DNA from: Acidobacteriota bacterium
Lineage (GTDB): Bacteria > Actinomycetota > AC-67
Reading direction: 5' to 3'
NCBI GenBank assembly: GCA_016208485.1
Contig: JACQXY010000052.1
Location: forward strand, 13,601-77,600
Length of the DNA stretch: 64,000 nt
Shown one piece after another: positions 1 to 64,000 of this stretch (positions are counted from its first letter, which is position 1; the number at the start of each line of letters is the position of its first letter). A program made the translations under genes and the position numbers. Below the pieces are notes generated by a model that made no database searches, was not told the origin of the DNA, and saw only the letters and a program-made list of their open reading frames with translations.

Positions 1-505
1 ACTCGAAGGAGAGCCCGAAGACGAGCACCATGAGGATCACGAACGACAGGTACTGGTCTATGAAGATCAGGGGCTTCAGGCCCGGCGCGCGCGCGAACCC
101 GATCAGGAACCCGATCGCCGCCGGCAGCACCGCGAAGGCGATGTAGGCCCCGAGGGCAAACAGGATCAGCGACGAGAGCACGAAGGGAATGGCGTAGCGC
201 TTCTCCTTCGCCTTGAGCGCCGGCGTCACGAAGCGCCACAACTGCCAGAGGAGCACGGGAAGGGCGAGCACGATCGCGGCGAAGGCGCTGATCTTTATCC
301 GAACCATGAACGCGGTCACGACGCCGGGGATGTTGAGCCCCTCCACCGGCACGCCGCCGATCCGGGATCCCTTGTCGAGGGGAGCTTCCAGGAAGCGGAG
401 AATCGGGTTGTACAGGGCGTAAGCGACGACGAAGGCGACGCCGAAGGCGATCAGCCCGACGAAGATGCGGTGCCGGAGCTCGGTGAGGTGATCGACGACG
501 GTCAT
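1..505 (-). CDS. tatC: Tat translocase subunit TatC, N-terminal part (gene runs off the window start)
   Basis: My reverse translation from the ATG (complement of 503-505) gives MTVVDHLTELRHRIFVGLIAFGVAFVVAYALYNPILRFLEAPL... with several hydrophobic helices. It lies 51 nt downstream of tatA, as in actinobacterial pafABC-tatAC loci. It is absent from the ORF track because no stop falls inside the window. Confidence 0.85.
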   Translation of the reverse strand, partial: MTVVDHLTELRHRIFVGLIAFGVAFVVAYALYNPILRFLEAPLDKGSRIGGVPVEGLNIPGVVTAFMVRIKISAFAAIVLALPVLLWQLWRFVTPALKAKEKRYAIPFVLSSLILFALGAYIAFAVLPAAIGFLIGFARAPGLKPLIFIDQYLSFVILMVLVFGLSFE

Positions 506-556
506 GCGCCCATCGTCGCGGGCGGGGCGGCGCAGGCGCATCAGGCGGCCGCGAGC

Positions 557-778
557 CTACTCTTCCTTGGGCCCGCCCTTGGAGGTCTGCTTGCCCTCCT
601 CGTCGAGACCCTCGCTCGCGTCGTCGGCCAGACCCTTCACACCGGTCTTGAACTCACGAAGCGAACGTCCGAGGGAGCGGCCGACCTCCGGGAGGCGCTT
701 CGCCCCGAAGAGCAGAAGCGCGACGAGCAGGAGCAGCAGGATCTCCGGGAGCTGGATCTGCTGGAAGATGCCTAGCAC
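557..778 (-). CDS. tatA: Tat translocase subunit TatA/E
   Basis: The ORF reads [44 protein letters not shown]. This is the TatA pattern: one TM helix, FGxKRLPExG, then an amphipathic helix. The GTG start follows GGAGGG. Confidence 0.9.
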
Positions 779-829
779 GGGTCCCTCCTCGCACCCGGCC
801 GCCGAGGGTGGCGACCGTCCATACAGATG

Positions 830-1066
830 CTACACCTCGCGGCCCCGGTCGGCCCGCGAGGACCGGGCGCGCAGGCGCTCCATGCCTTCAGTCGCCCGTT
901 GCAGCTCCGCATTCATGGCCTTGAGCGCCGAGGCTAGCTCGCCCCTGCCCTCCTCCATGGACCCCGCCGCTTCCTTCACGCGGCGCACCAGAGCAGTCGC
1001 CACGGCGGCCACGAGGATCCCGGCCGCCGCCGCGGCGGTGAGCACGGCGATGAGTGCGGAGCGCAT
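830..1066 (-). CDS. Small membrane-anchored coiled-coil protein (DUF948-like architecture), hypothetical
   Basis: 78 aa with an N-terminal TM helix (ALIAVLTAAAAAGILVAAVATALV) followed by a charged helical tail. Third codon positions are GC-rich. No strong RBS is visible. Confidence 0.5.
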   Translation of the reverse strand: MRSALIAVLTAAAAAGILVAAVATALVRRVKEAAGSMEEGRGELASALKAMNAELQRATEGMERLRARSSRADRGREV

Positions 1067-1109
1067 GGCGAGATCCTAGCCGGAAGAGGCGAGGGGTTGG
1101 GCCGGCGGG

Positions 1110-1460
1110 CTAGTGACCCGAGACGACCCGGGTGAGCTGGCTGAACCAGTCGGGCTGGGCCAGCAGGAGATGGAAATCGAGCACGTCGTCCAGGCTGATC
1201 GGGGGCCCTTCGTGCGTCTCCCGCATCTCGGCCGGCAGCTCCCAAACCGTGGCGTTCACTCCACCCGAGATGAGAAGCTGGACGACGCGGTCGTCGGCCG
1301 GCTTCTGGATGGTCTCGTGACACAGCGGGCACTCGAAGAGGTAGTAGGAGGCCGGCGAGTAGGTGCACACCCGCAGCTCGATGTCGTCGGGGGTGAGCTC
1401 CACCTCACCGCACTTCGGACAGAGCGCCTTGATCGTCGTCACCGTGTCCTCCGAACTCAA
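1110..1460 (-). CDS. Zinc-ribbon hypothetical protein
   Basis: 116 aa with CPKCG...CPLCH, a CxxC-N(~30)-CxxC pattern. It is a clean ORF between tatA and the transglycosylase-like gene. I do not recognise the family. Confidence 0.6.
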   Translation of the reverse strand: MSSEDTVTTIKALCPKCGEVELTPDDIELRVCTYSPASYYLFECPLCHETIQKPADDRVVQLLISGGVNATVWELPAEMRETHEGPPISLDDVLDFHLLLAQPDWFSQLTRVVSGH

Positions 1461-1661
1461 GCCCTTGCGAACCTGACGCCCCGGTTATCGGCATCCGCTC
1501 CGACCGGCTTAACGACTCGAAGTGCCTTCCCCTACTGGTCCAAGCGGAGCGCCTCATACCGAGAAACGAGCGCCGCGGAGCCGAGTTTCCCGCCCAATCC
1601 GGCCGAGTGCGGGAGCCTAGGCGAACGGGGTGACGCGGCTGCGGCGCGGCGGCTCTGGAGG

Positions 1662-2273
1662 TCAGATCGAGCGGAAGATGGAGGCTGCCTTGAGTCCCCA
1701 GCGCGCCCCACACGGAGGGCAGTACGTTCGGGAAGCCCGGTGGAATCGTCCGGTGCGAAGTGACCGGTACCCGGCCGCGAGCCGGCGCGTGTAGTCCTCG
1801 ATCGCGCGCGGCCAGGACTGCCAACGCAGGTGTCCCCAGCCCCAGGCGTTGTATCCGGGAGCGTGCCGGCCGAACGAGGACTCAACTCCGGAGATCGCCA
1901 CGACGACGCGCGGGTCCACACCGTACCGAACCCCAGCCCCAACCAGGTCCTCCGAGAAGGGCACCATCGGGGACCCCCATACCCTCAGGAATCGCCTAAG
2001 CCGGGCAGGGGTGATGATCTGGCCGTCTGCCGCCTTGTAGGCGGAGGGCCTGCGCTCGGGCGAGCGAGTCGTCGGGCGAGCCGGCGCGGGTGCGAGCATC
2101 TGGGTCAGAGCACGATCGAGAGATCCGGGCGGGACGGCGGAGGCCTCTGCTCGCTCCACCCCGGGCGAAGTGAGGGGAACAGAAACCAGGCCGATCGCCA
2201 CGGCCAGCGCGATCGACCCGCCTACGGCCAGGTACACCCTGCGGCGCCCCGACCCGGTCCGCTTCATCATCAC
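1662..2273 (-). CDS. Secreted lytic-transglycosylase-like protein (MltB/SLT_2-like)
   Basis: It has an N-terminal signal/TM segment (RRRVYLAVGGSIALAVAIGLVSV). Its C-terminal domain contains VVVAISGVESSFGR...GYNAWGWG, the catalytic-Glu ES motif typical of lytic transglycosylases. Confidence 0.7.
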   Translation of the reverse strand: MMMKRTGSGRRRVYLAVGGSIALAVAIGLVSVPLTSPGVERAEASAVPPGSLDRALTQMLAPAPARPTTRSPERRPSAYKAADGQIITPARLRRFLRVWGSPMVPFSEDLVGAGVRYGVDPRVVVAISGVESSFGRHAPGYNAWGWGHLRWQSWPRAIEDYTRRLAAGYRSLRTGRFHRASRTYCPPCGARWGLKAASIFRSI

Positions 2274-2408
2274 ACATCGGGCCCCGCGAGGGACCCACAG
2301 CGGCCACCATCTCGGACACCTCCGCGCCCGTCAAGCCGAGGGTTTCACGTTTTCACTAGCCGACACGACGGCATTGGAAAAGGCAAGAGAACGGGGCAAA
2401 GTCCCGGC

Positions 2409-3383
2409 TCAGCGATATCTTGCCAGGGTTCGGCCGGCCGCCAGCCGGAGATCCTCTGCAAGCTCCGGAGGGCGCACCGCGCGAGCCCGATTCCCGAGAT
2501 TTAGAAGCAGGCGCACCAGCCACTCCAAGTGGCGAGTCCGCAACGTTAGGCGCCGCCAGCCACCGGGCAGGGACTCGGCCGACTCCGAGGGGACGGACTC
2601 CACCACCCATGTGGCCTCGGGTGCCAGGTCGAGGACCACCTCGATGCCGTTCGCGGATGGTCGAAACACCGGTCCGCCGGAGAACCGTGCTGGATCGAAT
2701 CCGGGAGGGCGGACGAAGGTCCTTCCGGTCTCCTTCATCTCCTTGATGCGGTCCGACCGGAACGTCCTCTCCTCGCCTGTGTCGTGGTCCATCGCCACCA
2801 GGTACCACTTCCCGAGAGAGCCGACGATCACAAGAGGGTCCACCTCCCGCCGGGTCGTCTCGTCGCGGCTCCACGAGTGGTACACGATCTCGACACACCG
2901 GCGGGACGAGATCGCCGAGCGGAGGGCCCCCAGCGAGGCAGCACCCTGGGCGTCCAAGTCGACCGAGATCCGGTCCGCGAGCTCGATCGCCGCCTTCGCC
3001 TCGCCCGGCGCCAGCGCCCCCTCGAGCTTGGCCAAGGCGCTCCGAAGCGACACGGCCTCCTCCACCCCGGGGAGCGACGCGATCGCGCGGCCGGCGACCA
3101 GCAGGCCGAGCGCCTCCAGGTGCGATAGCCGCATCGGTCTCGCGAGCCAGTCCGCCATCCGAATGATGACCCGGTCGTCCTCCACGTAGGCCTCGACGAG
3201 ATCGCCCGGCCCGAACGGCGGAAGCCCGCACATGAAGAGCAGGTCGAGGTCGGCCTCCAGCTCCCGGCGGGTGATCGAGAAACGGGAACACACCTCCTCC
3301 ACAGTCGGACGTCCCCGCGCGATCACCCAAGGCGCGAGAAGGAGGATCCGCTGAAGGCGGAGGGCGGTCGGCTCAGCCGGCAT
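2409..3383 (-). CDS. pafC: PafC-like WYL-domain transcriptional regulator
   Basis: 324 aa with an N-terminal HTH and a central WYL-type core (IVYHSWSRDETTRREVDPLVIVGSLGKWYLVAMD). It starts 9 nt after the pafB stop and lies upstream of tatA/tatC, matching the mycobacterial pafB-pafC-tatA-tatC order. Confidence 0.85.
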   Translation of the reverse strand: MPAEPTALRLQRILLLAPWVIARGRPTVEEVCSRFSITRRELEADLDLLFMCGLPPFGPGDLVEAYVEDDRVIIRMADWLARPMRLSHLEALGLLVAGRAIASLPGVEEAVSLRSALAKLEGALAPGEAKAAIELADRISVDLDAQGAASLGALRSAISSRRCVEIVYHSWSRDETTRREVDPLVIVGSLGKWYLVAMDHDTGEERTFRSDRIKEMKETGRTFVRPPGFDPARFSGGPVFRPSANGIEVVLDLAPEATWVVESVPSESAESLPGGWRRLTLRTRHLEWLVRLLLNLGNRARAVRPPELAEDLRLAAGRTLARYR

Positions 3384-3392
3384 GCGGCTCCC

Positions 3393-4391
3393 TCATCCGG
3401 CGCCTCCGCGCGGCTCGGGCTCCGCGAGAACTCGCAGCCGGCGAATCACCTCTGCGCGAACCTCGGCCGGCCCGATCACCTCGGCGTTCTCGGCGAAGCC
3501 CAGGATCCATGCCGCGAAACGCTCGGTGTCGGAAACGGGAAGATCCATCTCCACCCAGCCGTCGTCGCGCTCCACGACGCGCTGCGCGCCCGTCCGTCGC
3601 TCGGCCCACCAGGCCGACTCGGGCGAGAACGCGACCCGCGCCAGGAGTTCCGGGCTCCCCTCCCACGGGGCAGCTCCAGGCACCCCTGCCGCCTCGGCGC
3701 TCGCGGGTGGGGAGAATTCGGCTGCGCGACCGGGAGTCACACGCACCGGACCCTCGATCCGCGCGACCTTGAACCGGCGGATCTCCCCCCGCAAGTGATC
3801 GAACCCCGTGAGATACCAGCCTCCCCGGAAGCGCAGCGCGTACGGATCGACCGATCGGGCCTCGGCCACTCCTGCCCCTCCGGTCCTGTAGGCGAATTCG
3901 ACCCGCTTTCGCCGGCCGACCGCGTCGAACAGGGGCTCGAGGTTGGGTTCCGACAGGTCTACCCAGGGGAGGGTCCACTCCCCTGCGCCCGGGTCCGCCC
4001 TTCCCCCCTCTCCGGCCTCCTCCCCTCCCGCCAGGGCGAGCTTCAAGAGCGCGGTCGCGGGGTTTCCTCCCCCAAGCTCGCCTCCCCAGGCGCGGGCCGC
4101 GAGCCACAGCGCGGCGCGCTCGTCGCTCGTGAGGCCCGGATCCGCGAGCAACGCGTCGCGCTTGCTGATGAGGTAGCCCTCTTCCGCCCCCCAGACGTCG
4201 GTCGGTGCGCGATCCACCGGGATGCCCATCCCGCGCAGCTCCTCCTTGTCCCGTTCGAACATGCGCCGGAACGCGACGTCGGACTGCCCCCCGTAGGCCG
4301 GGATCTTCGCGTGGATCTCATCCACCGTGAGTGGGCGGCGCGTCTCGAGCAGAAGGCCGAACAGGTTGACGAGCCGCTCGATCTTGCGCAT
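3393..4391 (-). CDS. pafB: PafB-like WYL-domain transcriptional regulator
   Basis: I trimmed the start to the ATG at 4389-4391, giving MRKIERLVNLFGLLLETRRPLTVDEIHAKIP (an HTH). The WYL-type core is VEFAYRTGGAG...RSVDPYALRFRGGWYLTGFD. The upstream 60 codons of the track ORF look non-coding. Confidence 0.85.
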   Translation of the reverse strand: MRKIERLVNLFGLLLETRRPLTVDEIHAKIPAYGGQSDVAFRRMFERDKEELRGMGIPVDRAPTDVWGAEEGYLISKRDALLADPGLTSDERAALWLAARAWGGELGGGNPATALLKLALAGGEEAGEGGRADPGAGEWTLPWVDLSEPNLEPLFDAVGRRKRVEFAYRTGGAGVAEARSVDPYALRFRGGWYLTGFDHLRGEIRRFKVARIEGPVRVTPGRAAEFSPPASAEAAGVPGAAPWEGSPELLARVAFSPESAWWAERRTGAQRVVERDDGWVEMDLPVSDTERFAAWILGFAENAEVIGPAEVRAEVIRRLRVLAEPEPRGGAG

Positions 4392-4476
4392 CGGCTGAAT
4401 CGTAGACCGGCACGCGAGGACACTCCAGGAGTCGGGGCCTTCGCGGCGCGGGAAGCCGGGAGGTAGGCTCTGCCCG

Positions 4477-5541
4477 GTGATCAGGCTCAGGCGTGGCGTG
4501 GCGCTGGAGATCCGCTCCCGGCGGCCGGGAGTGGCGGAGATCGCCGTGGAGGTCGAAGGGGAGAGAGCCACCGCACTTGCCTACGAGGCCCTTAGCGGCC
4601 CGATCTCCGCCGGCGACCGGCTCATCCTCAACACCACCGCCGTGACCCTCGGGCTCGGCACCGGAGGCCTCCACTTCGTCGTGGCCGTCGAGGGCGGCCC
4701 CGATCTCGACCCCGCCGGCGGCGGGCGCGCCATGAAGCTCCGCTACACCCCGCTGCAGGTGAGCGTGCCCCCCGTCGAGGAGACGCACCGCGACCTGGTC
4801 GATGGCTTCGGGGGGCTCGGCGGTCTCCCGATCGTCGTCGGGGGGCTCCACAGCTCGGTCACCCCGGTCGCGGTGGGGGCGAAAGCGATCGCCCCAGGCG
4901 CACGCCTGGCCTACGTCATGACCGAGGGCGGAGCGCTTCCGCTCGGATTCAGCGAGACCGTCCCGGCCCTCCGCGCGGCCGGGCTGCTCGATCTGTCGGT
5001 CACCTGCGGGCAGGCGTTCGGGGGCGACCTCGAGGCGGTCAATCTCTTCAGCGGGCTCGCCGCGGCGCGCGCGGTCGGTCGCGCGGACCTCACGGTGGTC
5101 GCGATGGGGCCGGGGAACCTCGGCACCGGCAGCCTTTTGGGATTCGCCCTCCTCGAGACCGGCCAGGTGGTGAACGCGGTGGCCGCGCTCGGGGGACGCC
5201 CGATCGTGGTCCCACGGCTTTCCTTCGCCGATCCGCGCGAGCGCCACCGGGGGGTTTCCCATCACACGGTCACGGCCCTCGCGGTCGCGGCCCTCGCCTC
5301 GGCCGAGATCGCGCTCCCGCCTCTCTCGGCGGACCGGGACGCCCTCGTCCGGCGCCAGTTCGCCGACGCCGGAGTCCTGGAGCGCCACCGCCTGGTGGAG
5401 GTAGACCTCGGTCCGGCGGAAGACCTGCTCCGCCGCTCGCCCGTTCCCCTGTCGAGCATGGGCCGGCGCTTCGAGGACGACCCCGATGCCTTCCGCGCGG
5501 CGGCGGCGGCCGGCGTGCTCGCGGCCCGGTCCATCTCATGA
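4477..5541 (+). CDS. DUF3866-family protein
   Basis: 354 aa with a GTG start after GGGAGGTAGG. ALAYEALSGPISAGDRLILNTTAVTLGLGTGGLHFVVAV...MKLRYTPLQ matches my memory of DUF3866 proteins from actinomycetes. It is divergent from pafB. Confidence 0.7.
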   Translation: MIRLRRGVALEIRSRRPGVAEIAVEVEGERATALAYEALSGPISAGDRLILNTTAVTLGLGTGGLHFVVAVEGGPDLDPAGGGRAMKLRYTPLQVSVPPVEETHRDLVDGFGGLGGLPIVVGGLHSSVTPVAVGAKAIAPGARLAYVMTEGGALPLGFSETVPALRAAGLLDLSVTCGQAFGGDLEAVNLFSGLAAARAVGRADLTVVAMGPGNLGTGSLLGFALLETGQVVNAVAALGGRPIVVPRLSFADPRERHRGVSHHTVTALAVAALASAEIALPPLSADRDALVRRQFADAGVLERHRLVEVDLGPAEDLLRRSPVPLSSMGRRFEDDPDAFRAAAAAGVLAARSIS

Positions 5542-5580
5542 GACGGGCGCCGCTCGCCGCCGCCGCCATCCGCTGACACC

Positions 5581-6060
5581 TCACTCGATGGGTGGCCCGT
5601 CCGGCCAGCAGTCCCGGGCGACGTCGCGCGCGAACGCGTCCGGCGCCTTCTCCTTGGCAAGGTAGGTGAAGCTCCCATCCGGTCCCTGATACAGATGGGG
5701 GCCGCCCCCGTCGACGCGCGCCGCGGCGAACCCGTCGGTGCACCCGAGGAAGGCGTTCCCCGAGTCCCCGTCGAGCACGACGATCGCGTACGGCCCGTCC
5801 GACCCGTCCGGGTTCACCGTGACCTTGGCAGCGCCCTTCAGCGGTCTCTCCGCTCCGCCGGCTACGCAGATCGAGACGCTCATCGGGTCGTCCCCCGGGT
5901 CGCCGGCCTGCCTCGCTCCCACCTCGGCCGGGGTCGCCCCCGGCGGCATCTCCCCCCGGTCGCAGGAGGCCGAAGGCTCTCCCGCAATCCCCGCCACGGG
6001 CACGGCCCCCGCCAAGACCACCGCGCCAACCACCAAGCGCACCACGCTCCTCCGTCGCAC
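5581..6060 (-). CDS. Secreted hypothetical protein
   Basis: 159 aa with a signal peptide (MRRRSVVRLVVGAVVLAGAVPVAGIAG) and four Cys residues. I recognise no family. Confidence 0.6.
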   Translation of the reverse strand: MRRRSVVRLVVGAVVLAGAVPVAGIAGEPSASCDRGEMPPGATPAEVGARQAGDPGDDPMSVSICVAGGAERPLKGAAKVTVNPDGSDGPYAIVVLDGDSGNAFLGCTDGFAAARVDGGGPHLYQGPDGSFTYLAKEKAPDAFARDVARDCWPDGPPIE

Positions 6061-6211
6061 GGACTCCTCCTCTCGCGAACCCCCGGGCGGCGCCGTGCCG
6101 CCCGCGCGCAGGAGTGTCCGCCTGCACGGCGTCCAGGTCCAGCCCGGGCAGAGTGGGAGAAACGGCGCGGGCGGATCGAACGAGGATTCCGCGGCGGCCC
6201 GGGGAAAGCCT

Positions 6212-7570
6212 CTACATCGACGCGATCAGGCGCTCGACCCGCTCATCGTGAGCCTTGAAGGGGTCCTTGCACAGCACCGTGCGCTGGGCCTGGTCGTTCA
6301 GCTTCAGGTGGACCCAGTCCACGGTGAAATCCCGCCGCCGCTCCTTCGCGGTGCGGATGAACTCCCCTCGAAGCCGCGCGCGGGTGCTCTGCGGTGGCTG
6401 GACCTCGGCGAGCTCGATCGCCGCATCCTCGACCGCGCGCGCCATGCGCCCACGCCGCTCGAGCAAGTAGTACAGCCCCCGCGAGCGGTTCACGTCGTGG
6501 TAGGCGAGGTCCATGAGCGCCACGCGCGGTGAGGCGAGCGAGATTCCCCTGCTCGTGCGGTATGCCTCGATCAGGTTGTGCTTCGTCACCCAGTCGAGCT
6601 TGCCGTCGAGCGCCTCGAGATCCTCTCCCTCGATGCCGGCCAGCGCCTCGTCCCACATCTCCAGGATCCTGGGCGCCAGACCTCCGACGTCGCGGCGCTC
6701 GGCGAACTTCTGCGCGCGCTCGAAGTACTCTCGCTGGACCTCGAGCCCGCTCATCTCCCGGCCGCTCGCGAGCTTCACCCGCCGCCGGCAGGTGAGGTCG
6801 TGGGAGATCTCCCGGATGGCGCGGATCGGGTTCTCGAGCGTGAGGTCCCGCATCACGGTGCCCTCCTCGAACATCCGCAGGAGGAGATCGGTCGCGCCGA
6901 TCTTGAGCAGGCTCGCCCACTCGCTCATGTTCGAGTCCCCGACGATCACGTGCAGCCGGCGGTACCGCTCGGCGTCGGCGTGCGGCTCGTCGCGCGTGTT
7001 AATGATCGGCCGGCTCCGGGTCGTGGCGCTCGAGACCCCCTCCCAGATGTGCTCGGCGCGCTGGGCGAGGCAGTAGAGCGCGCCGCGAGGGGTCTGGAGC
7101 ACCTTCCCGGCGCCGGCGAACACCTGCCGGGTCACGAGGAACGGGATCAGGACGTCGGCGAGCTTCTGGAACTCGCCGTAGCGCGCGACGAGGTAGTTCT
7201 CGTGGCACCCGTAGGAGTTCCCGGCGGAGTCGGTGTTGTTCTTGAAAAGGTAGATCGCGCCCGAGATCCCCTCCTCATGGAGACGGTGCTCCGCCGCGGA
7301 GAGCAGCCCTTCGAGGATCCGCTCCCCCGCCTTGTCGTGGGCGATCAGGTCCGGGATCGTGTCGCACTCGGGAGTCGCGTACTCCGGATGCGAGCCCACG
7401 TCGAGGTAGAGGCGCGCGCCGTTCTCCAGGAACACGTTGGACGACCGCCCCCAGGACACGACGCGGCGAAACAGGTACCGGGCGACCTCGTCGGGGGAGA
7501 GCCGCCGCTGGCCCCGAAACGTGCACGTGACTCCGTACTCGTTCTCCAGCCCGAAGATCCGCCGCTCCAT
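6212..7570 (-). CDS. pafA: Pup--protein ligase PafA
   Basis: [70 protein letters not shown] is almost identical to the N-terminus of M. tuberculosis PafA as I remember it. Confidence 0.97.
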
Positions 7571-7632
7571 AGATCAAGTGTACGGCCGGGGGTGACGCCC
7601 CGCCGGTTCCACCGGTCCCGTCGCGTGCTAGA

Positions 7633-8490
7633 TTGCCGCCCGTGATCCCGCTCGCCACGATCGGCTGGAAAGTCATAGACCGAATCCACCTCGGCCCGTT
7701 GTCGGTATCCCCGCACGGCCTGGGCATCATGGCCGGGTACGCGCTCGGCGGTTCCCTCCTCGCCCGGCGCGCGGCCCGCTACGGCATCTCCAAGGACCAC
7801 GTCTGGAACATGCTCACGCGCGCGGTGCTCGGCGTCATCGTCGGCGCGCGCCTCTTCTACATCGCCGGACACATCGGCGACTACATCCCCGAGGACCCGC
7901 TCGGGATCCTGCGCGTCTGGCAGGGAGGGCTCGTCTTCTACGGAGGCGTCTTCGGCGGGATCGCCTTCGCCTATCCCTACGCCCGCAAGCACGGATTGAC
8001 ATTCTGGCACGTGCTCGACTCGGCGGCGCCGGGATTCCCGCTCGGCCTGATCTTCGGCCGGATCGGCGACCTGATCATCGGCGACCACCTCGGCAACCCG
8101 ACCACGAACCCGCTCGGCTTCCGCTACCAGGGCGGCCCGATCCCCGGGCGCGCGGACCTGCGGATCGGGGACGTCGTCCACCAGCCGGCGCTCTACGATC
8201 TCATGAGCGCGCTGGTGCTGTTCCCCCTCGTCATGTGGGTCGGTCGGAAGCGGCGGCCGGACGGCTTCATGATCATGTTCACCGCGACCGCGTACGCGAT
8301 CCCGCGGTTCTTCATCGACTTCTCGAGGAGCACGACGACCTACCTCGGGCTTCGGGGCACCCAGTGGATCTCCCTCACCCTGGTGCTGGCGGGGTCGGCC
8401 TACCTCATCCGGCTGGCCCGGCGCCCCCACGCTCCGAGCGATCTCGTCCCCGAGCTCTCCACCGCGATCTCTCCCGACGCGGAAGCCTAG
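7633..8490 (+). CDS. lgt: Prolipoprotein diacylglyceryl transferase
   Basis: 285 aa, polytopic, with Lgt-like motifs (GLGIMAGYALG, VWQGGLVFYGGVFGG, FGRIGDLIIGDHLG). The track start is a TTG at 7633. An alternative GTG at 7642 lies 7 nt after a TAGATT -10-like hexamer (7629-7634), so the mRNA may be leaderless. Confidence 0.9.
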   Translation: MPPVIPLATIGWKVIDRIHLGPLSVSPHGLGIMAGYALGGSLLARRAARYGISKDHVWNMLTRAVLGVIVGARLFYIAGHIGDYIPEDPLGILRVWQGGLVFYGGVFGGIAFAYPYARKHGLTFWHVLDSAAPGFPLGLIFGRIGDLIIGDHLGNPTTNPLGFRYQGGPIPGRADLRIGDVVHQPALYDLMSALVLFPLVMWVGRKRRPDGFMIMFTATAYAIPRFFIDFSRSTTTYLGLRGTQWISLTLVLAGSAYLIRLARRPHAPSDLVPELSTAISPDAEA

Positions 8491-9931
8491 AAGCCGTCGA
8501 ACGCGGCCCTCGCCCGCGCGACCGAGCCGGCGTCCGGGCCGACAAGCACGAGCACGCGCGCCCCGGAGCGCAGGACCTCGCCGGCCCCCCCGGGGACTGC
8601 CAGCCGCGCCCGGCGCCGGAGCCGACCGCCAGCGGCGACCCTTCGTTGCCGAACCGGAGCGGCAGCCAGCGCCCGAACGCCTCCGCGGCCTGACGCGCCT
8701 CCGCCTCGGAGTCCCAAACGGTCAGCACCGCCACGAGCGTCCCCCACCCCGAGTCCACTCCGAGGTAGCGACCCCCGTCCCATCCGGCGGCGCCCTCCTC
8801 GGCATCGGGCCTCGGAAGGAACTGGTCGAGCACCAGCCGCAGATCGAACTCGCCGATCTCTCCCGCGCGCCCCGCGCGCCACCCCTTGCCCATCGCCTTC
8901 GCCACGTCGGCCATCTTCACGGTCTGGGGATCGTCCCGGCTCGCGAGGTAGCGCCCCGGGTGCAGGATCTGCTCGCTCGACAGCGGCGGATCCTTGTAGG
9001 CCGCATCGACCAGGTCGAACCCACCGCGGTCGCGGAGCGCCTGGGCGAACGCCAACCCCTCCTGGTAGGGGAAGAGCAGCGTGCGCTGGAGGAATTCCGG
9101 GGACGCGTCGAACGCCGCCCGTGGGGCGCGCGCGATCTCCCCAGCAAGCGATGCTCGCTCGGCCGGGGTCAGGACCTCGGAGGCGTACAGCGCCGACGTG
9201 AGAGAGGCATCGCCCTCCGCCAGGGCAAGGAAGGCGGCCGCCCGATCGTCCTCGTGGCGCGCGTTGAGGGTGTCGAGGCGTCCGAGGTCGAAGTGCTGGT
9301 CGGTGAGGGCGTGAGTCAGCTCGTGGGCGAGCACGAACCGGTCGAGGGGCGAGAGGCGGCTCGGGTCGCCCTCGATGACGAGCCGCTTCGTGCGGGTGTC
9401 GTAGAAGCCGCCGACAACCTCTTCGTTCACGCCGAGCAAGATCCTGTACAGATCCTCCGACGGCCCGAGCATCCCGAGCGCCGTCAGCACGCGGCCCGAT
9501 GCCTCGACCTCCGCGCGCGGGTTATCCTTGCGGAACTGCTCGGCCACCTTCCACCGGAGCCGAGCATCGGTCACCACTTCCGGATCCACCTGCTTCGAGA
9601 AAGTCAGGTCTCGGATGCGCGCGACCGCCTGGGTCAGCCCGTCGATCGCCGAGCCCCCGGAGCGAAGCCCGGCCCGGAGCGAATCCACCTCGGCCTGGAG
9701 CGAGGAGACGCGGCCGCGGAGCGAGAAGATCGCATCCTCCCGGTCGCGCAGGCGAACCGCCAGCATCCCGCTCGCGACGACAGACGCCGCCAGCGCGATC
9801 GCGAGCGCCACGATCGCGGCCGGTCGCCCGCCGGGCCCCGCCGCGCCGGGCAGCCCTCCCCCCGGCGTTTCCCAGGGGAGCCGGGGCGGCTCGACTCGGG
9901 GCGGAGCGCCCGGCGGATCCTCGGGCCGCAT
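8405..9931 (-). CDS. Membrane-anchored HExxH metalloprotease-like protein, translationally coupled to prcA; its 3-prime end is probably frameshifted (corrected end 8487)
   Basis: The ATG (9929-9931) overlaps the prcA stop as ATGA. There is a TM helix (AAIVALAIALAASVVASGMLAV), a heptad-like stretch, and HELTH at 9311-9325. After the C7 run at 8585-8591 the frame becomes Arg/Ser-rich junk. The neighbouring frame (ORF 8487..8882) ends in the plausible ...GEVLRSGARVLVLVGPDAGSVARARAAFDGF. Confidence 0.7.
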   Translation of the reverse strand: MRPEDPPGAPPRVEPPRLPWETPGGGLPGAAGPGGRPAAIVALAIALAASVVASGMLAVRLRDREDAIFSLRGRVSSLQAEVDSLRAGLRSGGSAIDGLTQAVARIRDLTFSKQVDPEVVTDARLRWKVAEQFRKDNPRAEVEASGRVLTALGMLGPSEDLYRILLGVNEEVVGGFYDTRTKRLVIEGDPSRLSPLDRFVLAHELTHALTDQHFDLGRLDTLNARHEDDRAAAFLALAEGDASLTSALYASEVLTPAERASLAGEIARAPRAAFDASPEFLQRTLLFPYQEGLAFAQALRDRGGFDLVDAAYKDPPLSSEQILHPGRYLASRDDPQTVKMADVAKAMGKGWRAGRAGEIGEFDLRLVLDQFLPRPDAEEGAAGWDGGRYLGVDSGWGTLVAVLTVWDSEAEARQAAEAFGRWLPLRFGNEGSPLAVGSGAGRGWQSPGGPARSCAPGRACSCLSARTPARSRGRGPRSTASRLPRRERSRWRARGRDRSERGGAGPAG

Positions 9932-10623
9932 CAGCCGGCCGGGAGCGCCGCAGCGACCTGGTCGCCGGAGAGCCTCCGGAAAGCCCGCCGCAGCCGCCCG
10001 CGGTCGAGCATCGCCGCCTCGAGGTTGCGACCCTCGAGCGTGCGCTTCGGGTCGGCCTCCACGAGCGCCCGCGCGCCGAGCCGCAGCGCCTCCTCGAGGC
10101 TCATCCCGGCCGAGAACCCCCGCCTGACCGCCTCGGTCAGGTTCTCCGCCTGCCCGCCGATCGCGACGAAGCCCTGCTCGTCGGACACGCTGCCGTCGTA
10201 GAGGACCCGGTACATCTCGTCGGACTCGAGCGTCGCGCCGACCTGGGCGACCAGCAGCTCCACCTCGAAGGGCTTCATCTCGTGCGTGAAGATATTCCCG
10301 AGCGCCTGCGCGTAGGCGTTCGCGAGCGATCGCGCGGTAACGTCCTCGCGGTCGTAGGACCACCCCCGCATGTCGGCGAGCCGCACGCCGGCGATCCGGA
10401 GGTTTTCGAACTCGTTGTACTTGCCCACCGCCGCGAACGCGATCCTGTCGTACAGCTCCGAGATCTTGTGGAGGGTCGCGCTCGGATTCTCGGCCACGAG
10501 GACGATCCCCTCCGCGCAGGTCACGGCCACGATCGACTTGCCGCGCGCGATCCCCTTCCGGGCATAGTCGGCGCGGTCCTTCATGAACTGCTCCGGCGAC
10601 ACGTAGTACGGCATGCCCGCCAT
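9931..10623 (-). CDS. prcA: Proteasome alpha subunit
   Basis: MAGMPYYVSPEQFMKDRADYARKGIARGKSIVAVTCAEGIVLVAENPSATLHKISELYDRIAFAAVGKYNEFENLR closely parallels Mtb PrcA. The ATG at 10621-10623 overlaps the prcB stop as ATGA. Confidence 0.96.
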   Translation of the reverse strand: MAGMPYYVSPEQFMKDRADYARKGIARGKSIVAVTCAEGIVLVAENPSATLHKISELYDRIAFAAVGKYNEFENLRIAGVRLADMRGWSYDREDVTARSLANAYAQALGNIFTHEMKPFEVELLVAQVGATLESDEMYRVLYDGSVSDEQGFVAIGGQAENLTEAVRRGFSAGMSLEEALRLGARALVEADPKRTLEGRNLEAAMLDRGRLRRAFRRLSGDQVAAALPAG

Positions 10624-11420
10624 CAGGCTCGCCCCGCCAGCAGCTTCTGCACAATGGTCTTCAGCTCCGAGTCGGGCACCTGCCGGTATCCCTCCGCCGA
10701 CACCGTCGCGACGATCGGGTAGATGCTCCGGATGAGATCCGGGCCTCCGGTCGCCGCGTCCTCCTCGGCCGCATCCACGAGCGCCTCGACGGCGGCGCGG
10801 ATCGCCTCGGCTCGCGAGAGCCCGGGTCGCCACCGCTTCTTGAGCGTCCCGCGCGCGTGAACCCCCCCCGAGCCCGTCGTGGCGTGATCGGCCTCCTCGT
10901 ACTTGCCACCGACCACGTCGAAACGGAAGATGCGCCCGACCCCCCGGGCCCGATCGAACCCCCCGAAGAGCGGCACGACCACGAGTCCCTGCAACGCCGC
11001 CGGGAAGTTCAGCTTGATCATCTGCGCGAGCCGGTTGGCCTTGCCCTCGAGGGACAGCTCGTCCCCTTCGATCTTCTCGTAGTGCTGCAGCTCGACCTGG
11101 AAGAGCTTCACCATGTCGATCGCGGTCCCGGCAACCCCGGCGATCGCCACGGCCGAGTAGTCGTCGGCGGGGAAGACCTTCTCGATGCGCCTGTCGGCGA
11201 TCTGCAGACCCTCGGTGGCCCGCCGGTCGCCGGCCATCACGATGCCCCCGTCGAAGGTGAGCGCCAGGATCGTCGTCCCGATCGCCACGGCGGGCACCGG
11301 CGCCGGGCTCTGGACGCTCGGAAGCAGGCCGGGATCCAAGCGCCGAAGGAGGTCCGCAAACGAGGGGCTGCCGTCCGGCGCGAACGCCGCCCTGGCCCAG
11401 TCGCTCCGCAGGTCACTCAC
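10623..11420 (-). CDS. prcB: Proteasome beta subunit (propeptide plus catalytic Thr)
   Basis: ...SFADLLRRLDPGLLPSVQSPAPVPAVAIG|TTILALTFDGGIVMAGDRRATEG contains the propeptide/Thr1 junction and parallels Mtb PrcB. The start is a GTG at 11418-11420, inside the last codons of pup. The upstream part of the track ORF is the out-of-frame shadow of pup. Confidence 0.93.
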   Translation of the reverse strand: MSDLRSDWARAAFAPDGSPSFADLLRRLDPGLLPSVQSPAPVPAVAIGTTILALTFDGGIVMAGDRRATEGLQIADRRIEKVFPADDYSAVAIAGVAGTAIDMVKLFQVELQHYEKIEGDELSLEGKANRLAQMIKLNFPAALQGLVVVPLFGGFDRARGVGRIFRFDVVGGKYEEADHATTGSGGVHARGTLKKRWRPGLSRAEAIRAAVEALVDAAEEDAATGGPDLIRSIYPIVATVSAEGYRQVPDSELKTIVQKLLAGRA

Positions 11421-11625
11421 CGCCCTTCTGAACGTAGGACCGGACGAACTCCTCCGCGTTCTCCTCGAGGACCTCGTCGATCTCGGCGAGCAGCTCGTCG
11501 GCCTCCTCGATCGCGGCCTCAGCCTTCTTCGCGACCTGCCCTCCCTCGCCGGCCTCCCCCCCGTCCCCGCCGTGCCTGTGAGCCTTCTTCCTCTGGTGCT
11601 CAGCGCCGCCGCCCGACTTGGCCAC
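11413..11625 (-). CDS. pup: Prokaryotic ubiquitin-like protein Pup, C-terminal GGE type
   Basis: The tail of ORF 11413..12357 reads ...EEADELLAEIDEVLEENAEEFVRSYVQKGGE. Mtb Pup has DDLLDEIDDVLEENAEDFVRAYVQKGGQ. I chose the GTG start at 11623-11625 because it follows GGGGAGGGTTC, the same context as the dop start. An alternative ATG-ATG at 11701-11706 would add 27 Gly-rich residues. Confidence 0.9.
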   Translation of the reverse strand: MAKSGGGAEHQRKKAHRHGGDGGEAGEGGQVAKKAEAAIEEADELLAEIDEVLEENAEEFVRSYVQKGGE

Positions 11626-11744
11626 GAACCCTCCCCGATCCAGCCCCGATCCACCGCGCGCCCCCCACCCCAGACCGGGTCCCAGGCCGGCAGGCGCGGG
11701 CATCATTCTAGCCGTGGTCTCCGGTCCATTCGCGGCTCGCGGGG

Positions 11745-13229
11745 TCAGCCCTGGAGGCGGCCGATGAGATCGGCGGCGGTGCGGCACTCGTCCAGCACGG
11801 GCTTGACGTGTGCCTCCGTGCCCCGCAAGGGCTCCATCATCGGAACGCGCCGAAGCGTGTCGCCTCCGACGTCGAAGATCACCGAGTCCCAGGAGGCCGC
11901 GGCGATCTCCCCAGGGAATTGCGCCAGGCACCGGCCGCGGAAGTAGGCCCGCGTGCTGCGCGGCGGGCGGTCGACGGCGTCGCGCACGTCGTCCTCCGGC
12001 ACCAGCCGCTCCAGCTTCCCGTTGCGCGCGAGGACGCTCGCGAGGCCCCTGCCCTCCCGGACGTCGTGATACTGAAGGTCCATCATCTGCAGCTTGGGGT
12101 CGGTCCAGCGCAGGCCGTCCCGGTCCCGGTACGACGAGAGCAGAGTCCACTTCGCCACCCAGTCGAGCTCCCGATCCAGCGACATCGGATCGGTCTCGAG
12201 GGCCCCGAGCACATGCTCCCACCGCGCCATCACTTCCCCCGCCCACTCCGGCGCCTCGTGCCTCATGAGGTACTTCTCGGCCATCTCGAAGTACCCCCAT
12301 TGGATGTCCACCGCGCGCACGGCCCGGCCGCTCCGGAGCGACACGGTCGCGCCGCACGACGGGTCGTGGGAGATGCGCCGGAGCGCCTGCACGGGGCTCT
12401 CCAGCGCGAAGTCCCCGGTGATGGCGTCGTCCTCGATCATCATCAACGTGAGCGCGGTCGTCCCGACCTTCAGCAGGATCGCGACCTCGCTCATGTTGGC
12501 GTCCCCGATGATCACGTGGAACCGCCGGTACTTCTCGGGGTCGGCGTGCGGCTCGTCCCGGGTGTTCACGATCGGGCGCTTGAGCGTGGTCTCAAGGCCG
12601 ACCTCGGCCTCGAAGAAGTCCGCGCGCTGCGAGATCTGGTACGGACCGAACTCCCCCGCGACGGGGCCCCCGAGCGATCCCGCGCCGCAGAACACCTGCC
12701 GGGACACGAAGAACGGCAGCACCTCCCCCGCCAGTCGCGCGAACGGCGTCTCCCGGTCCACCAGGTAGTTCTCGTGACACCCGTACGAGGCGCCCTTGCC
12801 GTCGGTGTTGTTCTTGTAGACGAGCATGCGCCGGCCGGAGGGGAGAAGCTCGCTCGCCCGCTCGATCGAGCGCGCCAGGATCCGCTCGCCGGCCTTGTCG
12901 TGCGCCACCAGCTCGCGCGGACAGAGGCACTCGGGGGTCGAGTACTCGGGGTGCGCGTGGTCCACGTAGTAGCGGGCGCCGTTCGTGAGGATCGCGTTGG
13001 CGAGGCCGAGGTCCTCCTCGCTCGGTCCGGCCGGCTCCCGGGCATGCTCGAAGCCGCGCGCGTCTCGCAGGGGGGACTCCTCCTCATAGTCCCAGCGGAC
13101 GCGACGGGAGGTGTGCGCCACGTAGGCGTTGATCAGCATGCTCGATCCGAGCACCGGGTTGAACTCGGTGAGCCCCGGCACCGTGATGCCGTACTCGGTC
13201 TCGATGCCCATGACCTTCGGGATGGCCAC
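11745..13229 (-). CDS. dop: Pup deamidase/depupylase Dop
   Basis: (V)AIPKVMGIETEYGITVPG...RWDYEEESPLRDARGFEH...ILTNGARYYVDHAHPEYSTPEC parallels Mtb Dop. The GTG start at 13227-13229 follows GGGGAGGGTTC. The track ORF start at 13277 is 16 codons upstream. Confidence 0.95.
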   Translation of the reverse strand: MAIPKVMGIETEYGITVPGLTEFNPVLGSSMLINAYVAHTSRRVRWDYEEESPLRDARGFEHAREPAGPSEEDLGLANAILTNGARYYVDHAHPEYSTPECLCPRELVAHDKAGERILARSIERASELLPSGRRMLVYKNNTDGKGASYGCHENYLVDRETPFARLAGEVLPFFVSRQVFCGAGSLGGPVAGEFGPYQISQRADFFEAEVGLETTLKRPIVNTRDEPHADPEKYRRFHVIIGDANMSEVAILLKVGTTALTLMMIEDDAITGDFALESPVQALRRISHDPSCGATVSLRSGRAVRAVDIQWGYFEMAEKYLMRHEAPEWAGEVMARWEHVLGALETDPMSLDRELDWVAKWTLLSSYRDRDGLRWTDPKLQMMDLQYHDVREGRGLASVLARNGKLERLVPEDDVRDAVDRPPRSTRAYFRGRCLAQFPGEIAAASWDSVIFDVGGDTLRRVPMMEPLRGTEAHVKPVLDECRTAADLIGRLQG

Positions 13230-13292
13230 GAACCCTCCCCACAAGCGCAGGGCCGGCCATCGGGCCGGCCCTGCCATCCTACGCTCGCGCGA

Positions 13293-15086
13293 TCACAGGT
13301 ACTGCCCGGTCGCGACCGTCTCGATCGCCCGCGGGGAGCCCTTCGTTCCCTCCGACAGAAGCGTGCGGACGTAGACGATCCGCTCGCCCTTCTTGCCGGA
13401 GATCCTGGCCCAGTCGTCGGGGTTGGTCGTGTTCGGGAGGTCCTCGTTCTCCTTGAACTCGCTCCGGATGGCGTCGAGCAGATCCTGCCCGCGAATGCCG
13501 CGTTCACCGGTCGCGAGAAGCCGCTTGATCGCCTCCTTCTTCGCCCGAGCGACGACGTTCTCGACCATCGCGCCGGAGTTGAAGTCCTTGAAGTACAGGA
13601 TCTCCTTGTCCCCGTTGGCGTAGGTGACCTCCAGGAAGCGATTCTCGTCGGACTCGGCGTACATCCGCTCGCAGGTGACCGCGATCATCGCCTCGACGGC
13701 CTTCTCAGCGCTCCCGTGCTTCCGGATCTCATCCTCGTGGAGCGGGAGGTCGGGCGTCAGGTAGATCCGGAAGACCTCGCGCGCCGCCTCGCGGTCGGGG
13801 CGCTCGATCTTGATCTTCACGTCCAGGCGCCCGGGGCGCAGGATCGCCGGGTCGATCATGTCCTCGCGGTTCGATGCCCCGATCACGATCACGTTGGTCA
13901 GGGTCTCGACGCCGTCGATCTCCGACAGGAGCTGCGGGACCACGGTGTTCTCCACGTCGGAGGAGATCCCCGACCCGCGCGTGCGAAAGATCGAGTCCAT
14001 CTCGTCGAAGAACACGATGACCGGGAACCCCTCCTCGCTCTTCTCCTTCGCGCGCTGGAAGATGAGCCGGATCTGGCGCTCGGTCTCCCCGACGTACTTG
14101 TTCAGCAGCTCGGGACCCTTGATGTTCAGGAAGTAGCTCTTCGCGTTCGGACCTTCGCCCTGCTCCCCCACCTGCCGGGCGAGCGAGTTCGCGACCGCCT
14201 TGGCGATGAGCGTCTTGCCGCACCCGGGTGGCCCGTACAACAGCACGCCCTTCGGCGCCTTCAGCTTGTGCTCGGCGAAAAGGTCGGCGTGCAGGAAGGG
14301 CAGCTCGACGGCGTCCCGGATCGCCTCGATCTGGCCGCGGAGCCCCCCGATGTCCCGGTAGGTGATGTCCGGGACCTCCTCCAGGATCAGCTCCTCGACC
14401 TCGGGCTTCGGCAGCCGCTCGAAGGCGTAGCCGGACCGGCCGTCAATCATCAGGCTGTCGCCGGACCGGAGGCGCTGGCCCCGCAAGGGCTCGGCCAGGT
14501 AGACCACACGCTCCTCGTCGGCGTGCCCGACGACGATCGCGCGCTCGGAGTCGATGATCTCTTTCAGGGTGACGACCTCGCCCTGGGCCTCGAACGCGCG
14601 CATGGCGATCACGTTCATCGCCTCGTTGAGCATGACCTCCTGCCCCTTGACCATGCCCTTGGGGTCCACGTCGGGGTGGACGGCCACCCGGAGCTTGCGG
14701 CCCCCGGTGACGATGTCCACCGTCCCGTCCTCGTTCGTCGACATGTAGACGCCGAACGCGGATGGCGGCGCGGTCAGCTTCTCGACCTCTTCCTTGAGGG
14801 CGAGGATCTGCTCTCGCGCTTCCTTCAGCGTCGAGGCGAGACGCTCGTTCTGGCCGAGCACGTGCGAGAGGCGCGCTCGCGCCTCCGCGAGCTTGTCCTC
14901 GAGGACCCTGCCCTGCCGACCCGGCTCGCCCACGCGACGCCGCATCAGCGCGGCCTCCTCCTCGAGAAACGCCACCTGGCTCCGAAGCTCGGCGATCTCC
15001 TTCTCGTGGTCGCCACCGCGCGGCTCTCGCTCAGACCCACGCACCGGCACACCTCCTTGCGACGCTCCAGCTCGCGACGCTCCCAT
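13293..15086 (-). CDS. arc: Proteasome-associated AAA ATPase ARC/Mpa
   Basis: 597 aa with an N-terminal coiled coil, Walker A (GPPGCGKT), and a C-terminus of ...ETVATGQYL, the GQYL proteasome-docking motif. It lies immediately upstream of dop. Confidence 0.97.
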
Positions 15087-15100
15087 GCTCGATTATAGGC
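15087..15100 (-). promoter_or_regulatory. Perfect -10 hexamer placing the arc start codon at or next to the transcription start (probable leaderless mRNA)
   Basis: The minus strand reads gccTATAATcgagcATGgga. TATAAT is the complement of 15092-15097, and 5 nt separate it from the arc ATG (15084-15086). No SD sequence fits in between. Confidence 0.55.
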
Positions 15101-15270
15101 AGCGGGACGGACGGTGGGTGGAGGTGCGCGGCGGCAACCCTCATCTCCCGGCCTCCCCAACGCGTCCCGCGAGTTCCTTGACGGTCCTTCCCGTGTATCG
15201 TCACGCGGCCGGGCCGAACTGAAGCCCGAATTGCCGGGAACCGGCGATCGCCGGGGACCTGCGTCGCGCG

Positions 15271-16050
15271 TCAAACCCCGAGGAACCGCGCTGTGGTGAT
15301 GAACCCCGTGTGGGCGACCATCCGGTGATCGGGGCGCACGCTCTGGCCCTCGACGTGCCACGGCCGGACGAGTCCCTCGATCGTCGCGATCTCGGTGAAG
15401 CCGGCCCCGCGCAGCTCCTCCACGGCCTGGTGGACCTGCAGAACGGTGGGGACGTACGAGCAGAAGATGGCACCCGGCCGGAGCACCTCTCGCGCGACCG
15501 GGATGACCGTCCACGGCTCGGGCAGGTCGAGCACGATCCGGTCCACGTCGCGCTCGGGCACTCCGGCGGTGAGGTCCCCCAGCCGAAGCTCAAGCGAAGG
15601 CGGGATCTTCCCCAGGAACGCTTCCACGTTCGCGCGAGCGCGAGCGTGGAAGTCCTCCCGGATCTCGTAGGAGATTAAGCGCCCGCGCTCCCCGACCATC
15701 CGGGAGAGCGCGAGCGTGAGAGCCCCCGAGCCCGTGCCGGCCTCGAGCACCGTCTGGCCGGGACCGATGTCGGCGAGCACCAGGATCAGCCCGATGTCCT
15801 TCGGGTAGATGACCTGGGCGCCGCGCGGCATCTTCAGCACGAACTCGGCGAGCGACGGGCGGAACACGATCAGCGGTACGCCCGACGTGGAGTAGACCCG
15901 GACCCCTTCGTGGAACCCGATGATCGCGTCGTGGGCGACCGCGCCGTGATGGGTGTGGAACTCGCCCCCCGGCCGCAACGTGACGAGGTAACGCCGCCCC
16001 TTGCGGTCGATCAGGAGCGCGCGCTCCCCCGACTCGAGCGGGGCGCTCAC
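15271..16050 (-). CDS. trmI: tRNA (adenine58-N1)-methyltransferase TrmI
   Basis: ERALLIDRKGRRYLVTLRPGGEFHTHHGAVAHDAIIG...PRGAQVIYPKDIGLILVLADIGPGQTVLEAGTGSGALTLAL parallels Mtb Rv2118c. The GTG start (16048-16050) follows GGAGG and overlaps the upstream stop as GTGA. Confidence 0.93.
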   Translation of the reverse strand: MSAPLESGERALLIDRKGRRYLVTLRPGGEFHTHHGAVAHDAIIGFHEGVRVYSTSGVPLIVFRPSLAEFVLKMPRGAQVIYPKDIGLILVLADIGPGQTVLEAGTGSGALTLALSRMVGERGRLISYEIREDFHARARANVEAFLGKIPPSLELRLGDLTAGVPERDVDRIVLDLPEPWTVIPVAREVLRPGAIFCSYVPTVLQVHQAVEELRGAGFTEIATIEGLVRPWHVEGQSVRPDHRMVAHTGFITTARFLGV

Positions 16051-17189
16051 GACGCCTCCGTCCGCCGCCCGCGGCGCTCCGCCGCGCGGGTCAGGCGGCA
16101 GTACGCGCACGCGGCAGGCCCGCCGCACTCCCTCGCCCCGGGGGTCGGCATCCCGCAGACCGAGCAGTCGGCAAGGGCGCCGCCGCGCTCCTCCACGAAG
16201 CTCGAGGCCGCCCGGTCGAGGAAGCCGAGCACGAACTGCTGCCTGGTTCCCGGCGAGTGGCGCTCGAGGGATGCAATCGCCTCCTTGTAGCGGAGCTGGG
16301 TGTTCCCGGTGACGAGAGGGCACTCCTCGACCACGTACTCGATCCCGTTCAGAAACGAGTAGGCGGCCGACTCCCGCTCCGCGACCCGGTACAGCGGCTT
16401 CACCTTTCGCGCGAGGCGCGGGTGAGTGGACGGCAGGGCCGGACGCTGCCGGGCCAGGAACTCGGTGGACCAGTGCAGCACGTTGCCGAGCAGGGTCGCC
16501 GCCTCATCGTCGAGATTGTGCCCGGTGGCGACGACGTCGAATCCGCCCTCGACCGCCGCCGCGTTGATCAGGTAGCGCTTCGCCAGACCACAAACGCTGC
16601 AGGGAACCCGCCGGCTCTGTCGCGCGACCCCCTCGATCGTGAAACCGTCGTCTGCCGCTAGGTCCCGGGTCAGGAGATCGGCTCCCCGCGCCGCCGCGAA
16701 CCGCTCGCAGGCCGCCAGCGAGTCCCGCGCGTAGCCCTCCTCGGTCCCGAGGACCAGGTGGAATCCTGTCGTGGCGTATCCGAGGTCGAGCAGGATGTCC
16801 CACAGCGCGAGCGAGTCCTTCCCCCCCGACACCGCGACGAGGACCCGGTCGGCGCGCATGAGCATCTCGTGGTCCTCGATCGCCCGGACGACCTTGTTCT
16901 TCACGTAGCCGAGGAAGCAGCCCGAGCAGAACGCCGCGTTCGCGCTCGGCACGTCCATGACGGCCTTGGCGCGGCACCGCTTGCACTTGGTGAGCGCGCC
17001 GCCCGAGACGACCGGCCGCAGCTCGATCTCATCCTCCGGGGTGAGATCCTCCTCGCGCGCGAGCAGATCGCCGCCGCGAATGACCAGGACCGAATCGGGG
17101 TTGATCCCAAGCCGCCCGAGCAGGTCCCGGACCCGTCTCGGCCCGTCAACCTCCACGACCCGCGTCGGGTTCCGGAGCGTCACCTTCAT
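16047..17189 (-). CDS. Fusion protein: N-terminal ThiS/MoaD-like beta-grasp domain ending in GG, plus a TtuA/Ncs6-like PP-loop tRNA 2-thiolation ATPase
   Basis: Residues 1-64, MKVTLRNPTRVVEVDGPRRVRDLLGRLGINPDSVLVIRGGDLLAREEDLTPEDEIELRPVVSGG, follow a ThiS pattern. Next come CKRC...CSGC zinc-finger motifs, the PP-loop VAVSGGKDS, CSVCGLAKRY, ATGHNLDDEA and C-terminal CSVC...CAYC, as in TtuA. The start is the ATG at 17187-17189. Confidence 0.85.
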   Translation of the reverse strand: MKVTLRNPTRVVEVDGPRRVRDLLGRLGINPDSVLVIRGGDLLAREEDLTPEDEIELRPVVSGGALTKCKRCRAKAVMDVPSANAAFCSGCFLGYVKNKVVRAIEDHEMLMRADRVLVAVSGGKDSLALWDILLDLGYATTGFHLVLGTEEGYARDSLAACERFAAARGADLLTRDLAADDGFTIEGVARQSRRVPCSVCGLAKRYLINAAAVEGGFDVVATGHNLDDEAATLLGNVLHWSTEFLARQRPALPSTHPRLARKVKPLYRVAERESAAYSFLNGIEYVVEECPLVTGNTQLRYKEAIASLERHSPGTRQQFVLGFLDRAASSFVEERGGALADCSVCGMPTPGARECGGPAACAYCRLTRAAERRGRRTEAS

Positions 17190-17970
17190 GGGACGCCACG
17201 ATAGCCCCCCGCGCGCGCCTCGCGCGAGGGCCGGGATCCGGTGCGTCCCCGCCCTCCGCGCGCGCCGCGCTCCCGTTCGCCCCATAGAGGAACCACCCGA
17301 GCAGCGCCCACCAGAACGCCGGGAGCGCCTCGTCGCCCCCGCTCACCACCACCAGCGCGGCGCCCGCGCCGACCAGCCCGAACGCGACTGCCTTGCCGCC
17401 GGCCGCCGCCAGGCGGGTCGCCCGCGCGCGGTCGCGGGTGCGCGCCCACAGCGCGCTCCGGAGGATCCTGCCCCCGTCGAGCGGGAACCCGGGGACCAAG
17501 TTGAAGACCGCGAGCGCGAGGTTCACCAGACCGAGGAAGGCGAGCGCCTCGGCAACCCCCGGCGATCCCACGGCGCGCGAGATCCCCACGAGCGCTCCGG
17601 CGATCAGCAGGCTCGAGAGGGGGCCGGCCACGGCGATCCGGTACTCCGCGGCCGGCCGCGGTGCCTCACCCCCGATCGCGGCGACGCCGCCGAACACGAA
17701 CAGCGTGATGCGTTTCGCCTCGAGGCGGTGCGCGCGTGCGACGACGGCGTGGGACATCTCGTGGGCGAGCACGCTTGCCGCGAACGCGAGCGGGAAAAGG
17801 GCCGCAACCGCCCAGCGCGCGGCCGCGCCCGACGCAAGACCGGGAGCGAGCTCTCGGTGGGCGAGGAACGCGACCAGCGCGAAGCTCGCGAGCCAGCTCG
17901 GGTGCACGACGATCTCGACCCCGAGCACCCGCAGGAGCGCCCGGGGGGCCGTCCGCGACCGCCGCGACAT
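17146..17970 (-). CDS. Site-2-protease-family (M50) membrane metalloprotease
   Basis: It carries HEMSH (in LAHEMSHAVVA) and NLVPGFPLDGG in a polytopic membrane protein. Its 3-prime end overlaps the next gene by 44 nt. Confidence 0.85.
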   Translation of the reverse strand: MSRRSRTAPRALLRVLGVEIVVHPSWLASFALVAFLAHRELAPGLASGAAARWAVAALFPLAFAASVLAHEMSHAVVARAHRLEAKRITLFVFGGVAAIGGEAPRPAAEYRIAVAGPLSSLLIAGALVGISRAVGSPGVAEALAFLGLVNLALAVFNLVPGFPLDGGRILRSALWARTRDRARATRLAAAGGKAVAFGLVGAGAALVVVSGGDEALPAFWWALLGWFLYGANGSAARAEGGDAPDPGPRARRARGAIVASHEGDAPEPDAGRGG

Positions 17971-18004
17971 GACGCAGGCAATGGTACCCGGGCGGGCGCG
18001 GGGT

Positions 18005-18463
18005 TCAGTAGCGAGTCACGGTCGCGGTCCCGTTCGCGCAGAACGTCACCGGAAGGCACACGCCGAAGTCCGTGGAGGTGGGCGAGAGCTGCCTCGGCAC
18101 CGGACCCAGGAACAGCATCGCCCCCATGAGCCCGGAGATCTCACCGCCTCTTGCCGGAGACCAGGTGCCCTGGAAGAGGCCGTGGCCGGCCACGAGGCAC
18201 GCCGGGGACAGCGGCGACCCATTGGATCCCGCGCGCAGGGTCGTGACCGAGAAGAACCACTCCCCCGGCTGAGTGGGGTCGGTGACGCCGGAGATCACCA
18301 CGTGATCGCTCCCCGATGGGCACGATGCGAACGTCGCCGAGGCCGTCGCGACGAGCGCGCCCGACGAGCCCGAGGCCAGGCCCCCGGCGGGAAGGAGGAT
18401 CCCGAGCGCTATCAGTGCGGCCGCGACGGCGGCGCGCGCGCGCCGGATCCCGATCCTTTTCAT
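18005..18463 (-). CDS. Small secreted Cys-containing hypothetical protein
   Basis: 152 aa with a signal peptide (MKRIGIRRARAAVAAALIALGILLPAGGLASG). It ends ...ANGTATVTRY. Its size and layout resemble the next gene. Confidence 0.6.
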   Translation of the reverse strand: MKRIGIRRARAAVAAALIALGILLPAGGLASGSSGALVATASATFASCPSGSDHVVISGVTDPTQPGEWFFSVTTLRAGSNGSPLSPACLVAGHGLFQGTWSPARGGEISGLMGAMLFLGPVPRQLSPTSTDFGVCLPVTFCANGTATVTRY

Positions 18464-18520
18464 CGTCTTGGAAAACGATAGGACCGGGTCGGCGTTTCCC
18501 TCGAAAACCGGCAGGCCCGG

Positions 18521-18961
18521 CTAATAGCCCGCTAAGGTGGCCTCCCCCGCGACGCCGAAGACGATCGGGATCCAGAAGCTGACCGGGACGCCGGACCTGG
18601 TCTTCCCGGAGCCGGGGAGGGGGGGTTCGATGCACAGGGAGCTGCTCCCGCTCAAGACACAACCGGTGTCCGGATCCATATTCCCACTGATCTGGGCGGC
18701 CCCGCCGCCGGAGCAAATGTCGTTCCCTGATGGCCCAGCCAGCACGTCGACGATCGCGAAGGTCCAGTGCGTCCCCTTGTCGTTGCGCCCCTCGAACTGG
18801 AAATGGTGCTTGTCCGGGCACGCGGTCCCGGGCCCGGTGCCGGTCCCCCATCCGACGAGAACGCTGGAGGCCGCCGCGGCAGGCGGGACGAACCGCGGGG
18901 TCGCAACCAGAAGGGCCGCAACCCCGACCCCTACCCACCACGCGCCCCGCCGCTCGTGCAT
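18521..18961 (-). CDS. Small secreted Cys-containing hypothetical protein
   Basis: 146 aa with a signal peptide (WWVGVGVAALLVATPRFVPPAAAAS). It ends ...VAGEATLAGY. It may be a distant paralogue of 18005..18463. Confidence 0.6.
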   Translation of the reverse strand: MHERRGAWWVGVGVAALLVATPRFVPPAAAASSVLVGWGTGTGPGTACPDKHHFQFEGRNDKGTHWTFAIVDVLAGPSGNDICSGGGAAQISGNMDPDTGCVLSGSSSLCIEPPLPGSGKTRSGVPVSFWIPIVFGVAGEATLAGY

Positions 18962-19096
18962 GCCGGTTGGCCCTCCCGCTCGGCTGCGGGCGGCCTACAG
19001 CAAGAGTTCGACGCGGGGCCAGGGCTTTCCTTCCGGGGCCCGGCCGGCCGGGTGGGAGGAACGTGGAAGAACGGGTCGAGGGACGGGGCGCCCCAG

Positions 19097-20008
19097 CTAC
19101 GGGGCGAAGATCCTGGGGGAGGCGCACCGGCAGGGGTAGGCGGCCCGGAGCCCCAGGACGTCTCCCAGCCCCAGGGTGGACTGCTTCCTCTCTCCGGGGG
19201 TCCCCACCTCTCCGTACATCGTCAGCTCCCTGGCCGGATCGGCCCCGAGGTCCTGAAGGCCGAGCCAGTGTCCGAGTTCGTGGGTGACAACGGCCTGGAC
19301 GTCCAGGTACCGGACCACCGGGTATGACACGGCCGTGCACGAGCCGTCCCTCTGCTCACAAGACTTCCAGTTCCAAGGAAAAAGGGTGTTCAGCACGATG
19401 TCCGCGCCCTTCACCTTGTTGCCCGGGTGATAAACGGTCGCCACGGCGACCTCGCTCGTCCCGGTGATCTCCCAGTCGATGACCGACCACTCGTCGAGAG
19501 CGGCATGCCTGGTGGTTCTGCCCCCGTACACCAGGCGGATCCGCGGGTTGGCCGCCATCCAGCTCTTGGTCGCCGCGAGGATCGCCTTCTCGGCGTCGTC
19601 GGCGGAAAGCCACTGCTGGCCGTCGGGGTTGATCAGGAACTCGATCGTGGCGTTCCCCGCGCGGTCTGCCGGCAAGCGCCACGGCTTGAGCTCGTAGAGG
19701 CCGCAGGTCTTCGGAGCAGGGCACTTCGAACCCCTATCGGCCGGCTTCGCCCGCGCCGGCGTGCGACCGCCGGCTCGCCGCCCGAGTGCCCGACTGGTCC
19801 CGCCCGACCGGAACACCGACACCGCGGTCTCGCCGGGCCCCCCGAGGCTGCGACCGGCAGGGTCGACCGCGGCAATCCTCTCCAGACGCTGAGGCTCGGA
19901 TCGAGGTGCCGCCTCCGGGGTGACCGGGCCCCCGACGTGGGCCCCGAAGACGAGAAGAGCCGCGGCCAGCCCGGAGCCGGCCTCCACGGCGCTTCGTCCC
20001 CACTTCAT
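19097..20008 (-). CDS. Secreted metzincin-type zinc protease (snapalysin/matrixin-like)
   Basis: I trimmed the start to the ATG at 20006-20008 (MKWGRSAVEAGSGLAAALLVFGA, a signal peptide). The zinc motif VVTHELGHWLGLQD fits HExxHxxGxxD, and LTMYG is a candidate Met-turn. Confidence 0.8.
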   Translation of the reverse strand: MKWGRSAVEAGSGLAAALLVFGAHVGGPVTPEAAPRSEPQRLERIAAVDPAGRSLGGPGETAVSVFRSGGTSRALGRRAGGRTPARAKPADRGSKCPAPKTCGLYELKPWRLPADRAGNATIEFLINPDGQQWLSADDAEKAILAATKSWMAANPRIRLVYGGRTTRHAALDEWSVIDWEITGTSEVAVATVYHPGNKVKGADIVLNTLFPWNWKSCEQRDGSCTAVSYPVVRYLDVQAVVTHELGHWLGLQDLGADPARELTMYGEVGTPGERKQSTLGLGDVLGLRAAYPCRCASPRIFAP

Positions 20009-20045
20009 CGACTGACAAACGAGGCTGGGACCTCGGGGGTTGCGG

Positions 20046-21074
20046 TCAGCAGACACCCTCCGGGGCGGCCATGAACTTCGCGTAGCAAGGCGCGCTCTCG
20101 CCGAGCGAGTCCCAACCCGAGCCCTTCTCGTTCCCCTCCTGCCGTGGGGCCGCGTAGGGCGCTTTCCGAGTGGGGTCATCCGTTCTGCCGACCGGGGAGT
20201 CGGAGTCCGGGTCATCTGATGATGGCTTGACCTCTCCCTGCCTGGAGACCGTGCCGCCCGCAGGCTGCGCGGCCTTCCCGACGGGACGCTTCCCGCCCAG
20301 CGCCGTCGCGACCCGGCCGGAGAGCTCGCGCCCATCGGCGACCGCCCGCCGAAGAGCCGGGCGAATGTCCACGGAGGCCGTTCCAACCAGGGCCTCGAGC
20401 CGGTCGTTCTGATCGGTCAGAATCGCCTGAGCTCGCGTCAGCGCACCCCGATCGCCGGAGCGAATGATCTCGTTGATCCCAGCGACCTGGAAGCCGCCCA
20501 TCATGGCGATGGTCGGAGCGACCAACCGGTTCTGCCCGAGACTCATGACTTCGTCCACTTCAGCAAGTCGCTTGCCGGCCCGGCCGAGGTCGCAAACCCC
20601 CCTGGACGCGCCGGAACTCAGCGCGCAGCGCAGGGCCTCGACCCGCAGCTTCGCTCCGTAGAGCGGGCTGCCGGGGAGAGCGGTCGGCACCATCGCCATC
20701 GGGAGCGCGAGCGCGAGAGCCGCCGCGATCGCCGCCACCATCGCCTTGCGCAGGACCACGCGCCGGCGCGGGAGCGGGATCACCGGGGACGGCTTGACCG
20801 GCCGCTCGGTGGGGACCTCGGTCCCACAGAGGGTCCCGGAGGGGGTCCTGGAGGGGACCGCCCGCAGGGGCCGCTCGACCGGAAGGGCCTGGTCCATCTC
20901 GGCAAGCAGGCGCGCCTCGAGCCTCGCCGCGAAGCGGGGGTCGATGCCGGGGTCGGGCAGCCCGGCGAGGCGCTCCGCGAGCGCCATCAGCCGGCCCACC
21001 TCGGGGGACGCAGCCTTGATCCGGCCCTCCAGGGCCAGATCAAGCGCCAGCTCCTCACTCACCCGAGCGCTCAT
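20046..21074 (-). CDS. Membrane-spanning anti-sigma factor, RsdA-like architecture
   Basis: The ATG overlaps the sigma-factor stop as ATGA (21071-21074). It has a cytoplasmic N-terminal helix region, one TM helix (AMVAAIAAALALALPMAMV), then PGSPLYGAKLRVEAL, which resembles the extracytoplasmic start of mycobacterial RsdA. Confidence 0.7.
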   Translation of the reverse strand: MSARVSEELALDLALEGRIKAASPEVGRLMALAERLAGLPDPGIDPRFAARLEARLLAEMDQALPVERPLRAVPSRTPSGTLCGTEVPTERPVKPSPVIPLPRRRVVLRKAMVAAIAAALALALPMAMVPTALPGSPLYGAKLRVEALRCALSSGASRGVCDLGRAGKRLAEVDEVMSLGQNRLVAPTIAMMGGFQVAGINEIIRSGDRGALTRAQAILTDQNDRLEALVGTASVDIRPALRRAVADGRELSGRVATALGGKRPVGKAAQPAGGTVSRQGEVKPSSDDPDSDSPVGRTDDPTRKAPYAAPRQEGNEKGSGWDSLGESAPCYAKFMAAPEGVC

Positions 21075-21844
21075 CGTTCGCCATCCACATAGCCGTAACG
21101 AGCCGCCTCAGGCTCCGTTCTACCCTTGCCTCGCCCATTTGTGGGGGTCCGCACCCCGCGGGGGGACACGCCGGAGACGAGGCCCTCGAGGACCGCCCGG
21201 CTGACCAGGATCTTCTCGAGGGTCTTCAGGCCCCGGAACTGCAGGGTCCGGACCGTCCCCTCCTTCTTGCCCATGATCGCGGCGACCTCGGACACCCCCA
21301 GGCCCTGCAGGAACCGCAGGGTGATGACGTCGCGCTGGTCGGGCCGGAGCTTGGTGATGGCCTTGTAGACCTCGGCCTGGGTGAGGTTCTCCATCACCGC
21401 GGTCTCGGCCGTCTCGACCTCCCCCGCCTCCTCGGGAAGCTCGTCATCGAGGATCTCCAGCCGCGCGCGGCTCGACTTCGCCTCGTCGAGGATCAAGTTG
21501 CGTGCGATCCGGAGCAGCCACGCCCCGAAGTCCGCGCCGGTCCACGTGAAGTCGCCGATCTTGCGCAACGCGCGGAGGAAGACCTCCGCCGTCATGTCCT
21601 CGGTGCGCGTCCGGTTGCCGAGCCGGTAGTAGAGGAACTTGTAGACGTTCGGAAGGTACTGCCGGTAGAGAGCCGCGAATGCCTCGCGGTCGCCGGCCTT
21701 GGCGCGCGCGACGAGAGCCTCGGCTTCAGACGGAGGAGACGAGAGGGAGACGGAGAGATCGCCCGAGGCGACCGTGATGGAAGAAGCCGCCTCCTGCTCG
21801 AGGTCCGGCTCTTCCGTTGCGGCGATGCTCGCTTCTGATCGCAT
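21071..21844 (-). CDS. ECF-type RNA polymerase sigma factor (SigD-like)
   Basis: Region 2 reads DREAFAALYRQYLPNVYKFLYYRLGN...AWLLRIARNLILD. Region 4 reads LRPDQRDVITLRFLQGLGVSEVAAIMGKKEGTVRTLQFRGLKTL. I set the start at the ATG at 21842-21844. Confidence 0.88.
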   Translation of the reverse strand: MRSEASIAATEEPDLEQEAASSITVASGDLSVSLSSPPSEAEALVARAKAGDREAFAALYRQYLPNVYKFLYYRLGNRTRTEDMTAEVFLRALRKIGDFTWTGADFGAWLLRIARNLILDEAKSSRARLEILDDELPEEAGEVETAETAVMENLTQAEVYKAITKLRPDQRDVITLRFLQGLGVSEVAAIMGKKEGTVRTLQFRGLKTLEKILVSRAVLEGLVSGVSPRGVRTPTNGRGKGRTEPEAARYGYVDGER

Positions 21845-22064
21845 CCTCAAAGCCCCAAGCGACTCGCCCGCAGGCGGCCGCCCCTCCTGAGGACCTATTC
21901 GCCGTCTCCGGCGTCGTTCCTGCCAACGACACAACACTGACCCGTGTTACGGGGACAGTCAAGGATTATTGTGAAGATCCGCCGAGACTGGCCCCTCGAA
22001 CGGGTTTGAAGGGGTTTCCGCGCCGGAGGCCATCCCGCGCCGCTCTTTGTCCGGTTCTGCGCGA

Positions 22065-22901
22065 TTACACCCTGGAGAAAGCGCAGATGAGATCCCGCGC
22101 GAGCTTCGCGGCCGCGAGCGCCGAGGCGCCCGAGGAGTCGATCGGGGGAGCCACCTCCACGAGATCGACCGCGACGATCCGAAGGTCGGCGATCCGAAGA
22201 AGAGCCTCCGCCACCTCCCGGAACCCGGGGCCCCCGGGCTCGGGCGTTCCGGTGCCGGGCAGCACCCCCGGGTCGAGCACGTCCATGTCCACGCTCAGGT
22301 GAACCGGGCGCCCTTCGAGCGCCCGCCGGGCCTCATCGGGGAGCCGCAGCCCTCCGGTGAACGCGAGGAGCAAGCCCCTTGCCTCCGCCCATTCCTCGCG
22401 GCTGCCCGAGCGCACACCGAGCAACGCGACCGGTCCGTCCTCGGCCATCCGCCGGACGGCGCACGCATGCGACCACGGGCTCCCGTCGTACTCCGGGCGC
22501 AGGTCCATGTGAGCGTCCAAGACGACGTGACCAAGGTCGGTGTGCGCGCGCCGCAGACCGCGGCTCGTGCCGATCGAGACGCTGTGATCGCCGCCGAGCG
22601 ACACCACGAGAGGGACCTCGCGCGCGAGTCGCTCGGTGGCCTCCGCGATCCGCTCCACGACCGCCTGCGGTCCGGCGCCGGCGAGCACGACGTCGCCAGC
22701 GTCGTGGAGGGCGATGTCCTCGAGATCCCGTCGCGCCGCCGGCGACCAGGACTCGAGGGAATCGGACACGGCCCGAACCACCCTCGGGCCCTCGGCGGCA
22801 CCCGCGCGAAAAGACACGCCTCCGTCGTAGGAGATCCCCTGGATCGCGACCGCCGCACCCGCAAGCGGCGCGTCAGCGCAGAGGAACCGCGCCGTGCTCA
22901 T
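22065..22901 (-). CDS. speB: Agmatinase / ureohydrolase (arginase family)
   Basis: The Mn-binding motifs of the arginase fold are present: SLGGDHSV, VLDAHMDLR and SVDMDVLDP. It is the last gene of the polyamine operon. Confidence 0.88.
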   Translation of the reverse strand: MSTARFLCADAPLAGAAVAIQGISYDGGVSFRAGAAEGPRVVRAVSDSLESWSPAARRDLEDIALHDAGDVVLAGAGPQAVVERIAEATERLAREVPLVVSLGGDHSVSIGTSRGLRRAHTDLGHVVLDAHMDLRPEYDGSPWSHACAVRRMAEDGPVALLGVRSGSREEWAEARGLLLAFTGGLRLPDEARRALEGRPVHLSVDMDVLDPGVLPGTGTPEPGGPGFREVAEALLRIADLRIVAVDLVEVAPPIDSSGASALAAAKLARDLICAFSRV

Positions 22902-23799
22902 GCTCCTCCGGGCTCGGCCCGAAGGACCGCGGGGGGCCGGACGGCGAGACGACGTCCCGCACGAACGCGGGAAGAGCGAAGCAGCCCCCGTGAACCTCGG
23001 GGGTCCAGTAGCGCGCGGCGATCCCGCGAGCGGCCGCGCGCGCGGCCGCGGAGTCCGGGTCCACGTCGAGGCTCTCGCCGGCGAGCAGGAAGCTCCACAG
23101 GGTGCCGGGATACGTGGGAACGGACGCGAGGTAGGGACGCACGTCGGGGAAAGCCGTAGACGCGTTCGAGAACGCCGTGTGAAGCTCCGCCTGGAGGAAG
23201 AACGGCCCGCCGGACTGGGCGGCGAGTACTCCGCCGGGCGCGAGGCGGTTCCGGCAAGCGCGGTAGAACTCCGGGGAGAACAGCACCACGCCGGGTCCGA
23301 CCGGGTCGCTCGAATCGATCAGTATCGCGTCGAAAGCCTCCCGCGACTCCCCCACGTACGCGGCGCCGTCGGCGACCACCAGCTCGGCGCGCGGGTCGCT
23401 CAGGGCGCCGGCCGCGATGGCCGGAAGGTGCTTGCGGCACGCCTCGATCACCGCCGCATCGATTTCGACCATGACGGCGCGCTCCACGGTCGGGTGCTCG
23501 AGTACCCGGCGAAGCGTCCCACCGTCGCCCCCGCCGACGATCAGCACGCGCCGGGGCTCGGCGACGCAGAGCAGGGGCAGGTGCGCGAGCATCTCGTGGT
23601 AGATGAACTCGTCCACCTCGGTGGTCTGGGTCAACCCGTCGAGCACGAGCATCCGGCCGAAGGTCTGGTGCTCGAAGACCTCGATCCTCTGGAAGAGGGA
23701 GCGCTCCTCGTGCAGGAGCCGTCCCTCGTAGGCGTAGGAGAACCCGACCGCGGCCGGTTCGCCGAACCGTGCCGGTCCCGCCTGGGGGCGGCCGGTCAC
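22873..23799 (-). CDS. speE: Spermidine synthase-type aminopropyltransferase
   Basis: SLFQRIEVFEHQTFGRMLVLDGLTQTTEVDEFIYHEMLAHLPL...VLIVGGGDGGTLREV...DAILIDSSDPVGPG are SpeE signatures. The GTG (23797-23799) overlaps the speD stop as GTGA. Confidence 0.92.
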   Translation of the reverse strand: MTGRPQAGPARFGEPAAVGFSYAYEGRLLHEERSLFQRIEVFEHQTFGRMLVLDGLTQTTEVDEFIYHEMLAHLPLLCVAEPRRVLIVGGGDGGTLRRVLEHPTVERAVMVEIDAAVIEACRKHLPAIAAGALSDPRAELVVADGAAYVGESREAFDAILIDSSDPVGPGVVLFSPEFYRACRNRLAPGGVLAAQSGGPFFLQAELHTAFSNASTAFPDVRPYLASVPTYPGTLWSFLLAGESLDVDPDSAAARAAARGIAARYWTPEVHGGCFALPAFVRDVVSPSGPPRSFGPSPEEHEHGAVPLR

Positions 23800-24140
23800 G
23801 GGATGAGGCCGCGGCGGATCTCGGCGATCTGGATGCGCTGGGGCGAGAAGTACTTCTTCAGGGTCTCGATCCCCGCTTCGGCATCCATCTTCTCGCTGCA
23901 CGTGAAGAGATCGACCGCCGCGTACCCGTGCTCCGGCCAGGTATGAATCGTGACGTGGGACTCGGCGATGATCGCGACGCCGCTCGCCGCGCGATTCGGG
24001 AACGGGACGACGCGCACGTCGAGGAGCGTCCCGCCGCTCGCGCGCACCGCCTCGACCAACGCCTCCTCGATGATGTCCGGCCGATCGAGGTTCTGGGCTT
24101 CCCACAATTCGACGAGGTAGTGCCGTCCAAGAGAGTTCAT
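23796..24140 (-). CDS. speD: S-adenosylmethionine decarboxylase proenzyme (small pyruvoyl type)
   Basis: MNSLGRHYLVELWEAQNL...GVAIIAESHVTIHTWPEHGYAAVDLFTC contains the ES|H self-cleavage site and TWPE. I prefer the ATG at 24140, which follows GGAGGGGGTGAAGG, over the track GTG at 24158. Confidence 0.9.
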   Translation of the reverse strand: MNSLGRHYLVELWEAQNLDRPDIIEEALVEAVRASGGTLLDVRVVPFPNRAASGVAIIAESHVTIHTWPEHGYAAVDLFTCSEKMDAEAGIETLKKYFSPQRIQIAEIRRGLIP

Positions 24141-24145
24141 CGCCT

Positions 24146-24604
24146 TCACCCCCTCCACAACACCGCGGCCGCGACCGCGCTCCCGATCCGCTCCACCGTG
24201 TGCTCCGCCGTCGCGAATTGAATCTCGTAGGGCTCGAGGCCGCGCGCGCGCATGCCCTCCTCCACCATGGCCCGGACGCGCTCCTCGATCTCGGCCGCCG
24301 AGTAAAGGCCGTGCTCCTCCATCAGCACGCCGCCGCGCGCGGTCATCCCCACGCCGACGCAGGAGGCGATGGTCTGCCCGGGCACGCTGCTCACCGCCTT
24401 GGCGTAGACGGTCGGCGTGAGAGCGCCGGTGGCGATGTCGGGGAGCGGAGCGAGCTTGGCGCCCGCTGGGAAGATGCTCGAAACCTGAATGTGGTTGAGG
24501 TGGCCGATGCCGGCCTTCAGAAGAGCGTTATCGAACGCATTCAACTCGGAGTCGCCCTCGGCGGCTCCCCACACTAGGCAGACCCTGGACGGAAGCCCGT
24601 ACAT
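24146..24604 (-). CDS. pdaD: Pyruvoyl-dependent arginine decarboxylase
   Basis: MYGLPSRVCLVWGAAEGDSELNAFDNALLKAGIGHLNHIQVSSIFP is the PdaD family pattern, including the VSS self-cleavage site. The ATG at 24602-24604 follows GAAGGGGGTGGG. Confidence 0.85.
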   Translation of the reverse strand: MYGLPSRVCLVWGAAEGDSELNAFDNALLKAGIGHLNHIQVSSIFPAGAKLAPLPDIATGALTPTVYAKAVSSVPGQTIASCVGVGMTARGGVLMEEHGLYSAAEIEERVRAMVEEGMRARGLEPYEIQFATAEHTVERIGSAVAAAVLWRG

Positions 24605-24783
24605 CCCACCCCCTTCAACCCCCGCACGTTCGGCGGGCCGGCACGCGCACAATCACGCGGCCCCCCATCGGAGCCACGTGACGGGAAAGGTGTAACCTAC
24701 TCGCGCCTCCAACGCAAATAGGTTCGGCGACCGGCACCCCGAATCGGGACCCGGTGGACGGTGAGAACGGGGAAACCGACTCG

Positions 24784-26337
24784 ATGCAGGCGCGCCTGAG
24801 GAACCTCCCACCCGTCTGGCTCGCCCTCCCAACGCTTGTGCTCGGCTCCCTCCTCGCCCGCACGCCCGCCCCCGGCGCGCCTCCCGGGCGGCCGGTGGCT
24901 CCGGAGCCAATCCGCACGCGCGCGCGTGTGCCTGCCGCGCCGGCGGCTCGCGCGACGCAAGCCGCTCGCACGGTCCCGGCGCGGTCTCCCGCCCCGCCGG
25001 CCGCCGCCGCGCGCACTCCGCTCGTGGCCATCACTCACCCGACTCTGCACCCGGGCAAGATGAGCGGCCCCCACCTCCGCGACCTCGTGACCGGCAGAGC
25101 CGGCTGGGAATCTCTCGGCCGTCCGGGCCGCAAGGTCCACCTCCTGCTCGACCCCCAGGCCGCGAGCGGCGCGGTCGCCCTCTGGATCATGGAAGGACGC
25201 CGGCCGGAGCGCGTCCTCGTGCGATCGGGGCGCGCGGCGGTGCGCGCGGTCGAACGGGACCTGGACGCCTTCGCCCTCGTTCCGGCCGACGTCGTCGGCC
25301 CGGGCGTCCGCACACTCCCACTCGGCGGAGTCGATCCGCTCCTGGACCCGAACGAATACCCGCTCGTGGTCGGAGGCGCCCGCAGGGGACCCGTCGTCCG
25401 CGCGATTGCCGTCGGCGACATTCTGCTGTCGCGCACCGTCCACCGGAAGATGGCGGCCTCCGGGGACTTCGCCTCGCCCTTCCGCTCGACCTGGCAACGC
25501 CTCGCGGGGGCCGACTTGGCCTTCGCGAACTTCGAAGGGACGATGAAGAGAGGCGCCTCACCTCTCCCCGGGGGCACGCGCTTCGTCTCCGTTCCCGCGG
25601 GGACCCGCGGGCTCGTGCTGGCGGGGATCGACGTCCTGTCCCTCGCGAACAACCACACCGGCGACTTCGGCTCGGCGACCCTGCTCGAGACCATCCGCCT
25701 CATCGAAAGAGCCGGCATCCGGACCATCGGCGCCGGCGACGAGGAGCGCGCGCGAGCGCCGGCCATCATGACCCGCCGCGGTGTGCGCTTCGGGTTCCTC
25801 GCCTTCAACGCCATCATCGGCACATCGCCGCCCTCCGCGTCGCGCCCAGGCGCGGCGCGGGTGCGCATGGCGCCCTGGTTCCCGTTCTCCGGAGCCGACC
25901 TCGACGCGTTCCTCGGCTCCGTGCGCGCGCTCCGTCCGAAGGTGGACGTGCTCATCGTCTACCCGCACTGGGGTCAGGAGTACACGAGCACCCCGGGCGC
26001 CGACCAGCGGATGGTCGCCCGCGCGATCGTGGACGCCGGCGCCGACATGGTCATCGCAACCCACCCCCACTGGGTCCAGGGAGCGGAGATCTACCGCGGG
26101 AAGCTCATCGCTTACTCCCTCGGGAACTTCGTCTTCGACCAGACCTGGTCGCCGGAGACCCAGGAGGGAGCCGCGCTCGAGCTGGTCTTCTGGGGGCCGG
26201 TTCTCAAGCGCGCGGAGTTCGTTCCCGTGGGGATCGAGGACGCCCACCGGCCCCGGTTCCTCGGCTCGAGCGGGCTGCCCATCCTCCGGCGGATCTGGCG
26301 GGCGAGCGGAGAGCCCTTCGCCCTGGGCGCGGCCTGA
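24784..26337 (+). CDS. CapA/PGA_cap-family metallophosphatase-like protein, membrane-anchored or secreted
   Basis: VGDILLSRTV...ADLAFANFEGT...DVLSLANNHTGDFG...YPHWGQEY...ATHPHWVQG...YSLGNFVFDQ are CapA-family motifs. I chose the ATG at 24784 (MQARLRNLPPVWLALPTLVLGSLLA). The track start at 24754 is a GTG. Confidence 0.85.
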   Translation: MQARLRNLPPVWLALPTLVLGSLLARTPAPGAPPGRPVAPEPIRTRARVPAAPAARATQAARTVPARSPAPPAAAARTPLVAITHPTLHPGKMSGPHLRDLVTGRAGWESLGRPGRKVHLLLDPQAASGAVALWIMEGRRPERVLVRSGRAAVRAVERDLDAFALVPADVVGPGVRTLPLGGVDPLLDPNEYPLVVGGARRGPVVRAIAVGDILLSRTVHRKMAASGDFASPFRSTWQRLAGADLAFANFEGTMKRGASPLPGGTRFVSVPAGTRGLVLAGIDVLSLANNHTGDFGSATLLETIRLIERAGIRTIGAGDEERARAPAIMTRRGVRFGFLAFNAIIGTSPPSASRPGAARVRMAPWFPFSGADLDAFLGSVRALRPKVDVLIVYPHWGQEYTSTPGADQRMVARAIVDAGADMVIATHPHWVQGAEIYRGKLIAYSLGNFVFDQTWSPETQEGAALELVFWGPVLKRAEFVPVGIEDAHRPRFLGSSGLPILRRIWRASGEPFALGAA

Positions 26338-26345
26338 GATTGGGG

Positions 26346-26380
26346 CGAGGGGCCGCGCGCCCCTCGGTCTCTTGTTCGTT
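26346..26380 (+). terminator. Rho-independent-type terminator after the CapA-like gene
   Basis: An 8-bp GC stem, cgaggggc (26346-26353) paired with gcccctcg (26359-26366), has a 5-nt loop. It is followed by the T-rich gtctcttgttcgtt and lies 9 nt after the stop codon. Confidence 0.6.
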
Positions 26381-26382
26381 CG
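26370..26382. repeat. Direct repeat copy 1 (tcttgttcgttcg), left boundary of the tRNA-Leu islet
   Basis: An exact 13-mer, identical to 28000-28012. It is AT-rich in an otherwise very GC-rich sequence. Confidence 0.6.
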
Positions 26383-26388
26383 CGCGCT

Positions 26389-26627
26389 CTATCTCCGCCA
26401 GTCGTCGACGGTCAAGTCACTGAACCGGCCCAAGTCCTTGACGTTCGTCGTTACGAGGCGAAGCGCGTTCGCGTGCGCGAGACACCGTAGAGCAGTTCGT
26501 GCCACACCGGGGCTGCGATCGCTGATTCGCTCGCATGCTGACTGATCCGGCGAACGATCACCGAATCCGGGTTCCTGGCGATGGGGGCAGAGACAATGGA
26601 AGTATCCAGCAGGAATCGGAGGCTCAA
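26389..26627 (-). pseudogene. vapC: vapC (PIN-domain toxin) remnant with an internal deletion and frame change
   Basis: My translation from the TTG (26625-26627, overlapping the antitoxin stop as TTGA) gives MSLRFLLDTSIVSAPIARNPDSVIVRRISQHASESAIAAPVWHELLYGVSRTRTRFAS-stop at 26451. This is a PIN N-terminus. A different frame (ORF 26389..26736) ends ...CLAHANALRLVTTNVKDLGRFSDLTVDDWRR, a PIN C-terminus. The two pieces total about 85 aa, against about 130-140 for intact VapC. Confidence 0.75.
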
Positions 26628-26902
26628 AGCGCCACCGAACGACCTGCATCGCGACCGCGTACGTCGCCGAACGCTCCCGGATCGAGACCGATCTCATCGA
26701 GGGGGAACCGCCGAAGAAACGCTTCGTAGACCTCACGAAACGGCGGACGTTCCGAGCGGAGGCGTTCGTACCGGTGGGGGGACATCAGAATCGCCACAGG
26801 CTTGCCACGCCGGGTGAGCTCGATATCGTGGCCGGACTCCACCTCATCAACGATCATTGGGAGGCCGGCACGCGCCTCGGCGATCGAGTATCGCTTGGTC
26901 AC
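26624..26902 (-). CDS. Phd/YefM-family antitoxin
   Basis: The tail of ORF 26624..27625 reads (V)TKRYSIAEARAGLPMIVDEVESGHDIELTRRGKPVAILMSPHRYERL..., a typical Phd/YefM N-terminal fold sequence. It is 92 aa with a GTG start at 26900-26902. Confidence 0.85.
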   Translation of the reverse strand: MTKRYSIAEARAGLPMIVDEVESGHDIELTRRGKPVAILMSPHRYERLRSERPPFREVYEAFLRRFPLDEIGLDPGAFGDVRGRDAGRSVAL

Positions 26903-26909
26903 GTGAGCT

Positions 26910-26937
26910 AGTGTACAACTTGATGTACATGCGTCAA
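26910..26937 (-). promoter_or_regulatory. Promoter with embedded TGTACA-N6-TGTACA operator, giving a leaderless antitoxin mRNA
   Basis: The minus strand reads TTGACG-16 nt-TACACT-7 nt-GTG(start). The -35 is the complement of 26932-26937 and the -10 is the complement of 26910-26915. Two palindromic TGTACA hexamers (26912-26917 and 26924-26929) overlap the spacer and the -10. Confidence 0.55.
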
Positions 26938-27030
26938 GCTCGTCGTGGCCACCCGGCGCCGGACCCCCGCGATGGAGGTGGAGTGCAAGTGAGTGGACGA
27001 GACTCGAACCCGGTGGTTGAAAAGGACCGG

Positions 27031-27381
27031 TCAGAGCGCCACCGCGATGTCCTGCCACTCTCTCTGCCTCGGTCGCTCGGCAAGCAGCCGGCGCACCCCG
27101 TTCAGGATGGAAGCGAATTGATGGTGTCCGAGTGTCCAGATGAGAACGCATCCGGCGTGGTGACGCCGTGCCTCGGCCCATTCGCGAAGCAGAGGGGCGA
27201 AGTCCCTGCTGTTGCGCGTGACCAGGATGCGGGCCTGCTCGGCGGCAAGCGCCAGGACCTCCGGATCGCTCAGCCCCTCCAGCTCGGGATGCTCGCTCAG
27301 AGCGAGTACGTCGTGACCCTCGCCGCGAAGCGGACCGCCGATCCGCCGGGCGGACAGGTTGGCGTCCAGCAGCAGGCGCAC
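27031..27381 (-). CDS. DUF5615-family (PIN-like) putative toxin
   Basis: MRLLLDANLSARRIGGPLRGEGHDVLALSEHPELEGLSDPEVLALAAEQARILVTRNSRDF matches my memory of DUF5615 (Mut7-C-like) proteins that pair with DUF433. It is an intact 116-aa ORF. Confidence 0.75.
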   Translation of the reverse strand: MRLLLDANLSARRIGGPLRGEGHDVLALSEHPELEGLSDPEVLALAAEQARILVTRNSRDFAPLLREWAEARRHHAGCVLIWTLGHHQFASILNGVRRLLAERPRQREWQDIAVAL

Positions 27382-27387
27382 GATGGC

Positions 27388-27831
27388 CTATGCGCGGGAC
27401 CGGACCATCCGGATGAACGGGAAGAGCGTCCTCAGCTCGATGGCGGCCCGGCGATTCTCCTCGATGGCCTCGGCGATCTCGTCCGGGAACTCGTCCCGGT
27501 ACGCGAGCGCTAGGCGCACCTGGGTTTCCGTGAGATGGGTCTCGCCCACCAGCCGGCGGACGGCGCCGAAGTCCTCGAGCATGTGCGCGATCTCCCATAC
27601 GTCGAGCCCCGATCCGATCACCCATGCCCGGCGGGAAGCATCGTCACCCCGGAAGCCGACCCCGGGAAAGCGACGCGTCCGCGCCGTCTCCTCGGCGAAC
27701 GCCTCGACCACCGCGCTCTTCGACCGCCGGGTCCTTCTTGCCTCCGCGGACACGAGCCGATCCGTCGCACGGCTCAGGCGGATGGAGAACGGAGGGCCCT
27801 TCTTCGATGTGTCCGACCGCGGCTCGCCCAT
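27388..27831 (-). CDS. Ribbon-helix-helix + DUF433 putative antitoxin
   Basis: The start is the ATG at 27829-27831. The N-terminus, KGPPFSIRLSRATDRLVSAEARRTRRSKSAVVEAFAEE, is CopG/RHH-like. The C-terminus, WVIGSGLDVWEIAHMLEDFG...THLTETQVRLALAYRDEFPDEI, is DUF433-like. It ends 6 nt upstream of the DUF5615 gene. Confidence 0.75.
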   Translation of the reverse strand: MGEPRSDTSKKGPPFSIRLSRATDRLVSAEARRTRRSKSAVVEAFAEETARTRRFPGVGFRGDDASRRAWVIGSGLDVWEIAHMLEDFGAVRRLVGETHLTETQVRLALAYRDEFPDEIAEAIEENRRAAIELRTLFPFIRMVRSRA

Positions 27832-27999
27832 GGCAAGCGACAGTGTACCACTACAGAACTTACTCCGTAGCAGAACTGCCCGGTGTCGGTGGGGTGCCAC
27901 GGGATTCCGCACCGCGAAGGCCTCCGCGCTCGCGCAGTTTCACCGCCTCGGCAAGCTCCCGCTACCGGAAACCGCCCGCCGACCCCCGTGAGGACCCTG

Positions 28000-28012
28000 T
28001 CTTGTTCGTTCG
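28000..28012. repeat. Direct repeat copy 2 (tcttgttcgttcg), abutting the tRNA-Leu 3-prime end
   Basis: An exact copy of 26370-26382. It ends 2 nt before the tRNA discriminator base at 28015. Confidence 0.6.
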
Positions 28013-28014
28013 TG

Positions 28015-28098
28015 TGCGGGCGAGAGGACTTGAACCTCCACGGGGTTTCCCCCACATGGCCCTCAACCATGCCTGTCTGCCTATTCCAGCACGCCCGC
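28015..28098 (-). tRNA. tRNA-Leu (anticodon GAG), type II with a long variable arm, CCA not encoded
   Basis: Hand-folded from the reverse complement. Acceptor GCGGGCG/CGCCCGC; D stem CTG/CAG; anticodon stem CATGG/CCATG with loop TTGAGGG; variable arm GGGG-GAAA-CCCC; T arm GGAGG-TTCAAGT-CCTCT; discriminator A. Total 84 nt. Confidence 0.9.
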
Positions 28099-28106
28099 GA
28101 AACCGC

Positions 28107-29834
28107 CTAGAGGATACCAACAACGGGCGCGGCCCCGCGCGCGGATGCCGTGCGACGGGTCGCAGACGGGGTGACCCACCACTCGCCGGCGTTCCAGAGA
28201 GGCCCGTCGGCGCCCGCGCTCGCCCGGATCCCGCCGACCCCGGCGCGCGCCGCTACCATCACGCGCGCGTCATACAGGGGGACGACCGGCGCAAGATCAC
28301 CCATGCGCCTCTGTGCCTCGGACGCCGCGCGCCGAGCCTCCGCGTCGCTCACCGCCGAGTCCATCCGGCCGAGCGCCGCATCGAGCCTCGGGTCCCCCAG
28401 GCCCGACACGTTCAGGGATCCGCCGCTCGAGAACCGCGCGCGAAGCGACCCGCCCGGCGGGTCCCTCCAGACGAGGAGCGCCGCCTCCAGGCGGCCTCCG
28501 CCCACCCAGGACCGCCAGAGGAATCCCGGCTCCATCGGCAGCAGAACCAGATCGAAGCCCGCGAGCGACGCCTGCCGCCGCAGAGCGCGCGCCACCACGC
28601 CGGGCAGATCGTCGGAGGCGACGAAGGCGAGCGTCACGCGAAGCGGCTTTCCCCGGCGACGCCGCGCGCCGGCTCCCGCCGTGCCCGAGGCTCGCCACCC
28701 CGCGGCGGCCAGAAGACGTCGCGCGCGGGAGAGATCGTCCTTGGGTGGGAAGACCGGCGTCGAGAGCACCGGGTCGCCGGCGAGCGGAGTGTCGAGCCTC
28801 CTCCCCTCCTCGCGCACGAGCCCGGTGGAGATCCGCGCGCGATCGAAGGAGCTCACGAGCGCGCGGCGAACCCGGACGTCTGCGAGCGGGCCGGAGCGCG
28901 CGGCGAGCACCAGGGCCGCCTCGGTCGCCCCGATGTCGGAGGACACCCGCGCCCCGGCGCGCTCGGCTCGCGAGGCCGCGTCGACGGCCTGGTATCCGGC
29001 GAGCGCGTCCACCTCGCCCCTACGGAACAGGTCGAGGGCCGTGGTGAAGTCCGGCACGAAGACCACGCGCAGGCGGTCGAGGCCCGACCCGCCGCGCGGA
29101 GCGCGGGGGTTGCGCTCGAAGAGCATGTCGAGGCCCGCCCTCCGGCGGACGAGCACGAAGGGGCCGCCGGAGACCGGCCAGGACCCGCCCAGCACGCGCG
29201 AGAGATCCTTTCCGGAAAGCGCGTGCTCGGGGAGGATTCCGAGACCGGCGGAGAACAGGTCCCGCCAGCGCCGGAACGGCTCGCCGAAGACCAGTCGCGC
29301 CCGCGACGGGGACTCCTCCACGATATCGGCGATCCTCTCGTAGCCATCCCGGGCGACCGATCCCCGAGCGAGCGCCGCCTTCCAGGTGAAGCGGATGTCG
29401 CCCGAAGTGATCGGGCGCCCGTCGCTCCATCGCGCCCCGGCGACCAGATCGAGTGCGACCGAGAACGGAGGCCCCGGCTCCGGGACCGGCTCGCGCGCAA
29501 GGAGCCACCGCGATCGCTCTCCTCGCGGGCCGATCCGGTACAGCGCCGGCATCAGCAGGCGGATGAGATCGCGCGTGGCCGGCGCGTCGCCGCCCGGGGC
29601 GAAGGGGTCAAGGGTTGCAGGCTCGTGCGGATAGGCGACGGTGACCGCGCCCCCGCGCGGACGCTCGGGGCTCCGAGCCGGGCGCCCCGGACATGCGGGA
29701 AGCGCGACCACCAGGGCGAGCGCCGCCGCAAGGGCCCCGAGCGCCGGGGGCCCCGCCGCCCGGCGCGCGGGCAGCCCGGCGACCCCGCGGGCAGCCGGAT
29801 CAGGCGGCCGGCGCGATCCAGGCAGCCGAAGCAT
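28107..29834 (-). CDS. ABC transporter substrate-binding lipoprotein, family 5 (peptide/nickel type)
   Basis: It has a signal peptide with lipobox (ALALVVALPAC). TLDPF...ARWSDGRPITSGDIRFTW...VSGGPFVL are family-5 SBP signatures. Confidence 0.8.
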   Translation of the reverse strand: MLRLPGSRRPPDPAARGVAGLPARRAAGPPALGALAAALALVVALPACPGRPARSPERPRGGAVTVAYPHEPATLDPFAPGGDAPATRDLIRLLMPALYRIGPRGERSRWLLAREPVPEPGPPFSVALDLVAGARWSDGRPITSGDIRFTWKAALARGSVARDGYERIADIVEESPSRARLVFGEPFRRWRDLFSAGLGILPEHALSGKDLSRVLGGSWPVSGGPFVLVRRRAGLDMLFERNPRAPRGGSGLDRLRVVFVPDFTTALDLFRRGEVDALAGYQAVDAASRAERAGARVSSDIGATEAALVLAARSGPLADVRVRRALVSSFDRARISTGLVREEGRRLDTPLAGDPVLSTPVFPPKDDLSRARRLLAAAGWRASGTAGAGARRRRGKPLRVTLAFVASDDLPGVVARALRRQASLAGFDLVLLPMEPGFLWRSWVGGGRLEAALLVWRDPPGGSLRARFSSGGSLNVSGLGDPRLDAALGRMDSAVSDAEARRAASEAQRRMGDLAPVVPLYDARVMVAARAGVGGIRASAGADGPLWNAGEWWVTPSATRRTASARGAAPVVGIL

Positions 29835-31353
29835 CGAACACCCCCGCCCCGTCGAGAGCGAACCCGCGCACCCGAGCGGCCACGGCGGTGCGGTTCCGGA
29901 AGAACACGATCGGGATCAACGGCATCAGGTCCAGCGCCCGCGACTCCGCGCGGCGGTACTCCGCCAGCCGGCGGCCTTCGTTCTTCGTCGCGCGAGCGCG
30001 GTCGATGAGGTAGTCGAACCGCCGGTCGGCGAAACCGGTCGGGTTGTTGCGCGATCCGCCCCGGAGCTGCTGGGCGAGGAACCAGTCGGGAGAGGAAACC
30101 TCCGAGAGCCACCCAAGCTCGGCGAAGTCCTGCTTGCCCGCGCGCAGAAGGCTCTCGTAGGCACGCGCACCGTGCGCGCGAAGGCTCGCTCTCACCCCCA
30201 CTCCCCGCAGGTCCGCCGCGATCGCCCGGGCCTCCGCGCGCGGAAGCGGGGCATCGAGGTGGTCGATGGCAACCGACAGCGGCGCGCGGGGGAATGCCGC
30301 GGAAAGAATCGCGCGCGCTCGCTCCCGATCGGCGGCGCACGGGCCGCACGCCCCCGGACGGTAGCCCCGCAGACCTCTGGGGAGGAGCCCGGTGGCCGGA
30401 TCCTTCGCCCCCCCGTAGACGATGCGCGCAACGGCCTCGCGGTTGATCGCCATCGACATCGCCCGGCGAACGTCGGCGCGCGCGTACTTGGCGAGCCTCA
30501 GGTTCGGCCCGTAGTAGACGGCCGCCCAGTAGGGCGAGAAGCCCGCGCGCGCATAGCGGCCCCCCTCGCCGGCCAGGATCGTCGAGGGAACCTCGGCCAC
30601 GTCGACCTCGCCGGCGAGGAAAGCGCGCCACCCGTCGTTCACGTCGCGAACCACCCGGAACTCAACGGCGTCCAGGTAGCTCGTCCCCCCGGGATGGTCG
30701 TCGTAGCGTTCGAGGGATGCTGTCCTGCCCGGCGAGAACCGGAGCAGGCGGAACGGGCCGTTCCCCACCGGACGCGCCGCGAATCCCCGCGGGTCGGACT
30801 CTGCCCGGCGAGGAAGCGGGGCGAGCGCCGGATGAGAAAGCACCGCCGGCAGTTCCCAGAAGGGCGATGCAAGCCGGATGACCAGGCGGTAGGGCGCGGG
30901 GGCGGAGACCCCGGCGAGCGCGCGGGCGCCGGTGCGCGATTGCTGAAAGCCCGCGACCATCTCGAGCTGGAATGCCACGTCGGAGCCGGGGCGCGCGACG
31001 CGATCGAACGCGCGCTTGAAGTCGGCCGCGACGACCGCGCTCCCGTCGTGGAATCTCGCCTTCCGGAGCAGGAAGCTCCACACCCGGCCGTCGGCGCTCG
31101 CCGACCAGGACCGCGCCGCCGCCCCCTGGACGTGCCCGGTGGCCGGATCGACCGAGGTCAGCGAATCGAAGACCTGGGCCGCGGCCAGACGCGCCCCGGG
31201 GTCGGACGCGCGCCCGGGATCGAGGGTCGCCAGATCGCGCACCGCCACGCGGAGAGTCCCTCCCGGCACCGGCGCCTCTGAGCGCCGGCCGGTGCATCCG
31301 CCGACGAGAAGGGAGAGGGAGAGAAGAAGGCAGACCCCGTTGCGGCGGGGCAC
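29800..31353 (-). CDS. ABC transporter substrate-binding lipoprotein, family 5
   Basis: I trimmed the start to the GTG at 31351-31353, 5 nt after the secG stop, giving (V)PRRNGVCLLLSLSLLVGGC with a lipobox. TLRVAVRDLATLDPG...ARFHDGSAVVAADFKRAFDR...PVGNGPFRL are family-5 signatures. Confidence 0.8.
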   Translation of the reverse strand: MPRRNGVCLLLSLSLLVGGCTGRRSEAPVPGGTLRVAVRDLATLDPGRASDPGARLAAAQVFDSLTSVDPATGHVQGAAARSWSASADGRVWSFLLRKARFHDGSAVVAADFKRAFDRVARPGSDVAFQLEMVAGFQQSRTGARALAGVSAPAPYRLVIRLASPFWELPAVLSHPALAPLPRRAESDPRGFAARPVGNGPFRLLRFSPGRTASLERYDDHPGGTSYLDAVEFRVVRDVNDGWRAFLAGEVDVAEVPSTILAGEGGRYARAGFSPYWAAVYYGPNLRLAKYARADVRRAMSMAINREAVARIVYGGAKDPATGLLPRGLRGYRPGACGPCAADRERARAILSAAFPRAPLSVAIDHLDAPLPRAEARAIAADLRGVGVRASLRAHGARAYESLLRAGKQDFAELGWLSEVSSPDWFLAQQLRGGSRNNPTGFADRRFDYLIDRARATKNEGRRLAEYRRAESRALDLMPLIPIVFFRNRTAVAARVRGFALDGAGVFDASAAWIAPAA

Positions 31354-31358
31354 GGCCG

Positions 31359-31595
31359 CTACGCGCCGGGTCGGATCCGGAAGTGGAGGAGGACGGTCGC
31401 GATCATGAACACGATCGCGGTGCCGATCGTGATCCGGTCGAGGTTCCGCTCCACGATCGTGGAGCCCCCGGCTCCCGACATCCCACCGCCGAACATGTCC
31501 GACAGGCCACCGCCGCGCCCGGCGTGAAGCAGGATGAACAGGATCAGAAGACCCGCCGATGCGACCTGGAACCCAAGGATGACGGTGGTCACCAC
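31359..31595 (-). CDS. secG: Preprotein translocase subunit SecG
   Basis: The tail of ORF 31359..33077 reads VVTTVILGFQVASAGLLILFILLHAGRGGGLSDMFGGGMSGAGGSTIVERNLDRITIGTAIVFMIATVLL. This is the SecG pattern of two TM helices flanking a Gly-rich loop. The GTG-GTG start follows GGGAGG. Confidence 0.85.
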   Translation of the reverse strand: MVTTVILGFQVASAGLLILFILLHAGRGGGLSDMFGGGMSGAGGSTIVERNLDRITIGTAIVFMIATVLLHFRIRPGA

Positions 31596-31627
31596 TAACC
31601 TCCCGATGTCCGAGCCGAGATAGTTTA

Positions 31628-33397
31628 TCAGACCGGCCCCGAGCCGCCACCCTCCGGCCCGGTCCGCGCCCGCGGTCGCAGCCACAGGTTTGAAGGGTCC
31701 CCGCGCGCCAGCAGTGGGTGCGCAACGAAGCCGGCGACCCGACTTCCCAACCGCACCGCCTCGTCGAGCCACGCCAGGGGCACGACAGCCGCGAGATCTC
31801 GCGCCGCCCGGTCGGCGGCGAGCCACAGCCCGGCTGCCGTCTCTCTGGGCGCCGCCGACGCCGCGTCGATCGCTCGCTCGATCGCCCGGGAGCGAAGCAT
31901 GGAGTAGACGGTGTTGGCTTCGGCGCGGATGCGCCGCGGATCGAGCAACGCCCCGAGGACCGCGCGCCCGGCGAGCCCCGGCCAGTCGGCACACCAGGTC
32001 GCGATCCCCATCGGCACCCGGCGCGCGGGGCGCTCGTACCAGTCGGGGTACAGGCGGGAGATCGCGATCGCGCGAACCTTCGCGCGCACCCCGACGAGGG
32101 AGAGCGAGCGCGCCACGGCCGCCGCCTGCCTGCGATCCAACTCCGTGTCCCCGACGACCAGGGTTGTCGCGAAGCCGCCCGGCAGACCCTGGACTCGCAG
32201 GGCCTGCCGGGCCGCGGACGGGTCGGGCCGGGGCGCGGCTTCCGTCGATGAGCCCGCCACGGTCGGCGGGAGGATCCCCGCCGCCGCCCGCCCGGGAGGG
32301 CCCGCGGCAGCCGCCGCCGCCCGGTCCACCGCGAGCGCGATCGCGCGCCGCACCGCCACGCGATCGAACGGCTTCACGGTCGTGTTCATCCAGAGGTAGC
32401 GCAGGCATCCGTTCGGCGCGGTCACCACCCGATCCCCAACGCCGGTGCCGACTGCGGGCGAGTCGGCTTGCAGGTCGGCCGTCCCGGCTGCGATCCGCGC
32501 ATCGATCGCCTTCTGCGACAGCCCCACGGTCGCCTCGATCTCGTCCACCCACGCCCGGCGCACCGGATCGGACGCCGCGCTCCACGCCGGGTTGCGCGCG
32601 AGGCGCAGGCGCCGCTCGGGCAGGTACTCCTCGAGGCGATACGGCCCGCTCGGCGCGATCGCCTCCGGGGCAACCCCGCTCCGGCCGGCGAGCTCCTCGG
32701 GCACGGCGCTCGCCTGCGGGAGCGCGAGCATCCACGGCAGGTCGTTCGACGGCCGGAGGAGACGCAACGTCACCGTCCGAGAATCCGGGGTCGAGATCCC
32801 CCGGCTCCCCCCCGCGATCACGTCGAAGTACGACGCCACCTCCGGACGCAAGCGGAGCAGGCGCACGAGACCGGCGCGCACGTCGGCGCTCGTCAGCGCG
32901 CGGGACGCCGGTGGTCCGAACCGCGCGCCGGGACGGATCCGGAAGCGATAGGTGAGGCCGTCGGCCGAGACCGACGGGGGCGCCGCCGCGAGATCGGGCA
33001 CGGGGGTCCGCCCTCGCGCGCCGGGAAGCGACGGAAAAGCCATGAGGCCGCGGTGGAGGACGCGCGCAAAGAACCACGACGACGGGCGACCCGCAAGTTG
33101 CGGATCGAGCGAGTCGACGTCCTCCGCGAGGAGCACGCGCAGCGTCCCACCGCGTGCCGGGGACTCCGGCGGCGGACCGGCGGGCGGCGCGGCGCGCGGC
33201 CGGGTGACCGCCGTCACGATCTCCGTCGCGAGTAGCAGGAGTGCCGCCCCGAGGAGCGCGGCGCGCAGGCCCGGTCGGACGGCCGGACGAGGGCTCGGCG
33301 CGATCTCAGACGACCTGGGCCGCCTCGGCGAAGTGGCAGGCGGCCGGGTGGTCGGGGCCTGCCGGTGAGTGCGCCTCCAGCGGAGGCTCCACCTCAC
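31628..33397 (-). CDS. ABC transporter substrate-binding protein, family 5
   Basis: TLRVLLAEDVDSLDPQ...DGLTYRFRIRPGARF...PSGPYRLEEY are family-5 signatures. The only canonical start in frame is the GTG at 33397, which overlaps the upstream ATPase gene by 92 nt. The hydrophobic anchor (LRAALLGAALLLLATEIV) begins at a CTG, so the true start is uncertain. Confidence 0.75.
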   Translation of the reverse strand: MRWSLRWRRTHRQAPTTRPPATSPRRPRSSEIAPSPRPAVRPGLRAALLGAALLLLATEIVTAVTRPRAAPPAGPPPESPARGGTLRVLLAEDVDSLDPQLAGRPSSWFFARVLHRGLMAFPSLPGARGRTPVPDLAAAPPSVSADGLTYRFRIRPGARFGPPASRALTSADVRAGLVRLLRLRPEVASYFDVIAGGSRGISTPDSRTVTLRLLRPSNDLPWMLALPQASAVPEELAGRSGVAPEAIAPSGPYRLEEYLPERRLRLARNPAWSAASDPVRRAWVDEIEATVGLSQKAIDARIAAGTADLQADSPAVGTGVGDRVVTAPNGCLRYLWMNTTVKPFDRVAVRRAIALAVDRAAAAAAGPPGRAAAGILPPTVAGSSTEAAPRPDPSAARQALRVQGLPGGFATTLVVGDTELDRRQAAAVARSLSLVGVRAKVRAIAISRLYPDWYERPARRVPMGIATWCADWPGLAGRAVLGALLDPRRIRAEANTVYSMLRSRAIERAIDAASAAPRETAAGLWLAADRAARDLAAVVPLAWLDEAVRLGSRVAGFVAHPLLARGDPSNLWLRPRARTGPEGGGSGPV

Positions 33398-34310
33398 GGC
33401 AGATCTGTTGCGCCTTCCAGCAGCGCGTGTGGAATCGGCAGGCAGGCGGAGGGTTCAGGGGGCTCGGGACGTCGCCCTGGAGCACAATCCTCTTGCGGCT
33501 CCGCTCCTTCTCCGGGTCCGGAATCGGAACCGCCGAGAGCAGCGCCTGCGTGTACGGGTGCATCGGGAGCGCGTACAGATCGTCGCGCGCGGCCACCTCC
33601 ACGATCTTGCCCAGGTACATCACCGCGACCCGGTCGCAAACCTGCCGGACGACCGAGAGGTCGTGCGCGATGAACAGATACGTGAGCCCGAACTCCTTCT
33701 GCAGATCCTTGAGCAGGTTCAGAACCTGAGCCTGAATCGAGACATCGAGCGCGCTGACCGGCTCGTCGCAGATGATGAACCGGGGTTGCACGGCGAGCGC
33801 TCTCGCCACTCCCACTCTTTGGCGCTGCCCCCCGGAGAACTCGTGCGGGTAGCGGTCGTGTCGATCGGGATTCAGCCCGACCCGTTCCATGATCTCCTGG
33901 ACCCGCCCGTGCACCGCATCCCCCGCGGCGAGGCGGTGGATGCGCATGGCCTCGCCGATGATCTCGCCGACGGTCATCCGGGGATCGAGGCTCGCGAAGG
34001 GGTCTTGGAAAATGATCTGTACCTGGCGTCGCAGCGGCCGGAGCTGGGACCCGCGGCGCGCCCCCACGTCCTGGCCGGCGAACCGGATGGTCCCGGACGT
34101 CGGATCGAGCAGGCGCATGAGGAGGCGCGCCGTCGTGGACTTCCCGCAGCCCGTCTCCCCGACGAGTCCGAGCGTTTCACCCTCCTTGATCGTGAACGAC
34201 ACGCCGTCAACCGCCTTGATCCATCCCACGTTGCGGCGGACGATGATCCCCCGCGTCACAGCGAAGTACTTCACCAGGTCCCGCACGTCGACGAGCGACT
34301 CGGAGGTCAT
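33306..34310 (-). CDS. Oligopeptide/dipeptide ABC transporter ATP-binding protein (OppF/DppF-like)
   Basis: The start is the ATG at 34308-34310, overlapping the upstream stop as ATGA. Walker A is GETGCGKST, the signature motif is FSGGQRQR, and the C-terminal oligopeptide-transporter extension contains NPPPACRFHTRC. Confidence 0.9.
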   Translation of the reverse strand: MTSESLVDVRDLVKYFAVTRGIIVRRNVGWIKAVDGVSFTIKEGETLGLVGETGCGKSTTARLLMRLLDPTSGTIRFAGQDVGARRGSQLRPLRRQVQIIFQDPFASLDPRMTVGEIIGEAMRIHRLAAGDAVHGRVQEIMERVGLNPDRHDRYPHEFSGGQRQRVGVARALAVQPRFIICDEPVSALDVSIQAQVLNLLKDLQKEFGLTYLFIAHDLSVVRQVCDRVAVMYLGKIVEVAARDDLYALPMHPYTQALLSAVPIPDPEKERSRKRIVLQGDVPSPLNPPPACRFHTRCWKAQQICREVEPPLEAHSPAGPDHPAACHFAEAAQVV

Positions 34311-35347
34311 CGTCCTCGCGCCCCCAGGACCTGCCTCTCGCCGGCCTCCTTCTGCTCCAGGGTCAAGAAGCATGCGTCCTCGTGCTCGCCGCGCCACTCC
34401 AGATCCGGCCGCTCCCGGTCGCATCCCTCGAACCGGAACCCGCAGCGAGGGTGAAACGGGCAGCCGGGAGGAACATGCAGCAGGGACGGAGGCATGCCGG
34501 GGATGCTCACCAGGCGCTCCCCCGACCGCCGGTCGAGCCTGGGGACGCTGCCGAGAAGTCCCCAAGTGTAGGGATGGCGAGGAGCGAAGAAGAGCTCGTC
34601 GGGCGACCCGCGCTCGACCATCCGCCCCGCGTACATGACGAGGATCTCGTGCGCGACCCGCGCCACGACCCCGAGGTCGTGGGTGATCAGGATCATCCCC
34701 ATGCCGAATTCGTCCTGAAGCCTGGCGAGGAGTTCGAGGATCTGCGCCTGGACCGTGACGTCGAGGGCGGTCGACGGCTCGTCCGCGATCAGGATCGAGG
34801 GCTGGAGCGAGAGCGCCATCGCGATCATGACGCGCTGGCGCATGCCGCCCGAGAACTCGTGCGGATACCCGTATACGCGCTGTTCGGGGCTCGGGATGCC
34901 GACGAGGCGGAGCAGTTCGATCGCGCGCGCGCGCGCCGCGCGCCGTGATACCCGCTCATGCGCGCGGATCATCTCGATGATCTGCGAGCCGACCTTCTGA
35001 ACCGGGTTGAGCGCCGTCAGCGGGTCCTGGAAGATCATCGCGATCTCTCGTCCACGGATCGACCGGATCTCCTCCGACCGGAGGGTGAGGAGATCCGCCT
35101 CCCGGAAGAGCGCCCGACCCCCAACGATGCGCCCGGACGGCCGCGGGATAAGGCCAAGCAGAGACAGCACCGTCACGGTCTTGCCGGAACCCGACTCCCC
35201 AACGATGGCGAGCGTCCGCCCCGAGTAGACGCAGAAGCCGACCCCGTCGACCGCGCGCACGATCCCCGAAGGGGTCTGGAACTGCACGCCCAGGCCCTCG
35301 ACCTCCAGAAGGCAGGACCCGGGGGGCGGCGCTCCCGTCACCGGCAT
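34307..35347 (-). CDS. Oligopeptide/dipeptide ABC transporter ATP-binding protein (OppD/DppD-like)
   Basis: Walker A is GESGSGKT, the signature motif is FSGGMRQR, and the C-terminal extension contains PPGCPFHPRC. I chose the ATG at 35345-35347, 4 nt after the permease stop. The track start at 35377 is an alternative. Confidence 0.88.
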   Translation of the reverse strand: MPVTGAPPPGSCLLEVEGLGVQFQTPSGIVRAVDGVGFCVYSGRTLAIVGESGSGKTVTVLSLLGLIPRPSGRIVGGRALFREADLLTLRSEEIRSIRGREIAMIFQDPLTALNPVQKVGSQIIEMIRAHERVSRRAARARAIELLRLVGIPSPEQRVYGYPHEFSGGMRQRVMIAMALSLQPSILIADEPSTALDVTVQAQILELLARLQDEFGMGMILITHDLGVVARVAHEILVMYAGRMVERGSPDELFFAPRHPYTWGLLGSVPRLDRRSGERLVSIPGMPPSLLHVPPGCPFHPRCGFRFEGCDRERPDLEWRGEHEDACFLTLEQKEAGERQVLGARGR

Positions 35348-35351
35348 CCGT

Positions 35352-36236
35352 TCACCGGAGTCGCGGGTCGAGGGCATCGCGCAGCCCGTCGCCGAGCAGG
35401 ATGAACCCCATCGCCGTCATCGTGAGCGCCATCCCGGGGAAGATCACGAGGTGGGGCTCCGTCTGGATCAGCGGGCGGTAGCGGGCGATCATCAGCCCCC
35501 ACGAAGGCTCCGCTGGGTTCTGAATGCCGAATCCGAGGAACGAGAGCGCGGCCTCGGCAATGATCGTCGTCGGGATCAGAGCGAAGGCATAGACGAGAGT
35601 CGGCGTGACGGAGTTCGGCAGAACGTGCCGGAAAAACATCCGGAGGTGCCCCGCCCCCAGCGCCCGCGCCGCCTCCACGTACTCCGAGCCCCGGATCGAG
35701 ATCACGCTGCCCCGGAACAGCCGCGCGATCCCCGGCCACGAGAAGAACGCGATCGCAACGATGACCGCCATCTTCCCTCCCCCGAGAGCCGTGACGAGGA
35801 TGATCGTCCCCACCAGAAAGGGGAAGCCCAGAAACACGTCGATCAGGCGGGACAGCAACGTATCGGCGATCCCTCCGAAGTACCCCGCGGCGCCGCCCAC
35901 GACGATCCCGACCAGCAAGATCGACGCGACCACGCTGAAGCCGACCATGAGCGAAATCCTCGTCCCGTGCACGACCCGGCTGAAGAGATCGAGCCCGAGC
36001 TGGTCGGTCCCGAACCAATGCCGCGCGCTCGGGCTCTCCCGCGCCTGATCCGCGAAGAAGCCTTCGGTCGGCTGGGTCGCGATGAGGTCCGCGAAGATCG
36101 CGGCCAGAGCGACCAGCGCGATGATCGCGATCCCGGCGATCGCCATCCTGTTGCGCCGAAGCCGCCGCCAGGTCTCCCCCCGGAGGCTTCGCACCTCCGG
36201 TGCGGCGACCCCCGCTGAAGTCTCGACCGTTGCCAC
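35352..36236 (-). CDS. ABC transporter permease (OppC/DppC-like)
   Basis: 294 aa, polytopic, with an N-terminal OppC-type region (HWFGTDQLGLDLFSRVVHGTRISL) and an EAA-like loop (EYVEAARALGAG). Confidence 0.9.
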   Translation of the reverse strand: MATVETSAGVAAPEVRSLRGETWRRLRRNRMAIAGIAIIALVALAAIFADLIATQPTEGFFADQARESPSARHWFGTDQLGLDLFSRVVHGTRISLMVGFSVVASILLVGIVVGGAAGYFGGIADTLLSRLIDVFLGFPFLVGTIILVTALGGGKMAVIVAIAFFSWPGIARLFRGSVISIRGSEYVEAARALGAGHLRMFFRHVLPNSVTPTLVYAFALIPTTIIAEAALSFLGFGIQNPAEPSWGLMIARYRPLIQTEPHLVIFPGMALTMTAMGFILLGDGLRDALDPRLR

Positions 36237-36249
36237 CGTCCCCCCCGCG

Positions 36250-37185
36250 CTAGGTGTAGCGGATCCTCGGATCGAGCACCGCGTACAAGAGATCCACTAG
36301 AAGGTTCACGACGAGGTAGATGACGACGACGAACACCGAGATGCCGAGCACGACCTGGTTGTCCCGGGTGGAGATCGCGATCGCGAGAGCCCTTCCGACC
36401 CCGTTGATGTTGAAGACCGTCTCGGTCAGAATCGCTCCCCCGAGGACGGTCCCGATGTCCAGACCCAGATAGGTCACGACCGGGATGAGGGCGTTCCGCC
36501 ACGCGTGATTGAAGATGACCCGCCGTTCCGGCAACCCCTTTGCCCTCGCTGTGCGGACGTAGTCGGACTCGAGCGTCTCCAGCAACGTGGTTCGCTGCAA
36601 GCGCGAGATGTAGGCCATCGACACAGAGGCCAGGGTGAACCCGGGCAGGATGTAGCTCTTGAGCCCTTGGTCGAGGCCGGTGATCGGCAGACCCAGCACG
36701 TCCTTGAGCTTCAGGGCCACGAAGATCTGAAGGAGAAGACCCAGCACGAAGACGGGGGTGCTGACCAGTACGATCGTTGCGAGAGTGACGCCGGTATCGA
36801 GCCTCGAGTAGCGTCTGACCGCCGAGATCATCCCCGAACCGATCCCGAGCAGGATCAGGAAGAAGGTCCCCGCAACCGCGAGTCGCGCGGTGTTTGGGAA
36901 CGTCTCCTTGATGATGTCCCACACCTGACGCCGAGAGAGCGCAGACTCGCCGAAATCGAAGTGAATCAGGTTCCCGACGTACTTGGCGATGCGCGTCGGC
37001 AGCGGATCATCCAGGCCGTACCGGTCGATGATGGCACGCCGGAACTCCTCGGTGACCGGCCGCTCTCCCACCAGAGACTGTACGGGGTCTCCCGGGATGA
37101 TGTACATCGCGATATAGATGAACACGATGGCACCGAACACGACCGGGACCATCTGGAGAAGCCGTCGTGCAGCGTAGCGACCCAT
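36250..37185 (-). CDS. ABC transporter permease (OppB/DppB-like)
   Basis: MGRYAARRLLQMVPVVFGAIVFIYIAMYIIPGDPV is the OppB N-terminal signature. The EAA loop reads DYVRTARAKGLPE. Confidence 0.9.
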   Translation of the reverse strand: MGRYAARRLLQMVPVVFGAIVFIYIAMYIIPGDPVQSLVGERPVTEEFRRAIIDRYGLDDPLPTRIAKYVGNLIHFDFGESALSRRQVWDIIKETFPNTARLAVAGTFFLILLGIGSGMISAVRRYSRLDTGVTLATIVLVSTPVFVLGLLLQIFVALKLKDVLGLPITGLDQGLKSYILPGFTLASVSMAYISRLQRTTLLETLESDYVRTARAKGLPERRVIFNHAWRNALIPVVTYLGLDIGTVLGGAILTETVFNINGVGRALAIAISTRDNQVVLGISVFVVVIYLVVNLLVDLLYAVLDPRIRYT

Positions 37186-37260
37186 GGAGAGAACGCCCTT
37201 CTCCCTTTAGCCGGAGGGGGGCCCGCGAACTGAGCCCCCCTCCGGCCTCGACCGCCGCCC

Positions 37261-38797
37261 CTACTTCAGAGAGACGAGTTCCCACGCCGGGTTCGCGTAC
37301 TGGATGTCGACCGGGAAGCTCGCCACCTTCGAGGAGCTGTAGACGCGCGCGGACTTCCCGTAGAACATCGGCAGGACCGGCATGTCCTCGAGGACCAGGT
37401 CCTCGGCCTGCTGCTGCAGGGCCAGCCGCTGGGCGTCGTCGAGCGTCTGCTGCGCCTTCACGATCAGCGCATCGAACTCCTTGCTCACGTAGAAGCTGTG
37501 GTTGTCGGGGGACGTGGAGTAGAAGAGCGGGTACAGCCAGTTGTCGGGGGTCGGGTAGTCCTGCCCCCAGCCCAGCCGGCCGAGCCCCTTCAGCCCGTCG
37601 AGCGACTTGATGTAATCCCCGAAATCCGTGCTTCCCGGTTTGACAACGGCCTCGATGCCCAGATTCTGCTTGATCTGGGCCGCGACGGCCTGGATCCATT
37701 CCTCATGGCCGGCACCGGAGTTGAAGGTCAACTCGATCGGGCCGGTGATCTGAACGCCCGATTCCGCCAGCAATCGTTTGGCCTCGTCCTTGTTGAAAGT
37801 GCAGTACTTGCAGGCCCCGGCCCGATGTCCCCGCGACACCGGTGGAACGATGCTCGCCGCGGCCACCCGCTGGTTGTTGAACACCGCCTTGTTGATGGCC
37901 TCGCGATCGATCGCCATCGAGAGCGCCTGGCGCACCATCTTGTTGTTCGTCGGCGCATTCTTGTTGTTGGCCAGCAGGTAGTTCAAGATGGCACTCGCCT
38001 GGTCGATGAAGGCCGCACCGTACTTCGCTGCGGCGTCCGCGAACTGCTCCGGCGGGACGTCGGTCGCCTCGATCGTTCCAGCCTGGAACTCCAGGTACGC
38101 CTGCTCCACCTCGGCGTAGATCTTCCACTTGATCGAGTCGAGGAAGCCCTTGACCTTGCCGTTGTATGCCGCGAACTTCTTGACGCCCACCGACACGTTG
38201 TGCTTCCAGGCTCCGTCGAGCATGTAGGGGCCATTCCCGATGGGCTTCTCGTTGAATCCCTTCGGGTCGCTCACGGCCACCTGAGGAACAGGCGAGAACA
38301 CCAGATGCCCGGTCCGGACGAAGAACTCCGCGTTGGGCTGCTCCAGCTCGATGACGAGTTCGTACTCGTCCTTGCCCTGGTGCACGCCCGGCAAAGTGTC
38401 GGAGGTCCCTTCCTGCGCGGCGTCGAATCCCTTGATCCCGGACAGGTGGTAGGCCACCTCGGAAGCGGTCTTCTTCTGCGCGACGCGCGTGAAGCTGCGA
38501 ACGAACGCCGCTGCGTTCACCGGTTCCCCGTTGTGGAACGTTCCCCCCTGCCGAAGCGTATAGGTCAGAGTCTTCGCGTCATCGCTGATGTCCACGCTCT
38601 CGGCGGCGCCCGTGAACCGTCGTAGAGCAGAGCCCGGGATCGAGAGAGTCGGGCTCGTTGAGCTGCGCGGTTATCGTCCCGCCGGCCTTCCCGGTGGGTT
38701 GGGGCGGCCCCGCTTCCTCTTTTCCACCGCACGCGGTGGCGAGGAGTCCCAGGACTACACTTGCACACAGAACACGAGCGAGCACTTTCTCTCGCAC
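37261..38797 (-). pseudogene. Family-5 substrate-binding lipoprotein (OppA/DppA-like) with a disrupted reading frame near its 5-prime end
   Basis: The GTG at 38795-38797 follows GGGAGGGAGGGA and gives MREKVLARVLCASVVLGLLATAC (lipobox)...TITAQLNEPDSLDPG, which then runs to a stop at 38579. The remaining 444 aa (ORF 37261..38595, SVDISDDAKTLTYTLRQGGTFHNGEPV...) are in the +1 frame. The frame switch must lie within 38579-38675. Confidence 0.75.
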
Positions 38798-38963
38798 AGC
38801 GGGTCCCTCCCTCCCTCTCGTACCCCCGACACGACCATCAGCGCGAGGGGAATCCTATCCCCGCGCGATCTCTCCTACAAGGACAGAGGTTCGCGCAACA
38901 GGACGCGCACTTGGCGGTGAAACGCCAAGAACATATGCTTTTCGGAGGGGTCGCGCCGTGCGG

Positions 38964-40256
38964 TCAGCGGCGCGCCGCCTCCATCAGGAGCGGCATCACC
39001 TCGACGCCTTGGAGCGTGCCGAGGGAGCCGCGTGCGGCCGCGCGCTCGCCGAAGGTCGCCACCGCGTCGGCGGAGATCCCTCTCCCCCAGACCAGCAAAG
39101 GGACCGGGTCGTCGGTGTGGGCCTTCCGAGCGCACGACGTGGAGTGGTCGGCCGTCACCGCGAGCACCACATCGGAGCGCAGGATTGGGAGCAACTCGCC
39201 GAAGAAGGCCCGGTCGATGGCCTCGATGATCTCGAGCTTGTCCCGCGCGCGCCCGTCGTGAGCGGGAACGTCCGGTCCCTTGATGTGGATGTACAGGCCG
39301 TCGTAGCCTTCGATGGCCTCGATCGCCGTCCGCGCCCAGGCGGCGTACTGCTCGGCCCCGCCGCCCCCGGCGACCGGCACCTCCCCCATTCCGAGGGTGA
39401 GCGCGATCCCGCGCTCGACCGGCATCTCGACGAAGCATCCCCAGGACGCGCCGTAGCGCTCCTTGAACGACGGCGGGCGCGGGAGGTGGTCCCCGCCGTC
39501 CCGCGACAGGATCATGTTGCCGGCGAGCTTGCCCGCGGCGCGACGCCGCGCGTTGACCTCGCTCGCCTCCAGGACACCCGCCGCCTGCTTGACGAACTCG
39601 TTCGTGAGGTCGGCGGCGGTCCGCGCTCGCTCGTCGCGCTCGTTGCCCGGGAGGGGGCGGCACTCCTGGACCGCCTGCTCGAAGGTCTCCTTCGCGACGC
39701 CGAGCGCGCCCTCGCGCGCGTAGGCGGGGTCGGTGTTGGTCACCTCCGCCGAGAGCGGCCCGCCCTCCCAGCGCATGACGAGAACCCCACGGTGCTCGAC
39801 CGTGGAGCGAAGCTCGAAGGAGGCCCCGGGGAGCTTCACCGCGGCGTTCACCTCGGCGGCGAGCGCGCGCGCTTCGTCGCTCGCGAGGTCGCGCCCGACG
39901 CGCCGGTCCACTATGCGCCAGTGCGGCCAGTCTGACGGCTCGGCGGCCTCGACGGTGGCGAAGTTCACGCGGTAGGCGAGATCGCCGTCGGCGACGTCCA
40001 TGCCCGACCCGAGCGCCTCGAGGGGCCCCCGCCCGGAGTGGTAGGTTCGCGGGTCGTAGCCGAGCACGGCGAACACCGCGATGTCGGATTCCGGCGCGAT
40101 CCCCTTCCCGACCGTATAGACGAGGCCGGTCCGGCCCCCTTCGGCGAGCCGGTCGAGGTTCGGCGTGCGCGCGGCCTCGAGCGGTGTGCGCCCGTCGAGT
40201 TCGGCGAGCGGCTCGTCTCCGAGCCCGTCCAGCACGACGTACAGGACCTTGTTCAC
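38964..40256 (-). CDS. apgM: Cofactor-independent phosphoglycerate mutase, archaeal (ApgM) type
   Basis: MNKVLYVVLDGLGDEPLAELDGRTPLEAARTPNLDRLAEGG...TADHSTS are alkaline-phosphatase-superfamily ApgM motifs. The GTG start lies 1 nt after the tpiA stop. Confidence 0.85.
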   Translation of the reverse strand: MNKVLYVVLDGLGDEPLAELDGRTPLEAARTPNLDRLAEGGRTGLVYTVGKGIAPESDIAVFAVLGYDPRTYHSGRGPLEALGSGMDVADGDLAYRVNFATVEAAEPSDWPHWRIVDRRVGRDLASDEARALAAEVNAAVKLPGASFELRSTVEHRGVLVMRWEGGPLSAEVTNTDPAYAREGALGVAKETFEQAVQECRPLPGNERDERARTAADLTNEFVKQAAGVLEASEVNARRRAAGKLAGNMILSRDGGDHLPRPPSFKERYGASWGCFVEMPVERGIALTLGMGEVPVAGGGGAEQYAAWARTAIEAIEGYDGLYIHIKGPDVPAHDGRARDKLEIIEAIDRAFFGELLPILRSDVVLAVTADHSTSCARKAHTDDPVPLLVWGRGISADAVATFGERAAARGSLGTLQGVEVMPLLMEAARR

Positions 40257-40257
40257 G

Positions 40258-41061
40258 TCAGTCCCGGTACCGAACGATGAGCGCGAACTTCTCCGCGTCG
40301 AGCGATGCGCCGCCGACGAGCGCTCCGTCGATCTCGTGCTGCGCCATGATGTCGGCGACGTTGCCCTCGGTCACGCTGCCGCCGTACTGGATCCGCACCG
40401 AGTCGGCGGCAGCGGTTCCTCCGATCTCACCGACGACTCCGCGGATGAACCCCACAACGGCGCCGGCGTCCTCCGGGCGCGCGGTGCGGCCGGTTCCGAT
40501 CGCCCACACCGGCTCGTAGGCCACAACGATCGCGCCGAGCTGCTCCCGCGTGATCCCCGCGAGCGATCCGCGCACCTGAGCGCCGACGACCTCCTCGGTG
40601 CGGCCGGCCTCGCGCTCCTCCAGCCGCTCGCCGACGCACACGATCGGCGTCATCCCATGCGCGATGATGGTCTTGGCCTTGCGGTTCACCACCTCGTCGG
40701 TCTCGCCGAATAGCGCCCGGCGCTCGGAGTGCCCCGCGATCACGTAGGAGCACTTCAGGCGCGCGAGCATGGCCGGGGACACCTCGCCTGTGAACGCCCC
40801 CTTCTCCTCCCAGTGGCAGCTCTGCGCGCCGAGTGCAATCGGGATCCGGTCGCCCTCGATCAACGTCTGGACCGAGCGAAGCGAGGTGAACGGCGGGCAG
40901 ACGACGACCTCGACCGCGTCGTAGTCCTTCTCTCGCAGGTGGTAGTGGGCCTTCTGGACGAGCGCGATAGCCTCGAGGTGGTTCAGGTTCATCTTCCAGT
41001 TGCCGGCGATGATCGGTTTGCGAGCCACGGCCTCTCCAGTCCTCCGGGGGCGGTCCGTCAT
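40258..41061 (-). CDS. tpiA: Triosephosphate isomerase
   Basis: [31 protein letters not shown] and IQYGGSV are all present. The ATG at 41059-41061 overlaps the pgk stop as ATGA. Confidence 0.95.
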
Positions 41062-42212
41062 CCTATCCACAGGGGCGCGAGGCCCGGCAATTCGCGGCCC
41101 TCGAGCATCTCCAGCGACGCCCCGCCCCCGGTTGACAGGTGCCCGACCTTGCCGGCGAGACCCAGCCGCTCGAGGGCCGAGGCGCTGTCGCCTCCCCCGA
41201 CCACCGAGTAGGCGCCGCCGAGCGCGACCGCCTCGGCGACCGCGCGCGTCCCCGCCGCGAACTCCTCGACCTCGAATACCCCCATCGGGCCGTTCCAGAA
41301 GACCGTGCGCGCGGCGCGGATCTCCCGAGCGTACGCCCGAGCCGTCTCAGGTCCGATGTCGTAGCCGGCGAGATCGTCCGGGATCGCGCTCGCCGCGACC
41401 GTCCGGGTATTCGCGCCGGCTTCGGGAGCCGCGGCGACCACCACGTCGCTCGGGAGCATCAGCCGGTCCCCCGCCCCTTCGATGAGCCGGGCGACCGATT
41501 CCACCTGCCCCTCCTCGAGGAGCGACCGGCCGACGCCGTGGCCGCGCGCGCGGAAGAACGTGAAGCACATCCCGCCGCCGACCAGCAGCCGGTCCACGCG
41601 CGCGAGGAGGTTCTCGAGGACGCCGAGCTTGTCGGAGACCTTGGCCCCGCCGACGACCGCCACGAACGGGCGGGCCGGCGCCTCCAAGAGCCCCGAGAGA
41701 ACCTCGACCTCGCGCTCGAGCAGGCGCCCGGCCGCAGCCGGGAGCAAGCCGGCGACGGCGGCGACCGAGGCGTGCGCGCGGTGCGCCGCGCCGAAGGCGT
41801 CGTTCACGTAGCGGTCGGCGAGCGCCGCGAGCGCCTTCGCGAAGGCGAGGTCGTTCTTCTCCTCGCCCGGGTCGAATCGGAGGTTCTCGAGCAGCGCCAC
41901 GCGCGCGCCCTCCGGCACCGGCCCCGCCGAGCCCGGCGCGAGCGGGACCTCTTCGCCGAGCAGTTCGGCGAGGCGCCGCGCGACGGGCGCGAGGGAGTAC
42001 TTCGGGTTCGGCTCCCCCTTCGGGCGCCCGAGGTGCGAGCAGACCACCACGCGCGAGGCGCCGCGGTCGAGCAGCTCCCGCAGGGTCGGCAGGCTGGAGC
42101 GGATCCGGAAGTCGTCGGCGACGGCACCCCCTTCCAGGGGGACGTTCAGATCGGCGCGCAACAGGACGCGCCGGCCGCCGACCTCGAGGGTCTCGAGGGA
42201 GCGCAGCTTCAT
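41058..42212 (-). CDS. pgk: Phosphoglycerate kinase
   Basis: The start is the ATG at 42210-42212, after [33 protein letters not shown]...SHLGRPKG...[10 protein letters not shown]...VGGGDS are Pgk signatures. The rest of the 787-aa track ORF is an in-frame read-through across gap and is not coding. Confidence 0.95.
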
Positions 42213-42226
42213 GGGATCCTCCCGGG

Positions 42227-43291
<1,065 letters not shown>

Positions 43292-43457
43292 CTAGGCTAC
43301 CCCCACCGCAACCGGAGGTGGGAGTCGAGACCACCGACTGCGCGGGCCGGGTGACAAGCGAGAGCAAGTGGAAGTGGCACCCGCCCCGGTGGACGGTCTC
43401 GGCAGCCATGCGGAGATCCAAGCGCCTCTCCCGGAGCTCCTCGCCGATGTCCGCAGA

Positions 43458-43485
43458 GCGGCTAACGCCTTGGCGCGTTAGCCGC
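43458..43485. repeat. Perfect 11-bp inverted repeat (hairpin) at the gap-proximal edge of the accessory islet
   Basis: gcggctaacgc (43458-43468) and gcgttagccgc (43475-43485) flank a 6-nt loop. No U-tract follows on either strand. Confidence 0.5.
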
Positions 43486-43525
43486 CCGGCATCGCGAAGC
43501 GATCCGCGTCCATTGCGCGCACGAG

Positions 43526-43740
43526 TTACCCACCACCTCTATCTCGGACGAGTCCTGGCCTCCGACGCACATGGAAGCAGCCGATGATGACGATGACGTC
43601 GCCGACCACCCGAAAGAGAAGTTGGTAGGGAAATCGATGGAGGAGATACCGACGAGCATCGCGGTGGATGATGCGGAACGCGAGTTGAAGGCGTCTCGGA
43701 CATCGTCAGCCGCATCGGCCCGGTAGACGAGTTCCGTCAC
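43526..43740 (-). pseudogene. ParE/RelE-family toxin remnant (internal deletion plus frame change)
   Basis: The GTG (43738-43740) overlaps the antitoxin stop as GTGA. Frame 1 gives (V)TELVYRADAADDVRDAF and then junk. My translation of the next frame gives LAFRIIHRDARRYLLHRFPYQLLFRVVGDVIVIIGCFHVRRRP...stop at 43526, the ParE C-terminal core. About 28 codons between the two parts are missing. Confidence 0.7.
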
Positions 43741-43961
43741 GAGGCGGGGCGCCGGAGCCGAGCCCGAACCTCTTCGGGCTGGAGGCCGACCGGTCCTTCC
43801 TTCTCCAAGCTGTCGAGGCGGCGATCGAGTTCGTCTTGTTGCTCCCCGGTGAGGGGTAGCGCTTCGCGCTCCTCTTCGCCAAGACTCTCCCAGAGTTCCT
43901 CGATCAGCTCAAGCCTCTCTTCTTGGCTGAACTGCCCAATGTCGATCGACGGCTTGCTCAT
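43737..43961 (-). CDS. Addiction-module antitoxin (small acidic helical type that pairs with ParE/RelE toxins)
   Basis: The start is the ATG at 43959-43961. MSKPSIDIGQFSQEERLELIEELWESLGEEEREALPLTGEQQDELDRRLDSLEKEG is the typical sequence of the putative addiction module component family. It is an intact 74-aa ORF. Confidence 0.75.
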   Translation of the reverse strand: MSKPSIDIGQFSQEERLELIEELWESLGEEEREALPLTGEQQDELDRRLDSLEKEGPVGLQPEEVRARLRRPAS

Positions 43962-44025
43962 GGCCCCCAGTGTCTCACATCCGGCCATCGTTGGTGAAGA
44001 CTTGCCAGCATGGGTAACGCCTCGC

Positions 44026-44610
44026 TCACAACCGCCCCTCTCGGCGCAGCGCAAGCCGCGAGAGCACCCGCCCGGTCCCGTCCAACGCTGCGATCCAAAC
44101 GGGCCGGGCGGCAGCATCGAGCGGCGCGGCGAAGAAGTTGGCTCCCAGATCCACTCCCCCGGGCACAACTGCAACTCGTCTGGCAGGATTGCCACGGAAC
44201 TCGATCCGAACCTCGGCCACGGCGAGAGCGGTCAGGCCGAAGACGTATCCGTCGTCAGCATCGTCGTATGGGAGGAGGACCGGGAGGCCGTCGGGCCCTC
44301 CGGGAGCGCAGGTGCGCCCCACCCCGAGATTGGGCGTGTGCGTTCGGAAGATGGCACACACCCTGCCATTCTCCCTAAACCCGATCAACTCCCACCGGCC
44401 ATCGACCAGGCGCCCGTCAGCAAGAACCTTCGACCCCGGGGGGACATCCAAGAGATCATCCGCAGACGGCCCCCCAGTCGGTTGACCCGGCGCCTCCTGT
44501 CCCGACGGCTTCCCCTCACAGGCGGACGCCAGGACGACTATCGCCAAGACCGCAACGACGGCCCAGTGCTCCGCCCGCCGGGGGGCCGCGCCTGCCGCCA
44601 ATGATCCCAT
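44026..44610 (-). CDS. Hypothetical lipoprotein
   Basis: The start is the ATG at 44608-44610. The signal and lipobox read WAVVAVLAIVVLASAC. It is 194 aa, and I recognise no family. Confidence 0.6.
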   Translation of the reverse strand: MGSLAAGAAPRRAEHWAVVAVLAIVVLASACEGKPSGQEAPGQPTGGPSADDLLDVPPGSKVLADGRLVDGRWELIGFRENGRVCAIFRTHTPNLGVGRTCAPGGPDGLPVLLPYDDADDGYVFGLTALAVAEVRIEFRGNPARRVAVVPGGVDLGANFFAAPLDAAARPVWIAALDGTGRVLSRLALRREGRL

Positions 44611-44776
44611 GCGGCGGGTCCACACTCTGCGGCCGATTGCTATGTCACGCAGGAACCCCAATACGCCCCCTCGGGCAGGGTCATGGTTGGTGATGGCACT
44701 GCCATGGTCCCCTCCCTCCCAGCGACTTGGCGCGTCAGCCGCGCGAGCGCCAGCGAGCGTCGGCCGCGAACGCGGG

Positions 44777-45082
44777 CTATCCGGCCTTCTCATGGGGCTG
44801 CACCTCCCGGATGAGCCTGCCCGCGAGCCGGTCGGATTCGAGATCCAGGTCGTAGTCCATCTGGAGGCCGAGCCAGAAATCCGGCGACGTGCCGAAGAAC
44901 CGTGAGAGTCGCAGTGCAGTGTCCGCGGTGACACGCCGGGTGCCGTGGACGATCTCGTTGATCCGACGCGGCGCCACTCCGAGCGCTCGGCCGAGGGCGT
45001 TCTGACTCAGGTCCATCGGCGTTAGGAACTCCTCCTGGAGCACCTCCCCGGGATGAACCGGGTCCATCTTCTTCTTGGCCAT
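44777..45082 (-). CDS. higA: HigA-family antitoxin (XRE-type HTH)
   Basis: The start is the ATG at 45080-45082, after GGAGGA. MAKKKMDPVHPGEVLQEEFLTPMDLSQNALGRALGVAPRRINEIVHGTRRVTADTALRLSRFFGTSPDFWLGLQ is the classical HigA sequence pattern. Confidence 0.88.
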   Translation of the reverse strand: MAKKKMDPVHPGEVLQEEFLTPMDLSQNALGRALGVAPRRINEIVHGTRRVTADTALRLSRFFGTSPDFWLGLQMDYDLDLESDRLAGRLIREVQPHEKAG

Positions 45083-45090
45083 CGGTCCTC

Positions 45091-45371
45091 CTAGCGGTAG
45101 TCCACGATCTCCACGTCGTACGCGTCTCCGGCCTTCCACGTGAAGCAGATCTGATACGGTCGTTCACGCGGCTTCCGTGCTGTCCCTTGCGGTCACCGCG
45201 TAGCGCCTCAAGCCGATTCCCGGGTGGGACCCGGAGGTCCGGCAGAGACCGGGCGCGGTGGAGCATCCTCAGTTTTCGTAGAGCGACCCGTTGCAGGTTT
45301 GGTGGCACGGACCGAACCCGCTCGCGGTGGAAGAGTCGCTCGATATCCCGGTTTCCGAAGCTCCGAACCAC
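45091..45371 (-). pseudogene. higB: HigB (RelE-like killer protein) with a 1-nt frameshift near the 3-prime end
   Basis: The GTG start is at 45369-45371. MVRSFGNRDIERLFHRERVRSVPPNLQRVALRKLRMLHRARSLPDLRVPPGNRLEALRGDRKGQHGSRVND is the HigB pattern. The expected C-terminus, YQICFTWKAGDAYDVEIVDYR-stop (45091), is in the next frame. The switch lies at about 45155-45162. As sequenced, the ORF reads on to 44790 across higA. Confidence 0.75.
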
Positions 45372-45603
45372 AAGGGAACGCTATAACGCATAACGTTACT
45401 CGTCAAGCGAGCGGCCCCTCATCCTCGCCAGCTCGAAATCTGCTTCTGTCACGTCCCGACCAACTGCCGCAACCGCCATCTCACCCGGCGCCTTCTCCTG
45501 GACCATGCGCTCCCGCGCGCGGTACTCGTGGGCGGCCCTGGCCGCCTCCTCCACAACCTCGCGCCGCGTCTGCCCGACAGCCGCCCTGAGCGCCTCCCTG
45601 GTC

Positions 45604-45762
45604 CTACGCGCAAGGGAACCAGTGGCTAGAAACGCGCACAGGACCGCGGCAGGAGCCGAGGTAGTGGTCGGCGTCCAGCAGCTCGTCGAAGCGAGCAAGC
45701 TCGGAGGGTTGGGCCGGACGGACGACGAGGCGCTCGAAGGGGAGTCCGGCTTCTCCAGACAT
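45604..45762 (-). pseudogene. Short fragment resembling the N-terminus of DUF4338 (DruA-like) proteins
   Basis: My translation gives MSGEAGLPFERLVVRPAQPSELARFDELLDADHYLGSCRGPVRVSSHWFPCA-stop. The RPxxxxExxxFxxLLxxxHYLG pattern is what I remember from DUF4338 N-termini. It is only 52 aa with no RBS, so it is a truncated relic at best. Confidence 0.3.
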
Positions 45763-45883
45763 CCTCCAGCCTCTACCACCCGCGTTCGTCGGGCGTCAGT
45801 ACCCTCGCCTCAGCGCAGGTCAGCCACGATCAGCTCGTGACTTTGACGTGATCCTGGGATCGCACCCCTTCCCCGGCGCCGTC

Positions 45884-46237
45884 CTACCCCGTGCCCCGCG
45901 TGATCTCCCACCCCTCGCCGGCTCGGTCGGCGAATCGCAGCCCGCGGCCGCGACCGATCGCAGCGAACTTCGAGGAAAGCCGCGCGGGGGGGTTTCCGAT
46001 CACGACGCGTCGTAGCTGGTTCCCCGTGCGGGAGGCAGCCTCCAACAGGATGGCCAGCAGCTCGTCGAGGAACGATGGGGCGAGCCCCTCCACGCCCTCG
46101 AAGTCGAGGAGAACCTCGCCGCGGCCCTCGCGCATCGCTGCTTCCAGTGCGGCTCCGATCGTTCTGGCTGTGCCACGGGCGGCCAGCACCCGAAGGGGAA
46201 TGAGATCGTGCACCCGGATGACCGCCATCGACGTCAC
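45884..46237 (-). CDS. DUF4325 (STAS-like) domain protein
   Basis: 117 aa. RTIGAALEAAMREGRGEVLLDFEGVEGLAPSFLDELLAILLE matches the DUF4325 core pattern (xxLDFxGVxxxxxSFxDE). The GTG overlaps the upstream stop as GTGA (46234-46237). Confidence 0.7.
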   Translation of the reverse strand: MTSMAVIRVHDLIPLRVLAARGTARTIGAALEAAMREGRGEVLLDFEGVEGLAPSFLDELLAILLEAASRTGNQLRRVVIGNPPARLSSKFAAIGRGRGLRFADRAGEGWEITRGTG

Positions 46238-47088
46238 GTTGGAATCGAGAGATACGCCAGCGTGCCGGGAAACAAGGGAGCCCGGCGGGCCGCGCTCTCG
46301 ACTTCCTCGGTGATCATCAGAGACCCGATTCCGGAATGCATGATCAGCGAGCGGCCGGGAACCCTCATGTCCTCGGAGACACCGTACAGACCGATGCCGC
46401 GCGTGGCGTCTCCGCTTCCGCTCACCCGTTCACGGACCGCGAGATCGAGGGCCGACCAATCGTAGCGGGCGCGCTCGCGCAACGCTGCGTTGCGCTCGAG
46501 CGATCGCCGGACTCCGATGCCCCCGTCGGCCACCCCGCAGACGAACCGCTCCCCCTCGGCAAGACCGTAGAACTGGATGAATCCGAACGCGCCGATCGGG
46601 GACTCCGAATGCTGGACGGCGTTGCTCGCAAGCTCGGCGAAGAGTTCGCTCACCACAACATGCACGTTCGGTGTACCCAGACCGGTCTCTTCGAGGGCCG
46701 AGAGCGCACGGTTGGCGAGGTCCTCCGCCTCCTTCTCGCTGCGGAAAGCGGTCAGCGGCAGCACCACCTGACGCCCCCGCCGCTCGGGGATTCCGCGGTC
46801 GTCAACCTCGACTCTTCCGGACCGCAGCGCGTCGAAGAGCCCGACCGACTTCAGGTACACGGCAATGTCGGAGCGCTCCGGGACGAGGAGCACGCACGTG
46901 GTTCGGGCCTCAGCCACAAGAAGCGGGAAGACCGTGCACCACAGAAGAGCCGGGGGGCGAACGAAGGTGCAGAGTCGCAGGTCGATCTCCACGCGGCCTG
47001 GAAGAGCGTCCCTTCGCGGGTCGAGATACGCGGCGGGGCCGAACAGCTCGGCCGGATTCCGAAACTGCGAAGGGACCTCGATCAACAT
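46234..47088 (-). CDS. GHKL/HATPase_c-type ATP-binding protein (RsbW/SpoIIAB-like kinase fold) with an unrecognised ~125-aa N-terminal domain
   Basis: 284 aa. The N-box-like motif is VSELFAELASNAVQHS, the G1-like motif is GVADGGIGV, and the G2-like motif is TRGIGLYGV. I recognise no motif in the N-terminal region (MLIEVPSQFRNPAELFGPAAYLDP...VLLVPERSDIAVYLKSVGLFDAL). Confidence 0.7.
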   Translation of the reverse strand: MLIEVPSQFRNPAELFGPAAYLDPRRDALPGRVEIDLRLCTFVRPPALLWCTVFPLLVAEARTTCVLLVPERSDIAVYLKSVGLFDALRSGRVEVDDRGIPERRGRQVVLPLTAFRSEKEAEDLANRALSALEETGLGTPNVHVVVSELFAELASNAVQHSESPIGAFGFIQFYGLAEGERFVCGVADGGIGVRRSLERNAALRERARYDWSALDLAVRERVSGSGDATRGIGLYGVSEDMRVPGRSLIMHSGIGSLMITEEVESAARRAPLFPGTLAYLSIPT

Positions 47089-47123
47089 GGACCCAGTATG
47101 CCTGATCGTCCGGGTGGATCCGT

Positions 47124-48110
47124 CTAGGCGCGAAACGCCAGGGCAAGCCGTTCCAGCTTGCGCATTCTACCCGCCACCGCGCCCTTGGACACCGGAGGCC
47201 GGCAGAGCCGGCCGAGCTCCTCCAGGCTCGCCTGCGGATGGGCGAGGCGCAGGCGCGCCGCCTCGCGCAGGCCCGGCACGAGCGACGCGAGGCCCGGCCC
47301 CTCCTCGATCGCCTCGATCGCGGCGCGCTGGGCGACCGCCGCGCGCGCGATCCGGCCCGCGTTGGCGGCGTCGGCGTTCGCCAGGCGCGCCGCCTGCGCC
47401 CGAACGGACTTCCACACCAAGCCTTCCTCCCAGGCGAGCGCCGCACGGTGCGCCCCCATGAACGCCAGTGCCGCCCCGACCGATGCCACGTCCTTCGCGT
47501 AGGCGGTCCACATGCCCCGGTGCCGGCGGACGCTCGCGCGCGCTCCGGCGCTCCCGAGGAGCCGCGCGATCCCCGACGCGGTCTCCCGGTCGGGCGCGCG
47601 GATCTCGAGGTGGGCGGCCGAGCGCGGCGCCGACACCGACCCGCGCGCGAGAAAGGCCCCACGCAGGTACGCGGCACGGCAGCACCGGCGGCCCGTCATC
47701 TCGCGGGGAATCCCGCGCGGAGGCCGTCCTCCCGGATCGAGCACGCCCCCGGCAACGAGCCGCTCGACGGGCACTCCCGGCGCGCGGATCGCGAAGCGCG
47801 CGCGCGGACGTCCCCGCCCCGGCTCGTGGAGCAACACCCCGATCCCCCGGCCGGCGAGTCCCTGCAGGAGCCCGAGCGCGCGGCGCGCGGCGGCCGCGCG
47901 CTCCACCTCGACCTCGACGGCCACCAGACGCCCCGGCGCTAGGTGGATGCTCCCGACCGAGCGCAGGAGCGCCGCAGCCTCCGCGCGCCGGTCGCAGAGG
48001 CGTCCCGGACCGACGTGGGCAAGCTCGTCTCGCACCGTAGCCGTCGCGGTGCCGCGCGCGGCGGCCTTCCCCTTCGGAGCGCGGTCGCGGCTCGTGCTCG
48101 GATCGCTCAC
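47124..48110 (-). CDS. whiA: Sporulation/cell-division transcription factor WhiA
   Basis: 328 aa with degenerate LAGLIDADG-like repeats (RAAYLRGAFLARGSVSAP) and a C-terminal HTH (ASLEELGRLCRPPVSKGAVAGRMRKL). It lies downstream of yvcK and rapZ, as in Gram-positive bacteria generally. Confidence 0.92.
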   Translation of the reverse strand: MSDPSTSRDRAPKGKAAARGTATATVRDELAHVGPGRLCDRRAEAAALLRSVGSIHLAPGRLVAVEVEVERAAAARRALGLLQGLAGRGIGVLLHEPGRGRPRARFAIRAPGVPVERLVAGGVLDPGGRPPRGIPREMTGRRCCRAAYLRGAFLARGSVSAPRSAAHLEIRAPDRETASGIARLLGSAGARASVRRHRGMWTAYAKDVASVGAALAFMGAHRAALAWEEGLVWKSVRAQAARLANADAANAGRIARAAVAQRAAIEAIEEGPGLASLVPGLREAARLRLAHPQASLEELGRLCRPPVSKGAVAGRMRKLERLALAFRA

Positions 48111-49009
48111 GCGAGCAGCTCGCGGAGCACGCGCGCGAGCCGGTCGGGGTCGTGCTCCGGGCCCGCGGCGGCGAGGTCGGCCATCACGAGCGGCGCGCGC
48201 ATGGCCGCGAATGCCGCCGGCTCCACCGCAACCGGCCGGGAGACGTCGGCCGAGCCCTCGTGCGCGATGACGGCGTCGAGGCGCAGGCCGGGGCAGTGCT
48301 CGATCAGCGCGCGGACGTGGGAGGCCCCATCCATCCCCGCCGTCTCGCCCGCCTGCTCGGCGAGGTTCAGCACCAGGGCGATCCGGCCCGCCTCCGCGAG
48401 CGCGTGCCGGATCCCCGGCACGATGAGCACCGCGATCAGGCTCGTGAAGAGGCTCCCCGGGCCCAGAACGACCAGGTCGGCCTCCTCGATCGCCTCGACG
48501 GCCTGAGGGGTCGCCGGCGCGTCCGGGGGTTCCATGCGCAGGCGGGCGACGGGGCCCGGTCCACGGGCGATCGCGCCCTGACCGCGCACCTCGAGCCCAC
48601 CGTCGACGGCGAGGGTCGCCTCCAGCGCGACCGGGCGTGTCGTGACCGGAAGGACCCGGCCGCGCGCCCCGGCGAGTTCCGCCACCTCGTCGACCGCGCG
48701 CCCGAAATCGCCCCGAAGGTCGGCGAGCGCGGCGATCAGCAGGTTGCCGAGCGGATGGCCGGCGAGCTCTCCATCCTTGAAGCGGTACTGCAGGAGCGCC
48801 GACCGCTCCTCGCTCCCGGCGAGCGCCGCGATCGCCATGCGCAGATCCCCCGGCGCGGGGATCCCGAGCTGGCGGCGGAGGATCCCCGAGGAGCCGCCGT
48901 CGTCGGCAACCGTCACGACGGCCGTCGCGCTCTCGGTCACCCGGCGAACGGCGCGCAGCGCGCAGGCGAGACCGTGCCCGCCGCCGACGCAGACGATCCT
49001 CGGATTCAA
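48107..49009 (-). CDS. yvcK: YvcK/CofD-like gluconeogenesis factor (UPF0052)
   Basis: RIVCVGGGHGLACALRAVRRVTESATAVVTVADDGGSSGILRRQLGIPAPGDLR is the family signature. I chose the TTG start at 49007-49009, 8 nt after the rapZ stop. The track start at 49129 would overlap rapZ by 112 nt with junk-like sequence. Confidence 0.88.
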   Translation of the reverse strand: MNPRIVCVGGGHGLACALRAVRRVTESATAVVTVADDGGSSGILRRQLGIPAPGDLRMAIAALAGSEERSALLQYRFKDGELAGHPLGNLLIAALADLRGDFGRAVDEVAELAGARGRVLPVTTRPVALEATLAVDGGLEVRGQGAIARGPGPVARLRMEPPDAPATPQAVEAIEEADLVVLGPGSLFTSLIAVLIVPGIRHALAEAGRIALVLNLAEQAGETAGMDGASHVRALIEHCPGLRLDAVIAHEGSADVSRPVAVEPAAFAAMRAPLVMADLAAAGPEHDPDRLARVLRELLA

Positions 49010-49017
49010 CGCCCGGC

Positions 49018-49905
49018 TCAGTCCCTGTCGATGTCGCGGTGGACGACCGCGACCGAGAGCCCGCGATCGCGCAGACGCGCGGCGATGTGCTCGGAGATCA
49101 CCACCGAACGGTGCCGGCCCCCGCTGCACCCCACCGCGAGCGTGAGGTAGTGCTTCCCCTCGGTCAGGTACCCCGGGATCAGCACCTCCAGGAGGTCCTC
49201 GAATCGCTCGAGGAAATCCGCGGTCGCCTGACGGGTCATCACGAAGTCGCGGATCCGTGGGTCGGTCCCCGGCAGGGGGCGCAGCTCGTCGACCCAGTGC
49301 GGGTTCGGAAGGAACCGAACGTCCAGCACGAGATCGGCGTCCTGCGGGAGGCCGTACTTGTAGCCGAAGCTCTCCACGTTCACCTTGAGCGAGGCCTCCC
49401 TGGGCTGGTGGGAGAACGCGGCCTCGATCCGCCTGCGCAGCTCGTGAACGGTGAGATCGCTCGTGTCGATCACCAGATCGGCCCGGTCGCGCAGCGACTC
49501 CAGCAAGGTCCGTTCCTTCGCGATGCCGTCCACGATCCGGTCGGCGAGCGGGTGACGTCGGCGCGTGGCCTCGAACCGGCGGATCAGCGCCTCGTCGCTC
49601 GCGGTCAGGAACACGATCCGGTACTCCAGGCCGCGGCCGGCGAGGTCGGCGAGCGCCTTCGACAGCTCGGGGAAGAACTGCCCGCCGCGCACGTCCACGA
49701 CCAGCCCGACCTTCTCCAGCCCGCCCGACGCGCCGGCCAGCTCGGCCATCTTCGAAATGAGCGCCGGGGGGAGGTTGTCGATCACGAAGTACCCGAGATC
49801 CTCGAGCGCGTCGGCCACCGTCGAGCGTCCGGCGCCGGAGAGCCCGGTGATCACGGTGAAGTCGGTCTTGTGGCGATGCTCCTCATGCTTCAGCGCGCGG
49901 GTCAC
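49018..49905 (-). CDS. rapZ: RNase adapter protein RapZ (YvcJ family P-loop protein)
   Basis: FTVITGLSGAGRSTVADALEDLGYFVIDNLP...CSGGRHRSV are RapZ signatures. The GTG overlaps the uvrC stop as GTGA. Confidence 0.93.
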   Translation of the reverse strand: MTRALKHEEHRHKTDFTVITGLSGAGRSTVADALEDLGYFVIDNLPPALISKMAELAGASGGLEKVGLVVDVRGGQFFPELSKALADLAGRGLEYRIVFLTASDEALIRRFEATRRRHPLADRIVDGIAKERTLLESLRDRADLVIDTSDLTVHELRRRIEAAFSHQPREASLKVNVESFGYKYGLPQDADLVLDVRFLPNPHWVDELRPLPGTDPRIRDFVMTRQATADFLERFEDLLEVLIPGYLTEGKHYLTLAVGCSGGRHRSVVISEHIAARLRDRGLSVAVVHRDIDRD

Positions 49906-51848
49906 CTACCCCTCCTTCGATCGGGGGGCTCGACGGCCGGCGGAGTCGACCTCCGCGCGCCCGGGGGCCGTCTCGGCCCCCCGGAGCCCCCCGCTCCCTC
50001 GCCGCGCAGATACCGGTGGATGCGCCCGGCGACGGGGCGCGGCACGATCGCCGCCAGGTCGTCCTCGCTCGCCTGAAGGATACGGCCGACCGAGCCGAAA
50101 CGCCGTAGCAGCAGGCGCTTGCGCTCGCGCCCGATGCCGGGGACCGCGTCGAGGGCGCTCGCCGTCGATCGCCGCGCGCGGAGCCGCCGGTGGTAGCCGA
50201 CGGCGACCCGGTGGGCCTCGTCACGCACGTGCTGGAGGAGGTGCAACGCCTCGGAGCCGCGCGCGAGCCGGACCGGAGCCTCGCCGCCCGGCAGGTACAC
50301 CTCCTCGAGCCGCTTGGCGAGCCCCACCACCGCCGTGCCGGTCATCCCGACCTCCGCCATCGCCCCGAGCGCCGCCCCGAGCTGCCCCGCCCCTCCGTCC
50401 ACCACCACGAGGTTCGGAGGGTAGGCGAACCGGCCGCCGGTCGCCGCCGGTTCCGCGCGCTCCTTCAGGTACCTCGCGAAGCGCCGCCGGATCACCTCGG
50501 CCATCATCGCGAAGTCGTCCTGGCCCTCCACGGTTCGGATCCGGAACCGCCGGTACTCCGAGCGCTTCGGCATCCCGTCCTCGAACACGACCATCGAGCC
50601 GACGGCCTCGGAGGCCCCGAGGTTCGAGATATCGAAGCACTCGATCCGCAGCGGGGCCTCGGGGATGCAGAGCGCTTCCTGGAGCGAGGCGAGCTGGCGC
50701 GCGCGCGCATCGAAGTCGCTCCGGCGCCGGAGCTTGTGCTGCGCGAAGGCCTCGGCGGCATTCGCGGCGGCCGTCTCGAGCAGGGCTCGCTTCTCGCCGC
50801 GCACCGGCACGCGAACGGCCACCCTGCCGCCCCGGCGCTCGGAGAGCCACTCACCGAGCACGGCCGGTTCGGCCGGCCGGACCTGAACGAGGATCTCCGG
50901 GGGCACCTGGTCCTCGACCATGTAGAGATCGCGCAGGAAGGAACCGATGAGTTCCGCCGGTTCCAGGTCCTCGACCTTGTCCACGACGAAGCCCTTGCGG
51001 CCGACCATCCGCCCCCCGCGCACGAAGAACACCTGGAGCGCCGCCTCGAGGTCGTCCTCGACGACGCCGATCACGTCCAGGTCCTCGTCCCGGCCGCTCA
51101 CAACGGCCTGGCGCTCGATCGCCGTCCGGACGCTCGCGAGCTGGTCGCGCAGGCGCGCCGCACGCTCGAACTCGGTGCGTGCCGCCGCCTCGCTCATCGC
51201 CAGCTCGAGGCGCCGGGTCACCGGCTCGAACCCCCCGTCCATGAACGCCATGAACTCCTCGACGATTCCCCGGTGATCATCCGCGCTCACCCGGCCGACG
51301 CAGGGCCCGGAGCACTTGCCGATGTCGAACAGCAGGCACGGCCTCCCCGCGCGGCGGCACCGCTCGAAGACCCCGCGCGAACAGGTGCGGATAGGGAACG
51401 TGCGCAACAAGAGATCGAACGTCTCGCGAATTGCGTACGCGTGCGCGTACGGTCCGAACACCCTCGTGCCCGGGCGCTTCGGGCCCCGCATCACCATCGC
51501 GCGCGGGACCTCCTCGCCGACCGTGAAAGCGAGATACGGGTAGCTCTTGTCGTCGCGGTACCGGACGTTGTAGCGCGGGCGGTTCGCCTTGATCAGGTTG
51601 TACTCGAGGTGGAGCGACTCGACCTCGTTCGACGCGACTATCCACTCGACGCTGCATGCCTGCTCGAGCATCTGCTGGGTCCTCGGGTGCAGAGCCTCGA
51701 CCGGCTGGAAGTAGTTCGCGAGGCGCTTGCGCAGCGACCTGGCCTTCCCCACGTAGAGCGTCCGTCCCGCGGGGTCCTTGAACAGGTAACAGCCCGGCCC
51801 GTCCGGGATCGTCTCGGGCGGCGGCCGGCGCAGCGCGGTGGGAGCCAC
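49902..51848 (-). CDS. uvrC: Excinuclease ABC subunit C
   Basis: The GIY-YIG N-terminus is PGCYLFKDPAGRTLYVGKARSLRKRLANYF. The UvrBC-interaction and endonuclease regions and a C-terminal HhH region are present. 648 aa. Confidence 0.96.
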   Translation of the reverse strand: MAPTALRRPPPETIPDGPGCYLFKDPAGRTLYVGKARSLRKRLANYFQPVEALHPRTQQMLEQACSVEWIVASNEVESLHLEYNLIKANRPRYNVRYRDDKSYPYLAFTVGEEVPRAMVMRGPKRPGTRVFGPYAHAYAIRETFDLLLRTFPIRTCSRGVFERCRRAGRPCLLFDIGKCSGPCVGRVSADDHRGIVEEFMAFMDGGFEPVTRRLELAMSEAAARTEFERAARLRDQLASVRTAIERQAVVSGRDEDLDVIGVVEDDLEAALQVFFVRGGRMVGRKGFVVDKVEDLEPAELIGSFLRDLYMVEDQVPPEILVQVRPAEPAVLGEWLSERRGGRVAVRVPVRGEKRALLETAAANAAEAFAQHKLRRRSDFDARARQLASLQEALCIPEAPLRIECFDISNLGASEAVGSMVVFEDGMPKRSEYRRFRIRTVEGQDDFAMMAEVIRRRFARYLKERAEPAATGGRFAYPPNLVVVDGGAGQLGAALGAMAEVGMTGTAVVGLAKRLEEVYLPGGEAPVRLARGSEALHLLQHVRDEAHRVAVGYHRRLRARRSTASALDAVPGIGRERKRLLLRRFGSVGRILQASEDDLAAIVPRPVAGRIHRYLRGEGAGGSGGPRRPPGARRSTPPAVEPPDRRRGR

Positions 51849-51881
51849 GGATCGAATCGTATCCTCCCTTCCGGGGGAGGA

Positions 51882-52577
51882 TCAGGGGCTCGGGCGCGCG
51901 GCGCTCGCGGCGAGCAGAAGCTGCATGGCCTGCGCCGACACCGCGTGGTGGTCCACCGAGGCCGGATCGAGCGCCGCGTGGAGCGCGACCCCGTCGGCCG
52001 TCGCGAGCAGCAGGGTCGCCATCCCCTCGGGATCGATCCACGCCGGGAGGAATCCCGAGGACTTCAGGCCGTCGATCTCGCCGACCAGGAACGCGCGCAG
52101 CTCCCGCAAGATGCCGGAGACTCCCCGGCGGAGCGAGCCCGCGCGAGAGGCCTCCACGAGAGCTTGGAGGTAGGCCGGCAGCAGATCGCCGGCTCGCTCG
52201 AAGGAGTCCTGAAGCGCCTGCAGCGCCGCGAGGAGCCGCAGCGGGGGCGAGTCCCCGCTCCGGAGAGCCCGGAGGGCAGGCCGGGTCCACTCGCGGATCG
52301 CGCTCAAGAGGGCTTGGGAGACCAGCTCGTCCTTCGAGCCGAAGTGGTAGGTGATCGCCTGGAGGTTGGTCCCGGCCGCCCGCGCGATGTCCCGCGAGGT
52401 CGTGCGCGCAAGCCCCTTCTCCCGCAGGCACCGCAGGGTCGCCTCGATCAGCCGGCCGGGCGCCTCACCGCCTCCCGCCGCGCGCCGCCGGGGCCTCGCG
52501 ACGGGCGCCCGCGGCCCCCGGCGCCGGGGAGCGCGCGCCCTCCCCCCTGCCGGCCCGGACTTGCCTCGCGGATTCAT
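51882..52577 (-). CDS. TetR-family transcriptional regulator
   Basis: The start is the ATG at 52575-52577. The HTH reads LIEATLRCLREKGLARTTSRDIARAAGTNLQAITYHFGSKDELV. An Arg-rich N-terminal tail precedes it. Confidence 0.88.
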   Translation of the reverse strand: MNPRGKSGPAGGRARAPRRRGPRAPVARPRRRAAGGGEAPGRLIEATLRCLREKGLARTTSRDIARAAGTNLQAITYHFGSKDELVSQALLSAIREWTRPALRALRSGDSPPLRLLAALQALQDSFERAGDLLPAYLQALVEASRAGSLRRGVSGILRELRAFLVGEIDGLKSSGFLPAWIDPEGMATLLLATADGVALHAALDPASVDHHAVSAQAMQLLLAASAARPSP

Positions 52578-52640
52578 ACGGGTGTATGATATCGCCGGAC
52601 GCGGCCCGCGCAAGCACCGGGCTTTGCGAGAGGAGGAGCC

Positions 52641-53555
52641 ATGGACGGACCCCTGGACGTGGTGACCGGCGCCTTCAGCTACACCGGCAGGCACATCGCC
52701 CGGCGGCTCCTCGCCGCGGGCCGGCGCGTGCGCACGTTGACGAACCACCCGCGCTCCCCCAACCCCTTCGGGGGAACCGTGAAGGCCGCCCCGCTCTCCT
52801 TCGAGGACGACGCCGCGCTCGCGCGCGCGATGGAGGGCGCCGACACGCTCTACAACACCTACTGGGTGCGCTTCGTCCGGGGCGCCGAGAGCTTCGACCG
52901 GGCGGTGCGCAACAGCGAGGTCCTGTTCGGCGCGGCGGAGAAGGCAGGGGTGCGCCGCATCGTGCACGTGAGCATCGCCAACCCGGAAGCGGCGCCCGCC
53001 CTGCCCTACTTCCGCGGCAAGGCGGCGGTGGAGCGGGCTCTGTCGGGCCGATCGGTGTCGCGCGCGATTGTGCGCCCCACCGTGCTGTTCGGCGACGGCG
53101 ACGTGTTCATCAACAACATCGCGTGGCTCCTTCGCCGCTTCCCGGTATTCCCGGTAGCGGGCGACGGGAGGTACCGGCTGCAGCCGGTCCACGTCCACGA
53201 CGTGGCCGCGCTCGCGGTGGCGGCCGGCGCGCGTCTCGGCGACGAGGTGCTGGACGCCGCCGGTCCCGAGGTCTTCGCGTTCGAGGATCTTGGGCGCCTG
53301 ATCGGTGCGAGGATCGGGCGCCGTCCGAGGATCCTCCACGTGCCTCCGGCCGCGCTGGTCCTGCTGTCGAACATCATCGGGTTCGGCGTGCGCGACGTGG
53401 TGGTCAACCGGGAGGAGCTGGACGGCCTCATGGCCGGCCTGCTCGTCTCCGGGGAACCCGCGCGAGGCGCGATCCTATTCAGCGAATGGCTCTCAGACGC
53501 CTCGCCTCTGCTGGGCCGTGAATACGCCTCCGAGCTCCGGCGACACTTCCGGTGA
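52641..53555 (+). CDS. NAD(P)-binding Rossmann protein (NmrA / atypical SDR, NDUFA9-like)
   Basis: DVVTGAFSYTGRHIARRLLAAGRRVRTLT is a Gly-rich dinucleotide-binding motif. The body is SDR-like. The gene is divergent from the TetR gene and has the RBS GAGGAGGAG. Confidence 0.8.
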   Translation: MDGPLDVVTGAFSYTGRHIARRLLAAGRRVRTLTNHPRSPNPFGGTVKAAPLSFEDDAALARAMEGADTLYNTYWVRFVRGAESFDRAVRNSEVLFGAAEKAGVRRIVHVSIANPEAAPALPYFRGKAAVERALSGRSVSRAIVRPTVLFGDGDVFINNIAWLLRRFPVFPVAGDGRYRLQPVHVHDVAALAVAAGARLGDEVLDAAGPEVFAFEDLGRLIGARIGRRPRILHVPPAALVLLSNIIGFGVRDVVVNREELDGLMAGLLVSGEPARGAILFSEWLSDASPLLGREYASELRRHFR

Positions 53556-53556
53556 A

Positions 53557-56403
53557 TCAGACGGCGGGCTCGAACGGGAGCGTGCCGAGGACCTCGCGGA
53601 GGAAGCTTCCCGTGTAGGAACCGGGCGCCGCGGCGATCGCCTCGGGGGGGCCCTCCGCGACGATCTGGCCCCCTCCCTCTCCGCCCTCTGGGCCGAGGTC
53701 GATGATCCAGTCGGCGGTCTTGATCACGTCGAGGTTGTGCTCGATCACCACGACCGTGTTCCCCTGGTCGACGAGCCGCCCGAGCACACCGAGCAGCTTG
53801 GCGATGTCGTCGAAGTGAAGCCCGGTCGTCGGCTCGTCCAGGATGTAGAGGGTCCGGCCGGTGGCGCGCTTCGACAGCTCCGAGGCGAGCTTCACGCGCT
53901 GCGCCTCGCCCCCGGAGAGCGTCGGGGCCGGCTGCCCCAGCCGGACGTACCCGAGCCCCACGTCCGAGAGAGTCTGCAAGTGCCGTCGGACGGCGGGGAT
54001 CGCTTCGAAGTGCGCCAGGCCCTCCTCGACCGACATCTCGAGCACCTGGGAGATGTTTCTCCCCTTGAACGTGACCTCGAGCGTCTCCCGGTTGTAGCGC
54101 TTCCCCTTGCACGCCTCGCACGGTACGTAGACGTCCGGAAGGAAGTGCATCTCGATCTTGATCTGCCCGTCCCCGGCGCAGGCCTCGCAGCGCCCCCCCT
54201 TCACGTTGAACGAGAACCGCCCGGGCAGGTACCCGCGCACTCGCGCGTCCTGCGTCTGGCTGTACAGCGCGCGCACATGATCGAAGACGCCGATGTAGGT
54301 GGCCGGGTTGGAGCGCGGCGTCCGTCCGATCGGCGCCTGATCGACGTTCACCACCTTGTCCACGTGCTGCACCCCGGCCAGCCCCCGGTGCCGGCCGGCC
54401 ACCGTCCTCGATCCGTGGAGGCGGGCCATCAGCGCCGGGTAGAGCGTGTCGGTCAGGAGCGACGACTTCCCGCTCCCGCTCACTCCGGTGATGCAGACGA
54501 GACATCCGAGCGGCACTCGAACATCGACGTTCTTGAGGTTGTTCTGCCGCGCGCCTCGCACGACGAGCGCGGACTCTCCCGGGGGGCGCCGGGAGGCCGG
54601 GACCGCGATCGCCTTCCGCCCGCCGAGGTAGGCGCCGGTGATCGACCGCTCCTCACGCAGGAGCCCTTCGAAGGTCCCCGAGTAGACGATCTCCCCTCCG
54701 TGCTCTCCCGCCCCGGGCCCGATGTCCACCAGATGGTCGGCCGTTCGGATGGTGGCCTCGTCGTGCTCGACCACGATGAGCGTGTTCCCGAGGTCGCGCA
54801 GGCGAAGGAGGGTCTCGATCAGCCGGTGGTTATCGCGCTGATGGAGACCGACCGAGGGTTCGTCCAGCACGTAGAGGACGCCGACGAGCGCGCTCCCGAT
54901 CTGGGTCGCAAGGCGGATGCGTTGCGCCTCCCCCCCGGCGAGCGTCGCGGCGCTCCGCTCGAGGGTCAGGTAATCGAGCCCGACGTCGATCAGGAAGCGG
55001 AGCCGGGACCGGACTTCCTTGAGGATCCGGTCGGCGATCCGGTGCTCTCGCTCGGAAAGGTCGAGGCCGGAGAGGAACGCGTCGGCGCCCGCGACCGAGC
55101 GCCGGCACAGCTCGGAGATGTCGAACCCCCCGACGGTGACGGCCAGCGACTCCGGCTTCAGGCGGGAGCCCGTGCATGCCGGACACGGCACCTCCCGCAT
55201 GTACTGCTCGAACCGCGCGCGGGCGTGGTCGGTCTCCGCCTCGCCGAGCTTGCGCTCGAGCCAGGGGATCACCCCCTCGAACGCGGCGCGGTACGCACGC
55301 TGCCGGCCATACCGGTTCCGGTACCGGACGTGGATCTCCTCCTCCCCCGCGCCCCGCAGGAAGGTCTGCCGCGTGGCGCGGTCCAGATCCCGCCAGGAGG
55401 AGGAGAGCGAGGCCCCGAGGTGCCCGGCCACCGCCTCGACCAGGCGCGCGAAGTACTCGGTCCGTCCGCCGGCCCAGGGGTGAAGCGCCCCATCGGCAAG
55501 CGACTTGTCGGGGTCTGGAACGACGAGATCCGGGTCCACCTCGAGGTGGATCCCCAGGCCGTCGCACCTCGGGCACGCGCCGTAGGGAGAGTTGAACGAG
55601 AAGTTGCGAGGCTGCAGCTCGGCGAACGACAGGCCGCACCGGTGGCACGCGAGGTGCTGCGAGTAGGTCTGGATGTCGCCGCCGTCGACCAGCTCGACCG
55701 CCACGAGCCCCTCGGCCAGTCCGAGCGCGGTCTCGATCGAGTCGGCGAGGCGGTGCTCGATCCCCGCCTTCATGACCAGCCGGTCCACGACGACCTCGAT
55801 GGAGTGGCGGTAGTACCGGTCCAGGCGGATCTTCTCCGACAGCTCCCGCACCTGTCCGTCGACCTTCGCGCGCGCGAATCCCTTCCGGGCGAGGTCCTCC
55901 AGGAGCCGCTCGTACTCCCCCTTGCGGGACCGGACGACCGGGGCAAGGATCTGGAACCGGGTCCCGTCGGGAAGCGCCCGGACCTGGTCCACGATCTGGT
56001 CGGGGGTCTGGCGCGCGATCGGCCGTCCGCACCCCGGGCAGTGCGGCTTACCCGCGCGCGCATACAGGAGCCGGAGGTAGTCGTAGATCTCGGTGATCGT
56101 CCCCACCGTCGACCGGGGATTGTGCCCGGCGGTCTTCTGGTCGATCGAGATCGCCGGGGACAGCCCCTCGATGAAGTCGACGTCGGGCTTCTCCATCTGG
56201 CCGAGGAACTGGCGCGCGTAGGACGACAAGGACTCCACGTAGCGCCGCTGGCCTTCCGCGTAGATCGTGTCGAAGGCGAGACTCGACTTGCCGCTCCCGC
56301 TGATCCCGGTGAAGACGATCAGAGCATCCCGAGGCAGCTCGAGGTGCACGTTCTTGAGGTTGTGCTCTCGAGCTCCGTGGACGACGATCCGGTCGGCAGA
56401 CAT
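53557..56403 (-). CDS. uvrA: Excinuclease ABC subunit A
   Basis: 948 aa. [50 protein letters not shown], two ABC modules and the zinc-finger Cys clusters are present. Confidence 0.97.
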
Positions 56404-56424
56404 GTTCCCCCGAGGTCCGGCGTC

Positions 56425-56742
56425 CTACTCGGGGGCGACCTTGACGACCCCGCCCTCAACCAGGGTGTCGTAGGTCATCACGGGCTCCTCGGCCGGGCCC
56501 TTCAGGCACTCCCCCGTCCGCACTTCGAACACCGACCCGTGCAGAGGGCACTCGATCGAATACTCGGCGACGACATCCCCGTCGCCGAGAGGGCCGCCGG
56601 CGTGCGGGCACTCCCCCGCGAGCGCGTGGAACTCCCCTCCCGCGTTGACCAGCGCCAGCTCGATCCCATCCGCGTCAACCACCGCAGCCGTCCCCGGGGG
56701 GATCTCCTCAACCTTCGCGACCTCGACCCAGTCGAGCATCAT
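56425..56742 (-). CDS. Rieske [2Fe-2S] ferredoxin-like protein
   Basis: 105 aa with CPH (GECPHAGGPL) and CPLH (IECPLHGSVF), the Rieske cluster ligands. Confidence 0.85.
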   Translation of the reverse strand: MMLDWVEVAKVEEIPPGTAAVVDADGIELALVNAGGEFHALAGECPHAGGPLGDGDVVAEYSIECPLHGSVFEVRTGECLKGPAEEPVMTYDTLVEGGVVKVAPE

Positions 56743-56793
56743 CTCCTCCTGTGTCCTCCCCGACGAACCGATGATACGTCCGTGTCCCCGAGG

Positions 56794-57411
56794 TCATCCC
56801 TCCAGCAGCCGCCGCTTCCGGGCCTCGAACTCCTCGGCGTTGAGCACTCCCCTGTCCCGCAGCCCGGCCAGCTTCTCCAGCTCGTTGGCGACCGGAGCGC
56901 CGCCGCGCGCGATCCCCTTGCGGGCCTCCGCCGCGCGGTAGATGCGGAGCTGCACTCCTTCGGGGCGGCGGATGTCGGTGAACCGCTCCTGACCCGACTC
57001 CCCCGCCGACTCGATCACCAGGTCCCCGGCACCGATGATGCGCTCGAACACCGACTGGTGGAACGTCACGTCGTTGATCGTCTCGAGCGGGACCTCCTTG
57101 CCGTGCTTCGCGAGGACCCCGCCGCGCGACACGAGCCGTTCGCTTGTGACCACGAACATGGTGAAGCGCCACCGGAGCGCCGGAACCCCGGCCAGCGGGA
57201 TCCACGCGACGAGCGCCGCCGCCGCGGCCGCGATCCGAAGCGGACCGCGCGCCGACCCGGCCGGGGCGTAGGCGACGGCGAGACCAGCGCCCGCTCCGAG
57301 GACGGCCGTCCAGAACGCCGGGCGCGCAAGCGCGATCCAGTGGGGCCGAAGGTCGAGGATCACTTCCTCGTCCTCGGTCAGAAGGCGACGCGGAAACGAC
57401 ATCGGCGCCAT
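56794..57411 (-). CDS. Membrane bPH (YdbS/DUF304-like) protein with a C-terminal SHOCT motif
   Basis: LLTEDEEVILDLRPHW is followed by two TM helices and then FVVTSERLVSRGGVLAKHGKEVPLETINDVTFHQSVFERIIGAGDLVIES. The C-terminus, ELEKLAGLRDRGVLNAEEFEARKRRLL, is SHOCT-like. Confidence 0.75.
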   Translation of the reverse strand: MAPMSFPRRLLTEDEEVILDLRPHWIALARPAFWTAVLGAGAGLAVAYAPAGSARGPLRIAAAAAALVAWIPLAGVPALRWRFTMFVVTSERLVSRGGVLAKHGKEVPLETINDVTFHQSVFERIIGAGDLVIESAGESGQERFTDIRRPEGVQLRIYRAAEARKGIARGGAPVANELEKLAGLRDRGVLNAEEFEARKRRLLEG

Positions 57412-57509
57412 CCTACGGCCTCACCGCGGGGCGCGGGAAGCGGGGGCGCTGCGTTAGGCTGCCGGGGCCGCCGCCACGGCGGATGCGCCACCCAGCGAGG
57501 AGGAACGAG

Positions 57510-60173
<2,664 letters not shown>

Positions 60174-60267
60174 CCGCGCTCAAGGTCTCCCTCCCGCGCC
60201 CCGAGGAACAAAGGGGGCATGGGGCCGGGTCCGGCCGTCGTGCTTCCCGTCGCGCCCTGGAGGCTCG

Positions 60268-60906
60268 GTGGCGAACACGAATGCACGGCCCGGCGCCCGC
60301 GCCGGAGACCGCCTGGGCGAGGCTCTTGCCTCGCTGCTCGCGCACGACCTCCGAGTGCCGCTGGGGCCGCTGACCCTGGCGGCCTCGCTGATCTCGGGCG
60401 ACCCCGCGACCCGCTCCGACCTTCGGGATCTCGCGCGTGTGATCGAGGCGCAGGCCCGGCGCCTCGGGAGGCTGATCGACGCCTCGGTCGCCGCTTCCAG
60501 AGGAGCTCGCGCCCCCGAGGCGGTGCCGACCGATCTCGGAGAGCTGGCCGAGGAGGCCGCCGGCATCCTGCGCGACCTCGGGGGGCAGTGCGTCGTGAGA
60601 CGGGTCCGGGCTCCCGTCCTCGCCGACCCGACGGCCGTTCGGGACGCGCTCGCCGGGCTGATCGAGGCTGTGGCCGGGGAGGGAGGTGGGGCGTCGGTGG
60701 TCATCCGCGCCGACGCCACATCCGTATCGGCCTACGTCGCCGGCGGGGACGCTCCCGCGTGCCTTCGCGCGCTCGCCGGCTCGCGCCCGACCGACGCCCG
60801 CTCCGCGCTCGCCCTCGGCGCGGCGGCGGTCTTTCGCGCCCACGCCGGCGGGGTGGAGGTCGACGAGGACGGGGCCGTGGCACGACTCCCGAGGGCCGAC
60901 TCGTGA
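60268..60906 (+). CDS. Histidine-kinase-like protein with an H-box but a degenerate ATP-binding domain
   Basis: The GTG at 60268 is in frame with ORF 60055..60906 and lies after the acn stop. The H-box reads LASLLAHDLRVPLGPL. The C-terminal region lacks recognisable N, G1 and G2 boxes. Confidence 0.55.
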   Translation: MANTNARPGARAGDRLGEALASLLAHDLRVPLGPLTLAASLISGDPATRSDLRDLARVIEAQARRLGRLIDASVAASRGARAPEAVPTDLGELAEEAAGILRDLGGQCVVRRVRAPVLADPTAVRDALAGLIEAVAGEGGGASVVIRADATSVSAYVAGGDAPACLRALAGSRPTDARSALALGAAAVFRAHAGGVEVDEDGAVARLPRADS

Positions 60907-61649
60907 CCGCGCTCCGGCGCGCTGCCCACGGCCCCGGCGCGATCGTTGCCGGCCTGTGTGTGACACTCTGGGCCGCGACCACGTTCGCCCTCGGCACACC
61001 CGTCGCGGCCAGGATCGACCTCACGTCCCGCCGCGGGCCGAGCTACGCCAAGGACTCGATCGCCTTCCGCCCTCTCCAGCTCGCCTTGCTCGCGGACTTG
61101 CTCGGCGAGACCGCGGGGCTCCTCACGCCGGGCGCGAGCGCCCTCCCTCCGGCGGGCGGGACTCGCCACGAAGAGAGGCCGGAGCAGCCCCCGCCCCCCG
61201 ACCGCCCGGTGCTCGTGCTCGACATGACCTCGGACAAGAAGACGGTGAGCCGGGGCGACGAGGTCACCTACACGATCCGGGTGTCGAACGTCGGGAGGGT
61301 GGCCGCCGACCGGGTCGTGCTGACGAGCCACATCCCGCAGTGGACGGTCCTCGTCTCCGGCACCGCATGCCACGGGGAGGTGGCCCGGGTCGATCCCTCT
61401 CCGTCACCCGGACGAGACGCCCTCTGCCTGAACGTCGACCGGATTGTCGCGCCCGACGCGCCTACCCCGCAGGACGAGCACGCGGTCTACCGCACGGTGC
61501 CGCCCGGCGGATGGGAGGATCTCGCGTTCACCGTGCGGGTCGACCGCTCGGCCCCTCGCGGGACCGTCATCCGCAACCGCGCCCACGCGAGTGCCGACAA
61601 CCACCCCACCACGGTGTACTCGAACGAGGTCGAGGTGACCGTCCGGTGA
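60903..61649 (+). CDS. DUF11 (conserved repeat domain) protein with an N-terminal TM/signal segment
   Basis: The GTG overlaps the upstream stop as GTGA. DKKTVSRGDEVTYTIRVSNVGRVAADRVVLTSHIPQWT...NRAHASADN is the DUF11 pattern. Confidence 0.7.
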   Translation: MTALRRAAHGPGAIVAGLCVTLWAATTFALGTPVAARIDLTSRRGPSYAKDSIAFRPLQLALLADLLGETAGLLTPGASALPPAGGTRHEERPEQPPPPDRPVLVLDMTSDKKTVSRGDEVTYTIRVSNVGRVAADRVVLTSHIPQWTVLVSGTACHGEVARVDPSPSPGRDALCLNVDRIVAPDAPTPQDEHAVYRTVPPGGWEDLAFTVRVDRSAPRGTVIRNRAHASADNHPTTVYSNEVEVTVR

Positions 61650-63517
61650 CCGCGCCCCGCACCGCGCGCGGCCTCCTCGGGCGGCGCTACGCCGATCTGC
61701 CGGTCCGGGCCAAGCTTCTCGTGCCGTTCGCGGTCCTCATGGTCGTCTGGGGAGGCTTCGGGACCTACGTTCTCGCACGCGGGACCGCCGGGGAAGCCCG
61801 CGGCCGCGCCACCGCGCGTCTCGCCGAGGCGCTCGACGGCGCGCGCGCCGAGTTCGCCGACGACGAGACCTCCCTCCTCGAGACGGTCCGCCTCGCCGCG
61901 CGAACCGAGGGCATCGCCGCGGCGATCTCGGCGGCCGACGTCCGGATGTTGCGGCGCTACCTCCTCCCGGTGGCCGTGAACGCCGGGCACGACGAACTGT
62001 GGGCCGTCGACCGCGCGGGACGCGTCCTCCTGCGGATCGATCAGTTCTCCGGCAGGCCGGCCGTCGGCTCCTCGGGCTCGCTGTCCCTGCCGGGGGTCCT
62101 GATGGCCGCTCGCGGGGACACCGACGCGAGAGGGGACAAGCACGTCGCCCTCACCGACCGATCCTTCCTCGTCGCCGGGCCGGTGCGCGACGCGAAGGAT
62201 CGCGCGGTCGGCGCGATCGCCGTCGGTGAGCGGCTCTCGAAGCTCCTCCCGAAGATGGGCCGCGGGACCCGGGCCAGGGTGGTGCTCTTCTCAACGGCCG
62301 GGAGGATGCTCGCCTCGAGCGACGGCGGGACCCTTCCCCACGACGATCCTTCGTCCGGCCTGCGCGCGAGCGTCCGGGGCGACGACGGTCCGCGCGAGGC
62401 TCTCTACGCGTCCCTGGAGGCCCGGGGAGAGACGATCGGGCACCTCTCGGTCGCACTCCCGGCCTCGGTCGCGCTCGCCGGAGTGCGGGGAACCGCAACT
62501 ACTCTCGCGGCTCTCGTCGGCTTCGCGGTCCTTGCGGCGGTGGGAATCGGCCTGCTCACCTCACGCGCGATCACCCGCCCGCTCTCCTCTCTGCTGCGAG
62601 CGACGCGCGCCCTGGAGCAGGGCGACCTCGGAGCCCGCGCTCATCTTCGGTCGGCGGACGAGGTCGGCACCCTCTCCGCCGCCTTCGACCGGATGGCCGG
62701 CCAGCTCCAGGCCTCCCACGCCGACCTCGAGAGGAAAGTCGCCGAGCGAACCGCCGAGCTGGAGCGCGTGAACCACGAGCTGGCCCGGGCGAGCGAGGCG
62801 AAGTCGGCGTTCCTCGCGTCGATGTCCCACGAGTTGCGGACCCCGCTGCACGCGATCATCGGTTTCGGGGACATGCTGAGCGACCCCACCTTCGGCCGCC
62901 ACGACACCCGCACGACCCGGGACCTCGCGAGCAACATCGTCACGAGCGGGCGTCACCTGCTCGCGCTGATCAACGATGCCCTCGACCTCGCGAAGGTCGA
63001 GGCCGGGAAGATCGAGATCGACGCCCGGCCACTCGACCTCACGGCGCTCCTCTCGGAGTTCGAGTCCACCATGCGGCCGCTCGCCGATCAGAAGCGCATC
63101 TCCCTGCGCATGGCGCCCTCCCACTCGCCCCCGGCGGTCCTCGCCGACCCGGCCAGGCTGCGACAGGTCCTGTTCAACCTGCTGGCGAACGCGATCAAGT
63201 TCACCCCCGAGGGAGGAACGGTCGCGCTCGGGGCCGAACGCTCCGGCGCGTGGGTGACGGTCTCGGTTTCCGATACCGGGCCCGGTCTGGCGAAGGGTGA
63301 GGCAGACCGGATCTTCGAGCCCTACGAGCGCGGGCGCGCCGGGCGCGGATCCGAGGGCGTCGGCCTCGGGCTCGCGCTCGCCCGGCGGCTGGTCGAGCTG
63401 CAGGGAGGTCGCATCTGGGCGCGCCGCCGCCCCGGGGCCGGGAGCACGTTCTCCTTCACCATCCCCGTCGCCGCGGAGAGTTCCTCGGCGGCTCCGCGCG
63501 CACGGGTGGCAGGGTGA
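61646..63517 (+). CDS. Sensor histidine kinase (extracytoplasmic sensor domain, HAMP, HisKA, HATPase_c)
   Basis: The GTG overlaps the upstream stop as GTGA. It has two TM segments flanking a ~270-aa domain. The HAMP region reads ITRPLSSLLRATRALEQGDLGARA, the H-box reads FLASMSHELRTPLHAIIG, the N-box reads LFNLLANAIKFT, and the G boxes read DTGPGL and GVGLGLAL. Confidence 0.92.
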   Translation: MTAPRTARGLLGRRYADLPVRAKLLVPFAVLMVVWGGFGTYVLARGTAGEARGRATARLAEALDGARAEFADDETSLLETVRLAARTEGIAAAISAADVRMLRRYLLPVAVNAGHDELWAVDRAGRVLLRIDQFSGRPAVGSSGSLSLPGVLMAARGDTDARGDKHVALTDRSFLVAGPVRDAKDRAVGAIAVGERLSKLLPKMGRGTRARVVLFSTAGRMLASSDGGTLPHDDPSSGLRASVRGDDGPREALYASLEARGETIGHLSVALPASVALAGVRGTATTLAALVGFAVLAAVGIGLLTSRAITRPLSSLLRATRALEQGDLGARAHLRSADEVGTLSAAFDRMAGQLQASHADLERKVAERTAELERVNHELARASEAKSAFLASMSHELRTPLHAIIGFGDMLSDPTFGRHDTRTTRDLASNIVTSGRHLLALINDALDLAKVEAGKIEIDARPLDLTALLSEFESTMRPLADQKRISLRMAPSHSPPAVLADPARLRQVLFNLLANAIKFTPEGGTVALGAERSGAWVTVSVSDTGPGLAKGEADRIFEPYERGRAGRGSEGVGLGLALARRLVELQGGRIWARRRPGAGSTFSFTIPVAAESSSAAPRARVAG

Positions 63518-63921
63518 GCACGATCCTGGTGGTCGAGAACGATCCGATGTCGCGCGAGCTGTGCCGCCGGGTCCTTGCCACCGGCGGCCACGATATCGTC
63601 TGCGCCCGGAGCGCCGAAGAGGCCCTGCGTCTGGTCGGCCGCGCCCGACCGGATCTCGTGCTGATGGACATCCGTCTCCCGGGGATGGACGGGATCGAGG
63701 CGGCCCGGCGGCTGCGGACGCGGCGCTTCTCGCCCCCCGTCGCCGTGCTCTCTGCCCAGGCGTTCTCGACCGACGCCCAGAGGGCGCGCGAGGCCGGGTG
63801 CGTCGACTTCCTCATCAAGCCCCTCGGGGCACGGGAGCTGCTCGAACGGGTCGAAGGGCTCCTCGCGCGTCACCCCGGCCCCCCGCGATCGTTGAACCGG
63901 CGAGGAGGCAAAAAGCCATGA
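63514..63921 (+). CDS. Single-domain response regulator (receiver only)
   Basis: ILVVENDPMSRE...PDLVLMDIRLPGMDG...LSAQAF...DFLIKP contains the acidic pocket, the phospho-acceptor Asp and the conserved Lys. The GTG overlaps the kinase stop as GTGA. Confidence 0.92.
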   Translation: MSTILVVENDPMSRELCRRVLATGGHDIVCARSAEEALRLVGRARPDLVLMDIRLPGMDGIEAARRLRTRRFSPPVAVLSAQAFSTDAQRAREAGCVDFLIKPLGARELLERVEGLLARHPGPPRSLNRRGGKKP

Positions 63922-64000
63922 ACCGTCACGCTCTCCGGCTCCGCTTGGTCGTCGCACTCGGGGCGCTGCTCGCCGCGCTCCTCGGCTCCGGGACCGCCGG
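63918..64000 (+). CDS. Start of a secreted or membrane protein (partial, runs off the window end)
   Basis: The ATG overlaps the response-regulator stop as ATGA. MNRHALRLRLVVALGALLAALLGSGTA looks like a signal peptide. Only 27 codons are visible. Confidence 0.4.
   Translation, partial: MNRHALRLRLVVALGALLAALLGSGTA

Follow-up and report, generated by a model that had tools for sequence, protein, structure and literature searches.

A predicted TtuB-type sulfur carrier fused in frame to a TtuA-type tRNA 2-thiolase and coupled to trmI: a candidate precursor protein

The stretch of DNA analysed here (64,000 nucleotides; "the window") raises the question of how a ubiquitin-fold sulfur carrier could serve a tRNA thiolase when its Gly-Gly lies inside the same polypeptide as the enzyme. 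The gene concerned, ttuBA (17189..16047, on the minus strand, as are all window features located below), is a single open frame from ATG 17189 to TGA 16049-16047 that encodes 380 amino acids. Its first 64 residues (16998..17189), assigned by PDB phmmer, a family profile and Pfam, make up a putative TtuB/ThiS-like ubiquitin-fold sulfur-carrier domain with the C-terminal motif RPVVSGG; read off the sequence, the codons of Gly63-Gly64 at the domain junction (16998..17003) are followed, without stop or frame change, by a four-residue linker, ALTK (16986..16997), and then by C69, the first zinc-finger cysteine. The predicted TtuA-type tRNA 2-thiolase core (16047..16985 including the stop codon; PDB phmmer and NCBIfam) contains the PP-loop SGGKDS (residues 121-126; read off the sequence at 16829-16812), four CxxC pairs split over two zinc fingers (C69, C72, C88 and C91; C342, C345, C361 and C364), the Fe-S cysteines C197/C200/C290 and Lys204. 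Because 316 further residues follow Gly64, a free carrier end requires cleavage. Production of free TtuB by internal restart or frameshift was rejected, as the window sequence offers no ATG, GTG or TTG in frame at the linker, and neither shifted frame meets a stop nearby.

The carrier domain was identified by several searches. Residues 2-64 match TtuB (5ztb_E, chain 11-74 of 74; PDB phmmer, E 6.2e-9) in an alignment that runs to the last residue of the chain, its last glycine, and a family profile built from the window's domain and 21 free homologues matches TtuB (5gha_E, E 1.3e-20), SAMP2 (5lda_B, 1.6e-13) and 1rws_A (2.4e-13); sequence homology to the solved structures of TtuB, SAMP2, 1rws and 1ryj is strong. 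Pfam ThiS matches residues 10-64 just under its cut-off (E 2.2e-4; 22.1 bits against 22.5), and the ThiS part scores 25 bits, above the cut-off, in a six-frame search. As judged from its sequence, the N-terminal region is a TtuB-type carrier with a Gly-Gly end, as the initial annotation had proposed. The domain is 67-72% identical to those of its own clade, versus 62-66% for the TtuA core; being no less conserved than the enzyme, the carrier gives no sign of relaxation. A separate ttuB is absent from the six-frame search of the genome, which returned only three ThiS-family matches: thiS, ttuBA and a CysO-like gene whose product ends GG-AG.

Fused and separate forms of the pair are both widespread. 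On a TtuA tree of 89 rows, the fused form occurs in at least three actinobacterial groups, and fused and separate states are intermixed, with six changes, at least two of them forced by well-supported branches; in other phyla, ttuB and ttuA are separate but adjacent. Of the separate ttuB genes that adjoin ttuA, 63 were compared: GG is the terminus in 15, a tail of 1-22 residues follows it in 47, and one gene is broken. We propose that the fusion arises by the joining of two overlapping genes, a step easy to make and easy to undo, and that it is tolerated because in this family most TtuB proteins have residues beyond Gly-Gly that need removal in any case. Gly63-Gly64 is conserved without exception across the 25 aligned fused proteins, and RPVxSGG is kept in all fused forms. 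Linkers of 115 fused homologues span 3-24 residues, with modes of 6 and 11, and only five have four residues or fewer. In the literature searched, which was that outside subscription journals, no paper describes a TtuB-TtuA fusion; one may exist elsewhere.

We favour, with a rough probability of 0.55, the reading that the ttuBA product is a TtuB-TtuA precursor that is cut after Gly-Gly, like MoaX, and then charged by the single E1-rhodanese protein of the genome. An endopeptidase (in relatives, most likely of the Mec+/JAMM type) would cut after Gly64; the freed TtuB would be adenylated and thiocarboxylated by the only E1, the ThiF-rhodanese protein; and TtuA, with TtuB-COSH and ATP, would 2-thiolate U54 in the T-loop of tRNAs on which TrmI, from the same mRNA, would already have methylated A58. 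PMC7912444 names m1A58 among the determinants of U54 thiolation. The predicted product is s2U54, which is likelier than the m5s2U54 named by the initial annotation because a search of the 94.9%-complete genome for the U54 methylases TrmFO and TrmA revealed no gene of either type.

Precedents for such a precursor exist in another pathway. In MoaX of Mycobacterium tuberculosis and DR2607 of Deinococcus radiodurans, as in ttuBA, a ubiquitin-fold carrier is N-terminal and fused via Gly-Gly to the enzyme that it serves, and activity of these MoaD-MoaE fusions is reported to need cleavage after Gly-Gly (PMC4326299, PMC8832034). Cleavage of MoaX between Gly82 and Ser83 is described as required, by a protease given as unidentified (PMC4326299), and a Deinococcus JAMM enzyme is described as cleaving the MoaD-MoaE fusion, just as PfJAMM1 cuts SAMP2 regardless of what follows it (PMC8832034). 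For Thermus, PMC3980101 describes a JAMM mutant with aberrant TtuB conjugates and thiouridine down by about 50%. By analogy with MoaX and the Deinococcus fusion, a need for release after Gly-Gly may reasonably be inferred here, as the initial annotation had argued. The parallel has limits: the pathway of MoaX and DR2607 is that of molybdopterin rather than tRNA, their cleavage has been shown and that of ttuBA is predicted, and the Deinococcus protease is a JAMM enzyme, of a kind not found in this assembly.

The E1 expected for the precursor reading is present as the genome's single ThiF-family gene (C1:34448-35155), which encodes a protein of 400 amino acids with ThiF and Rhodanese domains. 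The protease is harder to account for. The earlier statement that no JAMM protease is visible holds for the window and also for the whole assembly, in which a JAB profile has no match, Prok-JAB has only a 21-bit match in a gene read as RadC-like, and four JAMM proteins of relatives find nothing better than E 0.24 by tblastn; nor was any C39 or C48 peptidase found in the assembly. The statement does not extend to the relatives, as a JAMM gene is found in 11 of 11 that carry the fusion. When 50 of the 80 related loci are counted by ttuB type, JAMM is present in 12 of 13 genomes with a fused ttuB, 17 of 21 with a tailed one and 14 of 16 with an exact GG end; frequencies so similar indicate that the distribution of JAMM does not follow whether trimming is needed. 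In the synteny around JAMM genes, only the carrier of a mec-cysO-cysM-type block in one relative (G001) has a counterpart in this genome (G000), the rest reflecting either a loss or an assembly gap. At 94.9% completeness, one locus such as that for a JAMM enzyme may be merely unassembled.

The strongest competitor, which we regard as possible although doubtful, is that the polypeptide is never cut, that TtuA draws sulfur from sulfide or persulfide at its Fe-S cluster, and that the TtuB domain is a structural, docking or regulatory module. The missing JAMM, C39 and C48 peptidases favour it, as does the linker, which at four residues is among the shortest of the 115 and leaves little room for a protease; so do the report that Thermus TtuA takes sulfide in vitro without TtuB (PMC11323500) and the groundwater habitat, which may be sulfidic. 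The same peptidase result, the short linker, the sulfide use and the failure of JAMM presence to track trimming are counted against the precursor. Counted for the precursor are the invariant Gly-Gly and RPVxSGG, the unrelaxed carrier, the lack of a separate ttuB, the presence of an E1 and the JAMM genes of fused relatives. An uncut protein is hard to reconcile with a carrier domain that keeps its whole motif in every fused form and evolves no faster than the enzyme, with retention of the E1-rhodanese enzyme, and with JAMM in all 11 fused relatives, given that a single locus may be absent from this assembly.

Less probable still, in our estimation, is a broader proposition: that carriers of the TtuB family are generally synthesised as pro-proteins whose Gly-Gly is followed by a tail or an enzyme, and that in this organism Gly-Gly is exposed by a new kind of protease or uncut TtuB-TtuA acts in cis without a free carboxylate. 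In the pairs CysO-Mec+, HcyS-HcyD and QbsE-QbsD, residues after the carrier's Gly-Gly are trimmed by JAMM enzymes; there, as in ttuBA, the reactive terminus is blocked and has to be uncovered, the difference being that the "tail" of ttuBA is an entire 316-residue enzyme. Eukaryotic ubiquitin precursors are linear fusions to ribosomal proteins, freed by cleavage after Gly-Gly; ubiquitin is a protein modifier, and role, fusion partners and proteases all differ from those considered here. TtuB is among the few bacterial proteins that act both as sulfur carrier and as ubiquitin-like modifier. If TtuB-TtuA is a natural and widespread polyprotein, tRNA thiolation would gain a maturation step, and residues beyond Gly-Gly in most TtuB genes of many phyla would likewise imply one; such maturation resembles ubiquitin-precursor processing and could gate the thiolation pathway. 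This genome, with a linker of the shortest class and no recognisable JAMM, is a useful test case.

The residues after the carrier are predicted to be a TtuA-type PP-loop thiolase and not TilS, TtcA or NcsA. Residues 69-376 match Thermus TtuA (5gha_A/5b4e_A, chain 3-301) at full length (PDB phmmer, E 1.4e-80; 274 bits, against 95 for the U34 thiolase 6scy and 34 for TilS), and among NCBIfam models TtuA NF049949 scores 240 bits, NcsA 106, TtcA 71 and TilS 36. Pfam places TtuA_LIM_N at residues 68-93 (E 9.3e-9) and ATP_bind_3 at 116-288. C197/C200/C290 align to C130/C133/C222 of 5gha_A, and the corresponding three cysteines of the Pyrococcus enzyme (Cys128/131/220) are described as having a [4Fe-4S]-cluster role (PMC3980101); SGGKDS, both zinc fingers, the Fe-S cysteines and Lys204 do not vary among the 25 aligned fused proteins. 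Thiolation of U34 (NcsA/Ncs6-like) or C32 (TtcA-like) instead of U54 is very unlikely. It could be argued from the NF049949 score, which lies below the 450-bit equivalog cut-off of a model that takes its name from the Pyrococcus type (the ttuBA product being nearer to the Thermus enzyme); from the occurrence within the family of enzymes for three positions; and from the missing U54 methylase gene. The much higher full-length score of Thermus TtuA, the low scores of the NcsA and TtcA models and the linkage of trmI, another T-loop enzyme, in 56 of 80 loci all speak for U54, and Sulfolobus is reported to have s2U54 lacking m5U (PMC7912444).

Both proteins have clear counterparts in the TtuA/TtuB/TtuC system of Thermus thermophilus (5gha, 5ztb, 5b4e), and the enzyme shares with Thermus TtuA, as described in PMC3980101, the PP-loop, both zinc fingers, the three Fe-S cysteines and a lysine just after the third CxxC; a single E1 common to several carriers is likewise described for Thermus (PMC3980101). 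Unlike the Thermus proteins, carrier and enzyme are here one polypeptide with an internal Gly-Gly, the E1 has its own rhodanese domain, no U54 methylase gene was found, ttuBA is coupled to trmI, and the organism comes from groundwater and not from a hot habitat.

The trmI gene (15271..16050), which encodes a tRNA m1A58 methyltransferase of 259 amino acids (Pfam GCD14, E 5.6e-30; TrmI-like_N, E 1.2e-18), is translationally coupled to ttuBA: its GTG start (16050-16048) and the TGA stop of ttuBA (16049-16047) share the sequence GTGA (16047..16050), an overlap already noticed by the initial annotation and confirmed by reading the sequence. Of 80 related loci, 56 have trmI immediately downstream of ttuA, all 13 fused loci among them, and in 21 of the 56 the projected ttuA/trmI overlap is 4 nt. 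Other neighbours mattered less than had been suggested. An M50-family metalloprotease gene (17146..17970; Pfam Peptidase_M50, E 1.9e-22) does overlap the start of ttuBA by 44 nt, and M50 was rejected as a partner of the fusion as it is upstream-adjacent in only 3 of 80 loci (L017, L034 and L076). Downstream of trmI, the window does contain the Pup-system genes previously noted, namely arc/mpa, encoding a proteasomal AAA ATPase (13293..15086; Pfam AAA, Prot_ATP_ID_OB_N and Prot_ATP_ID_OB_C), a Dop/PafA-family gene and two proteasome subunits; a functional link between TtuB and pupylation is not supported, because ttuBA comes to lie beside arc-dop-pup-prcBA through a trmI-arc gene order that is conserved (an arc homologue after trmI in 35 of 80 loci, dop in 23 of 80). 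When all ORFs of the 80 loci were clustered and representatives searched with Pfam, the neighbours included an HtrA-like trypsin-PDZ protein, an S13 carboxypeptidase, a Lon substrate-binding-domain protein, a CvpA-trypsin protein, arc, dop and a proteasome subunit, with no JAMM among them; none of the conserved neighbours looks fusion-specific.

A possible thermophilic lifestyle, also put forward in the initial annotation, receives little encouragement from the distribution of the locus: the window's DNA is present in groundwater metagenome runs, with no RNA run among those listed, and the MAGs in which homologues occur derive from soils and groundwater and belong to many phyla. Soil and groundwater bacteria that are not thermophiles commonly carry the TtuA/TtuB/TrmI T-loop module, which calls into question its textbook role in heat adaptation.

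That TtuB and TtuA are one polypeptide, and the fusion genuine, is confirmed. Logan contigs of runs X1 (16000-17143) and X2 (16730-17266) cover the junction without a single difference or gap; as both runs come from one study and X1 is possibly the sample from which the window derives, they are not fully independent. An assembly or sequencing error masking a stop codon or frameshift after Gly-Gly, conceivable because a one-base indel can fuse the two genes of the common pair with a 4-nt overlap and because one related locus (L050) has an apparent ttuBA-trmI read-through resembling such an error, is negligibly probable given the identical contigs of two samples, the SGG motif followed by a linker in 115 of the 120 closest proteins in the database, which stem from numerous separate assemblies (the remaining five lack the upstream part), and the window's own clade of nine rows, all fused, at 96% branch support. 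Genomes of 11 relatives each give a single unbroken match over both domains with no stops, and Atlas clusters of 114, 57 and 65 members contain ThiS, TtuA_LIM_N and ATP_bind_3.

The minus-strand ttuBA gene (ATG at 17189 to TGA at 16049-16047) is an open reading frame of 380 codons in which a TtuB-type carrier domain (residues 1-64, ending RPVVSGG, with Gly-Gly codons at 17003-16998) is followed, after a four-residue linker read from the sequence as ALTK, by a complete TtuA-type tRNA thiolase: a first zinc finger (C69, C72, C88, C91), the PP-loop SGGKDS (residues 121-126), three cysteines (C197, C200, C290) aligned with C130, C133 and C222 of the Thermus chain, and a second zinc finger (C342, C345, C361, C364). 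The start at 17189 was chosen over an upstream ATG at 17285 because the N-terminus MKVxLRNP is common to all aligned homologues. A plain sequence search of the PDB with the protein matches residues 69-376 to residues 3-301 of Thermus thermophilus TtuA (5gha_A, 5b4e_A; E 1.4e-80), with lesser matches to Pyrococcus TtuA (5mko_A; E 2e-64) and a U34 thiolase (6scy; E 5e-26). NCBIfam likewise ranks TtuA (240 bits, below the 450-bit equivalog cut-off of the model) above NcsA (106 bits) and TtcA (71 bits), in line with the TtuA-like assignment of the initial annotation; TilS (E 2e-7; 36 bits) is ruled out. For residues 1-64 the same search finds Thermus TtuB (5ztb_E; E 6.2e-9), in an alignment that reaches the final residue of that chain, and a profile of the domain with 21 free-standing homologues finds TtuB (E 1.3e-20), then SAMP2, 1rws and 1ryj. 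The Pfam ThiS model scores 22.1 bits on the protein, marginal against its cut-off of 22.5, and 25 bits, above cut-off, in a six-frame search of the genome. Homology points to a beta-grasp fold for this domain, and the fusion has the parts, and would have the chemistry, of the Thermus TtuA/TtuB system. Contigs of two sequencing runs from one study, one of which may be the source sample of the assembly, span the junction without any difference, indicating that the proposed fusion is not the product of a missed stop or frameshift after Gly-Gly. It is a real, conserved variant of a known system, with a predicted maturation.

Downstream on the same strand, trmI (259 aa) starts at a GTG within the GTGA that holds the ttuBA stop, which supports the proposed coupling of the two genes. 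In a survey of at least 80 loci, one genome per species, 56 of the 80 loci listed, all 13 fused ones among them, have trmI downstream of ttuA in the same orientation, with a projected 4-nt overlap in 21 of the 56. This linkage fits the dependence of U54 thiolation on m1A58 described in PMC7912444. Beyond trmI lie arc, a gene of the Dop/PafA family and two genes for proteasome subunits. The noted position of a second ubiquitin-like moiety beside the Pup system holds, but it implies no tie between the two: arc follows in 35 and dop in 23 of the 80 loci listed, so the location reflects a conserved trmI-arc gene order. Similarly, the 44-nt overlap of an M50-family gene with the 5' end of ttuBA is confirmed (its last 14 codons share 17146-17189 with the first ttuBA codons, in another frame), but an M50 gene is next upstream in just 3 of the 80 loci listed.

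The fusion is not confined to this organism. Among the best 120 matches from a collection of 5.8 billion proteins (53-66% identity), 115 carry xSGG, separated from the first zinc finger by 3-24 linker residues (most often 6 or 11), and the other five lack the upstream part; the first residue past Gly-Gly is A in 90 of the 115, S in 11, Q in 9, G in 4 and D in 1. ATP_bind_3, TtuA_LIM_N and ThiS also occur together in three Atlas clusters (114, 57 and 65 members), mostly of Actinomycetota. A TtuA match is present in 26 of 60 relatives' genomes, or 27 of 61 with the window's own (counts that take in the unpublished G021 and G037), and one uninterrupted match covers both domains in 11 of the 26, eight in the window's family and three across two other families; ttuA is present at all in 10 of the family's 20 genomes. 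In one relative of the family (G002), ttuA occurs twice (contigs C150 and C58), as a copy joined to ttuB (query 2-366) and as an unfused copy (query 66-366). Comparative literature lists MoaD-MoaE and ThiS-ThiG fusions, whose architecture parallels this one, and ThiS genes adjoining PP-loop ATPases (PMC1779556, PMC2948915); no TtuB-TtuA fusion was found in the parts of the literature searched. Particular to the window are its groundwater origin, the very short linker and an assembly in which no Gly-Gly protease can be recognised.

The 80 loci listed comprise 13 in-frame fusions, all in Actinomycetota (Nitriliruptoria included), 63 with a separate ttuB immediately upstream of ttuA (in Acidimicrobiia, Rokubacteria/Methylomirabilota, Nitrospirota, Chloroflexota, Bacillota, Acidobacteriota, Dormibacterota and Binatia), and four others: L023, whose carrier ends VSGG with a stop codon right after, L076, at which no carrier was found, and two at contig edges. 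Fifteen of the 63 separate genes finish exactly at Gly-Gly, and 47 continue for 1-22 residues, frequently as a two-residue tail that results where the gene overlaps the start of ttuA by 4 nt. Tails of 12-22 residues (L028, L052, L054, L017, L029) are intermediate between these common tails and full fusions. In a quick-search tree of 89 TtuA cores (two rows dropped), the window falls inside a clade of nine rows, all fused (96% support), eight rows of Nitriliruptoria make up another group of fusions alone, and a well-supported third clade of 15 mixes seven fused with eight separate; the fused/separate label requires six changes, at least two of them forced by well-supported branches. Together with the classes of locus, this indicates that the fusion is a recurrent, reversible merger of two overlapping genes, arising in a family in which the carrier would mostly have to be trimmed in any case. 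The last of the 63 separate genes is a broken ttuB in an Acidimicrobiia MAG (L081, 6001-6180, plus strand), whose frame is lost before Gly-Gly, by frameshift or assembly error. The single TtuB-TtuA-TrmI frame at L050 (5899-8220, plus strand), in which out-of-frame-looking sequence replaces the second TtuA zinc finger, is most likely due to an indel error in assembly rather than a true triple fusion.

We consider the fusion to be a precursor cut after Gly-Gly, with a probability of roughly 55%. A thiocarboxylate requires a free carboxylate; no fused form departs from Gly-Gly; within its clade the window's protein is 67-72% identical over the carrier domain and 62-66% over the TtuA core, so that the carrier is conserved no less than the enzyme; an E1 is retained in the genome; and tails past Gly-Gly are the rule in the TtuB family. 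There are also direct precedents: MoaX needs an unidentified protease to cut it between Gly82 and Ser83 before it is active (PMC4326299), a Deinococcus JAMM protease cleaves a MoaD-MoaE fusion, and PfJAMM1 cuts after SAMP2 regardless of what comes next (PMC8832034). The main rival, an uncut enzyme supplied with sulfur by sulfide, is less probable; in its favour are the four-residue linker, the use of sulfide by TtuA in vitro (PMC11323500) and the lack of a JAMM gene in the assembly. The last point, previously noted for the window, extends to the whole assembly (2.66 Mb, 86 contigs, 94.9% complete): the JAB model has no match, the single Prok-JAB match (21 bits) is in a gene that we take from its motif to be RadC-like, tblastn with JAMM proteins of four relatives gives at best E 0.24, and neither C39 nor C48 peptidases were found. 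By comparison, 17 of the family's 20 genomes and all 11 fused relatives have a strong Prok-JAB match, full-length in the 17; the other three family genomes have two partial matches and one of 26 bits over part of the model. JAMM genes occur in 12 of 13 fused, 14 of 16 exact-Gly-Gly and 17 of 21 tailed cases among 50 other genomes with loci from the 80 listed, so their presence does not separate the classes. In G028 the JAMM gene adjoins E1; in G001 it lies within a JAMM-carrier-PLP enzyme block resembling mycobacterial mec-cysO-cysM, and the whole block has no counterpart in the window's genome, which could reflect gene loss or an assembly gap. The unassembled 5% may contain the JAMM locus; otherwise another protease would act or the protein would be uncut.

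The E1 that was to be looked for elsewhere in the genome is present as one ThiF-rhodanese protein (400 aa), reminiscent of Thermus, in which one E1 is shared (PMC3980101). Neither TrmFO (TIGR00137) nor a TrmA-type U5 methyltransferase (PF05958) was found in the assembly; U54 methylation is probably absent, and s2U54, reported for Sulfolobus (PMC7912444), is therefore the likely product. A ThiS-family search of the assembly finds no separate ttuB and three matches: the fusion, a thiS that adjoins thiH and ends in Gly-Gly, and a CysO/MoaD-like carrier. The last, which would also need trimming in a genome with no JAMM found, lies outside the window on contig C14 (about 1489-1770 of locus L001, plus strand), ends AVAGG-AG, two residues past Gly-Gly, and directly follows a ThrC-like PLP enzyme with an N-terminal zinc ribbon.
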